Assembly (NCBI GenBank): GCA_051251855.1
Contig: JBPOGI010000004.1
Coordinates: forward strand, 256,001 to 320,000
DNA length: 64,000 nt
Reading direction: 5' to 3'
Source: Roseibacillus sp.
GTDB lineage: Bacteria > Verrucomicrobiota > Verrucomicrobiia > Verrucomicrobiales > Akkermansiaceae
The position numbers and the translations under genes are program-made. Below the pieces are notes generated by a model that was given only the letters and a program-made list of their open reading frames with translations, had not been told where the DNA came from and ran no database searches. Each line of letters starts with the position of its first letter. Positions within the stretch are counted from its first letter, which is position 1. Positions 1 through 64,000 of the stretch are shown one piece after another.

Positions 1-2168
1 AAAGGCCGCCATTCCCCCGACCCCTCGGTATCGCGATAGAGGTAGTAGTTCTTGTGACCGGTATCTGTAATTCCGATCACTTGGTTGGCCACGAGGTGAT
101 TGATGGTCGCCGCAATATCGATATTGTCGTAGGCGTTCCTTCTTAGATCCGCTGTGCTAAGAGAAGTATCGATACTGTCGATGAAATCTTGCAAATCCTG
201 CGTCCCCTCTTCCTTGCGCGTCTTCTTGGCTGAGTTGTTAGGGTTCACCAACTTGTCGTAAATCTTATAGAGCGCACCCTCATCATCAAGACCCAGACGG
301 TCTAGATAGCGGTCATCTCCATCTTCAATCAAATCCACCACCGAAAAAAAGGAACCATTCCGCTCTACTCGAACTGGGAAAGAATAATGATACCCAGACC
401 CCACCTCTCGGTAAAATTCGTAACCAAGGGTGTTGCGAACCTTACTTTTATCGGCGTAGTTGGTGATGAGATTGATGTCCTTGACTCTTCTCTCACCCTC
501 CCTCCACTTGAACCGATTTCCGTTATTAAAATCTAAATCATGACTTTTCTTCGGAAAAGTCGGACCAGCCGTCGACTGCCCGTGCAGGTCCATCTGCACG
601 TTGTCGTAGAACTCACCCAAGTAGGACAACGAAACGCGATCACCGCTGCGGGTATCAACAGCAGCAGCATCATCCACAAAAGTCTGCAACACCGGTAAAT
701 TTGCAAGCGCCACTTCAGGATCATTCGCCACCGTGCCATAGTACTGGTCCGCATCCAGCGGGTCCAAATATGGAGGCGAAGTGCGAGTCTTGGCGTTCCC
801 ATCTACCGCCTCAAACCGCCACCGAAACATCTCCCCTTCCGAAACCTGCGAAGTAGGAAGCGCGCCACTGTAAATTCCATCCGCAGCGACCAAATCAACC
901 CCCGTGCCATCATCAACGAGCACCACCGCACTCTCCGCTCCGAACATCGTGCGATGATACGCAGTCACCGATTGCACCTCGCTCGTGCCCTCGAACACTT
1001 CGGCAGTCACCTGCAGAGGCGGACTACCTGAACTACCCGTTGGAGCCATTTCTGCAACTTCAGTCACCTCCCCGAAGATGGGCGCTAGTTCGGACTCCCC
1101 AAGCCCATTGCTCTCCCCAGGAGTAGGATTCAAAAAATAGACCGGCGCTCCCGCTACCGAGAAAGACCGAGTCACCACCAACTCCGGCTGCAATAGTAAA
1201 TCAGAGCTATCAACGGTGCGATTGAAACATTGGAAAGCCAACAGATTCGCCCCCTCGTTGAAAGACGCCGTACTCAGGTCGACATCAAAATAGATCTGCT
1301 CGTCATTGAGACCGTCGTTGCGAGTGGTTGTCGAAATCGAGTCCCAGTTCGCGGGACTCGGGTTTCGATCTGCCGCGACTGGCGCTCCATTTAAAAAGGC
1401 CGCAAAGCCATCGTCCCAGCGCATTCGCAGCGAAGCCGACACAATCTGATTCGCATCAGTGACATTGAAGGGAACCCGAATGAAGGCCGAAGGATTCACA
1501 TCAAACATCCGCGACTGAATATCTCCTCCGGGCCCAATCCAAGCGCCATAAGTTCCGGTCCCCGTCTCATACCCCACCCCCAAATTAACCGCCGTCCAAG
1601 CACTCCCCGAAAAGGCCCCGCTCAAATTCGTGTTCCAACCCGAAAACTGGGAATTGAACTGAGCCTGACTCGTCGGCACTCCCGCCCGCCCCGGAGTTTC
1701 CAGCGCGACCACTGTTTCGGTAGCAGAGCCCTCCTCGCTGCCATAGGAAACATCGGTCGCCTGCACTGGATATTCAGGACTAAACTCGGTCGCGATCGTC
1801 GTGCCATCACTTTCTACCAGTGCAAGATACTCGCCTCCTTTACTCAAAGAAAAATTGGTGTGCAGAGGTAACCCCGCAATCGCTCGATCCCGCCCCGAGG
1901 CAAAAATGACCATTCGCCCATTCGCGGCAATCGTGACCGCCGGAAAACTCCACTTTCCTAGATTAGAGGACTTGTCGGTCAAACTCCAGCCATCGAGGTC
2001 AACCGGCGATACGCCATCATTATAGATTTCGATCCAATCCGGCTCGTCGCCAAAGTCATCCTTCAAGCCATCAGAGTTGGAGGCCACAAACTCCGAGATT
2101 CGAACCTCCCCCAAGGCCGAGGAAAGCACAAAGGGAAGAATGGCTAGAATAGGAAGAAGGGCTCTCAA
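1..2168 (-). CDS. Secreted lamin-tail-domain (LTD) / CotH kinase family protein, 3' end beyond the window edge
   Basis: Not in the ORF track. Manual minus-strand translation from TTG at 2168 gives a signal peptide (LRALLPILAILPFVLSSALG) and then EVRISEFVASNSDGLKDDFGDEPDWIEIYN (LTD). The same frame gives GHKNYYLYRDTEGSGEWRP (CotH-type motif) at the window edge. Confidence 0.85.
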   Translation of the reverse strand, partial: MRALLPILAILPFVLSSALGEVRISEFVASNSDGLKDDFGDEPDWIEIYNDGVSPVDLDGWSLTDKSSNLGKWSFPAVTIAANGRMVIFASGRDRAIAGLPLHTNFSLSKGGEYLALVESDGTTIATEFSPEYPVQATDVSYGSEEGSATETVVALETPGRAGVPTSQAQFNSQFSGWNTNLSGAFSGSAWTAVNLGVGYETGTGTYGAWIGPGGDIQSRMFDVNPSAFIRVPFNVTDANQIVSASLRMRWDDGFAAFLNGAPVAADRNPSPANWDSISTTTRNDGLNDEQIYFDVDLSTASFNEGANLLAFQCFNRTVDSSDLLLQPELVVTRSFSVAGAPVYFLNPTPGESNGLGESELAPIFGEVTEVAEMAPTGSSGSPPLQVTAEVFEGTSEVQSVTAYHRTMFGAESAVVLVDDGTGVDLVAADGIYSGALPTSQVSEGEMFRWRFEAVDGNAKTRTSPPYLDPLDADQYYGTVANDPEVALANLPVLQTFVDDAAAVDTRSGDRVSLSYLGEFYDNVQMDLHGQSTAGPTFPKKSHDLDFNNGNRFKWREGERRVKDINLITNYADKSKVRNTLGYEFYREVGSGYHYSFPVRVERNGSFFSVVDLIEDGDDRYLDRLGLDDEGALYKIYDKLVNPNNSAKKTRKEEGTQDLQDFIDSIDTSLSTADLRRNAYDNIDIAATINHLVANQVIGITDTGHKNYYLYRDTEGSGEWRP

Positions 2169-2290
2169 ATAGAAAAGGGGTTTTGCTCTAGAAAGGTAAA
2201 TGTCTCTTCGTGACCCATCAATGAAGAAAACTCACCTCGAAAGCTGGGCCACCCCCTTCCAATGATCCCACCCCTCCGAGAGCTTCCCCC

Positions 2291-2965
2291 TTGTCCCCTA
2301 TTCTCGAACTGTTAGCCTCCGAGCAACGCTCCTTCCCTGCTTTGAACAACGACATCGACACCAGCGCCACTCTGCTCCTGCGTCTCCGCGACAAGGCTGA
2401 TCAGGCATCTTGGAACGAATTCGTCGAAATTTACACCCCTCTCCTCTTCGCCTATTGCCAAAAGAGGGCCATCGCACCCCAAGACTCCGCCGATATCGTC
2501 CAAAACGTCTTTCTCTCCGTCTCAAAGGCTCTGAAAACCTTCCAATACGATCCCGCCAAGGGACGCTTCAAGGCTTGGCTCTTCACCGTTCTCCGCAACG
2601 CTATCAACGGCCATTTCCGCAAAGCCAGCCGCACCCCAGACACCACCAGTGAACCCTTTCTCCTCGAGCAGGCCCAAGATGAGGATTTAGAGATGGATTG
2701 GGACCGCGACTATCGCTTGCGGCTTCTCCGCTGGGCCATGGACAAAATCGAGCCCGAGTTCACCCCGCGCTCCTGGAGCATTTTTTACAAGACCGCCATC
2801 GAGGACCAATCCCCCGATCAGGTCGCGCAGGAGCTGGGCATGAACAAAAACGCAGTCACGGTGCAAAAATACCGCGTCGTGCAGCGTCTCCGGCAAAAAC
2901 TGCAATCCATTGATGCCGCGCGCTGGGAGGAAGACCTCGTCGCCGAAAAAGGAGCCCAAGGTTAG
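2291..2965 (+). CDS. ECF-type RNA polymerase sigma-70 factor
   Basis: TSATLLLRLRD...SWNEFVEIYTP, DSADIVQNVF, GRFKAWLFTV (sigma2) and a C-terminal sigma4 HTH (PDQVAQELGMNKNAV). Start codon uncertain. Confidence 0.93.
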   Translation: MSPILELLASEQRSFPALNNDIDTSATLLLRLRDKADQASWNEFVEIYTPLLFAYCQKRAIAPQDSADIVQNVFLSVSKALKTFQYDPAKGRFKAWLFTVLRNAINGHFRKASRTPDTTSEPFLLEQAQDEDLEMDWDRDYRLRLLRWAMDKIEPEFTPRSWSIFYKTAIEDQSPDQVAQELGMNKNAVTVQKYRVVQRLRQKLQSIDAARWEEDLVAEKGAQG

Positions 2966-3018
2966 AAACCCTGTTATCGCACTCACTCCTTCGTCATAGA
3001 TCTCTTCAGACAATCCTC

Positions 3019-5205
3019 ATGCAAAACGAACGCCCCGATTCCGATCTCATCCAGCGATGGATCGCGGGCACCCTGAATGCCGAGCAAGCCCGAGTGGTCG
3101 AATTCTACTTCGAGCAGCATCCCGAGGAACTTCCTGATCCCCTCGTCCCTCCCTTGCTCAAGGAAGCCGCCCACACTACCTCTCCCGAAGTGGGCGAACT
3201 CATCGAAACCCTTAAAAAACAGTTCACGAACCAAGCCTCGAACGCCGTCGGTATCACGAGCTGGGTCGACCTCCTCACTCCCTCCGACGAACCCGAGTTG
3301 CTCGGTCACTTGGGAGGCTTGGAAGTCCTCGAAGTCGTCGCCACTACCGCGATGGCCATAGTATTGAAAGCTCGCGACCCGAAGAACGACCGCCTCGTCG
3401 CCATCAAGATTCTCTCCCCCGTCTTCGCAACCCAAGACACCGCCCGCGAGCGCTTCCTCCGCGAAGCCAGTGCGATGGCCAGCCTGCAACACGAAAGCAT
3501 TCTCCCCGTCTATCAGGTACAAGCCGATGACATCCCCTGGTTCACGATGCGCTATGTCGAAGGCGGCACCTTACAAGATGCCCTCGACGCAAAAGAACCC
3601 TTTCTATCCACGCCCGAGTTCATCGAACGTCTCGCCACCAAGGTCGCTCAAGCCCTCGCACTCGCCCATCGCGAGGGGCTCATTCATCGCGACATCAAGC
3701 CCGCCAATATCCTCCTCAGTAGCGACCGCGCGCAAATCTGGTTGGCCGACTTCGGCATCGCCCGCGCCACCGACGACCCCAGCCTCACCCAAGGCCAAGC
3801 CCTCGCTGGCACCCCGCGCTACATGTCTCCCGAACAAGCCCACGGAGCGCCCCTCGATAGTCGGAGCGACATTTTTTCACTGGGCGCCGTTCTCTACCAT
3901 TGCGCCACCGGGCACCCTCCCTTTCCCGGTGAATCCAGCACCCAAGTCCTCCATCAAATTTCCACCACAGAACCGACTCCCCTCCCCAGCATCCGTCCCG
4001 GCCTCCCCACTTGGCTCTCCCAACTCATTCACGACTGCCTCCAGAAAAAACCCTCCCAACGCCCCGAGATTCTCACCGCACTGCGCGAACGCTCCGCCCG
4101 TCGAAAGCCCCTCCTCAAATCCATCGCCATCGCCGCAGCAGGCCTGATCGCACTGGGCCTCATTCTCACCGGCGTTCACTTCCTCACCAACGGATCCAAA
4201 AACAAACAACACCAAAAATCTAAAAAATCATCCCTTCAAAAAATCTTCGTCCCTGACACCGGAAAATACTACGCAGACCTCGCCCAAGCCATCCACGAAT
4301 CTCCCCCTAACTCCATCCTCGAATTGGACGGCACCTTCCTCATCCAAGAACGCATCATCACCGAGCCCGGCATCGGATTGCATCTGCGAGCGGCCCCTGG
4401 AACCCAGCCCCAAATCATCATTCGCGGAGCCCTCATTGGATTGGAAATCAACGGCAACACCACTCTCGAAGGAATCCACTTCAAGCACTATGGACTTCCA
4501 GGCGAAAAATCCATCCTCATCGCCCGCAATGCCGAGACCCTCACCGTCTCTGACTGCTCCTTCCTCAGCGATGCCAGAGCGGCCACCGACATCAAGCCCC
4601 TCTGGGCGCTCACCGCGCTCTCGATTGACAAAACCACAGTCGAGCGCTGCACCTTCCAAGGACAAACCATGGGAGCCATCGTGCTTTACGATGCCAAATA
4701 CACCCGCCCCTTCCGCAATGGCAACCTGACCCTCAAGCATTGCCTCTTCAACTGCTCTTGCGGCGTTCACCTCCGTGCCCGCAGCCCACAGTCAGAGTTC
4801 GATATCATAGCTGAAAAAATCATCTTCCGAGGCAACTACTTCCTCGCAGGATCCAGCCACAACGACTTCCGACCCACCCGGTTCACCCTACGCGACAGCC
4901 TCCTCGATGCCACCGAAGCAGTCATCTTCGACTACCAAGGAAACCTCCGAAATTCCAAGAAACAACTCGCCATCACCATCGAGAACAGCCTCTACGCCGG
5001 TCCCGAAGGAGCCCTCGTGGTCACCGGTGAGAAGGCGACCGTTGAGAGACTGCCAGCCATCGACGATGCCAAAGCACTCCTCTTTGGAAAAAAAGAACTG
5101 CTCCCCGGGAGTCTCCCCACCAATCTCACCCATCCCGCGATGGCGACCTTCGAGACCGCACCCCGGCCCAATCCGGACTTTCAGTTTCCGCGCAATCATC
5201 GATAG
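3019..5205 (+). CDS. Membrane-anchored Hanks-type Ser/Thr protein kinase with C-terminal beta-helix-like extracytoplasmic domain
   Basis: VAIKIL, RFLREA, HRDIKPANIL, DFGIA, GTPRYMSPEQ and DIFSLG motifs. One TM segment (AIAAAGLIALGLILTGV) is followed by repeats such as LTVSDCSF, TTVERCTF, LTLKHCLF. Confidence 0.93.
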   Translation: MQNERPDSDLIQRWIAGTLNAEQARVVEFYFEQHPEELPDPLVPPLLKEAAHTTSPEVGELIETLKKQFTNQASNAVGITSWVDLLTPSDEPELLGHLGGLEVLEVVATTAMAIVLKARDPKNDRLVAIKILSPVFATQDTARERFLREASAMASLQHESILPVYQVQADDIPWFTMRYVEGGTLQDALDAKEPFLSTPEFIERLATKVAQALALAHREGLIHRDIKPANILLSSDRAQIWLADFGIARATDDPSLTQGQALAGTPRYMSPEQAHGAPLDSRSDIFSLGAVLYHCATGHPPFPGESSTQVLHQISTTEPTPLPSIRPGLPTWLSQLIHDCLQKKPSQRPEILTALRERSARRKPLLKSIAIAAAGLIALGLILTGVHFLTNGSKNKQHQKSKKSSLQKIFVPDTGKYYADLAQAIHESPPNSILELDGTFLIQERIITEPGIGLHLRAAPGTQPQIIIRGALIGLEINGNTTLEGIHFKHYGLPGEKSILIARNAETLTVSDCSFLSDARAATDIKPLWALTALSIDKTTVERCTFQGQTMGAIVLYDAKYTRPFRNGNLTLKHCLFNCSCGVHLRARSPQSEFDIIAEKIIFRGNYFLAGSSHNDFRPTRFTLRDSLLDATEAVIFDYQGNLRNSKKQLAITIENSLYAGPEGALVVTGEKATVERLPAIDDAKALLFGKKELLPGSLPTNLTHPAMATFETAPRPNPDFQFPRNHR

Positions 5206-5333
5206 CCTGACCCTCTCTTCCCCCATTTCCGCAGAAGCTTCTACTCCTCGATTTTAACAATCAAGACAACCGAATCAAAGAGAGACCACCAAGGAAACTC
5301 GCAACCTTGCTCCTCGCCCATAGAAAAAAAAGA

Positions 5334-5360
5334 TGTAATCATTATTCGGTTTTGGATCTA
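5334..5360 (+). promoter_or_regulatory. Candidate ECF-sigma promoter (TGTAATC-N16-TCTA) for the giant beta-helix gene
   Basis: tgtaatc attattcggttttgga tcta, about 45 nt before ATG 5405 and directly downstream of the ECF/kinase pair. Only resembles general ECF -35/-10 architecture. Confidence 0.3.
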
Positions 5361-5404
5361 AAGGGACCAGAACCCCCGCCCTAACAACGCACTCCTATCC
5401 TTCC

Positions 5405-8400
5405 ATGACTCCCTCTCACCTCAAACACATCACCGCCCGCAGCCTTCTCGTCTTTTTGGTCTCCTGCCTTAGTCTCAATGCGCAAATCTACGTGGACGCC
5501 TCCGCCACCGGGAGCAACAACGGCACCTCTTGGACGAATGCCTACAACAATCTCCAAGACGCTCTTGCGGCCGTGCCATCCTTCGGATCCAGCATTCTCG
5601 TGGCAGAAGGCGTCTACTACCCAGACGAGGGAGGGAGCACCACGAACAATGACTCATCCGCCCGTTTTAGCATTCCTGAAAACGCCATCCTCTTTGGTGG
5701 CTATCCGGCAGGAGGTGGGAGTGCAAGCACCCGCGACCCCTATCATAACCGCACGACCCTCTCGGGAGACATCACGCAGGACGATATCCCAGCAAAAAAA
5801 GGAAACCCCACTGAATTCGTAGGAACGAACTCACTAACTGTCGTTAGTATCACCTCAGGAAACCTGACCTCCCTAGATGGCTTTGAGATCCGAAATGGAG
5901 ACATAGGAATCAATTTTCACGGCTCGGCAGGGGCCGTTTGCGAGCGGACGATCGAGCAATGCTTCATCGTTAACAATTCCATTGGAGTGAGAATGACTTC
6001 ACTCCATAAGTCCTCATTTACGATTCCTCTCTTCATCAACTGTCAGTTCTCTGGAAATTCTGACGAGGCCGTCTTCGTGGATGGTGCCAAACCCTCGTTC
6101 TTGAATTGCACCTTCCAAGGAAACGCGTTTGCGATTTACGCTCTGAATGGAAACATTGGTGTCGCCCTCCCTAATACACAGATCAATAAAAGATCGAACC
6201 TCTCCTTTACCAATTGCATTTTTTGGAACAACTACCCTTTAGATAGTAGTTACCTCTTCGCAGAGGAAGGGAGTGACGGAATTTTTCTAGAGCCCCCTTT
6301 CGTCACGCCTGGTGGAGTGCAACATTTCCAAGCCCAAGCCTCATACACCAACTGCATGCGTCAGACCCCCACCGCAACCGTCTCACCCCAGTTTATCGAA
6401 GAACTCCAGAACGATGAAATCCCAAGCCACCGCGGTCTCCTTCGCCTGGGCCTCGACTCCGATTCGATCGACGCCGGGGTCGCCGCACCCGACGCGGGCA
6501 CTCTAGACTTGGCTGACAATCCTCGTGTTCGCGGAGCGTCTATCGACCAAGGCTGCTTTGAACACCGTGGCTATATTTACGTCGATCAAGCTGCAGGCCC
6601 AGGCGGCAACGGAGCTTCGTGGGCAAGTTCCTTCCAAACCCTCGAAGCGGCCCTCATTGTGAGCGCGCGCGGCCAGCACATCTTGCTCGCGAAGGGAGAC
6701 TATTACCCGGATGAGACAGACAAGCGCTCGGACACCTTCACTATAGACGACATCTTTCTCTATGGCGGCTACCCAGCCGGAGGTGGCCTGCCTAAAGAAC
6801 GGGACCCAAATTTTCACAAAACCACTCTCTCCGGCGACCTCTTGCAAAACGGAAACACCATCAGCGACGACTCCCACCATGTCGTCACCATTCCTCAAAA
6901 ATCCTTCGGCGTGATTGACGGGGTCACCATCATTCGCGGAAACACCGAGGGCGCGACCGATAAGAGAGGCGCAGCCATCTACGCTCCCAGTGAAGCCCAG
7001 CTTTTTCTCCGTAACTCCTCTCTGCTCCAAAACACCTCCACGACGAATGCTGGAGGAATCTACCTTGGAAGCAATAGTGCCGCCAGCATTGAGAATTGCC
7101 TTTTCAATGAGAACAACGCCGCTGGCAAGGGCGGCGGCATCTACGCCTCTTCCTCGGCGGTCCATCTGAGCAACACCACCTTCGACGACAACGCCGCCTT
7201 CCGAGGTGGAGCTATCTATGGCCTCTCCACCTCTGGAGAATGGAACGAGTCACTCTTCGATGGCAACAATGCCAGCGACTCCGGCGGGGCAGCTTATCTC
7301 ATCACCTCCTTACCCGGCCACCGGGTCACCTCGACCACCTTTCGCGACAACGCCGCAGCATCCCAAGACGGGGGCGCTCTGTTAGAGAGCGGGCAACCCT
7401 CCTCGTTCGAAGGCTGTCTTTTCGAGGGAAACAGTGCTGGCGATGATGGCGGCGCGGTCTCCACCAGCAGCGCAGGAAGCGTATTTGAGAATTGTCGCTT
7501 CAAAGGAAATGCAGCCAATGACAATGGAGGCGGTCTGTGGATATTAGCAGCCTCACCTGACATCATTCATTGTGGCTTCCACGGGAACTCCGCAGGTGGA
7601 GACGGTGGCGGGTTTGCTATGAGCTTCAATAGCCAACCCGAGGTGAGCGGCACTTGGATTTGGCAAAATTCCGCCAGCGGAGTCACCAATACCCTTTCCG
7701 CCTCGGCCTTCATTCCTCCCCGAACTGCGGCCACCTTTATCGACTTTATCGACGAGACGAGCTACCTGCATAATTTTCCAGAAGCCCCTCTCCTCTTCGA
7801 CGGTATGAATGGTCCAACGATCCAAGTAGCCAGCGAACTCGATCCCCTCGCCTCCCCCCAGACGGGCGGCGACCTCCACCTCGTCTACCCTTCTCCCAGC
7901 GTCGCCAATTCCGATCCGCTCTTACTAGGACCTGATTTGGCCCAAAAGTTCATCATCGGCGCTGGGGATGTGAGCGGTCTTCGTGCAGCTCTCGCCATCG
8001 CCGAGCCCTTCGACGTCGTTTACCTACCTGCAGGAAACTACGATCTGCTGAATGAAAGTCTCGTCGTCCGGCCTGGCACCCAACTGGGGTCCTCTTCTGC
8101 AAAAATTCCCAGCACTCAGATTGGTGACGATCCCACCGACGTCACTCCCACACAACCTCTAGTCAGAAGACAAGGAACCACCAGGCTTCGGCCCTACCTC
8201 TTCACGACGGGAGATTTCGCCTCGAGAGCACAAACACTCCTCTCACTGCAAGGAAGTGCCACCCTCTTTAACTTGGACATTGGAACCGGGCGAGCCAGCG
8301 AACCTGCCTCTCTCGCCGGTCTAGGGTCAGCGATCCGCACGGTAAGTCTCGGCGAGGTCAAGATACACGATAGCGAACTGTTAGGCGGCGTTCACACCGG

Positions 8401-10864
8401 AGGAAGCGATCTCTCCCTTTACCGAGCCCGAGTCAGCTCTAATTCCTTTTCCAGTGCGAGTATCTCAGGCAGCAATGCCGATATTTCACTAGAAGACACC
8501 TGCTTCCACCGCTCCAGAGGAATACAGATCACCAATGGCTCTCTCACTGCCGTGAACACCGAATTCGGTGGTCTGCGTGACGGAGCCATCATCGCGGACT
8601 TCTCGACCGTCTCTCTCGTCAATTGCGGATTCACCCGCTCGCGCTCTAGCAATGAGGACCATGACATCCAGATTCTGAACAACTCGATTCTCACTGCCAC
8701 CAACTCGTTCGCTTGGGGATACGACCCCAACAACAATTTCGACCTCGATTGGATCGAAATCGATAGCAGCTCCGGCGCGACCTTTTCCCACTGCCTCATC
8801 CAAGGGATGAATCCTGCCGGAACTGGCAATCTCAATGGCAATTTAACCGCCAACGACCCCCTTCTGGTGCGCTTCGATACCGCTACCGACTTACTCGGAT
8901 CTCCGCCCCTCGAACGAGCCCTTCCTAGCCACTTGTCAAACTGCATCGATGCTGGGCTCAGCACTGCCAACACAACGACAAAAGACCTCAACAACTCCCT
9001 TCGCATTCGCGGCAGTAGCATCGACATCGGTCCCCACGAGCACCACCGCATCTATGTTGATGAAACGGCAATCCTCGCCGAAACTGGCGACAATTGGGCC
9101 AACGCCCTTCGCGATCTCCCCGCCGACCTCACTGCTATCCGGGGAGCCACCTCCATCTACGTGGCCAAGGGAAACTATTCGCAAGCAATCCTCGCCCCCG
9201 CCGGCTTGCAACTCTTCGGTGGCTTCCCCAAGGCAGGTTCTACCTTCGCCCTGCGTCAACCAAAGGTACACGAAACCCTTCTCATGGGCGGCATCGAGAA
9301 CTACAATCGCTTTCTCGACAGCGGATCCGTCGAATCATTCACCGGCCGCCCCACCAACGATGTCCCCGGAGTCCTAGACGGCTTCATCATCGAAGACTCC
9401 GTCGATTCCAACTCAGTAATCATCCTCGGAAACATCCACCTCGTGGAGAATTGTATCTTCCGGAACAACGCCAGCACCAGCACCACATTCGGCGGATATC
9501 AACCGGGAGGCTCTTCACTCCGTATTCCAGCAGGAACCTTCTCGAACGTGCGCAATTGTCGCTTCGAAGGAAACACTGCCGCCGCTTGGGGAGGAGCGGT
9601 TCTCGTGTTTGGACAAGAGCAAACTTCTGGCATTGGAGGCTCCGGTTTTCACTATTTTGAGAATTGCCTCTTCCTCTCTAACAGCGCCGGTTTTGGAGGC
9701 GCGGTCATGTTTCATAGTGACAGTGGCAGCTACAGTGCCATCCCTGCAAGATTCCCCACCATGTTCTTTCAATTCGAAGACTGCGCTTTCAAAGGGAATA
9801 GCGCCACCAGCGAAGGTGGAGCCGTCTATATCGGAGCCGGGGCCTATGGCGAATTCCGCGATTGCGTGATGCAAGGCAATCGATCCGACCTCTTCGGCGG
9901 TGCCATCGGGCGGAATATTGGCTTAACCGATGCGGGACAATTTCGCTCCACGGTCGACTTCACGAACTGCACGATACAAGGCAACTTCGCGGCGGTACTG
10001 GGCGGCGGCGTTGATGGCGTTGCGGACTACATCAACACTGTCCTCTGGGGAAATCGCGCTGCGGAAGGAAATAATAATTTCACTGAGCCTATCCCATCGT
10101 TCGGACTCCTCAACAGCTTCGAAAACTGCTTGGTCGATGGCATCAATCTCGAGGAAGAACCCACCGCAACAGCTTCATGGACCGGTAACCTCGACGGCAC
10201 GGATTCGGCTAACAATCCTCGCTTCCGAGTCGAAATCTCAGCTGCCGAAGCACCCACTCTGCGCGGCGACCTGAGGTTAACGACGAGTTCTCCCCTGCTG
10301 CATGCGGGCACCCTTCCCTTCGCTAGCTTTATAGCCTCGAATCCTGTGGATGCCGCTGGTAACTCCCGCCTCCAAGGCCCTGCCATTGCCCTCGGTGCCT
10401 ACGAAACTCCTGTTGCCCCCTTCTACACTCCTACCGAAACCGCGGTCTGGGAAAGCGACCTCGATGGCGACGGAACCTCTCACGGAGCAGAACTCCTCCT
10501 CGGGACTGACCCCAATATCGCAGACCCTTGTCACCCCAACGCCTTCACCCTGGTCAGCGCCGGAAAATCTCCTGGAACCTTGGCCACCAGGTTCGCAAAC
10601 TTCACCCTCGGCGTCAGTCCCACCGCCCCCGCCAATAGCCATTGGGTGGTCACCCGTAGCCTCACCTTGGAACCCGGGAGCTTCCAAGACCTCCTACTCT
10701 ATGATGGCACCGATCTGATTGAGGCCAACCCCTTCGGCCCCGTCAATTCTTCCTCTAACCTCTCCAGCGGCCTCATCAACCTCAACTCCAACACAATCGA
10801 CGTTCCCAAAGTCTTCTACCGCTTCGAGGCGCGCCGAGCACCCGAGGTCAGCTATCCACAGTAG
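5405..10864 (+). CDS. Giant secreted right-handed parallel beta-helix repeat protein (Pmp-like GGA(I/V)/FxxN repeats, choice-of-anchor-Q-like segments)
   Basis: Signal peptide; three IYVD..A.G...G.(S/N)W.. modules; many F..N.A...GGA(I/V) repeats; S..IDAG....DL....R..G..ID.G..E segments; C-terminal DLDGDG..HGAELLLGTDP...FYRFEA module. Confidence 0.85.
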   Translation: MTPSHLKHITARSLLVFLVSCLSLNAQIYVDASATGSNNGTSWTNAYNNLQDALAAVPSFGSSILVAEGVYYPDEGGSTTNNDSSARFSIPENAILFGGYPAGGGSASTRDPYHNRTTLSGDITQDDIPAKKGNPTEFVGTNSLTVVSITSGNLTSLDGFEIRNGDIGINFHGSAGAVCERTIEQCFIVNNSIGVRMTSLHKSSFTIPLFINCQFSGNSDEAVFVDGAKPSFLNCTFQGNAFAIYALNGNIGVALPNTQINKRSNLSFTNCIFWNNYPLDSSYLFAEEGSDGIFLEPPFVTPGGVQHFQAQASYTNCMRQTPTATVSPQFIEELQNDEIPSHRGLLRLGLDSDSIDAGVAAPDAGTLDLADNPRVRGASIDQGCFEHRGYIYVDQAAGPGGNGASWASSFQTLEAALIVSARGQHILLAKGDYYPDETDKRSDTFTIDDIFLYGGYPAGGGLPKERDPNFHKTTLSGDLLQNGNTISDDSHHVVTIPQKSFGVIDGVTIIRGNTEGATDKRGAAIYAPSEAQLFLRNSSLLQNTSTTNAGGIYLGSNSAASIENCLFNENNAAGKGGGIYASSSAVHLSNTTFDDNAAFRGGAIYGLSTSGEWNESLFDGNNASDSGGAAYLITSLPGHRVTSTTFRDNAAASQDGGALLESGQPSSFEGCLFEGNSAGDDGGAVSTSSAGSVFENCRFKGNAANDNGGGLWILAASPDIIHCGFHGNSAGGDGGGFAMSFNSQPEVSGTWIWQNSASGVTNTLSASAFIPPRTAATFIDFIDETSYLHNFPEAPLLFDGMNGPTIQVASELDPLASPQTGGDLHLVYPSPSVANSDPLLLGPDLAQKFIIGAGDVSGLRAALAIAEPFDVVYLPAGNYDLLNESLVVRPGTQLGSSSAKIPSTQIGDDPTDVTPTQPLVRRQGTTRLRPYLFTTGDFASRAQTLLSLQGSATLFNLDIGTGRASEPASLAGLGSAIRTVSLGEVKIHDSELLGGVHTGGSDLSLYRARVSSNSFSSASISGSNADISLEDTCFHRSRGIQITNGSLTAVNTEFGGLRDGAIIADFSTVSLVNCGFTRSRSSNEDHDIQILNNSILTATNSFAWGYDPNNNFDLDWIEIDSSSGATFSHCLIQGMNPAGTGNLNGNLTANDPLLVRFDTATDLLGSPPLERALPSHLSNCIDAGLSTANTTTKDLNNSLRIRGSSIDIGPHEHHRIYVDETAILAETGDNWANALRDLPADLTAIRGATSIYVAKGNYSQAILAPAGLQLFGGFPKAGSTFALRQPKVHETLLMGGIENYNRFLDSGSVESFTGRPTNDVPGVLDGFIIEDSVDSNSVIILGNIHLVENCIFRNNASTSTTFGGYQPGGSSLRIPAGTFSNVRNCRFEGNTAAAWGGAVLVFGQEQTSGIGGSGFHYFENCLFLSNSAGFGGAVMFHSDSGSYSAIPARFPTMFFQFEDCAFKGNSATSEGGAVYIGAGAYGEFRDCVMQGNRSDLFGGAIGRNIGLTDAGQFRSTVDFTNCTIQGNFAAVLGGGVDGVADYINTVLWGNRAAEGNNNFTEPIPSFGLLNSFENCLVDGINLEEEPTATASWTGNLDGTDSANNPRFRVEISAAEAPTLRGDLRLTTSSPLLHAGTLPFASFIASNPVDAAGNSRLQGPAIALGAYETPVAPFYTPTETAVWESDLDGDGTSHGAELLLGTDPNIADPCHPNAFTLVSAGKSPGTLATRFANFTLGVSPTAPANSHWVVTRSLTLEPGSFQDLLLYDGTDLIEANPFGPVNSSSNLSSGLINLNSNTIDVPKVFYRFEARRAPEVSYPQ

Positions 10865-10903
10865 AATGCGCTAACAGAAGCCCATCGCTTGGAGCGTCAC
10901 ACC

Positions 10904-11386
10904 CTACTGGTCCTTTTCAGACTGCGCCGCGACCTTCAGAAAACCTAAAATCCCGCCAATCGAAGCCTCTAACTGCTGCGCCACGTCCTCGTAGGCCCGG
11001 CGACCACAGCCAATCGGATCGCTGATGTCTCCGCCCACTTGGCCATCGATTTCCGCAAACTCAGTCACGAGAAAGAGTTTGTCCTGATGCTCCGGAAACA
11101 TCTGCTGGAGAATATGAAGATGCCCACTCGTCAGGCAAAAAACGTGAGAAGCTTCCTCCAAAATATCCTCATCAACCATCCGACTGGCGAAGCCGTCGAT
11201 AGGAGCCTCTTTCTCAGCGAGAATCGCGAGAGTCTCAGGACTGGCCGCTGATCCTCCATAAGCCGACACCCCTGCCGACGACACCTGATAGCCCTTCCCT
11301 TCCGAAGCCTTGCGAAAGAGACCCTCGGCCATGGGACTGCGACAGGTATTTCCTGTGCAGACAAAGAGAACATTCACATCAGCCAT
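10904..11386 (-). CDS. Low-molecular-weight protein phosphatase, YwlE-like (arginine/tyrosine)
   Basis: P-loop VLFVCTGNTCRSPMAE and D-loop DISDPIG. Probable start at MADV (11386). Confidence 0.9.
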   Translation of the reverse strand: MADVNVLFVCTGNTCRSPMAEGLFRKASEGKGYQVSSAGVSAYGGSAASPETLAILAEKEAPIDGFASRMVDEDILEEASHVFCLTSGHLHILQQMFPEHQDKLFLVTEFAEIDGQVGGDISDPIGCGRRAYEDVAQQLEASIGGILGFLKVAAQSEKDQ

Positions 11387-11495
11387 CGAGAGAATATTCA
11401 CCGAAAACCGCCTCAGGCCAAACCCTTTTCTTGCCGAGCTCGTTGATTGAATCACGGTCCCCACCCCGTAGTCTTTGAGCAGAAATCACCCTCCT

Positions 11496-11894
11496 ATGAA
11501 AATCGCCAAAATCATTTTCTCCCTCCTTTTCCTGCTCGCGATGTATTGGCAGTTCAACGATGCCGAGCAATACGGCAATCACGACGCCTGGTTCTGGATT
11601 TTCTTCTACCTCGCCGCTGCCCTTCTCACTGCCGCCATGGTCAAATGGCAGCAACCCAAATGGCTCCTCCCCGCCATTGTCGGATTTTGCCTCGGTTCGG
11701 CACTTTTCCGAATGCAGGACGAAGTGGGCAACTTCGACTTTACCACCATTGTTCGCGCCACTCCCGTTCCCTCGCAAATGAACGCCACGACCCAAAAGCC
11801 CAACGAGGTCGATGCTCTGTTACTGGTCGGAATTTGGTTTGGAGTGGTCGCCGTCTTGGAACGCAAGAAAGGAAGCTACAAAGGTAAATCGTAA
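11496..11894 (+). CDS. Small membrane protein (transmembrane-220-like)
   Basis: Several hydrophobic segments and a QFND...D.W.WI..Y motif. Probable start MKIAK. Confidence 0.7.
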   Translation: MKIAKIIFSLLFLLAMYWQFNDAEQYGNHDAWFWIFFYLAAALLTAAMVKWQQPKWLLPAIVGFCLGSALFRMQDEVGNFDFTTIVRATPVPSQMNATTQKPNEVDALLLVGIWFGVVAVLERKKGSYKGKS

Positions 11895-13804
11895 CTCCGC
11901 CCATCCTTGCCTTCGTAATAGTGCATGTAGGCCGTATTCGCGACCGCAACCCCCCCTTGGGTCGGATAATCACCCGTAAAATACCAATCGCCCGATTTCT
12001 CATCAATGGAGGCGTGAAGGTTCTCAATCGTTTGATAAATCACTTCGATTTCGCCATGCCAACTCATCTCCTCCGGTGTCACTAACAAGGCAATCTCCGC
12101 CGAAATTTCTTCTGGACTCAATCCTTCGTAAACCGCCTTCACCGCATTGACCCGCTCTTCCGCCGGCTTAGCCATCTCAACTTTACACTGTTGATAAGCC
12201 TCTTCCAAAACCGAGGCCTGCCCCCGCTTCTTGCGCAAACTTTCCGCCGCTCGGAAGGCGATGAATTTCCCCATCTCTGACATGTCGATGCCATAGCAAT
12301 CGGGGTAGCGAATCTGCGGCGCAGTCGAGCAAATCACGATCTTCTTGGGCTTGGTACGGGAAAGAATCTTCAGAATCGATTTCTTAAGCGTCGTCCCGCG
12401 CACGATAGAATCGTCCAGCACCACGAGAGCTCCTTCCTCACTCACGAGACCGTAAGTAATATCGTAAACATGAGACACCAATTGGGCCCGCCCTTTTTCC
12501 TGCGAAATAAAGGTCCGCATCTTGATGTCCTTGTGAGCCACCTTTTCTCCGCGTGGCCAGTTCTTCATGATGAGTTCATCGAGCAACTCATCCGTCACCT
12601 CGCCCGCCTTGACCGCAGCCGCAATCTGCGTCTTCACTTGGTCGCGCCGATAGAGCCGCAATCCATCCATTAAACCGTAATAAGCCGTCTCCGCCGTATT
12701 CGGAATGAAGGAGAACACCGCTTTCTCAAAGTTATCACCGATGCTCTCCACGATCTGGGGCACCAATGCCGCCCCCATCGCCTTGCGCTCTTTATAGATG
12801 CCCGGATCATTTCCTCGGGAAAAATAGATGCGCTCAAAGGAACAAGGAGAAGGCTTCTCGTCTTTGCGAAAGCTGGAACGCTTCATTTCACCGTGGCGGT
12901 CCACCGTAATCACCTCACCGGGAGGGACCTCTTCGATATCCTCTTGCTCGGTTTCAAAGACCGTCATCAAGGGCACCCGCTCGCTCGCGAACGCAATGAC
13001 CTCATCATCCATATACATGAAACAAGGCCGAATCCCGCGCGGGTCACGAGTGACGAACATATCGCCATTTCCCACCACTCCCGCGATGGTATAGCCGCCA
13101 TCCCATTGCTCCGCCGACTCCGCGACGATCTTTCCAATATCGAGTTCCTCCGAAATCAAGTCCTGCCGGCTCTGCCCATCGACTTCTTCCGAATCCCGCA
13201 AACGCCGATAGATATCAGTATGCGCCTCATCGAGATGAAAACCCACTTCCTCCAACACAGTCTGAGTATCGGTGCCAAAAATCGGATGCTGCCCCCGCTC
13301 AATGAGCTTGCGATTCAACTCTCCCGCATTGGTCATGTTAAAGTTGCCCAAAACCAACAGCGTCCGAGTCGGCCAGTTGCTGCGACGAAGATAAGGATGG
13401 CAAGACCCCTCGCTAAATTCACCACTGGTCCCGTAGCGCAAGTGCCCCATCAGGACCTCCCCCCCGAACTCAAACTTCTCTTTGATAGAAGCGGGATCAT
13501 TGGTATTTAGAATTTCCCGACGCTCCATCTTATTGAACTTCTTCATCTCGCGCCGGAACATCCCCGCGAGAGAATCCTTCGCCGCATCACGCCTGCGGAA
13601 AATATAAGGTTCCCCCAGCGGCATCCCCAGCTTCACACAGCCCATTCCGACGCCATCATGGCCCCGATTGTGCTGCTTCTCCATCAGGAGCATGAGCTTG
13701 TTGAAGCCCCACAAAGCGGTGCCGTATTTATCGTAATAATATTGCAGTGGCTTGCGCAAACGCACTACCGCCACCCCGCACTCGTGTTTCAGAAAATCGC
13801 TCAA
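11876..13804 (-). CDS. purF: Amidophosphoribosyltransferase (long type)
   Basis: N-terminal KHECG, QHNRG, GHLRYGT, FERIYFSR, PRPP-binding VVLDDSIVRGTT, and PDCYGIDM. Confidence 0.96.
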   Translation of the reverse strand: MSDFLKHECGVAVVRLRKPLQYYYDKYGTALWGFNKLMLLMEKQHNRGHDGVGMGCVKLGMPLGEPYIFRRRDAAKDSLAGMFRREMKKFNKMERREILNTNDPASIKEKFEFGGEVLMGHLRYGTSGEFSEGSCHPYLRRSNWPTRTLLVLGNFNMTNAGELNRKLIERGQHPIFGTDTQTVLEEVGFHLDEAHTDIYRRLRDSEEVDGQSRQDLISEELDIGKIVAESAEQWDGGYTIAGVVGNGDMFVTRDPRGIRPCFMYMDDEVIAFASERVPLMTVFETEQEDIEEVPPGEVITVDRHGEMKRSSFRKDEKPSPCSFERIYFSRGNDPGIYKERKAMGAALVPQIVESIGDNFEKAVFSFIPNTAETAYYGLMDGLRLYRRDQVKTQIAAAVKAGEVTDELLDELIMKNWPRGEKVAHKDIKMRTFISQEKGRAQLVSHVYDITYGLVSEEGALVVLDDSIVRGTTLKKSILKILSRTKPKKIVICSTAPQIRYPDCYGIDMSEMGKFIAFRAAESLRKKRGQASVLEEAYQQCKVEMAKPAEERVNAVKAVYEGLSPEEISAEIALLVTPEEMSWHGEIEVIYQTIENLHASIDEKSGDWYFTGDYPTQGGVAVANTAYMHYYEGKDGRSYDLPL

Positions 13805-14051
13805 AACTATGTTTCAGTGAACCGGACTCCGCGAAGGTGGGCAAAGTCCCCAATGATGCCAAGCCCCAATCCCTTCCTTCTCAAAAATGCTTCGAAACAG
13901 GGTCAAACGCCCATCCAAATAGGAGGATCGACTTCAGTCGTCCACAAACGGTTCCGACCCTCCAAAATCCTTCAACCCGTAGTCTTCGACGACTGAACTC
14001 GAATGGCACTGTGCTGTGTTAAGCCACTCTGTCGTGCCGAGTGCAAGGAGA

Positions 14052-14076
14052 TGGGAGCGCGGTCTTTCCAAGCCGC
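14052..14076 (+). repeat. REP-like palindrome (GGAGC-led)
   Basis: gggagcgcggtctttccaagccgc forms an imperfect gcgg.ctt/aagccgc hairpin after GGAGC. Intergenic. Confidence 0.4.
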
Positions 14077-14308
14077 CACCTTAAAATAAATAATGTTAAG
14101 GGTAGGCCTGTTCGTTTGCGAATCCACTGTTCCTGTATTGATTCGTCCGCCCTCCTCTGAGCGATTTCCACCCCAGCGCCTTAAAAATCCACGCTCCTGA
14201 GCCCTGCGGCCACTTTTTCGTTATCTCCTGATTCTTCACCTATCTCAATGCCATTCGTCTGAATTCGACGCTCCTCGCTCCCTACACCCCTTCTTAGTAG
14301 CGTGACTC

Positions 14309-17300
14309 ATGAGCAAGTCTCACCGAGAGACCCAAAATTTCCTCTTTCCCTTCCAAGTGAGAAAAGACAGCTTTCCTCCCATGTTGAGGCTCTTACTTTC
14401 TTTCCTTTTCCTATCTCCCCTCCTCTCAGCTCGCGAGGAAATCCCCCTCATGGGCGAATGGCAGTTCAGCCATGAAAGTCAGACCTCTAAAGGTTGGCAA
14501 ACCGTCACCCTCCCCCACGATTGGTCCTGGGAAATGGGCCCCCAGAAGGATGGCGTGCAAAAAGACAAGGGCGGCTACCGCGTCGGAGGCGTCGGCCAGT
14601 ATCGCAAAGATTTCGAGCTCCCCGACTCCTTTGCCGGCCGGCGAGTCTCCATCCACTTCGATGGCGTCTATCGCAACTCCACCGTCTCCATCAACGGCAA
14701 AAAGCTTGGCACCCGACCCTACGGCTACATCCCCTTCTACTACAATCTCACCAAACATCTCCGCGAGGGCTCAAACACCATCGAAGTCCACGTCGATAAC
14801 TCCCGCGAGCCTTCCACCCGTTGGTATCATCCCTGCGGCATCTACGCCCCGGTGCGCTTGATCGCGACCCATCCCGAACACTTCTTCTTTCACGACACCA
14901 CCTTCGTCACCACCCCCGAAATCAACGACACCGAAGCGACTGTCGCCATCAAAACCCAAATCAAAGACCCCACCGGCCTCCAACTCCGCATCGAGATTCA
15001 AGGCCCCAGCGGCAAAGTGGTCGCCACCTCCAACTCCACTCCAAAGAAGGACGAAACAACCCGCCTCACTGTTCCCAACCCCCAACTCTGGGACCTCGAC
15101 TCCCCCTCTCTCTACACCGCCCAATTGACCCTCACCAAAGACGGCCAAGCAGTCGACACCAACAAAGTCACCTTCGGTATCCGCACCATCAAGTGGGACA
15201 AAGACACCGGCTTTCACCTCAACGGCAAGGTCACCAAGCTCCGCGGCGTCTGCGAACACCTCACCGGCGGCCCCGTGGGAGGCGCTTGGACTCCCGAACT
15301 CCTCGAATGGAAACTCCGCGAACTCAAAGCGATGGGCTGCAACGCCATCCGCACTGCCCACAATCCCCATCATCACTTCTTCTACGACCTTTGCGACCAA
15401 CTTGGCATCCTCGTGATGGACGAAATCTTCGATGGTTGGCTCAAAAAAGCCCCCGAGGACTACGGAGCCCTTCACTTTGACAAATGGTGGCGACGCGATC
15501 TGAAAGAGTGGGTTCTTCGCGACCGCAACCATCCTTCCATCGTCATCTGGTCCGTCGGTAACGAGACCCATGGCAAAGTCGCTCCCGAACTCGTCAAGCT
15601 CGTCAACAGCCTAGACGGTACCCGTCCTGTCACCTCCGGAGATTCCGGCCGCAACCAAATGGACGTCATTGGAATCAACGGCGGTTCCGAGAAAAAATCC
15701 TTCTATGAAACCGGCCCCCTTGACCGCGCCTTCATTGCCACCGAAGCGACCCACACTTGGCAAGTGCGCGGATTCTACAAATCGAAAACCTGGTATCGCG
15801 ACGGCTACCCGAACAAGCGGCAGCAGCCATTTTTCATCCCCGACCTCACCGAGAAAGAAGTCTTCCCCAACGCCTTCCTCGCCCCCGAGGCCATGGCCAA
15901 TCGCAAGCAATTTTTCAATTCCTCCTACGACAACGGCACCGTCCGCATCAGCGCTCGCCAACACTGGGAAAAAGTGCGCGACCTTCCTTGGATCGCAGGC
16001 GCCTTTCGCTGGACCGGTTTCGATTACCCCGGAGAATCTTCCTATGTCCACGGCGGTTGGCCCTTCCACGCCTTTGCCGGAGGCACCAACGACCTCGCCG
16101 GCTTTCGAAAAGACCTCTTCTACTTCTACCAAAGTCAATGGACCAGCGAGCCCATGATTCACGTCCTTCCTCACTGGACCCATCACCAAATTCCGCTCGG
16201 AACCCTCATTCCCGTGCAAGCCTACTCCAACGCCGAAGAAGTCGAACTCTTCCTCGATGGAAAATCTCTCGGCATCGACAAGCCCGGCACCAAGGCCCTC
16301 GAAATGCAATGCGACTGGATGGTCCCGTGGCAACCCGGCACTCTCGTTGCCATCGCTCGAAACGGTGGCAAGGAAGTGGCTCGAAACGGCCACATCACCG
16401 CCACTGCACCAACTTGGCTGAAAGCCACCATCGACAAAACCGTTCCGAATCACGACCTCATCACCATCGACACCGTTGACGCTAGCGGAGTGTTCCAGCC
16501 TTATGGCGAAAACCTCATCTTCGCCCACCTCAGCGGAGACGCTCACCTCCTTTCCTTCGAAAACGGGCACCCCGCCGACCCCGCTCCTCCTGTCGCCAAA
16601 AAGCGCCGCGCTTTCATGGGCAAAGCCCGCCTCTTCCTGCAATCTCCGAACAACAACTACAACCTAACCCTCGGGGCTATCCTCGGGGAACGCCGCCAAC
16701 TCAATTCCAACCTCGCCGCCATCGACATCAAGAACATCACCAACGGAGAAGTCACCAGCGGCGAATTCCAAATCCACTACACCCTCGACGGCAGCGAACC
16801 CACTTCCTCTAGCGCGCGCTATGTAGGCCCTTTCCAAACACCCCCAGTTTGCACTGTGAAAGCAATTGTCCTCCGCAACCAGGAAACCATCCTCCAACTC
16901 GAAGAGACCTTCGGACCCAAGCTCGGACTCCACTGGGCCGATCCCAACGAAGCCACCAACAACGCCTCCCCCACCGCCCTCCAAGCCGAAGATGCCAAGT
17001 TCAAAGGCGCGACCGTTATCACGAAAATGGAAGGCTACCATGGCAAGGGCTACCTCGACTTTGACGGCAAGGAAGGCTTCCTCGAATTCTACCAAGAAAA
17101 CGACGGCCCTCCCGGCGACGCCACTCTTCACATTCGCTACCTCAAAACCGAAAAAGGAAGAAAAACTCCTCTCAAAATCACCCTCAACGGCAAGTCCTTC
17201 CCCTCACCACGCCTCTGGTCCAGCGACAAATGGCAAACCGCCAAAATCCCCGTCAAAATTCAATCGGGCGCCAACACCCTCCGCCTCGAAAGCACCGGCC

Positions 17301-17338
17301 AATCCGCCCCCCAATTCGACGAAGTCGATTTTCGATAG
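14309..17338 (+). CDS. GH2 beta-galactosidase-like glycoside hydrolase with Fn3-associated/CHB_HEX-like and C-terminal CBM35/CBM6-like domains
   Basis: VTLPHDW, HFDGVY, RWYHPCGIY, NAIRTAHNP, WSVGNE (acid/base), WTGFDY, IHYTLDGSEP, QAEDA...GYHGKGYLDF. True start may be MLRLLL (14381). Confidence 0.92.
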   Translation: MSKSHRETQNFLFPFQVRKDSFPPMLRLLLSFLFLSPLLSAREEIPLMGEWQFSHESQTSKGWQTVTLPHDWSWEMGPQKDGVQKDKGGYRVGGVGQYRKDFELPDSFAGRRVSIHFDGVYRNSTVSINGKKLGTRPYGYIPFYYNLTKHLREGSNTIEVHVDNSREPSTRWYHPCGIYAPVRLIATHPEHFFFHDTTFVTTPEINDTEATVAIKTQIKDPTGLQLRIEIQGPSGKVVATSNSTPKKDETTRLTVPNPQLWDLDSPSLYTAQLTLTKDGQAVDTNKVTFGIRTIKWDKDTGFHLNGKVTKLRGVCEHLTGGPVGGAWTPELLEWKLRELKAMGCNAIRTAHNPHHHFFYDLCDQLGILVMDEIFDGWLKKAPEDYGALHFDKWWRRDLKEWVLRDRNHPSIVIWSVGNETHGKVAPELVKLVNSLDGTRPVTSGDSGRNQMDVIGINGGSEKKSFYETGPLDRAFIATEATHTWQVRGFYKSKTWYRDGYPNKRQQPFFIPDLTEKEVFPNAFLAPEAMANRKQFFNSSYDNGTVRISARQHWEKVRDLPWIAGAFRWTGFDYPGESSYVHGGWPFHAFAGGTNDLAGFRKDLFYFYQSQWTSEPMIHVLPHWTHHQIPLGTLIPVQAYSNAEEVELFLDGKSLGIDKPGTKALEMQCDWMVPWQPGTLVAIARNGGKEVARNGHITATAPTWLKATIDKTVPNHDLITIDTVDASGVFQPYGENLIFAHLSGDAHLLSFENGHPADPAPPVAKKRRAFMGKARLFLQSPNNNYNLTLGAILGERRQLNSNLAAIDIKNITNGEVTSGEFQIHYTLDGSEPTSSSARYVGPFQTPPVCTVKAIVLRNQETILQLEETFGPKLGLHWADPNEATNNASPTALQAEDAKFKGATVITKMEGYHGKGYLDFDGKEGFLEFYQENDGPPGDATLHIRYLKTEKGRKTPLKITLNGKSFPSPRLWSSDKWQTAKIPVKIQSGANTLRLESTGQSAPQFDEVDFR

Positions 17339-17343
17339 TGACA

Positions 17344-17415
17344 GGAGCAAGGACATTCCTGTCCTTGAACTCAACCGTTTCCCACTTCTAACAAGGACAG
17401 GAATGTCCTTGCTCC
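17344..17415. repeat. Inverted REP doublet (REPIN-like) between convergent genes
   Basis: ggagcaaggacattcctgtccttg (17344-17367) and its exact reverse complement (17392-17415). Each arm is itself a caaggaca-ttcc-tgtccttg hairpin. Confidence 0.85.
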
Positions 17416-17419
17416 ACTA

Positions 17420-19045
17420 TCACTCCTCCCTCATCTCACCCGCAGCCTTCCAAGTGTTCACCAAATCGGGCCGCTGCTGCTCCAGCACCTGAAAGGTATG
17501 CCTCGCAAAGGCCAGGCCAGCTTCGCCATAGAGGTTGAAAGCTGCATCCACTCCCTCCTTACGAAGCTCTTTCACTTCATGATCCTGCTTTGCGCTCACG
17601 ATCACCACCCCCTCAAAGTGATGGCGCTTGAGAGTTTCAATCGCGTCCAAATGTGCTTTGTGAGAAGGCATCGCGAGAACAACCATATCAAGTTCGCTAT
17701 TGGGACAGACACTTTCCCAGAAATCCGAATCAGTCGCATCCGCGACTCTGACGTTTCTTTCTGCCTCTTGATGCCAACCGACCCGTTCCGGATTGCGATC
17801 AAATCCAATCACGTGCCCGGGAAAGCGGTATTCTAGCGAGTGATAGACCGCCATTCCCACCCGACCCATCCCGAAGACCGCAACTCTCTCCTTTTCATCC
17901 AAAGCCTCAAAATCACCTCGGTGCTCGCCCGGGGTTTCGAAATTTTTCAGCCAATCGCTGATCGGATCGTAGAGGCTCTCAGCCCGCCGATTGAAAGGAG
18001 CCGCCAGTAAAAAGCTCACTGATAAAGCCAACGCAATTGCAATCAACCACTCCGTGCCCAACCAACCCTGGGCCACCCCCAAAGAAGCCACGATCAACCC
18101 GAATTCACTGTAGGTCGAGAGAGACAACGTCGCCATCCAAGCAGTGCGCGCCCGCAGCCGAAAGCGCGTGAGCAAGAGGAAAAAGCCCACACTCTTCAAA
18201 GGCAAAAGCACCAATGCCAAAGCGGCCCACCCCACCGCCGACCAATCAAGCGCTCCCCCCAATCCCACTTGCAGAAAGAAGCCAATCAGAAGCAGATCGG
18301 TAATCTGACTGAGCGATTTTTTCACCTCCACCGCCCGCGGATGCCAGCCCACCATCACGCCAATAAAAAGAGCGCCCAAATCAGCCTTCAAACCCACCAG
18401 TTCAAAACCCTTCGAGCCCACAACGATAGCGAGTACCAGCCCGAACAAAGACAGCAGCTCACCATGACCAGACCGATTCAAAAACCATCCCAAGACAGGC
18501 CGGCCCAAGATGAGAGCAGGAACTAACACCAAAGCCCACCAAGTCGGAAACTTCCCAGTCGAAAAGGTGAGAAACAGGACCGCGATAATGTCCTGCATCA
18601 CGAGGATACCCACCGCCGTCTTTCCATGAATCGAACCCAAGTCGCCATTCTCAGTGAGAGACTTAATTGCAAAGACGGTACTCGAAAAACTAAAGGCAAA
18701 AGCCAGCAACAAAGCCGTCTGCCAGGATAAGCCAACCGCTGGCCCCAACAAGGCGGCCACCCCAAAAACGACGGGCCCGAAAATCACGAGCACCAACAGG
18801 GCGTGTAAACTGGTACCCGCCCAAATTTCCGGACGCGAGAGAGTCTTAAGCTGAAGTTTGAGTCCAATACTAAAAAGAAGCAGCGTCACCCCCAAATCAG
18901 CGATGGATTGGAGGCTCTCCCCCCCCTTTTGCCCCATCGCCTGCAGGACAAACCCCGCCACCAAAAACCCCACCATCGGCGGCAACCGGAACTGCTGAGC
19001 AGCAAGCCCGAAAACGAAAGCAACAGCGATAAGAATGGCATCCAT
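17420..19045 (-). CDS. CPA2/Kef-type cation:proton antiporter with C-terminal TrkA-N (KTN) domain
   Basis: LPPMVGFLVAG, LLLFSIGL, FSSTV, GILVMQDI, SEFGLI, many TM helices, and a Rossmann GMGRVG motif. Confidence 0.9.
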   Translation of the reverse strand: MDAILIAVAFVFGLAAQQFRLPPMVGFLVAGFVLQAMGQKGGESLQSIADLGVTLLLFSIGLKLQLKTLSRPEIWAGTSLHALLVLVIFGPVVFGVAALLGPAVGLSWQTALLLAFAFSFSSTVFAIKSLTENGDLGSIHGKTAVGILVMQDIIAVLFLTFSTGKFPTWWALVLVPALILGRPVLGWFLNRSGHGELLSLFGLVLAIVVGSKGFELVGLKADLGALFIGVMVGWHPRAVEVKKSLSQITDLLLIGFFLQVGLGGALDWSAVGWAALALVLLPLKSVGFFLLLTRFRLRARTAWMATLSLSTYSEFGLIVASLGVAQGWLGTEWLIAIALALSVSFLLAAPFNRRAESLYDPISDWLKNFETPGEHRGDFEALDEKERVAVFGMGRVGMAVYHSLEYRFPGHVIGFDRNPERVGWHQEAERNVRVADATDSDFWESVCPNSELDMVVLAMPSHKAHLDAIETLKRHHFEGVVIVSAKQDHEVKELRKEGVDAAFNLYGEAGLAFARHTFQVLEQQRPDLVNTWKAAGEMREE

Positions 19046-19160
19046 AAAGACTCCACAAAGCTAAGCAAGAATCAGACCCCGCATGCACCTCAAATTCGGC
19101 ATCAGACGATTTCTTTCTTATTCGAAAAAAGACCCGCGTCTTACAAGCACCCCAACTTCC

Positions 19161-20411
19161 TCACTGATGCTTCTTACGGTAGGCCGAGGGAGAACAATCG
19201 AAGTGCTTCTTGAAAGTGGTATAAAACGACGAACGCGAATTGAACCCACTATCGTAAGCAATCTGCAGAACCGTTTCATCACTTTCTCGGAGCGCCTTCT
19301 CTGCCTCCCGAGCCCGTAGCCGATTCACGTAACCAAAGAAGGACTCCCCCATCACCGTGTTCAAAGATTGGGACAGATAGTTCGGCCGCACCCCAAGGTG
19401 ATTTGCCAATTTGCCAAGGGAAAGATCCGGATCGAGAAACAGCGAATCCTCAGCCATTACCTTCTCTAACTTCGCGGCAATGCGTTCCGCCCGCTCATCA
19501 CCCAAGCCGGAGTTTTGATATTTTTCAGAGCTTTCCTGAACTCCCATCACCGTCTCAACCACCTCCTCTTCGACTCGCGAAGAACCGCCGTTCACTCCTT
19601 CATCCCCCTCAATTCCATCAGCAGAAATGTCCGACTTCACATCCCAAAGTCCAGGTTTCTGCCTCAAACCCCAAAGTGCAGGGATCCAAATCACCAAAAA
19701 ATTGACCAACAGTTCAAATCCTTCCCCAAGCTTCCAAGGGAATCCAAAGTAGCCCAACACATCGATCAGGGACGTCACCCAGAAGAGCCCCAGCGCCCCA
19801 ATGAGCGCACTCATCCAAATCATTTCGCGGTTCTCCGACGAGGAATGCACCTCTTTCAATCGAGAGCGATAGCGCAACAACCTCCGCCCCGAAGACCACA
19901 GAATCGGAATCGACCAAATCACCCACAACACCTCCGCAAGCAGCAAAACCATCACCGATCGAAAAGCCAATGAGCTCTCAGCATCGCCGGTCCGCATCAA
20001 CTCATATCGCGTCTCACTTCCCAAAAAAAGCACGGGCAAAGCCGCCGCAATTGCCAAGGGAATCGGCCATAGATGCCAATACTCACGACTCCTCATCACC
20101 AATGGCTCGGAGGCCGTCATCACCCGGACGTAGATAAAGAGCGCCCCCAACGCGAGAAACTGCCCTGCTTGTCCAAGAAGCAAAGCCGCGTCACTCCACC
20201 CCGCCCATCCCAATGGCAGAAAGAACCCCGAAGACTGCGCCACGAAGATACCGAGAAACATCAAAAGCAACGGGAGCCGCCCCACCCCTCGTACTCCTCC
20301 CAAGAGCAGTTGCGAAACCACCAAGGCGCATCCCCCCACCAAGGCGAGGTCCACGAAATCGGTCAAAGCATCAAAGGACATTCCCTCCATTCTAGGTCCC
20401 AACTTCTTCAA
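19161..20411 (-). CDS. Membrane-embedded AraC-family transcriptional regulator
   Basis: N-terminal multi-TM region. C-terminal FLDPDLSLGKLA...YLSQ..N...F..YVN.LR and IAYDSGFNSRSSFY..FKK. Confidence 0.9.
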   Translation of the reverse strand: MKKLGPRMEGMSFDALTDFVDLALVGGCALVVSQLLLGGVRGVGRLPLLLMFLGIFVAQSSGFFLPLGWAGWSDAALLLGQAGQFLALGALFIYVRVMTASEPLVMRSREYWHLWPIPLAIAAALPVLFLGSETRYELMRTGDAESSLAFRSVMVLLLAEVLWVIWSIPILWSSGRRLLRYRSRLKEVHSSSENREMIWMSALIGALGLFWVTSLIDVLGYFGFPWKLGEGFELLVNFLVIWIPALWGLRQKPGLWDVKSDISADGIEGDEGVNGGSSRVEEEVVETVMGVQESSEKYQNSGLGDERAERIAAKLEKVMAEDSLFLDPDLSLGKLANHLGVRPNYLSQSLNTVMGESFFGYVNRLRAREAEKALRESDETVLQIAYDSGFNSRSSFYTTFKKHFDCSPSAYRKKHQ

Positions 20412-20507
20412 TGGGAGAAGAAAGATGTCCTTCCCCTCACCGACGGACGCATTTCCGGCAAAAAACCGTCAAATTGGTCACCTCAGAAAGCTTCTGAGAC
20501 CAAATCA

Positions 20508-21299
20508 ATGAAACACATCCTTCAAAACACGGTCCCTCTTCTCTTCGTCCTCACCTCGACTCCCACCCTCGCCAACGAAATTCTTCCTCGGGAAGGAACT
20601 GCCAACGCCGATGAACGTCACTGGCTCGTCGGTGGCATCTTAGTCGCGCAGGACTCTCCCTATCGTGACGTCTCTCCCTCCCTTTTTCCCATTCCCTACT
20701 TGGCTTGGGAAACCGCGAATCTGCACCTCGGAACCGACAAACTCCAATACGACTTTCTGCACGCGAACTCGGACTCGACGGGTATCGACTTCACCCTCTC
20801 GCTCATCGCCGACCCCCGCTTCGGCACCCCCGATCCCGATGACGACTCTCCTTTGGAAGAACTCTCCCGCGACCTCGCCTTCGAAGCCGGACTCGAAGCC
20901 ACCGCCGAATTCGGCCCCCTCTTTCTCTCCTCCACCACCATGATCGATCTCTTCGGGGTTCATAGCGGACTCCTCAGCACCTTGGAGTTCGGTATCGAAG
21001 TTCCTGTCTGGAAAGGCTCCTTCGAGCTCTCCCTCGCAACCACCTACCAAAGCTCCGACCTCAGCGAATACCTTTATGGAGTCAGTGCCGCCGAAGCCAC
21101 AGCCGACCTCACCAGCTACCAACCCGGCGACACTTGGATCACCTCCATCGAGGCCACCTATCTCCATCCACTCTCTGACTCAGCCTTCCTCGCCGCAGGT
21201 CTTTCAGTCGACCTCCTCAACTCCGCTGCCAGCGACAGTCCTCGCCTTGATGACGACCTCGAACTGCAAGGCTTCTGCGGCCTCATCTGGAAATTCTAA
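20508..21299 (+). CDS. MipA/OmpV-family outer-membrane beta-barrel protein
   Basis: Signal peptide from MKHILQ, SPYRD...PIPYL, YLYGVSAAEA...YQPG, and terminal aromatic W.F. Confidence 0.8.
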   Translation: MKHILQNTVPLLFVLTSTPTLANEILPREGTANADERHWLVGGILVAQDSPYRDVSPSLFPIPYLAWETANLHLGTDKLQYDFLHANSDSTGIDFTLSLIADPRFGTPDPDDDSPLEELSRDLAFEAGLEATAEFGPLFLSSTTMIDLFGVHSGLLSTLEFGIEVPVWKGSFELSLATTYQSSDLSEYLYGVSAAEATADLTSYQPGDTWITSIEATYLHPLSDSAFLAAGLSVDLLNSAASDSPRLDDDLELQGFCGLIWKF

Positions 21300-21312
21300 C
21301 TCTTAAAAAATC

Positions 21313-22713
21313 ATGCAAACACAAACTCTCATCACCCTTATCACCCTCATGCTCGCCCTTCTTCTTACTTTCGTAGGTTGCAGCCCCACCCAACCCCTCA
21401 CCTCTCAGGAAAAGAACAAACTGGTCGGCGTCTGGCGCTCGGACGGTTACGGCTACCTCGCGGAGGTCACCCCTCAACGCATCCGCCTCTACAGTGAAAA
21501 CGCAAACGGCTCTATCTTGGAAGACGACAGCCCACTCGAATCACTCAAGGGCGAATTCCCCTCCCTCCGCTTTCCCTCTCCCAACATCGTCGAACTCGGA
21601 CGTTCCCCCGACGGCAAACACATCCGCTACCGGCGCATCGACTCCCTTCCTGCTAGCGTTTCCCAGCCCCCGGCCAACACCCCCACCGCCACCTTCGAGG
21701 TCTTCGCCTCCACCCTCGAACAACACTACGCCTTCTTCGACCTTCACGGAGTCAATTGGCAAGAACGAGTCAACCGAACAAGACCTCGCATCCACAACGA
21801 CCTCACCGAAGAAGAACTCTTTGACCTCCTCCTCGGAATGCTGGATGGCATCCAAGACGGTCACCTCGGCATCAAAGCCCATCACCGCAAACAATCCAAA
21901 TACCACCTTCGCGACACCTTCCCCCTTCTTAAGTCCTCATACGCCCAGCAAAGCAAATTCCCCACCATTCGCGACTACACCAATGACTGGAAGAAGAAGG
22001 TCGCCAGCCGCATCGAACCCCAAATCCTCGCCGGCAGCCAACACACCACAGCCCGAGGCCACCTTCGCTGGGGAGTCGTCGATGAAGTCGCTTACCTCAA
22101 CATCGCCCAATTCGGAATGTATGCCCTCATCCCCACCTCAAAAAATGACCTCGCCGCCACCGAAAAAGCGCTCGACCAAATCCTTGTCGACATCAGTTCT
22201 GCGAAAGCACTCGTCATCGACTGCTCCCTCTCCCGAGGCGGCCGCGACGAAGTGGCCCTCGCCATCGCCAATCGCTTCCTCATGGCCAACTCTCCCCCAC
22301 GACTAGCCGCGACCAAGTATCCCGCCGACGCCGCCGATCCCAACCTCACTCCCCTTTATCTCCAGCCTCAGCAGAAGCTCACCTTCCAAGGCCCCATCAT
22401 CTTGGTCACCTCCGATCACACCGTCAGCGCCGCCGAAATTTTCACTCTCGCGATGCGCGCCATCCCTCGCGTCACTCATGTGGGAAGACCTACCAACGGC
22501 TCCCTCTCTGACATGCTCGAAAAGCCCCTTCCCAACGACTGGACCCTCGCTCTCTCCAACGAAATCTACCTCGACCCCACCGGAAAGAACTACGAAAGAA
22601 TCGGAATCACCCCCGATCAAATGAGACCCATTTTCCACTCAGACGCCCTCATCGAAAGTCATTCCCATTCGATTCAGACCATCATGGCCGAACTCCGTGT
22701 AAGAGCGCGCTAA
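21313..22713 (+). CDS. S41-family peptidase, lipoprotein
   Basis: Lipobox FVGC, GVWRSDGYG, YAFFDLHGVNW, DGHL, GGRD, TVSAAEIF (catalytic Ser), G.PTNGSLSD, GITPD. Confidence 0.88.
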   Translation: MQTQTLITLITLMLALLLTFVGCSPTQPLTSQEKNKLVGVWRSDGYGYLAEVTPQRIRLYSENANGSILEDDSPLESLKGEFPSLRFPSPNIVELGRSPDGKHIRYRRIDSLPASVSQPPANTPTATFEVFASTLEQHYAFFDLHGVNWQERVNRTRPRIHNDLTEEELFDLLLGMLDGIQDGHLGIKAHHRKQSKYHLRDTFPLLKSSYAQQSKFPTIRDYTNDWKKKVASRIEPQILAGSQHTTARGHLRWGVVDEVAYLNIAQFGMYALIPTSKNDLAATEKALDQILVDISSAKALVIDCSLSRGGRDEVALAIANRFLMANSPPRLAATKYPADAADPNLTPLYLQPQQKLTFQGPIILVTSDHTVSAAEIFTLAMRAIPRVTHVGRPTNGSLSDMLEKPLPNDWTLALSNEIYLDPTGKNYERIGITPDQMRPIFHSDALIESHSHSIQTIMAELRVRAR

Positions 22714-22734
22714 AGAATCGGTAGAAAGTAAGCG

Positions 22735-22811
22735 GTAGGGATGTCTCCGGTAGGGATGTCTCGCCGAGGCATCCGCCACCCAACCCAAGCGAACGCTCAG
22801 ACAAGGCCTAC
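22735..22811. repeat. GTAG-type REP cluster
   Basis: A partial gtagggatgtctc copy, a full gtag-ggatgtctc-gcc-gaggcatcc hairpin, and a degenerate inverted copy ending ...ggcctac. Lies between convergent genes. Confidence 0.65.
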
Positions 22812-22835
22812 GTGCCATCAGACGACGCAGACAAA

Positions 22836-23825
22836 TCAACCCACCTTCACCGTCACGCCATCGCCATCACGAACCGTTCCCAGCGCCACCCCCCCCGGCC
22901 CAGCCGAAAGAACCCTATCCACATCTTCCGGTGCCACAATCGCGACCCAGCCGATGCCCATGTTGAAGGTGTGGAAACGATCTTCGGCATCCACACTTTC
23001 GAGTACCTTTTGGCACACCGCATTGTCCCAATGAGGAATGGTCAGGTCCGCTCCCTTACCTTGGAACAAACGCTCCAAGTTCTCAGGTAAACCACCACCC
23101 GTAATGTGGGCATAAGCCTTCGGAGTCACCCCCGCTTCGCGAATCTCTTTCACGACATCATGGTAAAGACGAGTCGGAGCCAACATCGCCTTTTCTTCCT
23201 CTTCAGAAAATTCTCCCGGACGTGAAGCCAAAACGCGACGCACCAAACTAAATCCGTTGGCATGAAAACTATCCGAGTGAAAGCCCACCAAAACGTCGCC
23301 ATTTTGAACCGTGGTCGGATCAATCAAGTCCGGCTTTTCGACTGCACCGATGCAGAAGCCCGAAAGCTCCACCACATCCTCCGGCACGATTCCCGGCATT
23401 TCCGCCGTTTCGCCACCTGCCAAAATACAACCACAGGACTCCAAGTAGTCGCACATCCCCGCAATCAGACGCACCAGCTTCGCTTCATCCAGCTTCGCAA
23501 TCCCGAGATAATCTAAGAACATCAGCGGGTCTCCGCCCGTGGTAATAATATCGTTCACCGACATCGCCACCAGGTCCTTACCGGCCACTTCCAGCATGTC
23601 GTGCTTCAGGAGGAGCTCCAACTTGGTCCCCACTCCATCACAACCCGTCACCAGAACGGGCGCCTTGTAATCGCTCAAATCGTAGAGAGCCGCAAAAAGC
23701 CCGAAAGCCCCAAACAGCTGACGCTGCTGCTGGGTTCTCTTCACGTGGGCACCAATATCGCCCACGAAAGCTGCTGCCCTGCGCGTATCTACGCCCGAAT
23801 CCTTGTAGGTCAATTCACCGCTCAT
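22836..23825 (-). CDS. purM: Phosphoribosylformylglycinamidine cyclo-ligase (AIR synthase)
   Basis: TYKDSGVD, DGVGTKL, DLVAMSVND, GGETAEMPG, HANGFSLVR, AHITGGG, TFNMGIG. Start MSGELT. Confidence 0.96.
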   Translation of the reverse strand: MSGELTYKDSGVDTRRAAAFVGDIGAHVKRTQQQRQLFGAFGLFAALYDLSDYKAPVLVTGCDGVGTKLELLLKHDMLEVAGKDLVAMSVNDIITTGGDPLMFLDYLGIAKLDEAKLVRLIAGMCDYLESCGCILAGGETAEMPGIVPEDVVELSGFCIGAVEKPDLIDPTTVQNGDVLVGFHSDSFHANGFSLVRRVLASRPGEFSEEEEKAMLAPTRLYHDVVKEIREAGVTPKAYAHITGGGLPENLERLFQGKGADLTIPHWDNAVCQKVLESVDAEDRFHTFNMGIGWVAIVAPEDVDRVLSAGPGGVALGTVRDGDGVTVKVG

Positions 23826-23926
23826 CAAGACCGGCAGCATGGAAACCGAATCTCGCCCTGTCACCCCTTTTTCGCAACCAATCGTGGTCGCAGAGCGAAA
23901 AAAGCGCCCAACTCTCAAAAGAAAGG

Positions 23927-25159
23927 CTACCGCCAAGTAATCTTCGCCTCTCTCGTCTCGGTATTCACCCAAACGCTCGCCCGCTCATATTCGCGGGTGA
24001 ACTCCCAGCCCTCCGGCGAAGTGCGCTCGTAAGCCCCCTTCGGAGGACCCAGTGGCTTCCGCAACTCCGGATAATCCACCAACGCGCCACTCGCCAACTT
24101 CCAACCCCAGCTATACATGAAATAAGAATAAGGCTGAGCCCCAATCAAGTAGCAGGCATGGGAAAACTCCAGCTTCTCCTTGGAGAGCTTGGGCATATTC
24201 GGCTTCAAATTGGCCCGCCAAGTGCCCTCCACCCCGAGACGGAATACCGAAATTTTTCCATCCTTCGCCATTCTCAGCATATCCTCCCACGCTGCCAACA
24301 GGTTCTCCTTGCTCGACCTCTGGCGCGCGTAGTTCTCAAACATGATGGCATCGCTCACCTCGTAAACAAGCTGGTCCGAATCATTGTAAGCATTGTTCGC
24401 GAGAAGAATCTTATCCTCCCCCAGCTCCTCTTTGAGGGACGCCATCATCTCACCCATCGCCACCCGAATTTCCTCACGCTTATCTTTACGGTAATCCACA
24501 TTGCCATGCATCTGATCGATAAAGGCCCCATCACAACCCGAGTCGCGAACCCCTTTCGCCACCGTCTCCACCCACCATTTACGGAAAAAAGGATTCAAGA
24601 CATCGTAACAGAAAGCTCCATAGCGCGTCGCCAACTTCCCGGTCTTATGATGAGTCACCAGCGTCTCCTTCAGCTTGGGATTCTTCTTCAACCCCACCTT
24701 CGTAAAAATTTCATTATAGCTCGTATAAGGCCAAGCATAAGCCGCATTGAAATAGAAGAGCACCTTCGCCTTAGGATTCACCTTCTTGAACGCCGCCGCC
24801 TCATGCTTTGCCCCCAATTCGGCAGCCCCCAACTTCCCCAAGCCATGGGACTTCTCAATACAAAGAAACCCCGTCTGCTCGGAAATAAATTGAACCTGCT
24901 TCTGAGACAACAAGCGGTTCTTGTCACCGAACATAAAGTAACGCGGCGTCACCTCCCAACTGAACTCCGGATAAAAGTCCTGCGGCACAAACTGGCTTCC
25001 ATCGCTCACGCGCAATGACGACTCCTCCCCTTGCAGCGGAGCAAGCAAAACCAGAACAAGCGATAGCAAAAGCAGTTTCGAAAAATTCAAGACAGCCCCA
25101 ATACGATCTTCCCGCGTTCTTCTTTCCCTAAAAGAAAAAACCTCCCCCCTCCACATCAA
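23927..25159 (-). CDS. Secreted putative glycoside hydrolase resembling GH168 endo-fucanases
   Basis: FYPEFSWEVTP.Y.MFG, IEKSHG, KVLFYFN, DGAFIDQMHG, AIMFEN, YLIGAQPYSYF.Y.WGW, PLGPPKG. Family recalled from motifs. Real start probably near 25090. Confidence 0.7.
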   Translation of the reverse strand: MMWRGEVFSFRERRTREDRIGAVLNFSKLLLLSLVLVLLAPLQGEESSLRVSDGSQFVPQDFYPEFSWEVTPRYFMFGDKNRLLSQKQVQFISEQTGFLCIEKSHGLGKLGAAELGAKHEAAAFKKVNPKAKVLFYFNAAYAWPYTSYNEIFTKVGLKKNPKLKETLVTHHKTGKLATRYGAFCYDVLNPFFRKWWVETVAKGVRDSGCDGAFIDQMHGNVDYRKDKREEIRVAMGEMMASLKEELGEDKILLANNAYNDSDQLVYEVSDAIMFENYARQRSSKENLLAAWEDMLRMAKDGKISVFRLGVEGTWRANLKPNMPKLSKEKLEFSHACYLIGAQPYSYFMYSWGWKLASGALVDYPELRKPLGPPKGAYERTSPEGWEFTREYERASVWVNTETREAKITWR

Positions 25160-25824
25160 AGAATGCCCCGCTTTTTCGCCTCGAGAATCGCGCTCCGTTG
25201 CGATTGCACATGCAGCTTTTTATACAAGTTTCCGCAGTGGAAATTCACAGTGGCGGTGCTAATCCCCAGCTTGTCGGCAATCTCCTTTCCATAGAGACCC
25301 TCCGCCAGATGGTTCAGCACTTCGAACTCACGATCAGTCAAACCATGGTCAGAACTCTTCGACTTCTTCTCCTGAAAGGTTCCCAGCATCATACGAGCAA
25401 TGGCACCGTCCAGACTCGATTCACCCCGCGCAAGCTTACGACAGGCTTCCTCAATCTCATCAATAGCCGCGTTCTTGAGCAAATAACCCGAAGCTCCTGC
25501 CGCAATCGCCTCAAAAACCTTCTCGCGTTCATTGCTCACCGTTAAAACAAGCGCCTCGATTTCCGGGCACTTGCGTTTGAACTCAGTAATCCCCTTCGAG
25601 CCACTCATCCCCGGCAACCCGAGGTCAATCAAAAGCACCTGAGGAGGAGGGCAGGCCTCAAGGGCCTCGAGAGCATCTTCACAATTTGAGAAATTACCCG
25701 TGCAATGCAGGTCTTCGGGTTCACTCAAATACTTCACCAAATAACGGCGCAAGCGCGCATTATCTTCCACGATCCAAATGCGAGTGATGTTATCGAAAAT
25801 AGGCTCTTCGTTTTGTTCTGACAT
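25156..25824 (-). CDS. NarL/LuxR-family response regulator
   Basis: IVEDN, LIDLGLPGMSG, GASGYLLK, and HTH LTDREFEVL...KEIADKLGIS. Confidence 0.93.
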   Translation of the reverse strand: MSEQNEEPIFDNITRIWIVEDNARLRRYLVKYLSEPEDLHCTGNFSNCEDALEALEACPPPQVLLIDLGLPGMSGSKGITEFKRKCPEIEALVLTVSNEREKVFEAIAAGASGYLLKNAAIDEIEEACRKLARGESSLDGAIARMMLGTFQEKKSKSSDHGLTDREFEVLNHLAEGLYGKEIADKLGISTATVNFHCGNLYKKLHVQSQRSAILEAKKRGIL

Positions 25825-25827
25825 GGC

Positions 25828-28440
25828 TTACTTAGCAGATTGAATTCTTGTAGTGAAGTGAACGGTAGTTCCTACCGAAGGTTTGCTTGAGATAATCAAC
25901 TCCCCACCAAGCTGCTCGGCACGGTCTCTCATACTTTGCAAACCAATGCTCTCTCGAACAGTCTCGGTCGAAAAACCACGACCATCATCAGCAACTCGAA
26001 TCGAAAGCTCACCCCCAACCACCTCCATCGTCACCGTGATCGTGTTCGCCTCGGCATGCTTCTGACAATTGTGAATGGCCTCCGTAAAAAGCAAAAAGAG
26101 ATTCCTCTTAAAGACACTAGAAATGGGTAACACCGGCACCCCCTTGGGAGAATCCATCACCAGCTTACAATCATGCACCATCTGCTCCGCCCTCATTTGC
26201 ATGTAGGTGAAGGCCTTGTCGAGAGTCAGAATACTCTTATCAGTGAGCCAAATCACTTCCCGCAAAGACGAAGTCGCCTCCCGAGCACTGCGATTCACAT
26301 CCGCAAGCTCCTCCCGAAATTCCGCAGGCAAATCGGCACGCATCAGATGGCTCGTCACCAACGACACCGTGCCAAGATTGCTTCCAATCTCGTCGTGCAA
26401 ATCTTGCTGAATTCGACGACGAACTCTCAGGTTCTCTGCTCGATTTTTTCGCTTTTGCCAAAAGAGAACCCCGCTAAAGAGAGCCACCAAAAACCCTCCA
26501 CCGCCCACCGCCAAGAGCCGAAAAGTTCTCTGCTTGGCACTTCGCAGCTCGACCATAGCCGCTTCTACCTCAGCCAGCTCAGCAGTCACGACATCCCGCC
26601 GAATCAGCCGAATGATCCAAGGGAGCTGCTCGCCCACGCGGTAGCCATTGGCATGATCATCAATAAAAGACCTAGCCTCCACCGTGGCAGGAAATCCTCG
26701 CAGCGAAATCTCTGCTTCGCCAAGTCTCTGAGCTTCGTTCGCCCGAATCTCGGCAAGACCGAAGAGAGCCTTCTCATCTCTTGCGAAAAGACCCCCAAAT
26801 CTCAAACGAATAAAACTCGCCTCAACGGCCTCAAAGCGAATGCTCAAGGGATTCCCTCCCACCGGAACAGATTGCAACGACTCGGTGGCGTCAATAGCAC
26901 GAATCACCTCCGAAAACTCCGGATCATTCGCAAACTCAATCGTCAGCTCACGCGGGAACGACTGCGAAGGAAGCTCAAAATTTTCAGAATCTACTAAAGG
27001 ATAAAGCTGAATACTCCAAAGCGACTGCTCCTTTGGCAAGGCCAAGACAATCTGCGGTTCAGCCAAGAACCCTACCCCAAATAAAATCGGCTTTTCCGGC
27101 AATCCCGCCGTCTTCTCCATAAAGGTCGGCCCCAGAGAGGTTTTGCCATCTGTCAGATACTCGAGACTCCAAAAGGGCTTGGCAACAACACTGTCCCCCT
27201 CCGAAATTTCAACCCTGGTTTGAATCTGTTCTTCATGCACTGGCCGATAGAGAAACAGCTCCTCCAAAGCAAAAAAATGGCCCTCCTCATTCCCCTCTCC
27301 TCGCACCACCTTGAACTCGATAGAATCATACCTCTGCCAAGGGAACGAGAAAACCACCGGAGTGGTATTCCGCAATGAAAAGTCCTCGCTCCTCCAATCT
27401 GCAATCACCAGCTCGCCTTCGCCATTGGGCAACTGAGCTACAATCGAGAAACGCTTGGGAAAGGCAAATGGTTTCACCGAATCTCCCTCAGCCACCAACG
27501 CCGGAACCAAACAAATCGCTGTAGCAACTCCATCAACTGGCAAAGTGAGAGACCAGAACTCTCCTTCCGGCTTCACACTGCTATGAAAACCAAAAGAGTC
27601 TCCCCCAAACCTTCTCCTCGCCGTCGGCAACTTCTCCAATTCTCGGCGCAAGATTCCGTCAATCGCCTGCAAGCGTTCCAATTGTCTTTGGCTCGTGAAA
27701 GGGTTCACCCACTTCGACTCTCGCGCAGGTTCCTTCCACTCCATTCCCGGCCTCGTTGGAGAATTCAGCCGACGGTGTAAAAGAGTGAGCGAAGACATCC
27801 CCAACACGGTCTCAGAAAGCGCCTTTTCACTCCCCGCCACCAACATCGGCGGCACGCTCCCCGGCAAACTCACCAAATCACCACCAACGAGAAAATTGTG
27901 ATTCTCCCCATCCAGAGGATTGCGGCCATTGAGACCCACCCACACCACATCTCCCACCTGCAACCCATCGAGCTCATCAATCCCAAATCGATAGAGACGC
28001 CCCTCTTCCAACTCTCCTTCCGCTATCGAACCCAGCATTCGCTTCGCGGGAACCTCTGCCGCTCCTTGCGCCGAATCCGCATTTCTCTGCAATAGAAGCA
28101 CATCAACCGGCAAAACCTTCTTTGCATCCCCCTCATGAAGACTGGGAATGGTAAACATAAACTGAGCCGCTCCCTCTTTACTAAACTCATCGAGAAACTC
28201 CTCGTTGATACGAAATGCAAAGAGAACCGCCCCTTCGATTTGCGACTTCGAGCGGATACTCCCCACCAAATAGTCATTGAGACGAAATTCCTCATCCCAA
28301 GCATCACGCCCAAAGACCGCATCTACTGACTCAGGACCAATCAAGCGCCCGCTGAGAACCGGATCCGCTTCCAGAATTTCCACCGCCCCCAGCCCCCTAA
28401 TCATGAGCAAAAGGAGGATGTGATGGAGGCAACGCAACAT
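25828..28440 (-). CDS. Sensor histidine kinase (HisKA_3) with large extracytoplasmic region
   Basis: Signal peptide, about 630-aa sensor region, TM helix, QDLHDEIGSNL, EAIHN, DDGRGF, GLQSMRDRA. Confidence 0.92.
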   Translation of the reverse strand: MLRCLHHILLLLMIRGLGAVEILEADPVLSGRLIGPESVDAVFGRDAWDEEFRLNDYLVGSIRSKSQIEGAVLFAFRINEEFLDEFSKEGAAQFMFTIPSLHEGDAKKVLPVDVLLLQRNADSAQGAAEVPAKRMLGSIAEGELEEGRLYRFGIDELDGLQVGDVVWVGLNGRNPLDGENHNFLVGGDLVSLPGSVPPMLVAGSEKALSETVLGMSSLTLLHRRLNSPTRPGMEWKEPARESKWVNPFTSQRQLERLQAIDGILRRELEKLPTARRRFGGDSFGFHSSVKPEGEFWSLTLPVDGVATAICLVPALVAEGDSVKPFAFPKRFSIVAQLPNGEGELVIADWRSEDFSLRNTTPVVFSFPWQRYDSIEFKVVRGEGNEEGHFFALEELFLYRPVHEEQIQTRVEISEGDSVVAKPFWSLEYLTDGKTSLGPTFMEKTAGLPEKPILFGVGFLAEPQIVLALPKEQSLWSIQLYPLVDSENFELPSQSFPRELTIEFANDPEFSEVIRAIDATESLQSVPVGGNPLSIRFEAVEASFIRLRFGGLFARDEKALFGLAEIRANEAQRLGEAEISLRGFPATVEARSFIDDHANGYRVGEQLPWIIRLIRRDVVTAELAEVEAAMVELRSAKQRTFRLLAVGGGGFLVALFSGVLFWQKRKNRAENLRVRRRIQQDLHDEIGSNLGTVSLVTSHLMRADLPAEFREELADVNRSAREATSSLREVIWLTDKSILTLDKAFTYMQMRAEQMVHDCKLVMDSPKGVPVLPISSVFKRNLFLLFTEAIHNCQKHAEANTITVTMEVVGGELSIRVADDGRGFSTETVRESIGLQSMRDRAEQLGGELIISSKPSVGTTVHFTTRIQSAK

Positions 28441-28556
28441 TGTTTTCTTAAGTTTTGGCTGGCTAAGTCAGAACAACTAGACGGAAGATCCGTTGGAAAT
28501 GGTCTGGGCACTCATCTTCAAGGGCCAAGAGTCCCAGCGACGAAGGTTTCCGTCAA

Positions 28557-28580
28557 CCTACAACAATCACTAGGTAGACA
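28557..28580 (+). promoter_or_regulatory. Putative response-regulator operator fused to a -35 box (copy A), upstream of the GH31 gene
   Basis: cctacaacaatcactaggtagaca. The last 15 nt are identical to the motif upstream of the 33536 gene on the opposite strand. Confidence 0.7.
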
Positions 28581-28617
28581 TCCGCCTCATTCGATAAGTA
28601 AGCTATCCCAATCATCC

Positions 28618-30234
28618 ATGAAAAATTCGTTCGGTAAACTCCTTCCACTTCTTGGCATCCTTTCGCTTTCTGCTCAAGCAGACGTTCTTGAGTTACAAAT
28701 GTTGGAAAGCGAGTTCTGGTGGGGAGGATTGAGCGCTGTTGGCTACGAAACTCCCTACGATTCTTCTGCTCAGGTCACCCACGACATGTGGGCGGACAAC
28801 AAAGGCAATCAAGCGCAGCCTATTCTCCTTTCTAACAAAGGACGCTATGTCTGGAGCGAGCAACCGATCAGCTACCAGTTTGACAATGGCACAATCAAGG
28901 TTAGCACTCGATCCGGAGAAATTCTCACAGGCACGAAAGGCACGAACCTCGCCGAGGTCTACCAACATGTTTCCACTAAGTATTTCCCTTCCAATGGAAA
29001 AATCCCCGACAAGCAATTATTCACTCATCCCCAATACAACACCTGGATTGAATTGATGTATGATCAGAACGAAGAGGACATCCTCAAATACGCTCAGGCC
29101 ATCATCGACAACGGCTACCCCCCAGGCGTGATCATGATTGATGACAACTGGCAGGAAAACTACGGCATTTGGGAATTCTCCCCTCGTCGATTCAATGACC
29201 CCAAAGCCATGATCGAAAAGCTCCACGGCATGGGCTTTCAAGTCATGCTCTGGGTCTGCCCTTTTGTGAGTGCAGACTCCGTCGTCTTCCGCCAACTCGC
29301 CGAAGACGGACTTCTCATCCTAGACCCGCAAAAAACACAGGACATCCTCTGGGCCAACACCAGAAACAGGGCCGCCATCATTCGCTGGTGGAACGGCGCC
29401 AGTGCCTGCCTCGACCTAGGCAATCCCAAAGCACGCGATTGGTTCAAAGCGCAGCTCGACCACCTCGTGGAAGAATACGGAGTCGACGGCTTTAAGTTCG
29501 ATGCCGGAGATGCCGATTTTTACGACAATGGCGTTGTGTCTATCAACTCCGAGGCCACTCCTAATGACCACAGCGCCTTCTTCGCCGAACTCGGTCTCCA
29601 CTACCCCTTGAACGAATATCGCGCTTCTTGGAAAATGGCCGGCCTCCCTTTGGCACAGCGACTCCGCGACAAAGGGCACGAGTGGGGCGACCTCGCCAAA
29701 CTCATTCCTGACCTCCTCTCGCAAAGTGTGATGGGCTACGCCTACACCTGCCCCGACATGATCGGAGGTGGCGAGTATCGCTCTTTCCTCAGCACCGACA
29801 AAATCGACGAAGAGCTCGTCGTTCGCTCTGCACAAGTCCACGCCCTCATGCCCATGATGCAATTCTCAGTGGCCCCGTGGCGAATTCTCTCACCAGAGAA
29901 CAACCAGATTTGCCTAGAAATGGCCAATCTTCACCTCGCCATGGGAGAACACATCCTCGAACTCGCTCACCAAGCATCCAAGACCGGCGAGCCCATCGTC
30001 AAACCCATGGCCATGGCCTTCCCCGACGCTGGCTACGAAACCATCAAAGACCAATTCGTACTCGGCAAGTCCATTATCGTAGCCCCAGTTGTTAAAAACG
30101 GTGCCCGCCAGCGCAATGTCATCCTGCCCGAGGGCGAGTGGAAAGCCGAGAACGGTCAAACCTACCAAGGGGGCCAGACCATCGAAATCAAAGTTCCCCT
30201 CGAACGTCTCCCCTATTTCACTCGTTCTCAGTAA
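28618..30234 (+). CDS. GH31 glycoside hydrolase (alpha-glycosidase), secreted
   Basis: PQYNTWIEL, MIDDNWQ, DGFKFDAG (nucleophile), RLRDK, PDMIGGG, MQFSVAPW. Start MKNSFG. Confidence 0.9.
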   Translation: MKNSFGKLLPLLGILSLSAQADVLELQMLESEFWWGGLSAVGYETPYDSSAQVTHDMWADNKGNQAQPILLSNKGRYVWSEQPISYQFDNGTIKVSTRSGEILTGTKGTNLAEVYQHVSTKYFPSNGKIPDKQLFTHPQYNTWIELMYDQNEEDILKYAQAIIDNGYPPGVIMIDDNWQENYGIWEFSPRRFNDPKAMIEKLHGMGFQVMLWVCPFVSADSVVFRQLAEDGLLILDPQKTQDILWANTRNRAAIIRWWNGASACLDLGNPKARDWFKAQLDHLVEEYGVDGFKFDAGDADFYDNGVVSINSEATPNDHSAFFAELGLHYPLNEYRASWKMAGLPLAQRLRDKGHEWGDLAKLIPDLLSQSVMGYAYTCPDMIGGGEYRSFLSTDKIDEELVVRSAQVHALMPMMQFSVAPWRILSPENNQICLEMANLHLAMGEHILELAHQASKTGEPIVKPMAMAFPDAGYETIKDQFVLGKSIIVAPVVKNGARQRNVILPEGEWKAENGQTYQGGQTIEIKVPLERLPYFTRSQ

Positions 30235-30239
30235 CCCCA

Positions 30240-30262
30240 GCGGACCGCGAGCTTCAGCTCGC
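30240..30262 (+). repeat. REP-like palindrome gcggacc-gcgagct-tc-agctcgc
   Basis: Hairpin just after the GH31 stop. Shares gcggaccgcgag with 56238-56262. Confidence 0.6.
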
Positions 30263-30322
30263 CTCACAGCCAAAGCCACAAGCTCCAGCGCACCTCGTCC
30301 AACCCGCTCACAAGGGCTGGCA

Positions 30323-30484
30323 TCAAGGGGCATTTAATTGCGAAAGCTTCAACTGGTGGGTGAAGAGCTTCTTACCCTCGGAATTGATGGCAGACAGTTG
30401 GACACTTCCTGAGGACCAATCAATCTCGATCAGTCCGGCATTAATTTCCCAGCTGACTTCTCCAATTCGATGAGGATTGGAAGC
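30323..30484 (-). pseudogene. Orphan C-terminal gene fragment resembling the PhoD alkaline-phosphatase tail
   Basis: Minus frame reads ASNPHRIGEVSWEINAGLIEIDWSSGSVQLSAINSEGKKLFTHQLKLSQLNAP*. It has no start codon and an in-frame stop just upstream. Confidence 0.55.
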
Positions 30485-30656
30485 TTACTTTGCCCCCCGC
30501 TAGGCAGGCTCCCCATCAAGAAGAGACCGAACAGAAAAAATAAGAGAGCTGACTTCACTTTCAACAACCTCCACGAATGCTGAGCGCAACACCACGAAAA
30601 TTTATTGATAGAATTTGGAAGTAAGGTTGACCCCTCGAAAGTTTAGGGGAGCCTCG

Positions 30657-33536
30657 CTATCGAAACACCAATCCGGAGACTTCTTGTGCTTCAAATACAA
30701 GAGGATCATTCACCACGGTCTCATCTACCAATTGTCCCGCAATCGAGACGTTGTCGAAGGTCCAATAGCTGATGTTTGCCGCCGAACTCCCGAGCAGTCG
30801 GTTCGTCCAGCCCCATGTCTGCGGGTTTTGATAGTCGATATTTTCCAAACGTATCCCCGACCAGTTGCCCACCTTCGTCGAATAGTCCGTCACGGCATCA
30901 AACGCCAACAAAGGGCGCACTGGGCGGGGATCCGAGACAATGATATTTCGAAAGACAAGGTGTTGTGCTGTGTTGGTGGTGCCATCGAAGTAGCTCGCAC
31001 CCGCAAGCCCCCCCTCACTTGTAATAAGTCCATTCGAAGTTGAGCCTCTGTTAGCGAAAACCCCGCGCGCATAGATGATGTCAATATCCTCAACGACCAG
31101 TTCCTGCGGCAAACCATCGGGAAAATTCGCACTGCGATCGTCGGTAATAAAATCACAACGCAGTGGAGTGCCATTGACATCGGTCCAATACACCGTGCGA
31201 CTGATTCCCATTCCTCTCACATAGGTGCCATCATCCTGATGTCTCAGAAAACAATCCTCGATGTAGCTATTACCCCTCACACCCATGGCATCGTTATTGG
31301 TCCGCCAAGAGATGGTCTTCACCCAGCGGATGTAGTTGCTTTCGCCCACTTCATCCTTCCCCTCGATGTAGACTCCATGAGCAGCTTGGTCCGCAATGGT
31401 AATTCCTTCGTAGACACAGTTGGTCGCCTTACTGAGAAACATCATTCGCACCTCATGCTGCCTCTCTTCCTCTGTGTCTGGGATGGGAGGAATGAGATCA
31501 TACCAATGTGCCATCTTTTCTCCCGATAAAGTCCCGTGCCCAAATACCCGGATATTTTTACTATCCAAGTCGTCCATGTAGTCGTGAAAATTTCCGTAAA
31601 CAATGGCGTCCCCGGGGATGTAGTAGCTTCGATTATTCCCAAGCCTCAGGGGGTCGGTTCGCTCCCACTGTCGCTCTTCGCCAGTTGGCGTCAGTGACAG
31701 ACGATGAACACCGGGTTTAAAGTAAAGGGTGCTCCAACTGCCATCGTCTGCAGGAATCGCGGCTCCGGGCTCCACCTCGTAGACCTCAGCGGTACCCAAC
31801 ACTGGCTTATTCTCGATAAAGGGATTCGCAAAAATGGTCACCGCATGAACGCCATCCATCTCGTTGCGATAGGGAAAAGCACCCTCTCCGAAAAAATTGA
31901 CTTCATTCTCGATGGCGCGCGGAATATCTCGCGAATCCATTTGGCCATCGATATCGACTGCAATCAGCGCCGGTTGGCTCATCGTGACATAGACCTCGCC
32001 ATTAATCACTTCACAAGAGTCCGCCTTTCGCACCGGATGAACTGCCGCGGTTGTAATCGGCCCGGAGGGTGCGCCGACCTTGTTCAAGCGCGTAATTTTC
32101 ACCACAATGGGGGTGTATTCATCCATCTCGAAATTACAATACGTGTGCGTCCAACCACCCACATAATCTGTGTAATAAGCGGGTTGTTCTTCATCGGCGA
32201 GGGTTGCATCGTGGTCGAGACATCTAGTGAACCAAGCAAACGGCGTTTCCCAGTTGGTGACATCCTGCAAGTTCGCAGCATTGAGCTCACTCACCTTTTG
32301 CACACTAAACGAGTAATACTCCGAGTCCGCCAAACCGGGCACAGGCGGATAGACCTGTAAGTCACCCTCAACAGTCTCGATACTCAGCCGAACGAAGAAT
32401 TGTTGATGGGAACGGCTATCAGAAAGACGAATACGATAGAGACCATCTTCTCTCAAATTCGTTTCACTGACGACCACCTCTGGACTATCCGTCTCCCACT
32501 GACCATTGACAAAAGAGAGCGCCACCTCTTCCCAAACATCAAGGTCGAGCGAGACTAAAACCTTTGCCTGCAGAGACTCGTTCTCTCTCAACCTCAATTC
32601 GATATCAAATATCTCACTCCCGCCCTCAGCCCCCGCAAACTGGAAGGGAATGGACTCCCGAGAATCCGGATCCATCCCAAGAGCATATTCTAACAAATTC
32701 GAGGCTCCGTCACCATCTTCGTCACTGAGTAATGGAAACATCTGAGCAGGAACCTCGCGTCGAACTCCGAAAGACCGGATGCTAAAGAGTTCTCCACCCA
32801 CCCCATTCGAATCCACGAAGGTGAGAAACAGGTCATGGATTCCACTCACCGCTTGGGGCAACGCATTCTCGAACTCTCGATATCGCTGCCAATCTCCGGT
32901 GTGAGAAATATCAACAGAGCCGATGAACCGCCCAGTAGCAGAACCAATACGCAATTCCACTCTCCCTCCCGCTCCTGGAGTCGCCCCCTCAATAAGAAAG
33001 CGATTCGACTCCTCACCAAAATCAAAATTGGGATAAAACTCCGAAACGCTATCGGTGACTTTTTCTACCACCCTCTGAAGCTCAATCGCTCGAGTATCGA
33101 AAAGATAGTCCCCAATCATTCCCGCATCCACAAACGTGAGATAGAGGTCCTGAATTCCACTCACCGGTGCCGATAGGACGATCTCGAATTTTCGAAAATC
33201 TCCAAAACCTCCTCCTGTCTGAGTCACATCGACGACGCCGAGCAGCTGACCAGTCTCTGAGCCCAGCCGCACCTCGACTTGCCCCCCAGCTTGAGGGGCT
33301 GCTACCTCAATCGAAAAATGATTTAATTCCGAACCAAAATCCAAATCCGTGAAGGCAATCCACGTGCCATCCTCTACGAATCCGACCACACCAGAACTGG
33401 TATTCCCTTGAATCGGCTGCGCATCGGGATGGGATTCCAAGCTGAAATCGGCAGAATTGAGCAAGACTCCCCAGCCCATGCTCGGAAAAACAAGAAAAGC
33501 GAAAGAGCAGGCTAAGTATTTAAGAATAAGGTTCAT
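30657..33536 (-). CDS. Secreted modular carbohydrate-active enzyme: two CBM6-like modules, internal DGDG module, GH28/GH49-like beta-helix domain
   Basis: VGFVEDGTWI.F..LDFG...VEVRLGS..G.LLG...QDLYLTF, then a second partial copy, SDEDGDGASNLLEYALGMDP, and LYFKPGVH, GHGTLSG, WRTNND, HQDD. Confidence 0.78.
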   Translation of the reverse strand: MNLILKYLACSFAFLVFPSMGWGVLLNSADFSLESHPDAQPIQGNTSSGVVGFVEDGTWIAFTDLDFGSELNHFSIEVAAPQAGGQVEVRLGSETGQLLGVVDVTQTGGGFGDFRKFEIVLSAPVSGIQDLYLTFVDAGMIGDYLFDTRAIELQRVVEKVTDSVSEFYPNFDFGEESNRFLIEGATPGAGGRVELRIGSATGRFIGSVDISHTGDWQRYREFENALPQAVSGIHDLFLTFVDSNGVGGELFSIRSFGVRREVPAQMFPLLSDEDGDGASNLLEYALGMDPDSRESIPFQFAGAEGGSEIFDIELRLRENESLQAKVLVSLDLDVWEEVALSFVNGQWETDSPEVVVSETNLREDGLYRIRLSDSRSHQQFFVRLSIETVEGDLQVYPPVPGLADSEYYSFSVQKVSELNAANLQDVTNWETPFAWFTRCLDHDATLADEEQPAYYTDYVGGWTHTYCNFEMDEYTPIVVKITRLNKVGAPSGPITTAAVHPVRKADSCEVINGEVYVTMSQPALIAVDIDGQMDSRDIPRAIENEVNFFGEGAFPYRNEMDGVHAVTIFANPFIENKPVLGTAEVYEVEPGAAIPADDGSWSTLYFKPGVHRLSLTPTGEERQWERTDPLRLGNNRSYYIPGDAIVYGNFHDYMDDLDSKNIRVFGHGTLSGEKMAHWYDLIPPIPDTEEERQHEVRMMFLSKATNCVYEGITIADQAAHGVYIEGKDEVGESNYIRWVKTISWRTNNDAMGVRGNSYIEDCFLRHQDDGTYVRGMGISRTVYWTDVNGTPLRCDFITDDRSANFPDGLPQELVVEDIDIIYARGVFANRGSTSNGLITSEGGLAGASYFDGTTNTAQHLVFRNIIVSDPRPVRPLLAFDAVTDYSTKVGNWSGIRLENIDYQNPQTWGWTNRLLGSSAANISYWTFDNVSIAGQLVDETVVNDPLVFEAQEVSGLVFR

Positions 33537-33577
33537 GGTGTGGCGGCTACTTATAAGAAACCAGCCACCGCACCATC

Positions 33578-33601
33578 TGTCTACCTAGTGATATTTCTAG
33601 G
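33578..33601 (-). promoter_or_regulatory. Putative response-regulator operator fused to a -35 box (copy B)
   Basis: Minus strand reads cctagaaatatcactaggtagaca, i.e. a CCTAG-N8-CTAGG inverted repeat followed by TAGACA, 41 nt before the ATG. Confidence 0.7.
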
Positions 33602-33803
33602 AATGCGCAGCCCCACCCTCCAGACCAAGCGCCTCATTCACTCTCTCCTTTACCGAAAGCTTAGAAGGTTACCCAAGAAAGGAGCATCAGCATCGAGAGC
33701 CACCCCGAAGCTGAAATCATCATCAGACCGCAATTTTTGCCCTAAAAATCGAAATCCAAGAGTGGCACAAATCGTTCTCCCCGCTTAAAACCCTTCACAC
33801 AAT

Positions 33804-34910
33804 ATGATTCCTACCGAGCACGACGACCCCATTAACGCCCGCATCCTCGAAGTTTCCGAAGACCTCGTCGCAGGATTCCAGCGTCAGCCCTTCGAAATCA
33901 TCGCCGAAAAGTCCGGGGTCGAACTCCCCATCGTCCTCGAGCGCATCCGCGCCATGCTGGAAGCTGGAGTTATCCGTCGTGTGCGCCAAACCCTTCTAGC
34001 TACCAAGCTCGCCCACGGAGCCCTCGTCGCCTGGCGCGTTCCCGAGGAAAAACTCACCGCCATCTTTGACTACATGTTTCAGCACGACCCCTTCTCGGGA
34101 CACGTCGTCACCCGCTCCACCGATAAGGAAGTCTCTGGCTCTGGCTATCGCCTTTGGACCACTTTAAAAGTCCCTCAAGGCGAGTCCCTCGACCATCACG
34201 CTACCGTCTTGAAAAACATCGTCGGTGCCGAAGAATACATTCTCATGCCCGCCCATGGCGTCTTCGCCCTCGGCGTCGGCCACACTCGCCGCAAAGGCCT
34301 TCCTCCCGGCGAAAAAATCGATACTCCCGCCGAAATGATGACCACCACCACCGTCGAGCTCACGGACGAAGAGTGGGACGTCCTTCTCGCCCTTAAAGAA
34401 GAACTCGCCCTCGACGAAGTCGTTTCTAACTGCTGGGACAAGCGCGCCGAAATCGCTGGCGTTTCCATCGATCGTTTTTGCGAAGTCGCCGAGACCCTCA
34501 ACGCCAAGAAAGTCATCGGACGCTTCTCGACCTTCCTCGAGCACGTCAAGCCCTCCGACACCGGTAAAAAAGTCACCCGCTTCAACGGCCTCTTCCACTG
34601 GGCTGTCCCCGAGGGAATGCAGCAACGAGCTGGAGCCGAAGTCGGCCGTCATCACTGCATGACCCACGCCTACTGGCGTGAAGGCGGACCGAGATTTGGT
34701 AACGTCAATATCATGGGAGTGATGCACGGCACCGAAAAGCCCAAGGTCATGGAGCACAAGGCCGCCATCGACAAACATCTCGAGGCAGAAGGAATCCCCG
34801 TTAGCTACACCAACGTCTTCTGGGGGGGCCGTTCCGAAATCAAGCCCTCCGAGATTTCCCCCAAAATTTACGCCGAATTCCACGCCAACCCACCCAAGTT
34901 CGAGGGCTAG
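33804..34910 (+). CDS. Lrp/AsnC-like siroheme decarboxylase (AhbA/AhbB or NirDL-type fusion)
   Basis: Two tandem wHTH + AsnC-like halves: PFEIIAEKSG...GVIRRV, LVAWRVP, then LFHWAVP and THAYWR (HxYxR motif). Confidence 0.75.
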   Translation: MIPTEHDDPINARILEVSEDLVAGFQRQPFEIIAEKSGVELPIVLERIRAMLEAGVIRRVRQTLLATKLAHGALVAWRVPEEKLTAIFDYMFQHDPFSGHVVTRSTDKEVSGSGYRLWTTLKVPQGESLDHHATVLKNIVGAEEYILMPAHGVFALGVGHTRRKGLPPGEKIDTPAEMMTTTTVELTDEEWDVLLALKEELALDEVVSNCWDKRAEIAGVSIDRFCEVAETLNAKKVIGRFSTFLEHVKPSDTGKKVTRFNGLFHWAVPEGMQQRAGAEVGRHHCMTHAYWREGGPRFGNVNIMGVMHGTEKPKVMEHKAAIDKHLEAEGIPVSYTNVFWGGRSEIKPSEISPKIYAEFHANPPKFEG

Positions 34911-34928
34911 GCAAGAGTCCCAGACCAC

Positions 34929-35756
34929 TTAGAATTCCACCCGCCAAACCACGGAACCGTCATCTGCGGGCGATTTCACGTATTTTACTGCAATCCTTTC
35001 GGTCTCAGAAACTCCTACCGTATCACCATCTGGAATCGCCTCCCCTCGGCTGATCATGTAGCTTAAGAGATCAAAAAATCTTCCGATCGCCTCCCCAGGA
35101 CTCGTCATGGGAGTAATCATATAAAGGTCAGGAAGACCCAGCTGATTCATCCCTAGACTCAACATGCTCATCTTGCCTCCCTTCTCGGGTGCTCTACTCA
35201 GACCAGTCCAGAGCATCACCCGTCCTGCTTGCTCGGAATCGCGAGCTATTTCTTGAAAATACTCCACTGGGTGGGTCGCACCCGCATCGCCCCAATAGAT
35301 TCCTACCGCTGGCGCCACGTCACAAATCGCAGCCAGAAGAGAGGTGAAATCGGAGAGCACTTCCGCTGGACTCTTCGTGGTTTCCCCAACCATCAGACTC
35401 ACCATCAAATGCGCCTGATGAGGCCGGATTCCTTGTTGGTCATCGCCCAAAGAAGCAATCGAATAGGGATACGCCGCCTCGGCCTCCCCCTCCGGAATCG
35501 GAAGATCCATCAGAGCCAGAAAAGCCGTTCCAACTCCCTCCAGATGAAGAGCAATCACCTCACCGCCCTCTTCCCCCTCTTCATCCTCGGGGACAGTCAC
35601 TTCTGGTCCCCCATAATCCCTCAGAGCGACCGCCAAAGCCGCTGATTCACAACGGAATGGAGATTCCAAGAGAACAAACGCCAACTTCGTCGGAGGAACT
35701 GCAAGCTGCGGAAGCTCCACTCCGCCCGACCTACGAAATATATCAAAAAATCCCAT
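34929..35756 (-). CDS. DUF4261-like domain protein
   Basis: P.P.GEAE, H.AHL.V, GIYWG, SLGMNQLGLPDL, Y....G..I.DGDTVG. Confidence 0.7.
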   Translation of the reverse strand: MGFFDIFRRSGGVELPQLAVPPTKLAFVLLESPFRCESAALAVALRDYGGPEVTVPEDEEGEEGGEVIALHLEGVGTAFLALMDLPIPEGEAEAAYPYSIASLGDDQQGIRPHQAHLMVSLMVGETTKSPAEVLSDFTSLLAAICDVAPAVGIYWGDAGATHPVEYFQEIARDSEQAGRVMLWTGLSRAPEKGGKMSMLSLGMNQLGLPDLYMITPMTSPGEAIGRFFDLLSYMISRGEAIPDGDTVGVSETERIAVKYVKSPADDGSVVWRVEF

Positions 35757-35914
35757 AATCTCTATTCCCTCAGACTCGACAATCCCCTTCTAAGTTCAAG
35801 TTTTTTCCCTTGCCAGCCCCCCTGCCAGCCGTAGCTTTGAAAGTGCTAATGGCGTAAATCATTGGCCTTAAACCAGAGGACTCGTCCTCTTTAAACCACA
35901 CCAACATAAATAAA

Positions 35915-36724
35915 ATGAAAGCAACAAAAGGACAAATGCGATCCGGTTTCACCTTGGTGGAACTCTTGGTCGTTATCTCTATCATCGTCGTTCTGGCCGG
36001 CCTCGCCGTGCCTACCGCGATGAAGGCCCTCGGTAAAGCCGAGCAGGTCACCGGCATCAACAACGTCAAGGGTATCAAATCCGCACTCGACCTCTTCGCA
36101 GGCGACTTCGACGGTGAGTATCCTAGCGACGACACTGCCGAGGAATTGATGGAAATCATGGACGACAACGCCGGAGCCGTTAAAAAGAAAAGCGGTGCTC
36201 GCCCAACTTTGGGATCCAGTGACGGCCTCCGTGGCGGAAGACTCGAACGTCGTGGCGGCAGTGCTCGCGGTGCTTCGGCCAGCAGCAAGCCCTCCAACTA
36301 CTACTTCAACCAGTTGATGGGTCGCGGTCTCGATAACGAGGAACTCTTCTACCAGAAGTCTTTCAAAAAAGCCTTCATGTTGAAAAAGCCTAACAACGAC
36401 AAGATTGTCGACCAAGGCGAGAACGTTTGGGGTTACACCAAGAACCTTCAGCAGACCTCCAGCAGTCACATTCCTGTCGTCTTTGACTCCCCCATCAGCG
36501 GTGGAGACAACCCCAAGTTTTCGAAGAAAGTTTGGGACGGCAAAGTCATCATGGCTCGCCTCGACAGCTCAACTCGCACCGAGATGATCGGCGGCACCGA
36601 TCCTAAGAGCGGCAGCGTCACCGGCAAGGTTGACGGAGAGCGCCTCAACCTCTTCTCACAAGAGGCTCTTGAAGAAGGAACCATGGTTCCTGCTGACCTC
36701 AAGCGCATCGGCAGCGGCAACTAA
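35915..36724 (+). CDS. Prepilin-type N-terminal cleavage/methylation protein, paralogue 1
   Basis: Basic leader, then G|FTLVELLVVISIIVVLAGL. Confidence 0.9.
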   Translation: MKATKGQMRSGFTLVELLVVISIIVVLAGLAVPTAMKALGKAEQVTGINNVKGIKSALDLFAGDFDGEYPSDDTAEELMEIMDDNAGAVKKKSGARPTLGSSDGLRGGRLERRGGSARGASASSKPSNYYFNQLMGRGLDNEELFYQKSFKKAFMLKKPNNDKIVDQGENVWGYTKNLQQTSSSHIPVVFDSPISGGDNPKFSKKVWDGKVIMARLDSSTRTEMIGGTDPKSGSVTGKVDGERLNLFSQEALEEGTMVPADLKRIGSGN

Positions 36725-36746
36725 GCCTCTTCCACTTCACTTTGAC

Positions 36747-36781
36747 AGGCCGACTTCACCTCGCGTGAAGTCGGCCTTTTT
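36747..36781 (+). terminator. Rho-independent terminator
   Basis: 13-bp perfect stem aggccgacttcac/gtgaagtcggcct followed by a T run. Confidence 0.88.
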
Positions 36782-36840
36782 CGTGACTTTTTCACACCGG
36801 CTTCAAGGCTTCTTCATACAAGGAAAACATATTTCTGTGG

Positions 36841-37584
36841 ATGAATAGCCAACCCGATCTCACTCAAAAAAGGGGAATATCGCTAGGACAACTTCTAGTG
36901 ACACTCTTGCTTCTCATTGTCCTCGTCGGAGTACTGGTTCCAACTTTCCAAACAAGCCCCCAGCCCGAGCTCATTCAAGGTATCAATCACGCAAGAACCA
37001 TTAAATCAGCCCTCGACCTTTTCGCGACGGATTTTGATGGTTCCTACCCCAACGATGAAACTGCCAAAGTAATTCTCAAACTCTCGAACCCTTCGGACAC
37101 CATTCCACAACCGAACACCATCAGCCCTCCCACAACATCCAACTACTACTTCAACCAATTGATCGGACACGGCCTCATCAATGAAGAACTCCTATACATA
37201 AAATCGTTTAAGAAAACCTTTTACCTCCGAAAGCCCAACAACGACGGTGTTGTTGACTCAGGAGAGAACGTCTGGGGATACACCAAGAATCTCACTCTCA
37301 AATCAAGCCAACACCTTCCTCTCCTCTACGACTCCCCAACCCGCACTGGCAACCATCCCACTTTCTCGAAAAAAACTTGGAACGGAAGAATCATCGTTGT
37401 CCGGGTAGACAGCTCGACTCGAACTGAACTCTTAATTGGTAAGAAATCAACCGAAGGCGAACTGCGTGGCAGGAAAAACGGCAAGCTCGTAAACCTCTTC
37501 TCACAAGAATCTCTTCAAGAAGGAATCATAGTTCCCGCCGACCTCAAGCGTATCGGCAGCAACAAATCATCAACCTTGCCCTAA
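36841..37584 (+). CDS. Pilin-like paralogue 2 with degenerate prepilin motif
   Basis: G|ISLGQLLV (no Phe+1, no Glu+5). The rest aligns with paralogue 1 (IKSALDLFA.DFDG.YP, SNYYFNQL, GENVWGYTKNL, LFSQE). Confidence 0.85.
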   Translation: MNSQPDLTQKRGISLGQLLVTLLLLIVLVGVLVPTFQTSPQPELIQGINHARTIKSALDLFATDFDGSYPNDETAKVILKLSNPSDTIPQPNTISPPTTSNYYFNQLIGHGLINEELLYIKSFKKTFYLRKPNNDGVVDSGENVWGYTKNLTLKSSQHLPLLYDSPTRTGNHPTFSKKTWNGRIIVVRVDSSTRTELLIGKKSTEGELRGRKNGKLVNLFSQESLQEGIIVPADLKRIGSNKSSTLP

Positions 37585-37804
37585 CCGGCTCAGGCAATTT
37601 CTCAATCTTTGCTCTGTGTTCATTCTCCGTCCTCTGCGGCTCTGCGTTTAAGAACGAACTCTTCTCAGACCATCCTCTCGTCACCCCCTTTTGCTTCTTC
37701 ACAAATCTTTCACGCTCCCTTCACGATATCTTCATCGACCGCTGTTCCACTACCTACCTAACCCGGGGAAGCCATTCCCCATAACCGTAGAAACCGATAA
37801 CAGC

Positions 37805-38608
37805 ATGAAAACCTCACCAGCCCACACCCTCAAACAGAAAGGAGGCGGCTTCACCCTCGTCGAGCTCCTCGTCGTCATCTCCATCATCGTCATCCTCGCC
37901 GGGATTGCCACCCCCACTGCCATGCGCGCACTCGCTCACGCCGAACGGCTCGAAGCCATGACCAACGTCCGTTCTGTCAAAAGTGCGCTCGACATCTTTG
38001 CCTCCGACTTCCAAGGCGAATACCCCAACGACAACACCGCGGCCCAAATCGGGGACTTAATGCGTGATGACAAGCCAAGCAGAAAGCTCGACTCCCGCAA
38101 ACTAGATGGTGGACGTAAACTACAAGCTTCTCGCTTCGGCAAACCCGAAGAAAGAACCCATGAGATTCAACACACCTCTAACGAATACTTCCAACAACTC
38201 ATGGGCCGAGGTCTCGACAACGAGCAACTGCTCTACAACAAAGCCTTCCGACGTGCCTTCAAGCTGAACCCTATCAATAACGACGGCAAAGTGGACCGTG
38301 GTGAATGTGTCTGGGGTTACACCAAGAACCTGATGCGAACGTCCTCGGGCCACATTCCCATCGTCTACGACTCTCCTGTCAGCACCGGTGATAGCCCAGG
38401 GTTCTCAAAGACCACTTGGGATGGCCGAATCATGGTTGCACGCCTCGACGGCTCTACCCGAACCGAGCCCCTTGGTGGCACTGACCGCAAAACAGGATCC
38501 GTCCGAGCCACCATCGGCGGCCAGCGCATGAACCTCTTCTCCCAAGAAGCTCTCGAAGAAGGCGAGCTCGTCCCAGCCAACCTACAGCGACTAGGAAGCG
38601 GCAACTAG
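37805..38608 (+). CDS. Prepilin-type protein, paralogue 3
   Basis: G|FTLVELLVVISIIVILAG with the same core and the same GSGN C-terminus as paralogue 1. Start MKTSPA. Confidence 0.9.
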   Translation: MKTSPAHTLKQKGGGFTLVELLVVISIIVILAGIATPTAMRALAHAERLEAMTNVRSVKSALDIFASDFQGEYPNDNTAAQIGDLMRDDKPSRKLDSRKLDGGRKLQASRFGKPEERTHEIQHTSNEYFQQLMGRGLDNEQLLYNKAFRRAFKLNPINNDGKVDRGECVWGYTKNLMRTSSGHIPIVYDSPVSTGDSPGFSKTTWDGRIMVARLDGSTRTEPLGGTDRKTGSVRATIGGQRMNLFSQEALEEGELVPANLQRLGSGN

Positions 38609-38627
38609 CTTTCCCTTCAAATTCACC

Positions 38628-38724
38628 ACCTCCTGTTTCCTAGCCCCGACACAGTCGGCCCTGCGGGCGAATTTCTCATGTTCCGTGAGAAATCCGGGCT
38701 AGCAACCCGGAAACAGGAGGTTTT
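38628..38724 (+). terminator. Terminator-like stem whose loop holds a 55-bp structured insert flanked by CTAG
   Basis: Outer stem acctcctgtttcc/ggaaacaggaggt followed by ttt. CTAG occurs at 38640-38643 and 38699-38702. Confidence 0.6.
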
Positions 38725-38778
38725 CTCACCAACTGAAACATCTCATCGAAAAGGAACGTCTCTATAAAGTTCGCCCCT

Positions 38779-39561
38779 ATGACACCAGCCACCCTCGCAC
38801 GCGGTCAATCCTCAGACCTCATCCCTCTTTTCGCATCGGACAAGCTCCGAAGCGCGATCATCAGGTCGGTGCTTCTCATCATCATTGGGGGAGGATGCTA
38901 TGGCTTCACCGTCGGGCTCTGGCGTGGACCCGAAATGGCTCTCTACGTCGCCATTAAGACCCCAGCCCTTCTCTTCATCACCCTTCTCATCACCGGACTC
39001 CTCAACGGTATCCTAGGGCTGCTACTCGGCACCGGCATTGGCTTTCGTCAGTCGCTTCTCTGCCAACTCTTAGCCTTCTCACTCGCCGCCGTCGTTCTTG
39101 CCTCACTCGCTCCCATCACCGTCTTTCTCGCCCTTCAGGCCCCTCCAGCAGATTCCCCCCAAGCGGCGACCTCTCATAGCCTCTATCTGCTCACTCACAC
39201 AGCTATCATTGCAATCGGAGGCATCCTCGCCGTCACTCGTCTCTTCGGGCTCATCCGAGATCTGACTCCCAATCATAAGGCCGCCCGCATCACCCTGCTC
39301 TCTTGGCTCACCTCCAATGCCTTTGTTGGCGCTCAACTCTCCTTCCTCCTTCGTCCCTTCTTCGGCTCCCCCTCCCTCGAAATCGCCTTTCTACGACCTA
39401 ACCCTTTCAATGGAACTTTCTACGAAGCGGTCTGGAACGCCCTCAACCGCTTCTTACCTGTGGAGGGCTCTCTCTTCCTTCTATCCTGCGCAGCCCTCGT
39501 GCTTGCTCTCTTTCTCAACTCACTCCTCAAAGAACCAACTCCTTCAAATACTGAATCATGA
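38779..39561 (+). CDS. Multi-pass membrane protein (Yip1-like), first of a related pair
   Basis: YGFTVG, AIKTP.L, LAPITVF, FVGAQLSFLLRPFFG. Confidence 0.7.
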   Translation: MTPATLARGQSSDLIPLFASDKLRSAIIRSVLLIIIGGGCYGFTVGLWRGPEMALYVAIKTPALLFITLLITGLLNGILGLLLGTGIGFRQSLLCQLLAFSLAAVVLASLAPITVFLALQAPPADSPQAATSHSLYLLTHTAIIAIGGILAVTRLFGLIRDLTPNHKAARITLLSWLTSNAFVGAQLSFLLRPFFGSPSLEIAFLRPNPFNGTFYEAVWNALNRFLPVEGSLFLLSCAALVLALFLNSLLKEPTPSNTES

Positions 39562-40349
39562 ATCCACCAAACATGCCCGACCCGACCAAAGACCAATCCC
39601 CTGAAGATAAACAACCCGAGCAAGAAGAACCCTTCGAGATCACCAACTTTGCTTCCGCCATCGAAGCCTTACTTCGGAATCCTCTAAGCCTCCTGCAGGC
39701 GCTCCCCGAGAAGCGACAACTCATCCTCCCACTCTTCCTTCTCGCACTCTTCAGCGCCGGAGTGCTCGGTCTCGTCTTTGGAAGCTACTCCGGAGGAACG
39801 CAACTCTGGGCCGCCCCTCTCAAGATTGGAGGAGGACTCCTTCTTGCCGCACTCATTTGCTTCCCCAGTCTCTACGTATTCTCCTGCCTCGCCAATTCCC
39901 CCCTCCGGCTCAACGGCATCGCCGCAGCCTACCTGTGTTTCCTCGCCCTGCTTGGACTTCTCCTGATTGCCTTCGCTCCCATCCTCTGGATTTTCACCCA
40001 ATCTTCCAACTCCCTGCCCTTTGTCGGATTTCTCGCCCTCGTCGTCTGGTTACTCTCCTTCCTGCTCGCCAGCGGCCTCCTGCGTAAACTCACCAAGAGG
40101 GCCCACTCCTCTTGGCAGGTCCATCTTTGGCTCCTCATTTTCCTCACTGTTACCCTCCAGATGTCCACCGCCCTCAGACCGATTCTAGGCACCTCCCAGC
40201 ATCTCCTACCTCAAGAGAAAAAATTCTTCCTCACCCATTGGATGGAAAACCTCGACCCCTCCACCAGGAGAACCGAAAGAGTCGAACAATCCGGCGCTAC
40301 CCAAAAATCAGATTCCCGAGGAAAGGAAAACCCCTACCTCGAAGAATAG
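39558..40349 (+). CDS. Multi-pass membrane protein (Yip1-like), second of the pair
   Basis: APLK, ICFPSLYVF, FAPI.WIF, LQMSTALRPILG. ATGA overlap with the upstream gene. Confidence 0.7.
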   Translation: MNPPNMPDPTKDQSPEDKQPEQEEPFEITNFASAIEALLRNPLSLLQALPEKRQLILPLFLLALFSAGVLGLVFGSYSGGTQLWAAPLKIGGGLLLAALICFPSLYVFSCLANSPLRLNGIAAAYLCFLALLGLLLIAFAPILWIFTQSSNSLPFVGFLALVVWLLSFLLASGLLRKLTKRAHSSWQVHLWLLIFLTVTLQMSTALRPILGTSQHLLPQEKKFFLTHWMENLDPSTRRTERVEQSGATQKSDSRGKENPYLEE

Positions 40350-40361
40350 ACGGTCCAAAGC

Positions 40362-40715
40362 CTACTCGAAGTAAGTATCCTCGTGAGCGTAGGGGGGCGC
40401 GCAACAGCATAAGAAGCGCGTCTCCTCGAGAGCTTCAATCTGGTGCCAAGTTCCTGCAGGAATCAAAATAGCGTCACCGGGCCCCACCTCTCGAGATACC
40501 CCATCGATTTCCATCGTCGCCTTGCCCTCGAGCAAAAAGTAGAGCTCCTCGCTCACCTTGTGATAATGCCGATCCGTCGCTTTCCCGACCGGTAACCTCG
40601 CTTCCGCCAGGCTCTGCTTCTCGACGGGAGCATTCGATAGGTCAAGAATACTCCGAATCGTCGAACCGTCCTTCGTCGTAAACGGCTCTTGCTGGTCCAA
40701 ATTTCGAATGGTCAT
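40362..40715 (-). CDS. Cupin domain protein
   Basis: HYHKVSEELYF..EG, GD..LIPAGTWH, CCAPPY.HEDT. Confidence 0.88.
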   Translation of the reverse strand: MTIRNLDQQEPFTTKDGSTIRSILDLSNAPVEKQSLAEARLPVGKATDRHYHKVSEELYFLLEGKATMEIDGVSREVGPGDAILIPAGTWHQIEALEETRFLCCCAPPYAHEDTYFE

Positions 40716-40776
40716 CCCAAGAAAGAAAACACAGTTCTGTCAGAGAAGCAAAACAGAGATAGCTCGACACCAGACC

Positions 40777-41238
40777 CTAGCCCACCTCACTCACCGTCAA
40801 TCCGCCACCGACATCCTCGCCAATTCGCTTCCCTTTCAACCGCGCAAAAAGAGGGCTTTCTGTCGTCAGAGTCGTCACCACCATTCCATCCTCTTCCACT
40901 TCGATGCCCCCTCCAACGGGCAAGAGAAGATAGTGCACCCACTCACCCTCTTTTTCGAGCTCCACCCTCGCCCCCAGATCAATTGCATCCGTTATCAAAA
41001 ATTCCCTCACTTCGAAACGCTCCAACTGGGCAATCGCGACCTGCAAGGTTTCGGCCTGCTGCGCCTGCCCAGCTGCTAAATAGGACATCTCCAAACTCCG
41101 CGTATCATACTTGCCTTCCGCCTTACTATCAGGGTCTGTGGCTGCCGCGCTTGAAGCATTCAAAGCCTTCTCCAGGGCTCCATACTCTTCCCTCAACTTG
41201 ATGAGTGTCTTACCCAAAATATTGCCTTTCAATGACAT
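40777..41238 (-). CDS. GreA/GreB-like protein
   Basis: Coiled coil with KAEGKYDTRSLE.SYLA.GQ and C-terminal SPL...L.GK..G. Confidence 0.75.
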   Translation of the reverse strand: MSLKGNILGKTLIKLREEYGALEKALNASSAAATDPDSKAEGKYDTRSLEMSYLAAGQAQQAETLQVAIAQLERFEVREFLITDAIDLGARVELEKEGEWVHYLLLPVGGGIEVEEDGMVVTTLTTESPLFARLKGKRIGEDVGGGLTVSEVG

Positions 41239-41350
41239 TGCTCTCTAGTTTCTCTACACAATCACCCCCATGCAAGACATCTTCCTCTGGCCCATCCCTT
41301 TCATCTTGCTCCCTCCCATCAAAAAGATACTCTTACCTGCCCCCTCCTAG

Positions 41351-41707
41351 ATGGAATTCTCCCGCCACCTCTATTCATTCTTTAACCTCGCAGAAGGGTG
41401 TCTCTGGATCGCAACCGCGTTCTATCTCATCGCTTTCCGAGAGCGCTTCAAACCAGAAAAGAGGTTCTGGGTTCTCCTCGCTGCCCCTGCGTTTGTTACC
41501 TTCGCCGTTTCTGACTTTCTGGAAGCTCCCCGCTACGCAGCAGATCTCCCCACCTGGCTCTGGGTGACCAAGATCATCGCTGGCTTCATCATCTTTCTCT
41601 GTCGCGTCGTCTACCTCGGCTCCAATCAAAAGCGAGCCGTCACCGAGACCGTCGTCTTCGGCCTCTTACTTCTCAGCGTAGCACTCTACCTGATGCGCTT
41701 GTTCTAG
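41351..41707 (+). CDS. Small membrane protein
   Basis: Four hydrophobic segments; FN..E..LW and F..SDF.E motifs. Confidence 0.65.
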   Translation: MEFSRHLYSFFNLAEGCLWIATAFYLIAFRERFKPEKRFWVLLAAPAFVTFAVSDFLEAPRYAADLPTWLWVTKIIAGFIIFLCRVVYLGSNQKRAVTETVVFGLLLLSVALYLMRLF

Positions 41708-42750
41708 ACCGGCGACATCAAATCGCGAAATCCACAAAAGAGCTTCGAGTTCTCAGGCGGCAGTGAAGGCACCACCATTTGATTGTCCAAAAACTCGTTC
41801 AACAGACCGAACAGCTCGTCCTTCTCTCGACAGCGCTTCATCCGAAACTCCAAATCCTCATCCAACCCCGCAAGGATGTAGTGCAGATAGCGCTTCATCT
41901 TATGAACGTGTTTCTTAGGATCAAACACCTTCCCAAAATCCACCCGTGAACGCGCAGTCTCCTCCCAAAGAATCTCCACGTAACGCAGCAGCTCCTCTCG
42001 CAACACTTCCTTTACCTCAACCCCAGCCAAAGCCTGCTTGAGCTGAGAAAAAATCCACGGATTCCGAATCGCCCCGCGCCCAATCATCACCCCCGCAGCC
42101 CCCGTCCTTTCCAAGTAAGCCAAACCGGTTGCCACATCGACCACATTGCCATTCGCTACAACCGGGCAACTCATCTTCTCTACCGCTGACCGCACCACAT
42201 CTACATGCACCGGTGTCTGATAGCGCTCCTTCACCGTCCGCCCATGCACACTCAACATATCGATGGAGTGCCGAGAGAAGACATCTAGCAGCGCACCAAA
42301 CTCTTCCTCACTCGCAAAGCCCACCCGAGTCTTTACCGTGAACCACCGTCCTCCACACTCCTCGCGCAATCCACCTAACAATCGATTCACTTGCTCCAAG
42401 TCACGCAACAACCCGCCCCCCGCCTGCTTCGAGCAAACCACCGGCGCCGGACAACCCAGATTAATATCCACCCCCGCCACCTCCTCGTGCTCTAACAATT
42501 GTCGAGCCGTGCGACGCATCTCCTCCACATCCTGCCCAATCATCTGCGCAATAATGGGACGCCCCGTTGGATTCTCCAAAATACTTGCCAGAATATCCTT
42601 CTCGATAGTCGAGTGAATATGGACCCGGAAATACTCCGTAATATAGAGGTCCGATCCTCCCCCACACTGCGCCAGCGTCCGCCAAAACGGCAAGTCAGTC
42701 ACCTCCTGCATCGGAGCAAGAACGCTAAAGGGCTGCGGCAAGTCCACCAT
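41704..42750 (-). CDS. tRNA-dihydrouridine synthase family protein
   Basis: LAPMQEVTD, DINLGCPA, VKTRVG, VHGRT, ANGNV, MIGRGAIRNPWIF. Confidence 0.92.
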   Translation of the reverse strand: MVDLPQPFSVLAPMQEVTDLPFWRTLAQCGGGSDLYITEYFRVHIHSTIEKDILASILENPTGRPIIAQMIGQDVEEMRRTARQLLEHEEVAGVDINLGCPAPVVCSKQAGGGLLRDLEQVNRLLGGLREECGGRWFTVKTRVGFASEEEFGALLDVFSRHSIDMLSVHGRTVKERYQTPVHVDVVRSAVEKMSCPVVANGNVVDVATGLAYLERTGAAGVMIGRGAIRNPWIFSQLKQALAGVEVKEVLREELLRYVEILWEETARSRVDFGKVFDPKKHVHKMKRYLHYILAGLDEDLEFRMKRCREKDELFGLLNEFLDNQMVVPSLPPENSKLFCGFRDLMSPV

Positions 42751-42795
42751 CGCACTTATCCATGCCCAAATTCACCCTAACTCACCAGCCAAATT

Positions 42796-43647
42796 CTATC
42801 CCATCAATCTCTCTCGCAAAAACAACCCCACTCGCTCGCGAAAACCCCGATTAAAAAACTCCGCTCCACCATGCCCTCCCTCCGGTAACACCTCCAACGC
42901 CACCTCCATCCCCGCCTCTTCATAAGCCTCCGCCATCCGATAAGCTTGATCGACCTGAACCTGCGCATCCTTCGCCCCATGAATTACCATCAATGGAGGT
43001 GCCTCCCCCTTCACCTGAAAAGCCGGACTCGCCATCTTCGCCAAATCCTCATCCTCACTCGCCGCCACCCCTAACAAATTATGCACCACCGAGCCCACCG
43101 GTTCCGTCGCCCTCGGTTGTGTCTTCGAACGCAACACCAAATCACTGGCCCCGAAGTAATTCACCATCGCACTCACCTTTGAACTCTCCTCCAAGTGACC
43201 ACCCACTTCGCCCTCCAAATCTCCCTCACCCAAACCCGCCATCATTGCCACATGCCCCCCCGAGGACACCCCCACCGCCGCCACTCGACGCGCATCAAAT
43301 CCATACTCCTCCGCATGAGCGCGCAACCAGCGAATCGCCCCCTTGGCATCATGCACCTGAGCCGGAAACTTTGCCTCCCCACTCAAGCGATGCTGCACAC
43401 TCGCCACTGCAAAGCCATACCCCACCAACCAATCCACCGCCGGCCACTTATAAGTTCCCATCTGCCACCCACCGCCGTGAAAATAAACCACCAGCGGACA
43501 ATTTTCCTTCCAAAACGGAAGATACAGGTCGAGACACAGCTCCTTCCCATCCACCTCCGCAAAGGTGACATCACTAAACGTCGGCCCCTTCACTCGCGCA
43601 AAAGCCATCTCCAAAGACCCTACAAATCTGTCCATCCAACCGTTCAT
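42796..43647 (-). CDS. Alpha/beta hydrolase (esterase)
   Basis: HGGGW, FPAQVHD, GVSSGGH, HGAKD, GGHG catalytic motifs. Confidence 0.9.
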   Translation of the reverse strand: MNGWMDRFVGSLEMAFARVKGPTFSDVTFAEVDGKELCLDLYLPFWKENCPLVVYFHGGGWQMGTYKWPAVDWLVGYGFAVASVQHRLSGEAKFPAQVHDAKGAIRWLRAHAEEYGFDARRVAAVGVSSGGHVAMMAGLGEGDLEGEVGGHLEESSKVSAMVNYFGASDLVLRSKTQPRATEPVGSVVHNLLGVAASEDEDLAKMASPAFQVKGEAPPLMVIHGAKDAQVQVDQAYRMAEAYEEAGMEVALEVLPEGGHGGAEFFNRGFRERVGLFLRERLMG

Positions 43648-43697
43648 CTCAAAGCCCTATCCTGCCCTTCAGTCCTCGCTCCGTCCATTCGCAAAAC

Positions 43698-46661
43698 CTA
43701 CCCCTCCAGAATCTCCATCACCTCGTTCTCACTCATCCCCGCCGAACCCGCATCCCCCTCCACCAGCGACTCAATGAGCGCTCGCTTCTTCTCCTGCAAA
43801 GTCAAAATCTTCTCCTCCACCGTGCCACGCGCAATCAGTTTATAACTCGTCACCACCCGCTCTTGCCCGATGCGATAAGCCCGGTCCGTCGCCTGAGCCT
43901 CTACCGCTGGGTTCCACCAGGGATCGACATGAATCACCGTATCCGCCCCCGTCAGGTTCAGGCCCACGCCCCCTGCCTTCAGCGAAATCAAAAACACCGG
44001 AATATCATCATTCTCTTGAAAGCGCTTCACCACTTCCCCTCGCTTCTTCGTCGAGCCATCGAGATAACACGACTTCCACCCTCGCTCCGCCAACATCGGC
44101 ACCATCGCCTGCAAAAACTGCACAAACTGAGAGAAAACCAACACCCGATGCCCTCCTGCCACCGCCTCTTCTAACAACTCCTCCAACAAACGAATCTTCG
44201 CCCCCACTTCCTCCTCCTTCAATCCCGTCAAACGCAAGTCACAACACGCCTGCCGCAACCTTAACAAGGCCGTCAACGCAATCATCCGCTTTGCCCCCCC
44301 TTCCGCATCCGAAACCCGCTGACGACTCTCGCGTAAAATCGCCTCATAAACCTCACGCTGCCGCTTGCCCAACTCCACATAGCGTACCTGCTCAATCTTC
44401 TCCGGCAGCTCCGTCGCCACCTCCGTCTTCATCCGCCTCAACAACAACGGCCGCAACCGCCGCGACAAGCGCGCGCGCAAAGCCAGTTCATCCCCCTTTG
44501 CCAGTGGCTTCTCATAACGCTCCCCAAAATCCTTCCGCCTCCCCAAATACCCCGGCTGCACGAAATTCATAATACTCCACAAGTCCCGCACCGAGTTCTC
44601 CACCGGAGTCCCCGTCAGCGCAAAGCGATTCTCCCCACTCAACAAAAACGCCGCTTTCGACACCTGTGCCTCCGGATTCTTAATCGTCTGTGCCTCATCC
44701 AGCACCACCGTAGTAAACCCCCACTCCTTCCAAACTTCCGCATCAATGCGCAACAAGGCATAACTCGTCACCAGCACATCCGCCTCCGCCCCCTTTTTCT
44801 GCAAAGTCTTCTTCCGCTTCGGCCCCTCAATCGCCACAGCCTTCATCTCCGGAAAAAACTTCCCCGCCTCATCGACCCAGTTCGAGACCAACGACGAAGG
44901 ACACACCACCAGAGATTGACCACCCGTTGCATGCAAAAACGTCAACGTTTGCAGCGTCTTACCCAACCCCATATCATCCGCCAAAATCCCACCCATCCCC
45001 ACACTGGACAGCTTCAACATCCACTCCACTCCCACCCGCTGATAGTCCCGCAGAATCTCCTCCCCCGGCCCCAAATCCCACTCATACTCTTCGTCCAACC
45101 CAGGCTCATCCCCTACCGCCTTGATGACCCCGTCACGCACCGCCTCCCGCAAGTAACCAGCCTGAGCCACACTCACCCGCATCACTCCCCCACCTGTCTG
45201 CTGCCCCTCCAAGTCACGCTGCAACTCCTCAACCTCACGCGCCACCGACTCCTCCATCACCACCACTCGCCCATCAGGCAAAGTCCGCTGCCCTCCATCA
45301 CCTCCCTGAAAAATCCGTCTCACCTCCGCAGCTCCCAGCGCGTTTCCGTTCCCCGATCGATATCCCACACTCACCCCAAACCAATCTTCCCCACTACTGG
45401 TATACTCTACCTCCGGCGTCACCTCCACCACCTGCCCCGCCGCATGGCGAAAGCGCTCCCCCTCCCGCACCACCCAATCGCTTGGCACCTTCTTCCGCCC
45501 ATAGGCATGGAACCGCACGATCTCTTCCTTATCCTTGAGCACAAAACTCCCTCGCCCTTTCTCAAAACCCCAGTCTCGCAAAAACATCCGCGCCGCCGAC
45601 TCCGCTTCCTCATCCTTCAAAAACGAGCCCTCATACTCCGCGTAATCAAACTCCAACTCCGCCTCCAAATGATTCAACGACCCCTCAAAAGTCACCCGCA
45701 CCACCGGTTGCACTACTCGCGGCAACTCATCCTCCACCGCTTCCAAATCAAAACACGCTCCCAGCTCCTCTCGAAACCGCCCCGCCCCCTCCAAGGTCAG
45801 CCCCACCGTCAACACCCGCTCCAAGCCATCCTCCAAACCACCCCCAATGGGCCAAAATCGCTTCGAATCAGCAAACCACCAAGCCCTCCCTTCTTCAATC
45901 AACGGGACTCCACCCGCAAAGTCCACCTTCACTCTATCCCCCTTCTTCACCAAAGGCAGCGGACGACGCGCCACCGACACCCGCACCTCCTCCTTCTTAC
46001 CCAAGCCCACGCGACCGTGCCCACCCAATCCATCTAACAAATCCAAGAACTCACCCTTCCCCAAAAAGCCCACTCCAGGAACCACCAGCGGCGAAATCCC
46101 CTGCAACACCTCAAGCACCGCCGCATCCGCCTCACTCACAAAAAGCACCATCGAACCACCCAACGCACTCAACATCACCGCATCCCCCGAATCCATCTCT
46201 TCCACCTCCACCCCCACCATCAACTGCCCAGCCTGCCAACTCTTCTCAATATTCAGGGGCAACAGCACCCGCAACCGCACCGCCCTCGCACCCTCCTCTT
46301 CTTCCACTGTCCACTTCGGCCAATCCGGAGAAACCTTTGGCCCCGCATCCACCACAGCCTCCTCAGTCTTCGACTTCCCTTGCGGATCCAAATACTCCAA
46401 CCCCACCGCCACCACATGCGCACACACAACCCCCATCTTGCGAGCCGCATAGCAGCCACACTCATTATCGACATCACTCGCCGATCGCACCACCAACCTC
46501 GCCTTACCGGTCTTCCCACACCCCGGCACCTTTCCCTCCAGCACTCCATCTCGGTAGCTCACCTCGCGCACCACCCCCGCCCGCCATGTGCCCCGAGCCT
46601 CCTTCATCACCTTCCATCCCGCCATGTCCATCAGGACCTTTTCCGACAACTCAAAACTCAT
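43698..46661 (-). CDS. SWIM zinc finger + SNF2-family helicase/ATPase
   Basis: CGC...CAH (SWIM), LRDYQ, LADDMGLGKT, DEAQ, TGTPVEN, GGVGLNLT, QATDRAYRIGQ. Confidence 0.95.
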   Translation of the reverse strand: MSFELSEKVLMDMAGWKVMKEARGTWRAGVVREVSYRDGVLEGKVPGCGKTGKARLVVRSASDVDNECGCYAARKMGVVCAHVVAVGLEYLDPQGKSKTEEAVVDAGPKVSPDWPKWTVEEEEGARAVRLRVLLPLNIEKSWQAGQLMVGVEVEEMDSGDAVMLSALGGSMVLFVSEADAAVLEVLQGISPLVVPGVGFLGKGEFLDLLDGLGGHGRVGLGKKEEVRVSVARRPLPLVKKGDRVKVDFAGGVPLIEEGRAWWFADSKRFWPIGGGLEDGLERVLTVGLTLEGAGRFREELGACFDLEAVEDELPRVVQPVVRVTFEGSLNHLEAELEFDYAEYEGSFLKDEEAESAARMFLRDWGFEKGRGSFVLKDKEEIVRFHAYGRKKVPSDWVVREGERFRHAAGQVVEVTPEVEYTSSGEDWFGVSVGYRSGNGNALGAAEVRRIFQGGDGGQRTLPDGRVVVMEESVAREVEELQRDLEGQQTGGGVMRVSVAQAGYLREAVRDGVIKAVGDEPGLDEEYEWDLGPGEEILRDYQRVGVEWMLKLSSVGMGGILADDMGLGKTLQTLTFLHATGGQSLVVCPSSLVSNWVDEAGKFFPEMKAVAIEGPKRKKTLQKKGAEADVLVTSYALLRIDAEVWKEWGFTTVVLDEAQTIKNPEAQVSKAAFLLSGENRFALTGTPVENSVRDLWSIMNFVQPGYLGRRKDFGERYEKPLAKGDELALRARLSRRLRPLLLRRMKTEVATELPEKIEQVRYVELGKRQREVYEAILRESRQRVSDAEGGAKRMIALTALLRLRQACCDLRLTGLKEEEVGAKIRLLEELLEEAVAGGHRVLVFSQFVQFLQAMVPMLAERGWKSCYLDGSTKKRGEVVKRFQENDDIPVFLISLKAGGVGLNLTGADTVIHVDPWWNPAVEAQATDRAYRIGQERVVTSYKLIARGTVEEKILTLQEKKRALIESLVEGDAGSAGMSENEVMEILEG

Positions 46662-46719
46662 GCGCCCCGCATCCTAACGACCCCACCCCTCACCGTCCAC
46701 TCTCCAAGAGAATAAACCT

Positions 46720-47280
46720 TCACCCCTTTGCAGCGACCCGAGCCTCTTCCAGATACTCCAAACTGCCATGCTTCTCACACCAACCTTCTATGTAATCAAA
46801 GTCCAACTGGTCCTCTTGCCGAAGAAGGACTTTTACCACATCATCAAAATCTTTCGCTCTCGCCGCTCCCTTGGTCCAGCGAAGCTTCTGAACCACCACA
46901 TCTTCCGCCGACGCTATCCAAGTTTCGATTCCTTCCCCCAGGTCAACCCGCACTCTCCGTCGAAACCGTTCCTGGTCGAACTCATCTTCACTTAAATGAA
47001 AAACTTCAATTTCAAAGAGACTCCCTTCGGTAAAAATCAGCTTCTTCCGAGTCGCAGTAATCATCTCGAATCCACCTTGCGGATCCAGCATCATCCCCTC
47101 AGGTAAATCTTCTGACAAGCGACTCCATGACTGGTCATCAAACCTAAGAACAATATCAGCATCTTTAGTCGCTCGAGGAATTCCAAAATAGTTCGAGGAA
47201 AATGATCCAACCACCATATAAGGAATCTCCCGCTTATTCAGAAACTGAACAAATTGAGCCAATAATTTCGAACCCGTCAT
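46720..47280 (-). CDS. Pol-beta-superfamily nucleotidyltransferase
   Basis: YMVVGSFSS..G.PRATKDADIV (GS..DxD), EDVVVQKL.W, KDFDD, DFDYI..W. Start MTGSK overlaps the upstream stop (ATGA). Confidence 0.8.
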   Translation of the reverse strand: MTGSKLLAQFVQFLNKREIPYMVVGSFSSNYFGIPRATKDADIVLRFDDQSWSRLSEDLPEGMMLDPQGGFEMITATRKKLIFTEGSLFEIEVFHLSEDEFDQERFRRRVRVDLGEGIETWIASAEDVVVQKLRWTKGAARAKDFDDVVKVLLRQEDQLDFDYIEGWCEKHGSLEYLEEARVAAKG

Positions 47281-47513
47281 TTGCCCATTCTGTCCGCTAA
47301 TTTTAAAAGTCGCTTCAATTCCTGTCGCAACGCCGTTGCTGACCAGGTTGGATTCTGCGCCTTCAGCCCAGCAAGACTTACTCGACAAGCATCATCGAAC
47401 AACTCAACACCCGAGAAAAACCTCTCTCGATCACTCATCCGCCGCGCCTGCTCGACCTTACGAGCATCGCACTCCGCCGCCTCCTGGCGAATCTGTTCCG
47501 ACGTGATTTCCAC
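47277..47513 (-). CDS. Small helical partner protein of the nucleotidyltransferase (antitoxin-like)
   Basis: ARRMSDRERF....L.......AGLKAQNP.WS. Translationally coupled to the downstream gene. GTG start assumed. Confidence 0.7.
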   Translation of the reverse strand: MEITSEQIRQEAAECDARKVEQARRMSDRERFFSGVELFDDACRVSLAGLKAQNPTWSATALRQELKRLLKLADRMGK

Positions 47514-47630
47514 GGTCAAAGAATAGCCCACGCTCGCAGAAACCTCAACGCCCATTTCAATGGCTACGAACACCCTTCACACCCACGACTCTCTATTGCA
47601 AACTGCTCCATCTCAGTCTAAAACCAAGCC

Positions 47631-48158
47631 ATGAAGCTCTATCTGCTCGCACTGGCGCTGTTTCTCAGCTCCTGCGCCATGAACACCGGCAAGTTCGTTC
47701 CCGAGGAAAAACAGTCCCGTCTCCCCGACCTCTACGAGCGGGACCAATACAACCGCCTTGTCGGACTCCGCAGCTACGGAGCCAAAGATTACCTCCTCGT
47801 CTTCTTCTATCCCGAAGCCGACACCCCCGGATGAATCAAGCAATGCAAAGCACTGGAGTCTTCAGTGCAAAAACTCGCCAACGCCAAAGTCCGCGCCCTC
47901 GGAGTCTCTATGGACTCCATTTCCAAGCAAAAGGCCTTCTCTGATAAATACAACCTCACTTTCCCCCTCCTTTGCGACATCGACGGCTCCATGTGTGACA
48001 AATTCGAAGTCCCCCATCCCAACAACCGCCCTGCCCGCATCAGCTTCCTTTTCCACGACCAACAACTCATTTGGACCGACTACACCGTCACCCCTGCCCG
48101 TCACATTGACCACGCCCTCGAAGCCGTCGCGGAACATCGTTCTGGCACCCTCAACTAA
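47631..48158 (+). CDS. BCP/PrxQ-type peroxiredoxin lipoprotein with in-frame UGA at the peroxidatic position (probable selenocysteine)
   Basis: ORFs 47631-47834 and 47865-48158 are one frame. Read-through gives LVFFYPEADTPG-U-IKQC...LGVSMD...KAFSDKYNLTFPLLCD...ARISFL (175 aa). Lipobox LSSC. Confidence 0.85.
47850..47868 (+). promoter_or_regulatory. Candidate bacterial SECIS hairpin
   Basis: gcactgga-gtc-ttcagtgc: an 8-bp stem with one G-U pair and a GUC apical loop starting 23 nt after the UGA. Confidence 0.7.
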
Positions 48159-48167
48159 CCCCATCTT

Positions 48168-48332
48168 ATGAAAATCATCCTCATTCTTACCCCCCTCTTT
48201 GCACTCACTTCCTGCGCCCTCGTCACCACCCCGTTAAAAGTCGCAGGGAGTGCCGCTGGCGCCGCCATTAACATCACTGGTAAGGCTGTCGGTGCTGGAG
48301 TCAGCCACCTCGGCAAAGATAAATCCGAATAA
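48168..48332 (+). CDS. Small 54-aa lipoprotein (below ORF-track cut-off)
   Basis: MKIILILTPLFALTSCALVTTPLKVAGSAAGAAINITGKAVGAGVSHLGKDKSE*, lipobox LTSC, 9 nt after the peroxiredoxin stop. Confidence 0.8.
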   Translation: MKIILILTPLFALTSCALVTTPLKVAGSAAGAAINITGKAVGAGVSHLGKDKSE

Positions 48333-48356
48333 GCATCCTCTCACTACTAGACTGCC

Positions 48357-49820
48357 TTAAGCAAAGGAAATCACCGTCGCCACCGCCCGGTTCCACAGGT
48401 CCCAATCGACCCCAACCTCTTCTTGAGGAACAAACTCACGCTCCACCCCGAGCAAGCCCTCCAACTCAGCAAGGTCCTTCCAAAACCCCACCTGTAATCC
48501 CGCAAAACAAGCGGCTCCCAGCGCCGTCGTCTCCAAACAACTCGGCCGCGCCACCTTTACCCCCACGCAATCGGCCTGAATCTGCATCAAAAGATTCCCT
48601 CTCGCCGCACCTCCATCGACTCGCAGCGTCTTTAACTTCACTCCGCTATCCTTCTCCATCGCGCGCAACACCTCGCCGCACTGAAAAGCGATACTCTCCA
48701 ACGCTGCCCGACAAACCTCCGGCTTCCCCGTCCCTCGACTCATCCCCAACAACGCCGCTCTCGTCTCCGGATCCCAATGCGGCGCACCCAATCCCGTGAA
48801 GGCCGGAACCAATACCACGCCTTCTGAGCTTACACACTGCAAAGCCAAGGGCTCCACCTCGGCCGCATCCTCTATCATCCCCAAACCATCACGCAACCAA
48901 TTGAGAATCGCCCCCGCCATAAACACCGACCCCTCCAAAGCATAACTCACCTCCCCGTTCCGCGACCACGCCACCGTCGAAAGGAGACCATTCTCGGACG
49001 CCACCACTTCCGCCCCCGTATTCATCAACAAAAAGCAACCCGTGCCATAGGTGCTTTTCGCCATCCCAGCCTCGAAACAGCTCTGCCCAAACAACGCCGC
49101 ATGCTGATCCCCCGCCACCCCCGCAATCGATATCCCCTCCCACTCCCCAAACGAATCCGAACACTCCTTCACCTCCGGAAGCATCGTCATCGGCACCTCT
49201 AACAGCTCACATAACTCTTCGTCCCAGCGTTGCTTTTCAATATCAAAAAGCAAAGTCCTCGAAGCATTCGTCACATCTGTCGCATGCACCGCCCCCTTCG
49301 TCAACTTCCACAACAACCAACTATCGATCGTCCCAAAGCACAGTTCTCCCTTCTCCGCTCGTTCACGCGCCCCAGGCACATTTTCTAACAACCACCGCAC
49401 CTTCGTCCCCGAAAAATAAGGATCCAACCTCAGCCCCGTCCGCGCGCGCACCAACTCCTCACAACCTTTCTCTTGCAACTCCTCACAAAAATCCGCCGTC
49501 CTCCGATCCTGCCAAACGATTGCCCGGTGAATCAGCTCCCCCGTCTTCCGTTCCCAGACCAAAGTCGTCTCCCGTTGATTCGTGATTCCCATCGCCACCG
49601 CCCGTCTCCCCTCCGCCTCTAGCTGACCCAACACTTCCTTTAGGGTAGCCGACTGACATTTCCAGATCTCCTCCCCATCATGCTCCACCCAACCCGACTG
49701 CGGGTAATGCTGGGCAAATTCCCGCTGCGCCGAAGCCACCACTTCCCCATTCCTATCAAAGGCCAAGGTCCGCGAACTCGTCGTGCCTTGGTCCAACGCA
49801 AGAATCACCTCATCATTCAT
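48357..49820 (-). CDS. glpK: Glycerol kinase
   Basis: LDQGTTSSR, GITNQRET, WQDRRT, DPYFSGTK, TNASRT, GDQ, TYGTGCF, LRVDGG, ETTALGAA. Confidence 0.96.
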   Translation of the reverse strand: MNDEVILALDQGTTSSRTLAFDRNGEVVASAQREFAQHYPQSGWVEHDGEEIWKCQSATLKEVLGQLEAEGRRAVAMGITNQRETTLVWERKTGELIHRAIVWQDRRTADFCEELQEKGCEELVRARTGLRLDPYFSGTKVRWLLENVPGARERAEKGELCFGTIDSWLLWKLTKGAVHATDVTNASRTLLFDIEKQRWDEELCELLEVPMTMLPEVKECSDSFGEWEGISIAGVAGDQHAALFGQSCFEAGMAKSTYGTGCFLLMNTGAEVVASENGLLSTVAWSRNGEVSYALEGSVFMAGAILNWLRDGLGMIEDAAEVEPLALQCVSSEGVVLVPAFTGLGAPHWDPETRAALLGMSRGTGKPEVCRAALESIAFQCGEVLRAMEKDSGVKLKTLRVDGGAARGNLLMQIQADCVGVKVARPSCLETTALGAACFAGLQVGFWKDLAELEGLLGVEREFVPQEEVGVDWDLWNRAVATVISFA

Positions 49821-49884
49821 CCTCCCAGTCTCACCCATTCCTCAATCCAAGGAAACTCGAAAATCCCCCTCGCGCCCCATCAAG

Positions 49885-50151
49885 CTACCAAAGCCACCAC
49901 ATCAACAAAGGAGCGATGAGAGGAGCGGAAAAACCCAACCTCCAAGCAAACTGAGCCAACCTCTCTCGTTTCTTCGCATCAAAGACACGCGCCAGAAAGA
50001 ACGGAAAAAAGCACAATGCCCACCCCACGAAGAGACCGACCACCAGCCCACCCATTCCAGCACCCACTCCTCCCTCAGAAAGACCAATCCACGCTCCCAC
50101 GGCCGCTCCCGCACCCTGCGCTCCCAGATAAGTTAACTCTTCAACGTTCAT
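49885..50151 (-). CDS. Small membrane protein
   Basis: Gly-rich hydrophobic helices; ATGA overlap with the SDR stop. Confidence 0.55.
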   Translation of the reverse strand: MNVEELTYLGAQGAGAAVGAWIGLSEGGVGAGMGGLVVGLFVGWALCFFPFFLARVFDAKKRERLAQFAWRLGFSAPLIAPLLMWWLW

Positions 50152-50804
50152 GCCACTGTCAAACTCCTCCCGTTATCACTCCCCGACAACCCCTCCAAAA
50201 ATGGCACCGCCACCCGTCCCCATTCCTCTGCCGTTGGAAACCCAGCCGCTCCCTCCCCCCAAGTCTTGCGCAACATCTCGGTATCGATCACCCCTGGATT
50301 CAATGCCACCGCGGCCAAACCCTCTGGCAACTCTTCAGCCAAAGCTAGACTCAGTCCTTCCATGGCCCACTTCGTCGCACAATAGGGAGCCACCTCCGAA
50401 GAGACACTCCGTCCCCACCCGCTCGAAAAATTCACCACCACCCCCGTCCCCCGCTCAATCATCATCGGCACCGCCGCCCGAATCACATTCGCCACCCCCT
50501 TAATGTTTACGTCGACCACCTTTCCAAAATCCTCCTCCGTCACCTCCCAAAGCGGCCCCGGCGAATTGATGAGCGCTGCATTATTCACTAACAAATCTGG
50601 CGCACCCATTTTTTCCACAGCCGCTTTACAAAAAGCAGACACTGCATCTGCATCACAGACATCGACCTCCTCAAAGTAACCCTCCCCCATCTCACCCACC
50701 TTCCGAGCACAACCCGACACCTGCCATCCTTTAGCCTGAAACCCCTCCACCATCGCCTTCCCCAATCCGCGCGAGCATCCTGTAATCCAAACAACCTTTG
50801 CCAT
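50148..50804 (-). CDS. Short-chain dehydrogenase/reductase
   Basis: TGCSRGLG, NNAA, SSGWGRS, YCATK, NPGVIDT. Confidence 0.92.
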   Translation of the reverse strand: MAKVVWITGCSRGLGKAMVEGFQAKGWQVSGCARKVGEMGEGYFEEVDVCDADAVSAFCKAAVEKMGAPDLLVNNAALINSPGPLWEVTEEDFGKVVDVNIKGVANVIRAAVPMMIERGTGVVVNFSSGWGRSVSSEVAPYCATKWAMEGLSLALAEELPEGLAAVALNPGVIDTEMLRKTWGEGAAGFPTAEEWGRVAVPFLEGLSGSDNGRSLTVA

Positions 50805-50936
50805 CTCCCTTCGAGACTACCATCTCGACCAAAAATTTCCTCCCAAAAATAACCTCTCCATCGCAAGTCCCTAGTATACCTCAAACAGCGCCGCTTTTTT
50901 ATTTCAACCCCTCAGACATTCTGCCAAAACCAGCCC

Positions 50937-51821
50937 ATGTATTTCACCGGATTTGCCGACGAAGCCGCCCGCGACCTAGCCACTCAAATCAAAGCCACCA
51001 AGGAAATTGGCTGGACCAAAATCTCCGCCCGCGGAGTCAATGGCAGTAACATCCACGAACTCCCCGAGGACGAGTTCAATTCAGTCGCCGACCAACTCGA
51101 CGAAGCCGGCATCACCATCCCCGAGTTCGGGTCCCTCATCGGCAACTGGGGTAAGCCCATCACCAGCGACTTCGACATCACCCTCGCCGAAATCGAGCGC
51201 GCTATTCCTCGCATGAAGCGCCTCGGCACCCAAATCATCCGCATCATGTCCTACGCCCAAGAACCCTGGGGCAGTGACCAAAACGAAGCCGAACGCTTCC
51301 GACGCCTGCGCGAAATCGTCACCCGCTTCGCCGACGCTGGCCTCACCGCCGCGCACGAAAACTGCATGAACTGGGGAGGCTTCTCCGCCCAACACTCCCT
51401 GCGCCTCGTCGAAGAAGTTCCGGGCCTCAAGCTCATCTTCGACACCGCCAACCCCGTCTTCCAAATGGACCGCTCCCAGCCACAAGCTAACGGAACCTTC
51501 CCTTGGCAAGACCCCCTCGCATTCTACCACGCCGTCCGCGAGCACATCATTCACGTCCACATCAAAGACTGCACCAATCCCCCCGCCGGCGAAACCGAGC
51601 CTGCCGAATACACCCTCCCCGGCGCCGGCCAAGCCAAAATCCGCGAGATTCTCACCGAACTCAAAAACTCCGGCTACGACGGAGGCCTCGCCATCGAACC
51701 CCATGTCGCCACCGTCTTCCACGCCGTCGACGGAGCGGAGCCCGACTGGGACCAATGCTACTCCTCCTACGTCGAATACGGCCTCGCCTTCAACACGCTC
51801 TGCAAGGAAATTGGCATCTAA
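50937..51821 (+). CDS. Sugar phosphate isomerase/epimerase (xylose-isomerase-like TIM barrel)
   Basis: FADEA, HENC, FDTAN, HVHIKD, IEPH. Confidence 0.85.
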   Translation: MYFTGFADEAARDLATQIKATKEIGWTKISARGVNGSNIHELPEDEFNSVADQLDEAGITIPEFGSLIGNWGKPITSDFDITLAEIERAIPRMKRLGTQIIRIMSYAQEPWGSDQNEAERFRRLREIVTRFADAGLTAAHENCMNWGGFSAQHSLRLVEEVPGLKLIFDTANPVFQMDRSQPQANGTFPWQDPLAFYHAVREHIIHVHIKDCTNPPAGETEPAEYTLPGAGQAKIREILTELKNSGYDGGLAIEPHVATVFHAVDGAEPDWDQCYSSYVEYGLAFNTLCKEIGI

Positions 51822-51825
51822 TCGA

Positions 51826-51853
51826 TTTGGAGTGCGCAGCACCGCACTCCAAA
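51826..51853. repeat. Palindrome tttggagtgcg-N6-cgcactccaaa (REP-like or terminator)
   Basis: 11-bp perfect stem just after a stop codon. Confidence 0.6.
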
Positions 51854-51907
51854 GATCACCATAGCTATCGACACCTAGTCAAAAGCTCATCACCTTTCTC
51901 GTACGCG

Positions 51908-53539
51908 ATGGAATGGCTCGAGCAACTACAGAACTACCACGGACCTCCTCTGGTTCTGGCACTGCTCATTTGCCTGGGGACCCTCATTAGCGAAGACCTC
52001 GCCTGCATCGCCGCTGGCATCCTTGCTGCCAAAGGCTGGATTCCGTTTCCCCTCGCGCTCGCGGGAGCTTCTCTTGGCATCTATGGTGGCGACCTCGCTC
52101 TCTACGGCATTGGCCATTTCAGCCAGAAAAGCAAACGACACTGGCGCTGGTTAGATCGACTTGTCTCCGAAGAACGTATCGAGCGCGGACGTCGGCTTTT
52201 CGAACGCTATGGCACACGCTGGATCTTTCTCTCACGCTTCCTTCCTGGCAGCCGCCTTCCCTCCTACATCGCCGCCGGGGCAGTCGGCTGGTCCTTTCCT
52301 CGTTTTACAGGAGCTCTAGGAATTGCCGTCCTCATCTGGACCCCTGTCCTCGTGGGCTTTAGTTTCTACTCTGGTCAAAAGGTTCTCACCTTCCTTGAAG
52401 GCTATCAAAAGTGGGCCTACCCCATCCTCTGGATTCTTGCACTTGTTCTCTTTCTCCTCATCAAGATCATTGTCCCACTCTTCAGCTGGCGCGGTCGCCG
52501 TCTACTCGCTGGCAAATGGCGAAGACTCACCCACTGGGAATACTGGCCACCCGCGATCGTCTATCCCTTCGCCATCGGCCCCCTTCTCTTTCGCCGTTTC
52601 CAAGGAGGGCGCACCCTCGACTTCCTGAGCTGTAATCCCGCCATGCCTCTCTCCGGCTTCGCAATGGAATCCAAAGGCGACATTCTCGACAGCTTCACCC
52701 CACCAACTCTCTCACGTATCCGCATCGCCGACTACCAGCGCTTCACCCAAAAAAACGCTGTTCAAACTATCGCCCACTTCGCGGAGAAACACGGCTGGCC
52801 CCTCGTCCTCAAACCCGATGTTGGCGAGCGCGGCAATGGCGTCGCCATCGTTCGAAACCTCGAAGAAGCTCACCACTGGATGAATCGAATCGGTGAAGGC
52901 CAGGCCCTCGTGCAAGAATATATTCCCGGCCTCGAAGTCGGTATCCACTGGGCTCGCCTCCCCGAAAGGCCCACCGGAATCATCACCTCCATAGCCCGCA
53001 AGCTTCCTCAGAGCCTTCTTGGAAACGGAAGCGACACCATCGAACAACTTCTCCTCAAAGACCCCCGTGCGCGAGCGATGGCCAAGCACTTCCTCCAACA
53101 ATTTGGACTTCGCCTCACTGAAATCCCCGCCGACGGAGAGAAAATCACCCTCACCGAACTCGGCACCCACTGCCTCGGAGCCATCTTCGAAGACGCCCGC
53201 GACTGGATCACTCCCGAACTCTCCCAAACCCTCGACGAAGTCGGCCTCTCCTATGAAGGCTTTCACTTCGGGCGCTACGACATTCGCGTCCCCAACGAAG
53301 AAAGCCTCCGGCGTGGCAAAGGCCTCGTCATCCTCGAACTCAACGGCGTCACCGGAGAACCAGCCCACATCTACCAACCCAACTACCCCCTCCGACGTGG
53401 CCTCAAAGACCTTCGTAAACACTACCAGCTCGCCAGTCAAATTGGACGCGAACTTTGCGAAAAAGGAGCTCCTCACTCCTCTTGGAAAGAACTCTGGACC
53501 ACCATCAAAGAACACAAAAAGGAGCAGGGAGATTCCTGA
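51908..53539 (+). CDS. DedA/VTT membrane domain fused to an ATP-grasp (D-Ala-D-Ala-ligase-like) domain
   Basis: SEDLAC, GDL.LY..G, SRFLPG.R (DedA); WEYWP, LKPDVGERG.GV, QEYIPG, GRYDIR, LELNG...EP.HIY (ATP-grasp). Start MEWLEQ. Confidence 0.85.
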   Translation: MEWLEQLQNYHGPPLVLALLICLGTLISEDLACIAAGILAAKGWIPFPLALAGASLGIYGGDLALYGIGHFSQKSKRHWRWLDRLVSEERIERGRRLFERYGTRWIFLSRFLPGSRLPSYIAAGAVGWSFPRFTGALGIAVLIWTPVLVGFSFYSGQKVLTFLEGYQKWAYPILWILALVLFLLIKIIVPLFSWRGRRLLAGKWRRLTHWEYWPPAIVYPFAIGPLLFRRFQGGRTLDFLSCNPAMPLSGFAMESKGDILDSFTPPTLSRIRIADYQRFTQKNAVQTIAHFAEKHGWPLVLKPDVGERGNGVAIVRNLEEAHHWMNRIGEGQALVQEYIPGLEVGIHWARLPERPTGIITSIARKLPQSLLGNGSDTIEQLLLKDPRARAMAKHFLQQFGLRLTEIPADGEKITLTELGTHCLGAIFEDARDWITPELSQTLDEVGLSYEGFHFGRYDIRVPNEESLRRGKGLVILELNGVTGEPAHIYQPNYPLRRGLKDLRKHYQLASQIGRELCEKGAPHSSWKELWTTIKEHKKEQGDS

Positions 53540-53570
53540 CCTGAAGCAGGTTCGACTCGTGTACCCCCCC

Positions 53571-56054
53571 TTACCCCTGCTCTTTCGTCACGAAAAACTC
53601 CTTGTCCACCTTCCAACCAGATGGCCAAGCCACCCCAGGTAATAACCGTCCCGCACTCCCTGCTTTCCAACCTGTTTGAAAGGTCGATAGCAGTGAACCC
53701 TTCTCATCAGGATGCGGCATTGACCAAGTGAGGATTTCCCCCGACTCCACCAGTGATGGGTAGACCCCTTCTTTCCTCAACGCTTCCTCATCTCCCTCCC
53801 AGCCGTCCAACAATTGAATCATCCGGCCTTCCTTGCGGCAGCTCTTAATCAACTCCTCGGACAACTCTTTACGCCGGAGCGCCAATCGCCTCACACGCTC
53901 CTCACTGGCAACCTTAAGAATCTCTTCCTCACTAGCCCCCTTTTCCACCAGAACCAACTTCACTCCAGCTATCCGAGGAAGAAGCAGCCCCAATACCCTC
54001 GAAACCGAATCCTCCGGTTCCCACTCTAACAAAATCTTCTCTCCTCGGCTCCAGAACCCAACCGAACTCAACTCCCGTGCCTGGCGAACCAAAGGAGCAA
54101 ACTCCTCAGCAGACATCTCGCCCAACTCATGCACTTCCTCCCACCAAGTTGCTGGCTCCTCCGTGAGAAAACGCCCCGGATCAGCAAAGCGACGCTGGTC
54201 GATGGCCTCTCCATCCAAAGCCTCACTTGCCATCGTCCGCCAAATTTTCTCCACTGCCGCCGCACTGACCTCCGTCGGTTCAATGGGCTCACTAAAGGTC
54301 ACAGTCAGCCCAGACCCAATGCGCCGAGGCCACTTCTTAAAATATCGCCCACCCGAAAAGCTCGTAAACGTCCCCCACAACCCATGCATGTATGCGGCCA
54401 CCACTGGACACTTGGCCTTACGCGCAATCATCTCGAAGCCGCGCTTAATCTCACTCGGCGCTCCCGTTCGGCTCAATTGCCCCTCCGGAAAAATGCAAAC
54501 CACATTCCCTGCCGCCGCCTCCTCCGCAGCAATACGAATCGCCTCCTTGGCCCTCTCCGGAGACACCGGCACCGCATTGAAAGTCTGCGCAAATTTGCCC
54601 ACCCACTTGTGGCGATAACACTTCTCGGCAATTAAAAAGCGCACCGGACGTGGACTAGCCGCAGACATCACCAACGCGTCCACAAAGGTCATATGGTTCG
54701 GGCAGAGAATCACCCCTCCCTCCTTTGGCATCTTATCGGCATCAACAATCTTAATACGATAGAAGGACCGAATCAGAGTCACCCCGACAAAGAACCAGAA
54801 ATCCCGAGGTAGTAACTTCATCACATACCGGGTAGTCAGCGCTGCAAAAATCGCAAAAACCACCATCTGAAAACCAATCGGCAACGAGATAGCTTTAAAG
54901 ACAAACTGTAACAGAATCGCTAGCGCTCCCGCCAAATTATTCATCAAGTTCGAGACGCTCAGCACCTTCCCCCGCGCATCACTTGGGCTCAGGTCAATGA
55001 GGTTGGCCTTCAACGGAACCAAGAACACCGCAGCCCCTGCCCCGGCGACAAAGAGACCCAATGAGAACCCCCACCCCGCAGGAGCCAAGGCCAAAACAAT
55101 GGCTCCCACCGTCATCACAAATCCTCCGACTGGCACCAAGCCCAACTCCGTTCCCCGACGACTCAAGAAGCCGGCAGCGATACTTCCCAAAGCAATACCG
55201 ATGCTTGCCGTCGCCATCATCAAAGAATTTGCCGTCCCCGTCCCCGCTCCCCCATTATACATCTCGCTCGCCACCTGATAGACCGCTAACAACATAAAGG
55301 TCGCGAATCCCCAAAAGAAAGCCACCCCCAGCGCACTTAGCTTCAGTGCACGTTGGGACCATACTACTTTAAAGTCTCGCACGTGGCGAAAGGCAACCTC
55401 CTTCGTCAACGGTCCCACCTCATGAGGAGAAGTCTTTTCAATCATCCGAGACAGAACAACTGCAAGAAGGCAACCGCCAAACACCGCAAGCATAGGAGGC
55501 AAGGCTGCCGACCACCCCTCTTTGGTTTCAAGCAATCGCTGGTCAAAAAGAATCCCCGCCACAATCTGGCCAATCAGGACACAAAGAATGGTCACCCCTT
55601 CTGCCACTCCACTACCAAAGGCCAACTTCTTGCGCCCTAACAATTCCTTCAAGATTCCCGCCTTCGCAGGTGAAAGGAGCGCCGACTGCAAGGCCAGAAT
55701 AAAGAACGCCAAAACCGCTAGCGGCAATGACCGCTGCCACATCGCAAAGCACATGAAGCCCAACGCCGCCAACTGCATCCAAGCGGCCCAGCGCACCACC
55801 AGATTCTTCGGAAACCGATCCGCCAACCACCCCGAGCTCGGCGCGAACAAAATATAAGGCAGCACCATCAAAATCCCAAGCAAGTGCTCAATATTGAAAC
55901 CCACCCCCTGTGCCACCAACCAACCGCCCAAAGGCAGTAACATGAAGCGCGCAAAGTTATCATTAAAGGCATTGAGCCCCGTCATCGCCGTCATCGCAGA
56001 ATACGACAACCAATTGCGGCGGGAAGGCTCATGAGCTTCAAGGTCGGTGGACAT
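53571..56054 (-). CDS. MFS transporter fused to PlsC-type acyltransferase (Aas/LplT-like) with degenerate C-terminal domain
   Basis: AFNDN, G.LADRF.K, SPAKAGIL.E (LplT-like); NHMTFVD and FPEG (acyltransferase). Start MSTDLE. Confidence 0.88.
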   Translation of the reverse strand: MSTDLEAHEPSRRNWLSYSAMTAMTGLNAFNDNFARFMLLPLGGWLVAQGVGFNIEHLLGILMVLPYILFAPSSGWLADRFPKNLVVRWAAWMQLAALGFMCFAMWQRSLPLAVLAFFILALQSALLSPAKAGILKELLGRKKLAFGSGVAEGVTILCVLIGQIVAGILFDQRLLETKEGWSAALPPMLAVFGGCLLAVVLSRMIEKTSPHEVGPLTKEVAFRHVRDFKVVWSQRALKLSALGVAFFWGFATFMLLAVYQVASEMYNGGAGTGTANSLMMATASIGIALGSIAAGFLSRRGTELGLVPVGGFVMTVGAIVLALAPAGWGFSLGLFVAGAGAAVFLVPLKANLIDLSPSDARGKVLSVSNLMNNLAGALAILLQFVFKAISLPIGFQMVVFAIFAALTTRYVMKLLPRDFWFFVGVTLIRSFYRIKIVDADKMPKEGGVILCPNHMTFVDALVMSAASPRPVRFLIAEKCYRHKWVGKFAQTFNAVPVSPERAKEAIRIAAEEAAAGNVVCIFPEGQLSRTGAPSEIKRGFEMIARKAKCPVVAAYMHGLWGTFTSFSGGRYFKKWPRRIGSGLTVTFSEPIEPTEVSAAAVEKIWRTMASEALDGEAIDQRRFADPGRFLTEEPATWWEEVHELGEMSAEEFAPLVRQARELSSVGFWSRGEKILLEWEPEDSVSRVLGLLLPRIAGVKLVLVEKGASEEEILKVASEERVRRLALRRKELSEELIKSCRKEGRMIQLLDGWEGDEEALRKEGVYPSLVESGEILTWSMPHPDEKGSLLSTFQTGWKAGSAGRLLPGVAWPSGWKVDKEFFVTKEQG

Positions 56055-56164
56055 GCCTATGTGATAGCAGGTCGCAGGCTTCGGGGGAAATTGATACTGA
56101 CGAGACAACTATTGATTTCCTCGATAGTGATGATTCGCGGTGGCCACTCGGGCAGAAGGCTGGA

Positions 56165-56383
56165 GAGGCCTTGAAAAACCGAAAAACCAAAAACTCAAAA
56201 ACCAAAGGACGGGCCTATGCCTCACGATCCAGATCTAGCGGACCGCGAGTGCCCTCACTCGCTTCTACCGAAACGTTAGACCCCCACCGACCCCGTCAAA
56301 ACCCCAATAAAAAAGGCCGCATGCAAACAAGCAGGCGACCCTTTGGTTTTTGAGTTTTTGAACATTTGGTTTTTCAAGGCCTC
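56165..56383. repeat. About 220-bp element bounded by long inverted repeats built from A-rich 8-mers
   Basis: gaggccttgaaaaacc/ggtttttcaaggcctc (16 bp perfect) and caaaaactcaaaaaccaaagg/cctttggtttttgagtttttg (21 bp perfect). Internal REP-like hairpin at 56238-56262. Confidence 0.75.
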
Positions 56384-56419
56384 ACCGACCTACCCAAACT
56401 GCCCTTCGACGTCGAAAAA

Positions 56420-57187
56420 CTAACTCTCCTTCACAGGCCCCATCGTGCCTTCGGCAGTCCCCTCACCAGCCGCATCCGTCCCAGCAGACTCAGCACTCCC
56501 AGACTTCTCCAGTTCAATTCCCTCAGCTGCCGCAAACTCAGCCAAAGCCATCTCCGCGAGAGCATCCTGCTCGGAAGCCTTTGCGTCAATATCTCCAAGG
56601 TCGAGAGCGTCTTTCGCTACTCTGGCACGGCCTGCAGCCTTGGTGCGCTCCTCTTCCACGATACCTTCAAGACGATTCAAAGTATCACCTGCACCACCGA
56701 TTTCAGTGACCATACCTGCCGCCATCTCATTGAGCTCTGCAGTGGCCTTTTGTAATTTCATGTCGTCGATATCACGAGCGAGGCGCTCGATCTTCTCCTT
56801 AGCCTCTTTGACGGTGACGTCACGGGCGCGCAAAAGCTCTTGATAGCGAGATTCGGCAGCCTCCAACTGCTGTTGAACTTCATCATGCTCCTTCTCGGAG
56901 GACTTGAGCTTGAGAGCATACTCAGCAGCTGCTGCGCGATTGCCGGCCTTCAAATTAGCACCCGTCTTAGCACGAAGCTCCTCTTCTTCACGGCCCAGCT
57001 TTTTTGCCTGGGTGATAAGCCGCTCAACAAGGCCTGCATGATTTGCCAAGCCCTTGTTGAACTCTGAAATCTGTTTACGAAGATTTTCCTTCTCAACCTC
57101 CAAGAGAGCCTCAGGATTTTTTTTCTCCAAACCGCCTACGAAGAGGCCGAAGAAGCCTTTGATAATATTGCCTAGTCTCTTAAACAT
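56420..57187 (-). CDS. PspA/IM30 family protein
   Basis: N-terminal amphipathic helix MFKRLGNIIKGFF, NPEALLE, long coiled coil, A.ALAEF. Confidence 0.85.
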   Translation of the reverse strand: MFKRLGNIIKGFFGLFVGGLEKKNPEALLEVEKENLRKQISEFNKGLANHAGLVERLITQAKKLGREEEELRAKTGANLKAGNRAAAAEYALKLKSSEKEHDEVQQQLEAAESRYQELLRARDVTVKEAKEKIERLARDIDDMKLQKATAELNEMAAGMVTEIGGAGDTLNRLEGIVEEERTKAAGRARVAKDALDLGDIDAKASEQDALAEMALAEFAAAEGIELEKSGSAESAGTDAAGEGTAEGTMGPVKES

Positions 57188-57339
57188 CGTTTTTTCCTTT
57201 TGTTAACAGCGCTACAATGACGTTTGATCGTCCCATTGGGCAAGGATAAGAAACGCGGTAATTTGGAATGGCCTCTCAAGTTCTGTCAGACTTCCTTCGT
57301 GCCCCCGAGCCCTACAACGACTAAAAGGCCTCTTCTCCT

Positions 57340-58239
57340 ATGAAGTTTGCCATTTGCAACGAGACCTTCCAAGACCGCCCCTTCGTGCAACAATGCGAAA
57401 CGGCGGCCGCTCTTGGCTACACCGGACTGGAGATTGCCCCTTTCACGATCTCCCCCAATGACGACGCTACCCGACTGGATCCATCCTATGGCGAATACTT
57501 GTTGGAGACGGCCCAATTTCACGGCCTCGAAATCATTGGTCTCCATTGGCTCCTTGCCAAAACCGACCATCTCAATGACGGCAAAGGCTTCCATCTCACC
57601 TCACCCGATGACGAGCTTCGTGCTGCTACGCTCAAATACACCAAGCACCTCGCCGACCTCTGCTATGCCATGGAAGGCAAGGTGATGGTCTGGGGCTCAC
57701 CGCAGCAGCGGAATATCGAACCCGACTGGTCCCTTGATGACTCCGCCAAACGAGCTTCTGAGCTATTGCGCGAAGCCGCCGAATATTGCGAACCACTCGG
57801 CATTACTATTGCGGTCGAGCCCCTCGGCCATACCGAGACCAATTTCCTCACCTCTGCCCGGGAAACCGCTATTTTGCTCAACCTCGTCGATCATCCCAAC
57901 TGCCAGCTTCACCTCGACGTCAAAGCGATGTCCTACGAACTCGATCGCGAAACTCCTGGCGCTCCAACTCCGGAAGGAATCATCCCGACCCGCGAGCAAA
58001 TCGATAACTACATGGGCGAACTCGTCCGCCATCACCGCAGCCGCCTTGCCCACTTTCACGCCAACGACCCCAACATGTTAGGCCCCGGCATGGGTGCCGT
58101 CGATCACACTGCCGCAGCTGCAGCCCTGCGCGAAATCGATTATCAAGGTTGGGTCTCCGTCGAGGTCTTTAAATACGACCCCTCCCCCAATGAAATTGCC
58201 CAGCGGTCGATGGAATACCTCCAGCAAGTCTACCGTTAG
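57340..58239 (+). CDS. Sugar phosphate isomerase/epimerase (D-psicose/tagatose 3-epimerase-like)
   Basis: CNETF, GLEIAPF, GLHWLL, EPL...ETNF, HLDVKAM, HFHANDPN, SVEVF. Confidence 0.88.
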   Translation: MKFAICNETFQDRPFVQQCETAAALGYTGLEIAPFTISPNDDATRLDPSYGEYLLETAQFHGLEIIGLHWLLAKTDHLNDGKGFHLTSPDDELRAATLKYTKHLADLCYAMEGKVMVWGSPQQRNIEPDWSLDDSAKRASELLREAAEYCEPLGITIAVEPLGHTETNFLTSARETAILLNLVDHPNCQLHLDVKAMSYELDRETPGAPTPEGIIPTREQIDNYMGELVRHHRSRLAHFHANDPNMLGPGMGAVDHTAAAAALREIDYQGWVSVEVFKYDPSPNEIAQRSMEYLQQVYR

Positions 58240-58277
58240 ACAAAAAAGAAACGACGGCTGAATCCGCTCTGGGCGAA

Positions 58278-59381
58278 TCAATCGACAGGAATTTCTTTCA
58301 CCTTGCCGCCCTTTTCCACCATCGTGAACTTGCCGCTAGCCCGCTTGGCCAATTCTTTCATCGCCTCGGCCGCTTTCGGCTCCATCATTGCGATACAATT
58401 CACTATGATTTTGCGAGACTTGGCTTTGTTTCCAACCGATTTTGCCGTGTCCATCGCTGTATCGCCGCCTGTGGTTCCGTCGGTCATGAAGTAAATCACC
58501 TGAGGCCTCGGATCCATATCCATCGCCATTTCCAAAGCGTCGTCCCAGCGAGTTCCCAACACGAGAGGGGTCTCTTTAACGTGCTTCAAGCTATCCAACA
58601 CCACCTGTTTCTTCTCGGCGTCCCGACGCTCGCTTCCAATCAAGCCATCAGTGGTTGGCACCGTCAGCCATTCCGCTCTCTGCTTCTTGCCCTTTGGCTT
58701 TCCGTTGGCCCACTCATATTTCTTCCCATCGAGCCCAGTGAAGACATTATTTCTGGAACCGCGCACATCGGCGACCTTACTACCCGCGACCCATGCCGGG
58801 CCCGCGAAAAAAATCATCTGGTATTGCGTCCCCGGAGTTAAGTCCTTGAGAGACTTCGAGAGCTCCACCTTCATGATCTCTACTCGTTGCTGCGCATTCA
58901 TCGATAAGGAATAATCGATCACGAACGCAATCCGCTCGGCACTACTTTTCTGACCAAAGAAAGTCGTTCCACCGCCTCCACTGGAGCCACCACCACTGCC
59001 CCATCCCGCTCCAAAATCATCACCATCACCAAACTCAATCGATTCTACCGGCATGTCCACTTCAGGGACCGGAATCGCAGTTGGAGAAACCGTATTCGCT
59101 GCAATCACCTTCGCCATCGAAGACGACGGAGCCGACGGCTTCCGCTGCACGCTAGGATTAATTTGCTTCTGCTCAATCTGCTGATCATCCTGAGACGAGG
59201 CTTGATAAGCAACCACATCAGGTTGGGTGAGATTGATTCCCTGAATTGCGACAAGGAAAAGAAGAATTCCAACGAGAACAACTGCTAGAATAGAAATAAG
59301 TAAACTCGAAAGGGTTGCCCTCGCCTTTTGGCGCTTGAGGGCTGCCTCAACCTCGGGACTAATTACACTATTCATGCTCAT
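58278..59381 (-). CDS. Membrane-anchored von Willebrand factor A domain protein
   Basis: N-terminal TM, Pro/Ser/Gly linker, FFG, MIDAS FVIDYSLSM, GTRW..AL, FMTDG. Confidence 0.85.
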   Translation of the reverse strand: MSMNSVISPEVEAALKRQKARATLSSLLISILAVVLVGILLFLVAIQGINLTQPDVVAYQASSQDDQQIEQKQINPSVQRKPSAPSSSMAKVIAANTVSPTAIPVPEVDMPVESIEFGDGDDFGAGWGSGGGSSGGGGTTFFGQKSSAERIAFVIDYSLSMNAQQRVEIMKVELSKSLKDLTPGTQYQMIFFAGPAWVAGSKVADVRGSRNNVFTGLDGKKYEWANGKPKGKKQRAEWLTVPTTDGLIGSERRDAEKKQVVLDSLKHVKETPLVLGTRWDDALEMAMDMDPRPQVIYFMTDGTTGGDTAMDTAKSVGNKAKSRKIIVNCIAMMEPKAAEAMKELAKRASGKFTMVEKGGKVKEIPVD

Positions 59382-59438
59382 GTTTTTGACGTTATTCTTC
59401 AAACGAAGAAAAGGCAACTTCCTTAGTGAAAAGGAGAA

Positions 59439-60791
59439 TTAATCGAATAATCCCTTCAAAAGCCCGCCCGCTTTATCGCGAAGATCGTCGATTTCGTCTT
59501 CGAAAGTGTCCTCCAAATCCTTCAGTAATCCCTTCGCCTCAGGAAGTTGACTGAGAAAATCGAATTCTGGGTCGCTCAGTTCCCCCTTTGAATTCACTCG
59601 CCACAAGACCTGCTTCTCATCAACGAAGCGATTCTGCACCAGTCCCTGTGCCTCTTCGGGAAGGGCATCAAACCACCCTCCGAGAGTCTGACTGACCCTT
59701 TCTCCCGCCAAAAACTCAACTCCAATGTGATGCTGCCCATTCTCGGTCGCAATCCAAGAGTCCCGCGCCAGCCCCACCTCCCATCTACCTGCAGAAAGAG
59801 AAAGCGGCTCAGTTAAAGTCACCCGGTCATCGCGATAAGCACCTACGATACGGCCACTTCGGCCAAATCCAATCCGATCTGGAAGACTCCCGAGCGAAAT
59901 CCCTACTTTCTGGACCTCTTCCACATACCCCCAAACCCGACGAACAATCTTCACTTGTGGATTGAGGTAAGACCCCTCCCCCAAAGCCAAGTCCGCCAAA
60001 ACATCAGCATCAAAGTCACCAGTCTGCTCATCGAAAAGCTTCCCCTTGGCCTCGCCGGCCAACTCTAAATTCACCAATAACAATCCTTCCGAGTCCAATA
60101 AAGTCGCCTGCGCGGCCAAGCTCAAATCTACCTGATTCAAAGTCGCCAGGTCCTCAGGATCAAATTGCAGATCCTTCACTTGAATATCCAGCCCCTCAAT
60201 TTTCAACAGTAGCTTCTCTTTCTCGAAAAGCATTTCCACCTGCCCAGCCTCCAAGCGAGTCTCACCTAGCTTTGCCAACCAGCCATTTTCTTTCGCTTCC
60301 AAGACCCCCTTACTTTTTTTGTCGCCGCCTGCCTCTTCCTTCTCCTCTTCCTTCTCCTCTTCCTTCTCCTCGTCATCTCCTCGAGACTCTTCTGGCTGAC
60401 GAAAGAGTTCTGCAACCGAAAGATCCCCGTCCCGATTCAGACTCATCTGAATCCGTGGCTGAGAAATCACAAAGCGTGTCGTCTCCAAACGACGGGAAAA
60501 GAGCGGGAGAGCCTTCACTCCCAACTCGACTTCAGCCACAAAGATTTCGCTCGGATGAGGAGACGACTCTTTCGGCTTCAGAGAAAGTCCGTGCAAAGTC
60601 ACCTTTTTCGCAAAGAGACTTACCTTCACCTCCTGCACCTCAACGGCAGCATTGAGATTCTCTTCCAGCAACTCCTCCAGATAACTTGCCGAAAAAATTC
60701 GAGCTAGAATCACCTGAGCCAACAAAACCAGAAAAGCCACCGCTAACAAAGCGATGACACCCAATCGAATTCGTTTCTGAGAAGAGGCCAT
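59439..60791 (-). CDS. AsmA-like membrane-anchored protein
   Basis: N-terminal TM and beta-rich V..V.VSLF...L.GL and P.I.M...DG.LS pattern. GGAGG RBS directly after frr. Confidence 0.7.
   Translation of the reverse strand: MASSQKRIRLGVIALLAVAFLVLLAQVILARIFSASYLEELLEENLNAAVEVQEVKVSLFAKKVTLHGLSLKPKESSPHPSEIFVAEVELGVKALPLFSRRLETTRFVISQPRIQMSLNRDGDLSVAELFRQPEESRGDDEEKEEEKEEEKEEAGGDKKSKGVLEAKENGWLAKLGETRLEAGQVEMLFEKEKLLLKIEGLDIQVKDLQFDPEDLATLNQVDLSLAAQATLLDSEGLLLVNLELAGEAKGKLFDEQTGDFDADVLADLALGEGSYLNPQVKIVRRVWGYVEEVQKVGISLGSLPDRIGFGRSGRIVGAYRDDRVTLTEPLSLSAGRWEVGLARDSWIATENGQHHIGVEFLAGERVSQTLGGWFDALPEEAQGLVQNRFVDEKQVLWRVNSKGELSDPEFDFLSQLPEAKGLLKDLEDTFEDEIDDLRDKAGGLLKGLFD
60332..60371. repeat. 12-bp in-frame tandem repeat (about 3.3 copies) encoding EEKE
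   Basis: cctcttccttct repeated perfectly. Confidence 0.8.
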
Positions 60792-60800
60792 TGCGCCTCC

Positions 60801-61367
60801 TTAGACGGTCATCACTTCCGCTTCCTTCTCGGAGGCAGCGGTGTCGATTTTTTTAACAGCAGCATCAGTCAGCTCCTGCACCTGACCTTCAAAGTCTTTC
60901 TGGCTGTCCTCGGTGAGGACGTTGTCGGCTTTCATCTTCTTCCCGTTATCCATGCCAATCTTACGAGCATTGCGAACCCTCACGCGCGCATCTTCAGCCA
61001 TCACCTTGACTCGCTTGACCATCTCCACGCGGCGTTCCTCCGTGAGTTCTGGAATCACGAGACGAATATTCGTGCCGTCAACCGCGGGATTCAGACCCAA
61101 GTTTGCTTCCCGGATAGCCTTTTCGATATCGTTGGTCGTGCTTGGATCAAAGGGAGCGACCATGAGCATGCGAGGCTCTGGAACGGAAATCACCGCCAAA
61201 CCCTTCAGCTTCATCACGCTACCGTAGCTTTGCACGTTCACGTCCACATTATCGACCAATGACGGCGAAGCCTTGCCAGTGCGCACCCCGCCAAATTCTT
61301 GGTCCAAATACTCAAAGGACTTGTCCATCGCGTCCTTCACTTCTGCCAAACTTTCTTCGGGTGTCAT
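60801..61367 (-). CDS. frr: Ribosome recycling factor
   Basis: RTGKAS, IEKAI..ANLGLNP, PELTEERR, RVRNAR, KEAEVM. Confidence 0.97.
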   Translation of the reverse strand: MTPEESLAEVKDAMDKSFEYLDQEFGGVRTGKASPSLVDNVDVNVQSYGSVMKLKGLAVISVPEPRMLMVAPFDPSTTNDIEKAIREANLGLNPAVDGTNIRLVIPELTEERRVEMVKRVKVMAEDARVRVRNARKIGMDNGKKMKADNVLTEDSQKDFEGQVQELTDAAVKKIDTAASEKEAEVMTV

Positions 61368-61409
61368 ATTTTTCGGTAACTAGTTGGGGTTACAGGAGTC
61401 AAAATCCTC

Positions 61410-62168
61410 CTAGGCTTCGCTGCAAACATAAGTGCCAATGTCTGCACCACTCAAGGCTCGTGTGATGTTTCCTTTCACACCTACATCAAAAATCACGATA
61501 GGCATCTCATTTTCCAGACAAAGACTAAAGGCCGTGGCATCCATCACCTTAAGCTGCTTAGTGAGGCAATCGATAAAGCTCACGCGGTCATAGCGCTTAG
61601 CATCAGGATTCTTTTTGGGGTCACTATCGTAGACTCCGTCCACCTGAGTGGCCTTGAAAATGACATCAGCCTCCATCTCGTTCGCTCGCAGCGCTGAGGT
61701 AGTATCGGTTGAGAAAAACGGACTCCCCGTTCCCGCTGCAAAAATCACCACGCGGCCTTGGCTCAAGTGTCGGTCCGCCTTGCGACGAATATACGGCTCC
61801 GCCACATTCTTCATCTCGATGGCACTCTGCACGACACAGTTCACACCTTCCTCCTCAAGCGCGCTCTGGAGAGCCAACGAATTCATCACCGTGGCCATCA
61901 TGCCCACGTAATCTGCCGTTGCTCGGTCCATTCCGCGCGCACTCGCAGAGGCGCCCCGCCAAAAGTTTCCGCCACCGACAACCACCGCAAGCTCCAGCCC
62001 CGTGTTTTTCACCGCATCACGAATTTCGCGTGCCATACGCTCCACAATCTCAGGAGAGATATTATCCTTACTCCCCACCTCACGCAGCGCCTCGCCACTG
62101 AGTTTCAATACCGCTCGCGAAAATTTCCGCGTCCCTGTTGGCTCATTCACTTCGTCACTCACGCTCAA
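61410..62168 (-). CDS. pyrH: UMP kinase
   Basis: LKLSGEAL, GGGNFWRG, DYVGMMAT, PFFSTDT, VDGVYDSDP, VMDATA. Confidence 0.97.
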   Translation of the reverse strand: MSVSDEVNEPTGTRKFSRAVLKLSGEALREVGSKDNISPEIVERMAREIRDAVKNTGLELAVVVGGGNFWRGASASARGMDRATADYVGMMATVMNSLALQSALEEEGVNCVVQSAIEMKNVAEPYIRRKADRHLSQGRVVIFAAGTGSPFFSTDTTSALRANEMEADVIFKATQVDGVYDSDPKKNPDAKRYDRVSFIDCLTKQLKVMDATAFSLCLENEMPIVIFDVGVKGNITRALSGADIGTYVCSEA

Positions 62169-62204
62169 GAGCCTCCGTTATCCGGACCTTGGGGCCAAGC
62201 CTAA

Positions 62205-62940
62205 ATCACGGCTTGGAAAAAGAGACTTTCTCTTGGGCTAAACGACTTTCGGGAAACGACTCTCTCTTGGGATCGGGGATTTCCAGCGGACTCAGGAGTA
62301 TCAAGTAGTTTGCAATTTCACCTGATACGTTCGACAAATCTCGATCATTGGCAGGAGGAAACGAGCTTCACCGTTCCAGAGTCCACCGGTGAGGCCACCA
62401 TGAGTCATGGTGGCGATCTCGGGGGGGGAGCATTCTTCCAACTGCAACAGCAAACGTACTACGCCCACAGAACGAGCAAGAGCGCTCCTCCCACAACTTA
62501 CAATTGGCAATTTGAAAGCACCTTGGCTGCTCGGGCAAAGTTAAGCTTCGAAGAATTTAGGGCCAAAGCGAATGCGAAGAAAGGTCTCGACCAAATCAGC
62601 TGGGATCCCAAAACCGCTAACTTTTGGACCGAGTTCAACACTCCCCCCTCTAATCCTCCTGCCAATGCAGCCGATCCACGAATGTGGGATTTTAGCCTCA
62701 ACGCAGCCGAAACGACTCTCTATGAGAAGAATGACTTTATCGTCACCTTCCGCTTGGCCGAGCCCACCGCAGTCGATCTCTATTACAAACTTTGGACAGA
62801 TAATCTGCCAGTTTTCATCACTGCCGATTCGGTTTTCGACGGCTGGCATCAGAGCTTTTCGTATTTTCTCGAAGAGTTGGAAAAGCTCTACCTCTATCCG
62901 AAGTTGCGCTCACTTCTGGCTCACAACCCTTCATCATCAG
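62205..62940 (+). pseudogene. Truncated DUF3160-like gene remnant
   Basis: DFSLNAAE....EKN.F.V, LPVFITADSVFDGWH.SF...L.ELE resembles the DUF3160 N-terminus. No signal peptide or good start. The frame then runs antisense into the neighbouring gene. Confidence 0.6.
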
Positions 62941-63013
62941 GGCCTAGCGGGTTTTCTCAGATTTTTTCCCCGCCAACCGCAGTCACAAACGGAGGCCTCG
63001 TTTCTAGAATTAG

Positions 63014-64000
63014 TTATGGGCCAGTAGTGCGCTCGACCTTAAAGAATCTCTTCCCGGGACTCGAGGCAGGATCTAACACGAGGTGGTTCCGACTATCGTT
63101 TTCGGCCCGCTCGGTTGTTCCAACCGGCGCGAACACCGGAAGGCTTACCGACTCATACAAGGTGTAGAACAGGCCGCGATTCTGAAACCAGGAAACCTCC
63201 ACTGAACCATCTTCCATCTCCACAATCTCAATCGGAATTTCCTCCGTCGTCACCGAGCCATCGAAATATTTTTGAGCCAACTCCCAAGACGCAATCCCAC
63301 AGGCCGATCCCATCATCCGACCAGGCCCATCATCAGGCGCAACATGAATTCCTCCATAGATTCGCGAGAGCCCCGCTTGGTCCGCCGCGTCGTAGTAAGT
63401 AGCCCATTGCAACGTCACATCAGCCGAAGGGCCCAGCTCAAAATCAAGGGTGTCTTGAGGATAGGTATAACTCCCCATTCCTCCCGGAAAATAGGCGCTC
63501 CCCGTCATCAGACTCAAGACTTCCGCACCTGCTCGGCTGAAAGCACTGTGGCCCGAGACGTAACCAGCAAAGGCCGGTGTCACGAAGGTGTCGCGCTGAT
63601 ATGGCAACCAGTCCTGCGCCAAAATCCATTCCGCCCCACTATACTCGGTGGCGGGATCATTCGGCTCTCCTGGCCAACAATAAATCGCAGTCTTTCCGAC
63701 ATGACCTGAGAGGTGCTCGTGCTTTTCTCCGGAGGCAGTGGAGGAAACCGTAATTGCCTCCACCAATCCCGGCTCATAGGGCAGAAGATTATTTTGCCCC
63801 AAATACCGAATGCTCGATATCGGCCGCACATAATCATACTGCCGCTTACAGCCCCATACCGCAATTGCCGCATCATGCATTGCCCCGTTGAGCGCGAAAT
63901 ACATTTTCACATCCCACTCCAAAGGATCTAACAAAGGACCGACTCCCCCAACGCGAGGCTCAAAGTCAGGATGTTCAACCACCTCGTTAGCGAGCCCATT
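63014..64000 (-). CDS. Vanadium-dependent haloperoxidase / PAP2-superfamily protein, 5' end beyond the window
   Basis: HDAAIAVWGCKRQYDYVRP, TPAFAGYVSGHSAFS, SRIYGGIH, and a C-terminal SW...Y....S..L...RFFKVE module. Confidence 0.9.
   Translation of the reverse strand, partial: NGLANEVVEHPDFEPRVGGVGPLLDPLEWDVKMYFALNGAMHDAAIAVWGCKRQYDYVRPISSIRYLGQNNLLPYEPGLVEAITVSSTASGEKHEHLSGHVGKTAIYCWPGEPNDPATEYSGAEWILAQDWLPYQRDTFVTPAFAGYVSGHSAFSRAGAEVLSLMTGSAYFPGGMGSYTYPQDTLDFELGPSADVTLQWATYYDAADQAGLSRIYGGIHVAPDDGPGRMMGSACGIASWELAQKYFDGSVTTEEIPIEIVEMEDGSVEVSWFQNRGLFYTLYESVSLPVFAPVGTTERAENDSRNHLVLDPASSPGKRFFKVERTTGP

Follow-up and report, generated by a model that had tools for sequence, protein, structure and literature searches.

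A single reading frame with one internal TGA

The window analysed here is a stretch of 64,000 nt from a genome of Roseibacillus sp. (Verrucomicrobiales, Akkermansiaceae; G000, about 95% complete) and, on its plus strand, it holds at 47631-48158 a single frame with one internal TGA at 47832-47834. Under translation table 11 this frame is divided into two ORFs (47631-47834 and 47865-48158, with an in-frame GTG at 47865), and it reads MKLYLL...LSSC...FFYPEADTPG-(TGA)-IKQC...GVSMD...FPLLCD...PARISF...TLN-(stop). When the TGA is translated as selenocysteine (Sec, U), the full CDS would encode a Sec-containing BCP/PrxQ peroxiredoxin lipoprotein of 175 aa with U68. A first-pass annotation had noticed two short ORFs of the same frame separated only by this TGA, its position at the Cys of the peroxiredoxin motif, and the integrity of the downstream GVSMD, FPLLCD and catalytic Arg. 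Frame and translation agree with the first observation, the alignment of the peroxidatic column with Cys homologues agrees with the second, and the downstream residues are indeed found in the translation, with the catalytic Arg136 (48036-48038, plus strand) invariant in 36/36 Sec and 24/24 Cys sequences.

Regarding the surroundings of the gene, no sigma-70 promoter match was found at it. A 54-aa lipoprotein-like ORF with a weak, below-cut-off match to DUF6726 lies 9 nt downstream (48168-48332, plus strand) and adjoins the gene in two other close genomes, and a divergent overlapping pair on the minus strand (46720-47573), formed by a 98-aa ORF and a nucleotidyltransferase-like ORF with a weak DUF6036 match, looks like a toxin-antitoxin-type module; just one of the other genomes examined has it beside the gene. 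The neighbours in the window are found again at just 4 of the 36 other loci compared; conservation of the neighbourhood stops at the closest genomes. The gene was also covered, in pieces, by contigs of four DNA runs; the rows listed leave 47832-47834 unaltered and give, for two runs from a single study, a paired A47852G/T47866C substitution.

In public annotation such genes exist only as fragments, entries such as WP_189567341.1 and WP_200392100.1 comprising just the C-terminal half. In the same sense, the protein search, which covers entries of 96-307 aa without U, returned only fragments among the close matches, and the C-terminal database entries of 97-108 aa confirm the earlier expectation that standard annotation would split the gene. 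The closest named database proteins are from Roseibacillus, and named species carry close homologues.

Selenocysteine machinery and genetic code

The first-pass annotation had proposed a search for selA, selB, selC and selD and for a UCA-anticodon tRNA, and all of them are present in the genome, the four genes each above its curated cut-off. SelA is matched with an E value of 2e-112, SelB reaches 331 bits and has the winged-helix domains, SelD carries an in-frame TGA of its own, and the long-armed tRNA-Sec (anticodon UCA) scores 63.9 bits against a cut-off of 47. This tRNA-Sec is the sole UCA tRNA at default stringency, and a relaxed ARAGORN scan for other tRNAs gave only noise. Since TGA terminates 690 of the 3142 predicted genes of at least 150 aa, the code is not reassigned, and a genome-wide reassignment of TGA was rejected.

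Could the frame nonetheless correspond to two genes, a 67-aa lipopeptide followed by a C-terminal protein of roughly 100 aa, or be read through as Cys or Trp without selenium? The 97-108-aa C-terminal proteins in the databases and the GTG at 47865 speak for two genes, but the stop would take away the catalytic residue and the annotated downstream start varies among orthologues. As for read-through without selenium, it is opposed by the tRNA inventory, with the long-armed tRNA-Sec as its only UCA member at default stringency, and by the fact that the TGA tracks the Sec machinery among genomes. Both variants, taken together, are very improbable.

Conservation of the TGA among orthologues

The orthologue column was another of the checks proposed at the outset, together with the possibility that all close relatives carried TGC or TGT, and the outcome favours recoding: 7 of the 8 other genomes of the genus carry an orthologue, all with TGA. 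Among 60 relatives, the 11 best matches (own gene included) have TGA and the next 19 loci fetched have TGC. A profile search of 301 genomes of the family gave 76 matches at E <= 1e-45, of which 59 were read (37 belonging to the TGA clade and 22 with Cys) and the remaining 17 are lower-scoring. Of the 37 TGA-clade loci in the family 36 are intact, and one (in G266) has a TAG directly before the TGA; with one further clade member from another family of the order (G051), the intact genes amount to 37, and the TGA is thus found in 37 genomes and kept down to about 40% protein identity. Residue counts given here refer to an aligned set of 36 TGA sequences and a close Cys set of 24. All 38 other close homologues read have Cys (TGC or TGT), including the 24 of that set and 14/14 further matches inspected from genera largely without SelA. 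A search of 401 genomes of the order at E <= 1e-52 returned only the two main genera (10/401), and among the matches listed in a species-wide scan TGA occurs in 11 of 80 loci, all from Akkermansiaceae, Verrucomicrobiaceae or Verrucomicrobiales. In the tree (midpoint root), the 36 aligned TGA sequences form one branch with support 97/99, sister to a Cys group.

The presence of the TGA goes hand in hand with that of the decoding machinery, in that SelA is found in 36 of the 37 genomes with an intact TGA gene and the exception, G286 (72% complete), still has SelB and tRNA-Sec, and 6 of the first 24 Cys homologues come from SelA-bearing genomes; kin are not independent, which makes this a pattern rather than a statistic. 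Selection on both halves is also alike: in a comparison of the six nearest genomes, the part before the TGA has a dN/dS of 0.075 and the part after it one of 0.079 (rough values, as dS is near saturation), so the relaxed selection downstream that a decaying gene might display is not seen. In short, a conserved in-frame UGA stands at the catalytic Cys of the homologues, with coding selection on both of its sides.

Some loci depart from this picture. Two TGA-bearing BCPs of the same family (L089 in G027 and L090 in G016) fall outside the clade, with a T-G-G-U loop and no lipobox, and L089 keeps a Cys at +5. The TAG that precedes the Sec TGA in G266 (L081, contig C118) replaces what is a Trp codon in the three closest relatives, and this copy looks broken or mis-assembled. 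In five loci (L087, L088, L091, L092 and L110) our own motif search gave no match.

These data bear on the simplest rival explanation, namely that the TGA is a true stop left by a recent nonsense mutation in a pseudogene, or an assembly error. TGA is after all an ordinary stop in this genome (690/3142), a Cys-form paralogue is kept, so that the Sec copy could be dispensable, and one relative (G266) has the added TAG. However, a true stop would hardly persist in 37 genomes while protein identity falls to about 40%, be confined to genomes with Sec machinery, and come with equal purifying selection on either side and with the nucleotide-level constraint over the hairpin described below. As judged from sequence comparison, conservation in effect refutes this explanation, whose probability we regard as practically negligible. 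The claim of a recoded 175-aa selenoprotein is supported by the sel machinery, the UCA tRNA, the conservation of the TGA and the equal selection on both sides, and what looks like a broken gene is almost certainly a single intact selenoprotein gene of a known family.

The SECIS hairpin

A predicted bacterial SECIS hairpin occupies 47850-47868 (plus strand), as suggested by its fold, loop-G conservation and synonymous constraint. It consists of 8 bp closing a GUC loop (about -10.3 to -10.7 kcal/mol), whose G, at 47858, follows the UGA by 23 nt; this is where the first-pass annotation had placed a stem-loop with a GU-starting loop. Its stability is ordinary: over 69 nt the z-score against shuffles is -0.86, and 36 of 200 shuffles fold as well. 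The bSECIS rule applied, our own implementation of the consensus described in PMC13188914, asks for a loop of 3-9 nt with a G in its first two positions, 16-37 nt from the UGA, and an MFE <= -7.5; this gene passes it, as do 32/36 clade members (the other 4/36 fail), 9/24 Cys homologues and 59/200 true TGA stops. With such a z-score and so many true stops passing this loose rule, hairpin stability was rejected as stand-alone evidence.

The comparison among genomes is more informative. The loop G is invariant in 36/36 aligned clade members; directly below the loop, pairing reaches 97% over three base pairs, and six sequences show G-U in place of C-G. The proposed check on covariation gave a signal exceeding 500/500 shuffles, which ignore relatedness, and all slid controls, while the lower stem shifts register among lineages. 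Furthermore, synonymous divergence over codons 73-81 drops to 0.21 against 0.70 in the six closest genomes, and over the hairpin to 0.19 against 0.73-0.75 in a second group (n=27), the hairpin codons having, in these two separate sequence groups, the lowest synonymous divergence of 142 nine-codon windows (a drop of about 3.5-fold). The TGA in 36/36, the invariant loop G and this minimum of synonymous divergence together indicate that the hairpin is real despite its ordinary stability. A different function, as minus-strand terminator of a converging glycerol-kinase-like gene, was considered and rejected, given a single match against 0.8 expected by chance and the persistence of the hairpin in lineages with other neighbours.

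Fold, active site and cysteines

The protein matches Pfam AhpC-TSA (E 6e-23, residues 30-146) across the TGA, and its AlphaFold model, built on an 11-sequence alignment, has a mean pLDDT of 89.9. The best Foldseek matches of this model are BCP/PrxQ structures (TM 0.72-0.77), with yeast nTPx, Sulfolobus Bcp1, M. tuberculosis BcpB and X. campestris PrxQ (XcPrxQ) at the top. Among NCBIfam models, none of bcp PRK09437, PrxQ NF053650, PrxU NF040737 and Prx-SUH NF045827 reaches its curated cut-off; the best score for this protein is 71.4 bits against a cut-off of 140, PrxU and Prx-SUH give no match at E <= 0.001, and one clade member scores 28 bits with PrxU (cut-off 270). The active-site loop P61-x3-T65-x2-U68 (47811-47834, plus strand) reads F-Y-P61-E-A-D-T65-P-G-U68, and its Y60, P61, T65 and position 68 are invariant in the 36 Sec and 24 Cys sequences, which, together with the distal Arg136, gives the PxxxT/SxxC(U) signature on a Prx fold. 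In a sub-branch (L078-L080) the loop changes from D-T-P-G-U to D/N-T-F-W-U, a change that may alter substrate access.

What sets the clade apart is its cysteines. The Cys at +5 that forms CxxxxC is present in 0/36 members of the Sec clade vs 23/24 close Cys homologues, and no conserved Cys was found in helix 97-107 (helix 3) among the clade sequences read, so that neither the helix-2 nor the helix-3 resolving Cys of PrxQ proteins is found in the clade. The first-pass annotation had considered a lipoprotein signal and a UxxxC spacing, in place of CxxxxC, as the peculiarities of this protein. The lipobox Cys (36/36) and the lack of CxxxxC hold for the whole clade, but the UxxxC spacing does not, being found in only 6/36; judging from the alignment, the clade trait is the loss of the CxxxxC resolving Cys, rather than the UxxxC spacing. 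This latter spacing is due to Cys72 (U+4; 47844-47846, plus strand), a sublineage-specific and possible, unproven, resolving residue, with Cys in 6/36 and Val in 30/36 clade members and Ala or Gly in the Cys homologues. A second residue, Cys122 (47994-47996, plus strand), on a short helix (120-124), is Cys in 36/36 Sec sequences vs 0/24 close Cys homologues. An obligatory structural disulphide between Cys115 and Cys122 was rejected, as Cys115 is present in only 20/36.

Might one of these residues resolve the enzyme internally, through a selenenyl-sulphide with Cys122 in the whole clade or with Cys72 in the six-genome sublineage that includes this gene? The reversal between the Cys122 and +5 columns argues for such a role, and so do, for Cys72, its conservation with both TGC and TGT codons in six genomes whose synonymous sites are near saturation and its modelled location one helical turn from U68 (helix 66-77). 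Yet 6/68 distant Cys BCPs have a Cys in the 122 column too, 5 of them together with CxxxxC, and so does XcPrxQ, whose resolving Cys is the helix-3 Cys84 (a C84S structure entry is among the matches). Position 72, in turn, is Val, Ala or Gly in all others, which fits a buried hydrophobic site. As for the helix of Cys122, it is absent from the five resolving-Cys positions recognised for peroxiredoxins by Poole and Nelson (PMC4749874), where about two thirds of PrxQ are described as having a helix-2 or helix-3 resolving Cys and about one third as having none. No paper on the role of the residue equivalent to Cys122 was found in the open-access literature. Internal resolution appears therefore unlikely, and Cys122 is probably structural; its occurrence in distant Cys BCPs and XcPrxQ, on a helix outside the five resolving positions, favours a 1-Sec enzyme.

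Predicted lipid anchoring and proposed mechanism

The N-terminus reads as a lipoprotein signal peptide (47631-47675, plus strand) ending in the lipobox L-S-S-C15, with the Cys codon at 47673-47675. The lipoprotein signal claimed in the first-pass annotation is borne out by the lipobox column, which is Cys in 36/36 clade members vs 0/24 close Cys homologues, and a lipobox regular expression matches 34/36. The genome also has a signal peptidase II (PF01252), so that at sequence level the hydrophobic signal, the invariant lipobox Cys and the processing enzyme of a bacterial lipoprotein are all present.

According to the mechanism that we propose, SelB, acting on the in-frame SECIS hairpin, would deliver Sec-tRNA(UCA) to UGA codon 68, a step about which there can be little doubt, as machinery and signal are both present. 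The conserved lipobox predicts, with high probability, that Cys15 carries a lipid which holds the protein in the cell envelope. There, outside the cytoplasm, the U68 selenolate, held by P61, T65 and R136, would quite probably reduce H2O2 or organic peroxides, as its family does. With the resolving Cys missing from helix 2 as well as helix 3, the two positions used in PrxQ, the resulting selenenic acid would most likely be resolved directly by an outside dithiol, in a "1-Sec" mode. This dithiol may, with slightly better than even chances, be an exported ResA/TlpA-like thioredoxin-fold protein fed by a ScsB/DsbD-type transporter, by analogy with Caulobacter PprX. The Sec gene is a paralogue of an exported Cys-form PrxQ that the genome has retained as well. 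As a whole, the prediction of a Sec-decoded, lipid-anchored BCP/PrxQ peroxiredoxin that scavenges peroxides in the envelope is a likely explanation of this gene.

Candidates for the reductant exist in the genome: a 705-aa DsbD_N/DsbD_TM/thioredoxin transporter and six proteins that look exported and contain U-x-x-C or a similar motif; three of these have weak ResA/DsbE matches and one passes a VPGU selenoprotein cut-off. No recognised redox partner was found in the gene neighbourhood, and neither the transporter nor the UxxC genes are beside the peroxiredoxin. A bolder version, quite unlikely in our estimation, is a selenium redox relay in the envelope that would run from the ScsB-type transporter through the exported UxxC selenoproteins to the lipid-anchored Sec-PrxQ, resolved via Cys122 or Cys72. 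If this were true, Cys122 or Cys72 would add a resolving position to the five already recognised in peroxiredoxins.

Further in-frame TGA genes in the genome

A filtered screen of the genome for in-frame TGAs (with a gene-overlap filter) gave 269 candidates, from which 26 others were picked by eye and folded. About 18 of the 26 look like selenoproteins, many with a similar short loop and a G at position 1-2, and we take them to include formate dehydrogenase-like, MsrA-like, SelW-like and several thioredoxin-fold genes (labels assigned from motifs, except for seven that were scanned). These TGA and hairpin candidates are located in G000 at C1:1403243, C1:1584111, C1:1812084 (which adjoins selA), C6:461829, C6:486626(-), C7:93151 (SelD), C7:209947(-), C9:35000(-), C9:312528, C10:234380(-), C11:42440 and C11:99365, among others, and point to an extensive selenoproteome, of which a good part has export signals.

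Three adjoining, large, exported-looking paralogues of 841-1277 aa (L175; C6:417091, 420847 and 424896) each have a hairpin after an in-frame TGA that stands in the sequence D-L-U-S-V-Y-W-R. A 191-aa signal-peptide protein (L178; C6:711917 and 712145) is made of two repeated halves with a TGA and hairpin in each; it has no NCBIfam match at E <= 1e-5 and presumably resembles heavy-metal-binding domains. TGAs with hairpins are found, moreover, in long membrane-protein frames at C9:357797 and C1:1073661(-) (G-P-P-U-D-C and G-G-P-G-U).

Comparison with known systems

Sec-peroxiredoxins (PxxxTxxU, PF00578/COG1225) are an experimentally verified family, with a member from Eubacterium acidaminophilum (PMC13188914); the Sargasso Sea data yielded 43 genes assigned to COG1225 (PMC1088965), and a table of independent changes from Cys to Sec lists several (PMC1794560). 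The protein described here shares with them the Sec at the peroxidatic position of PxxxTxxU, the AhpC-TSA domain and a standard bacterial SECIS 3' of the UGA. Unlike them, as far as they are described in the accessible portions of these sources, the Verrucomicrobiales clade combines a conserved lipoprotein signal with the absence of a resolving Cys from the PrxQ positions, and no exported or lipidated members of the family are described in those portions of PMC13188914 and PMC1088965.

The most similar enzyme in terms of location is PprX of Caulobacter crescentus, a periplasmic BCP/PrxQ fed by ScsB and reported from alpha- and betaproteobacteria and cyanobacteria (PMC3322552). Both belong to the BCP/PrxQ subfamily, have an N-terminal export signal and lack CxxxxC, and the genome studied here has the DsbD_N/DsbD_TM/thioredoxin transporter. 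Unlike PprX, which is described as a Cys enzyme, the Sec protein would have a Sec nucleophile and a lipoprotein-type signal, and its gene is unlinked to the transporter. The nearest sister group is the exported Cys-form PrxQ of Verrucomicrobiales (PKADTPGCTKQAC type; the copy in the genome studied here is at G000:C7:84398-84820), at 34-44% identity, with the same fold and catalytic residues and mostly export-type N-termini, but, in contrast to the Sec clade, with CxxxxC in 23/24 and with no Cys at the lipobox column, no Cys122 and no conserved SECIS.

The combination of export and Sec is not new in itself, since exported selenoproteins are described in a bioRxiv report (10.1101/2022.07.06.499078), namely SaoB and the Sec forms of the lipoprotein family SaoX in Negativibacillus. 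These proteins likewise have Sec together with an export or lipoprotein signal and an annotation split at the TGA; unlike the Sec-PrxQ, they are described as having an ABC substrate-binding fold, in anaerobes, and not as peroxidases. In the open-access literature no paper was found on a Sec-peroxiredoxin that is periplasmic or a lipoprotein, or on this Verrucomicrobiales clade; no peroxiredoxin was found in the available part of PMC4807772, and a text search of the BSepDB paper (PMC13326102) gave no match, although BSepDB may still list these genes under Prx. The kind of enzyme is hence already known, and what is distinct is its lipid-anchored form without the usual resolving Cys.

Significance

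The reading of this gene as a selenoprotein corrects a systematic annotation error, whereby RefSeq and GenBank entries hold only an inactive C-terminal half. It would also mean that the oxidising cell envelope has a selenium peroxidase; even for Cys-peroxiredoxins, a first confirmation there came only in 2012 (PMC3322552). An exported Cys/CxxxxC paralogue and a Sec form without a resolving Cys, both kept in this genome, moreover make up a natural pair. One idea is that Sec resists over-oxidation. Through this pair, a question can be addressed: can selenium replace the resolving Cys?
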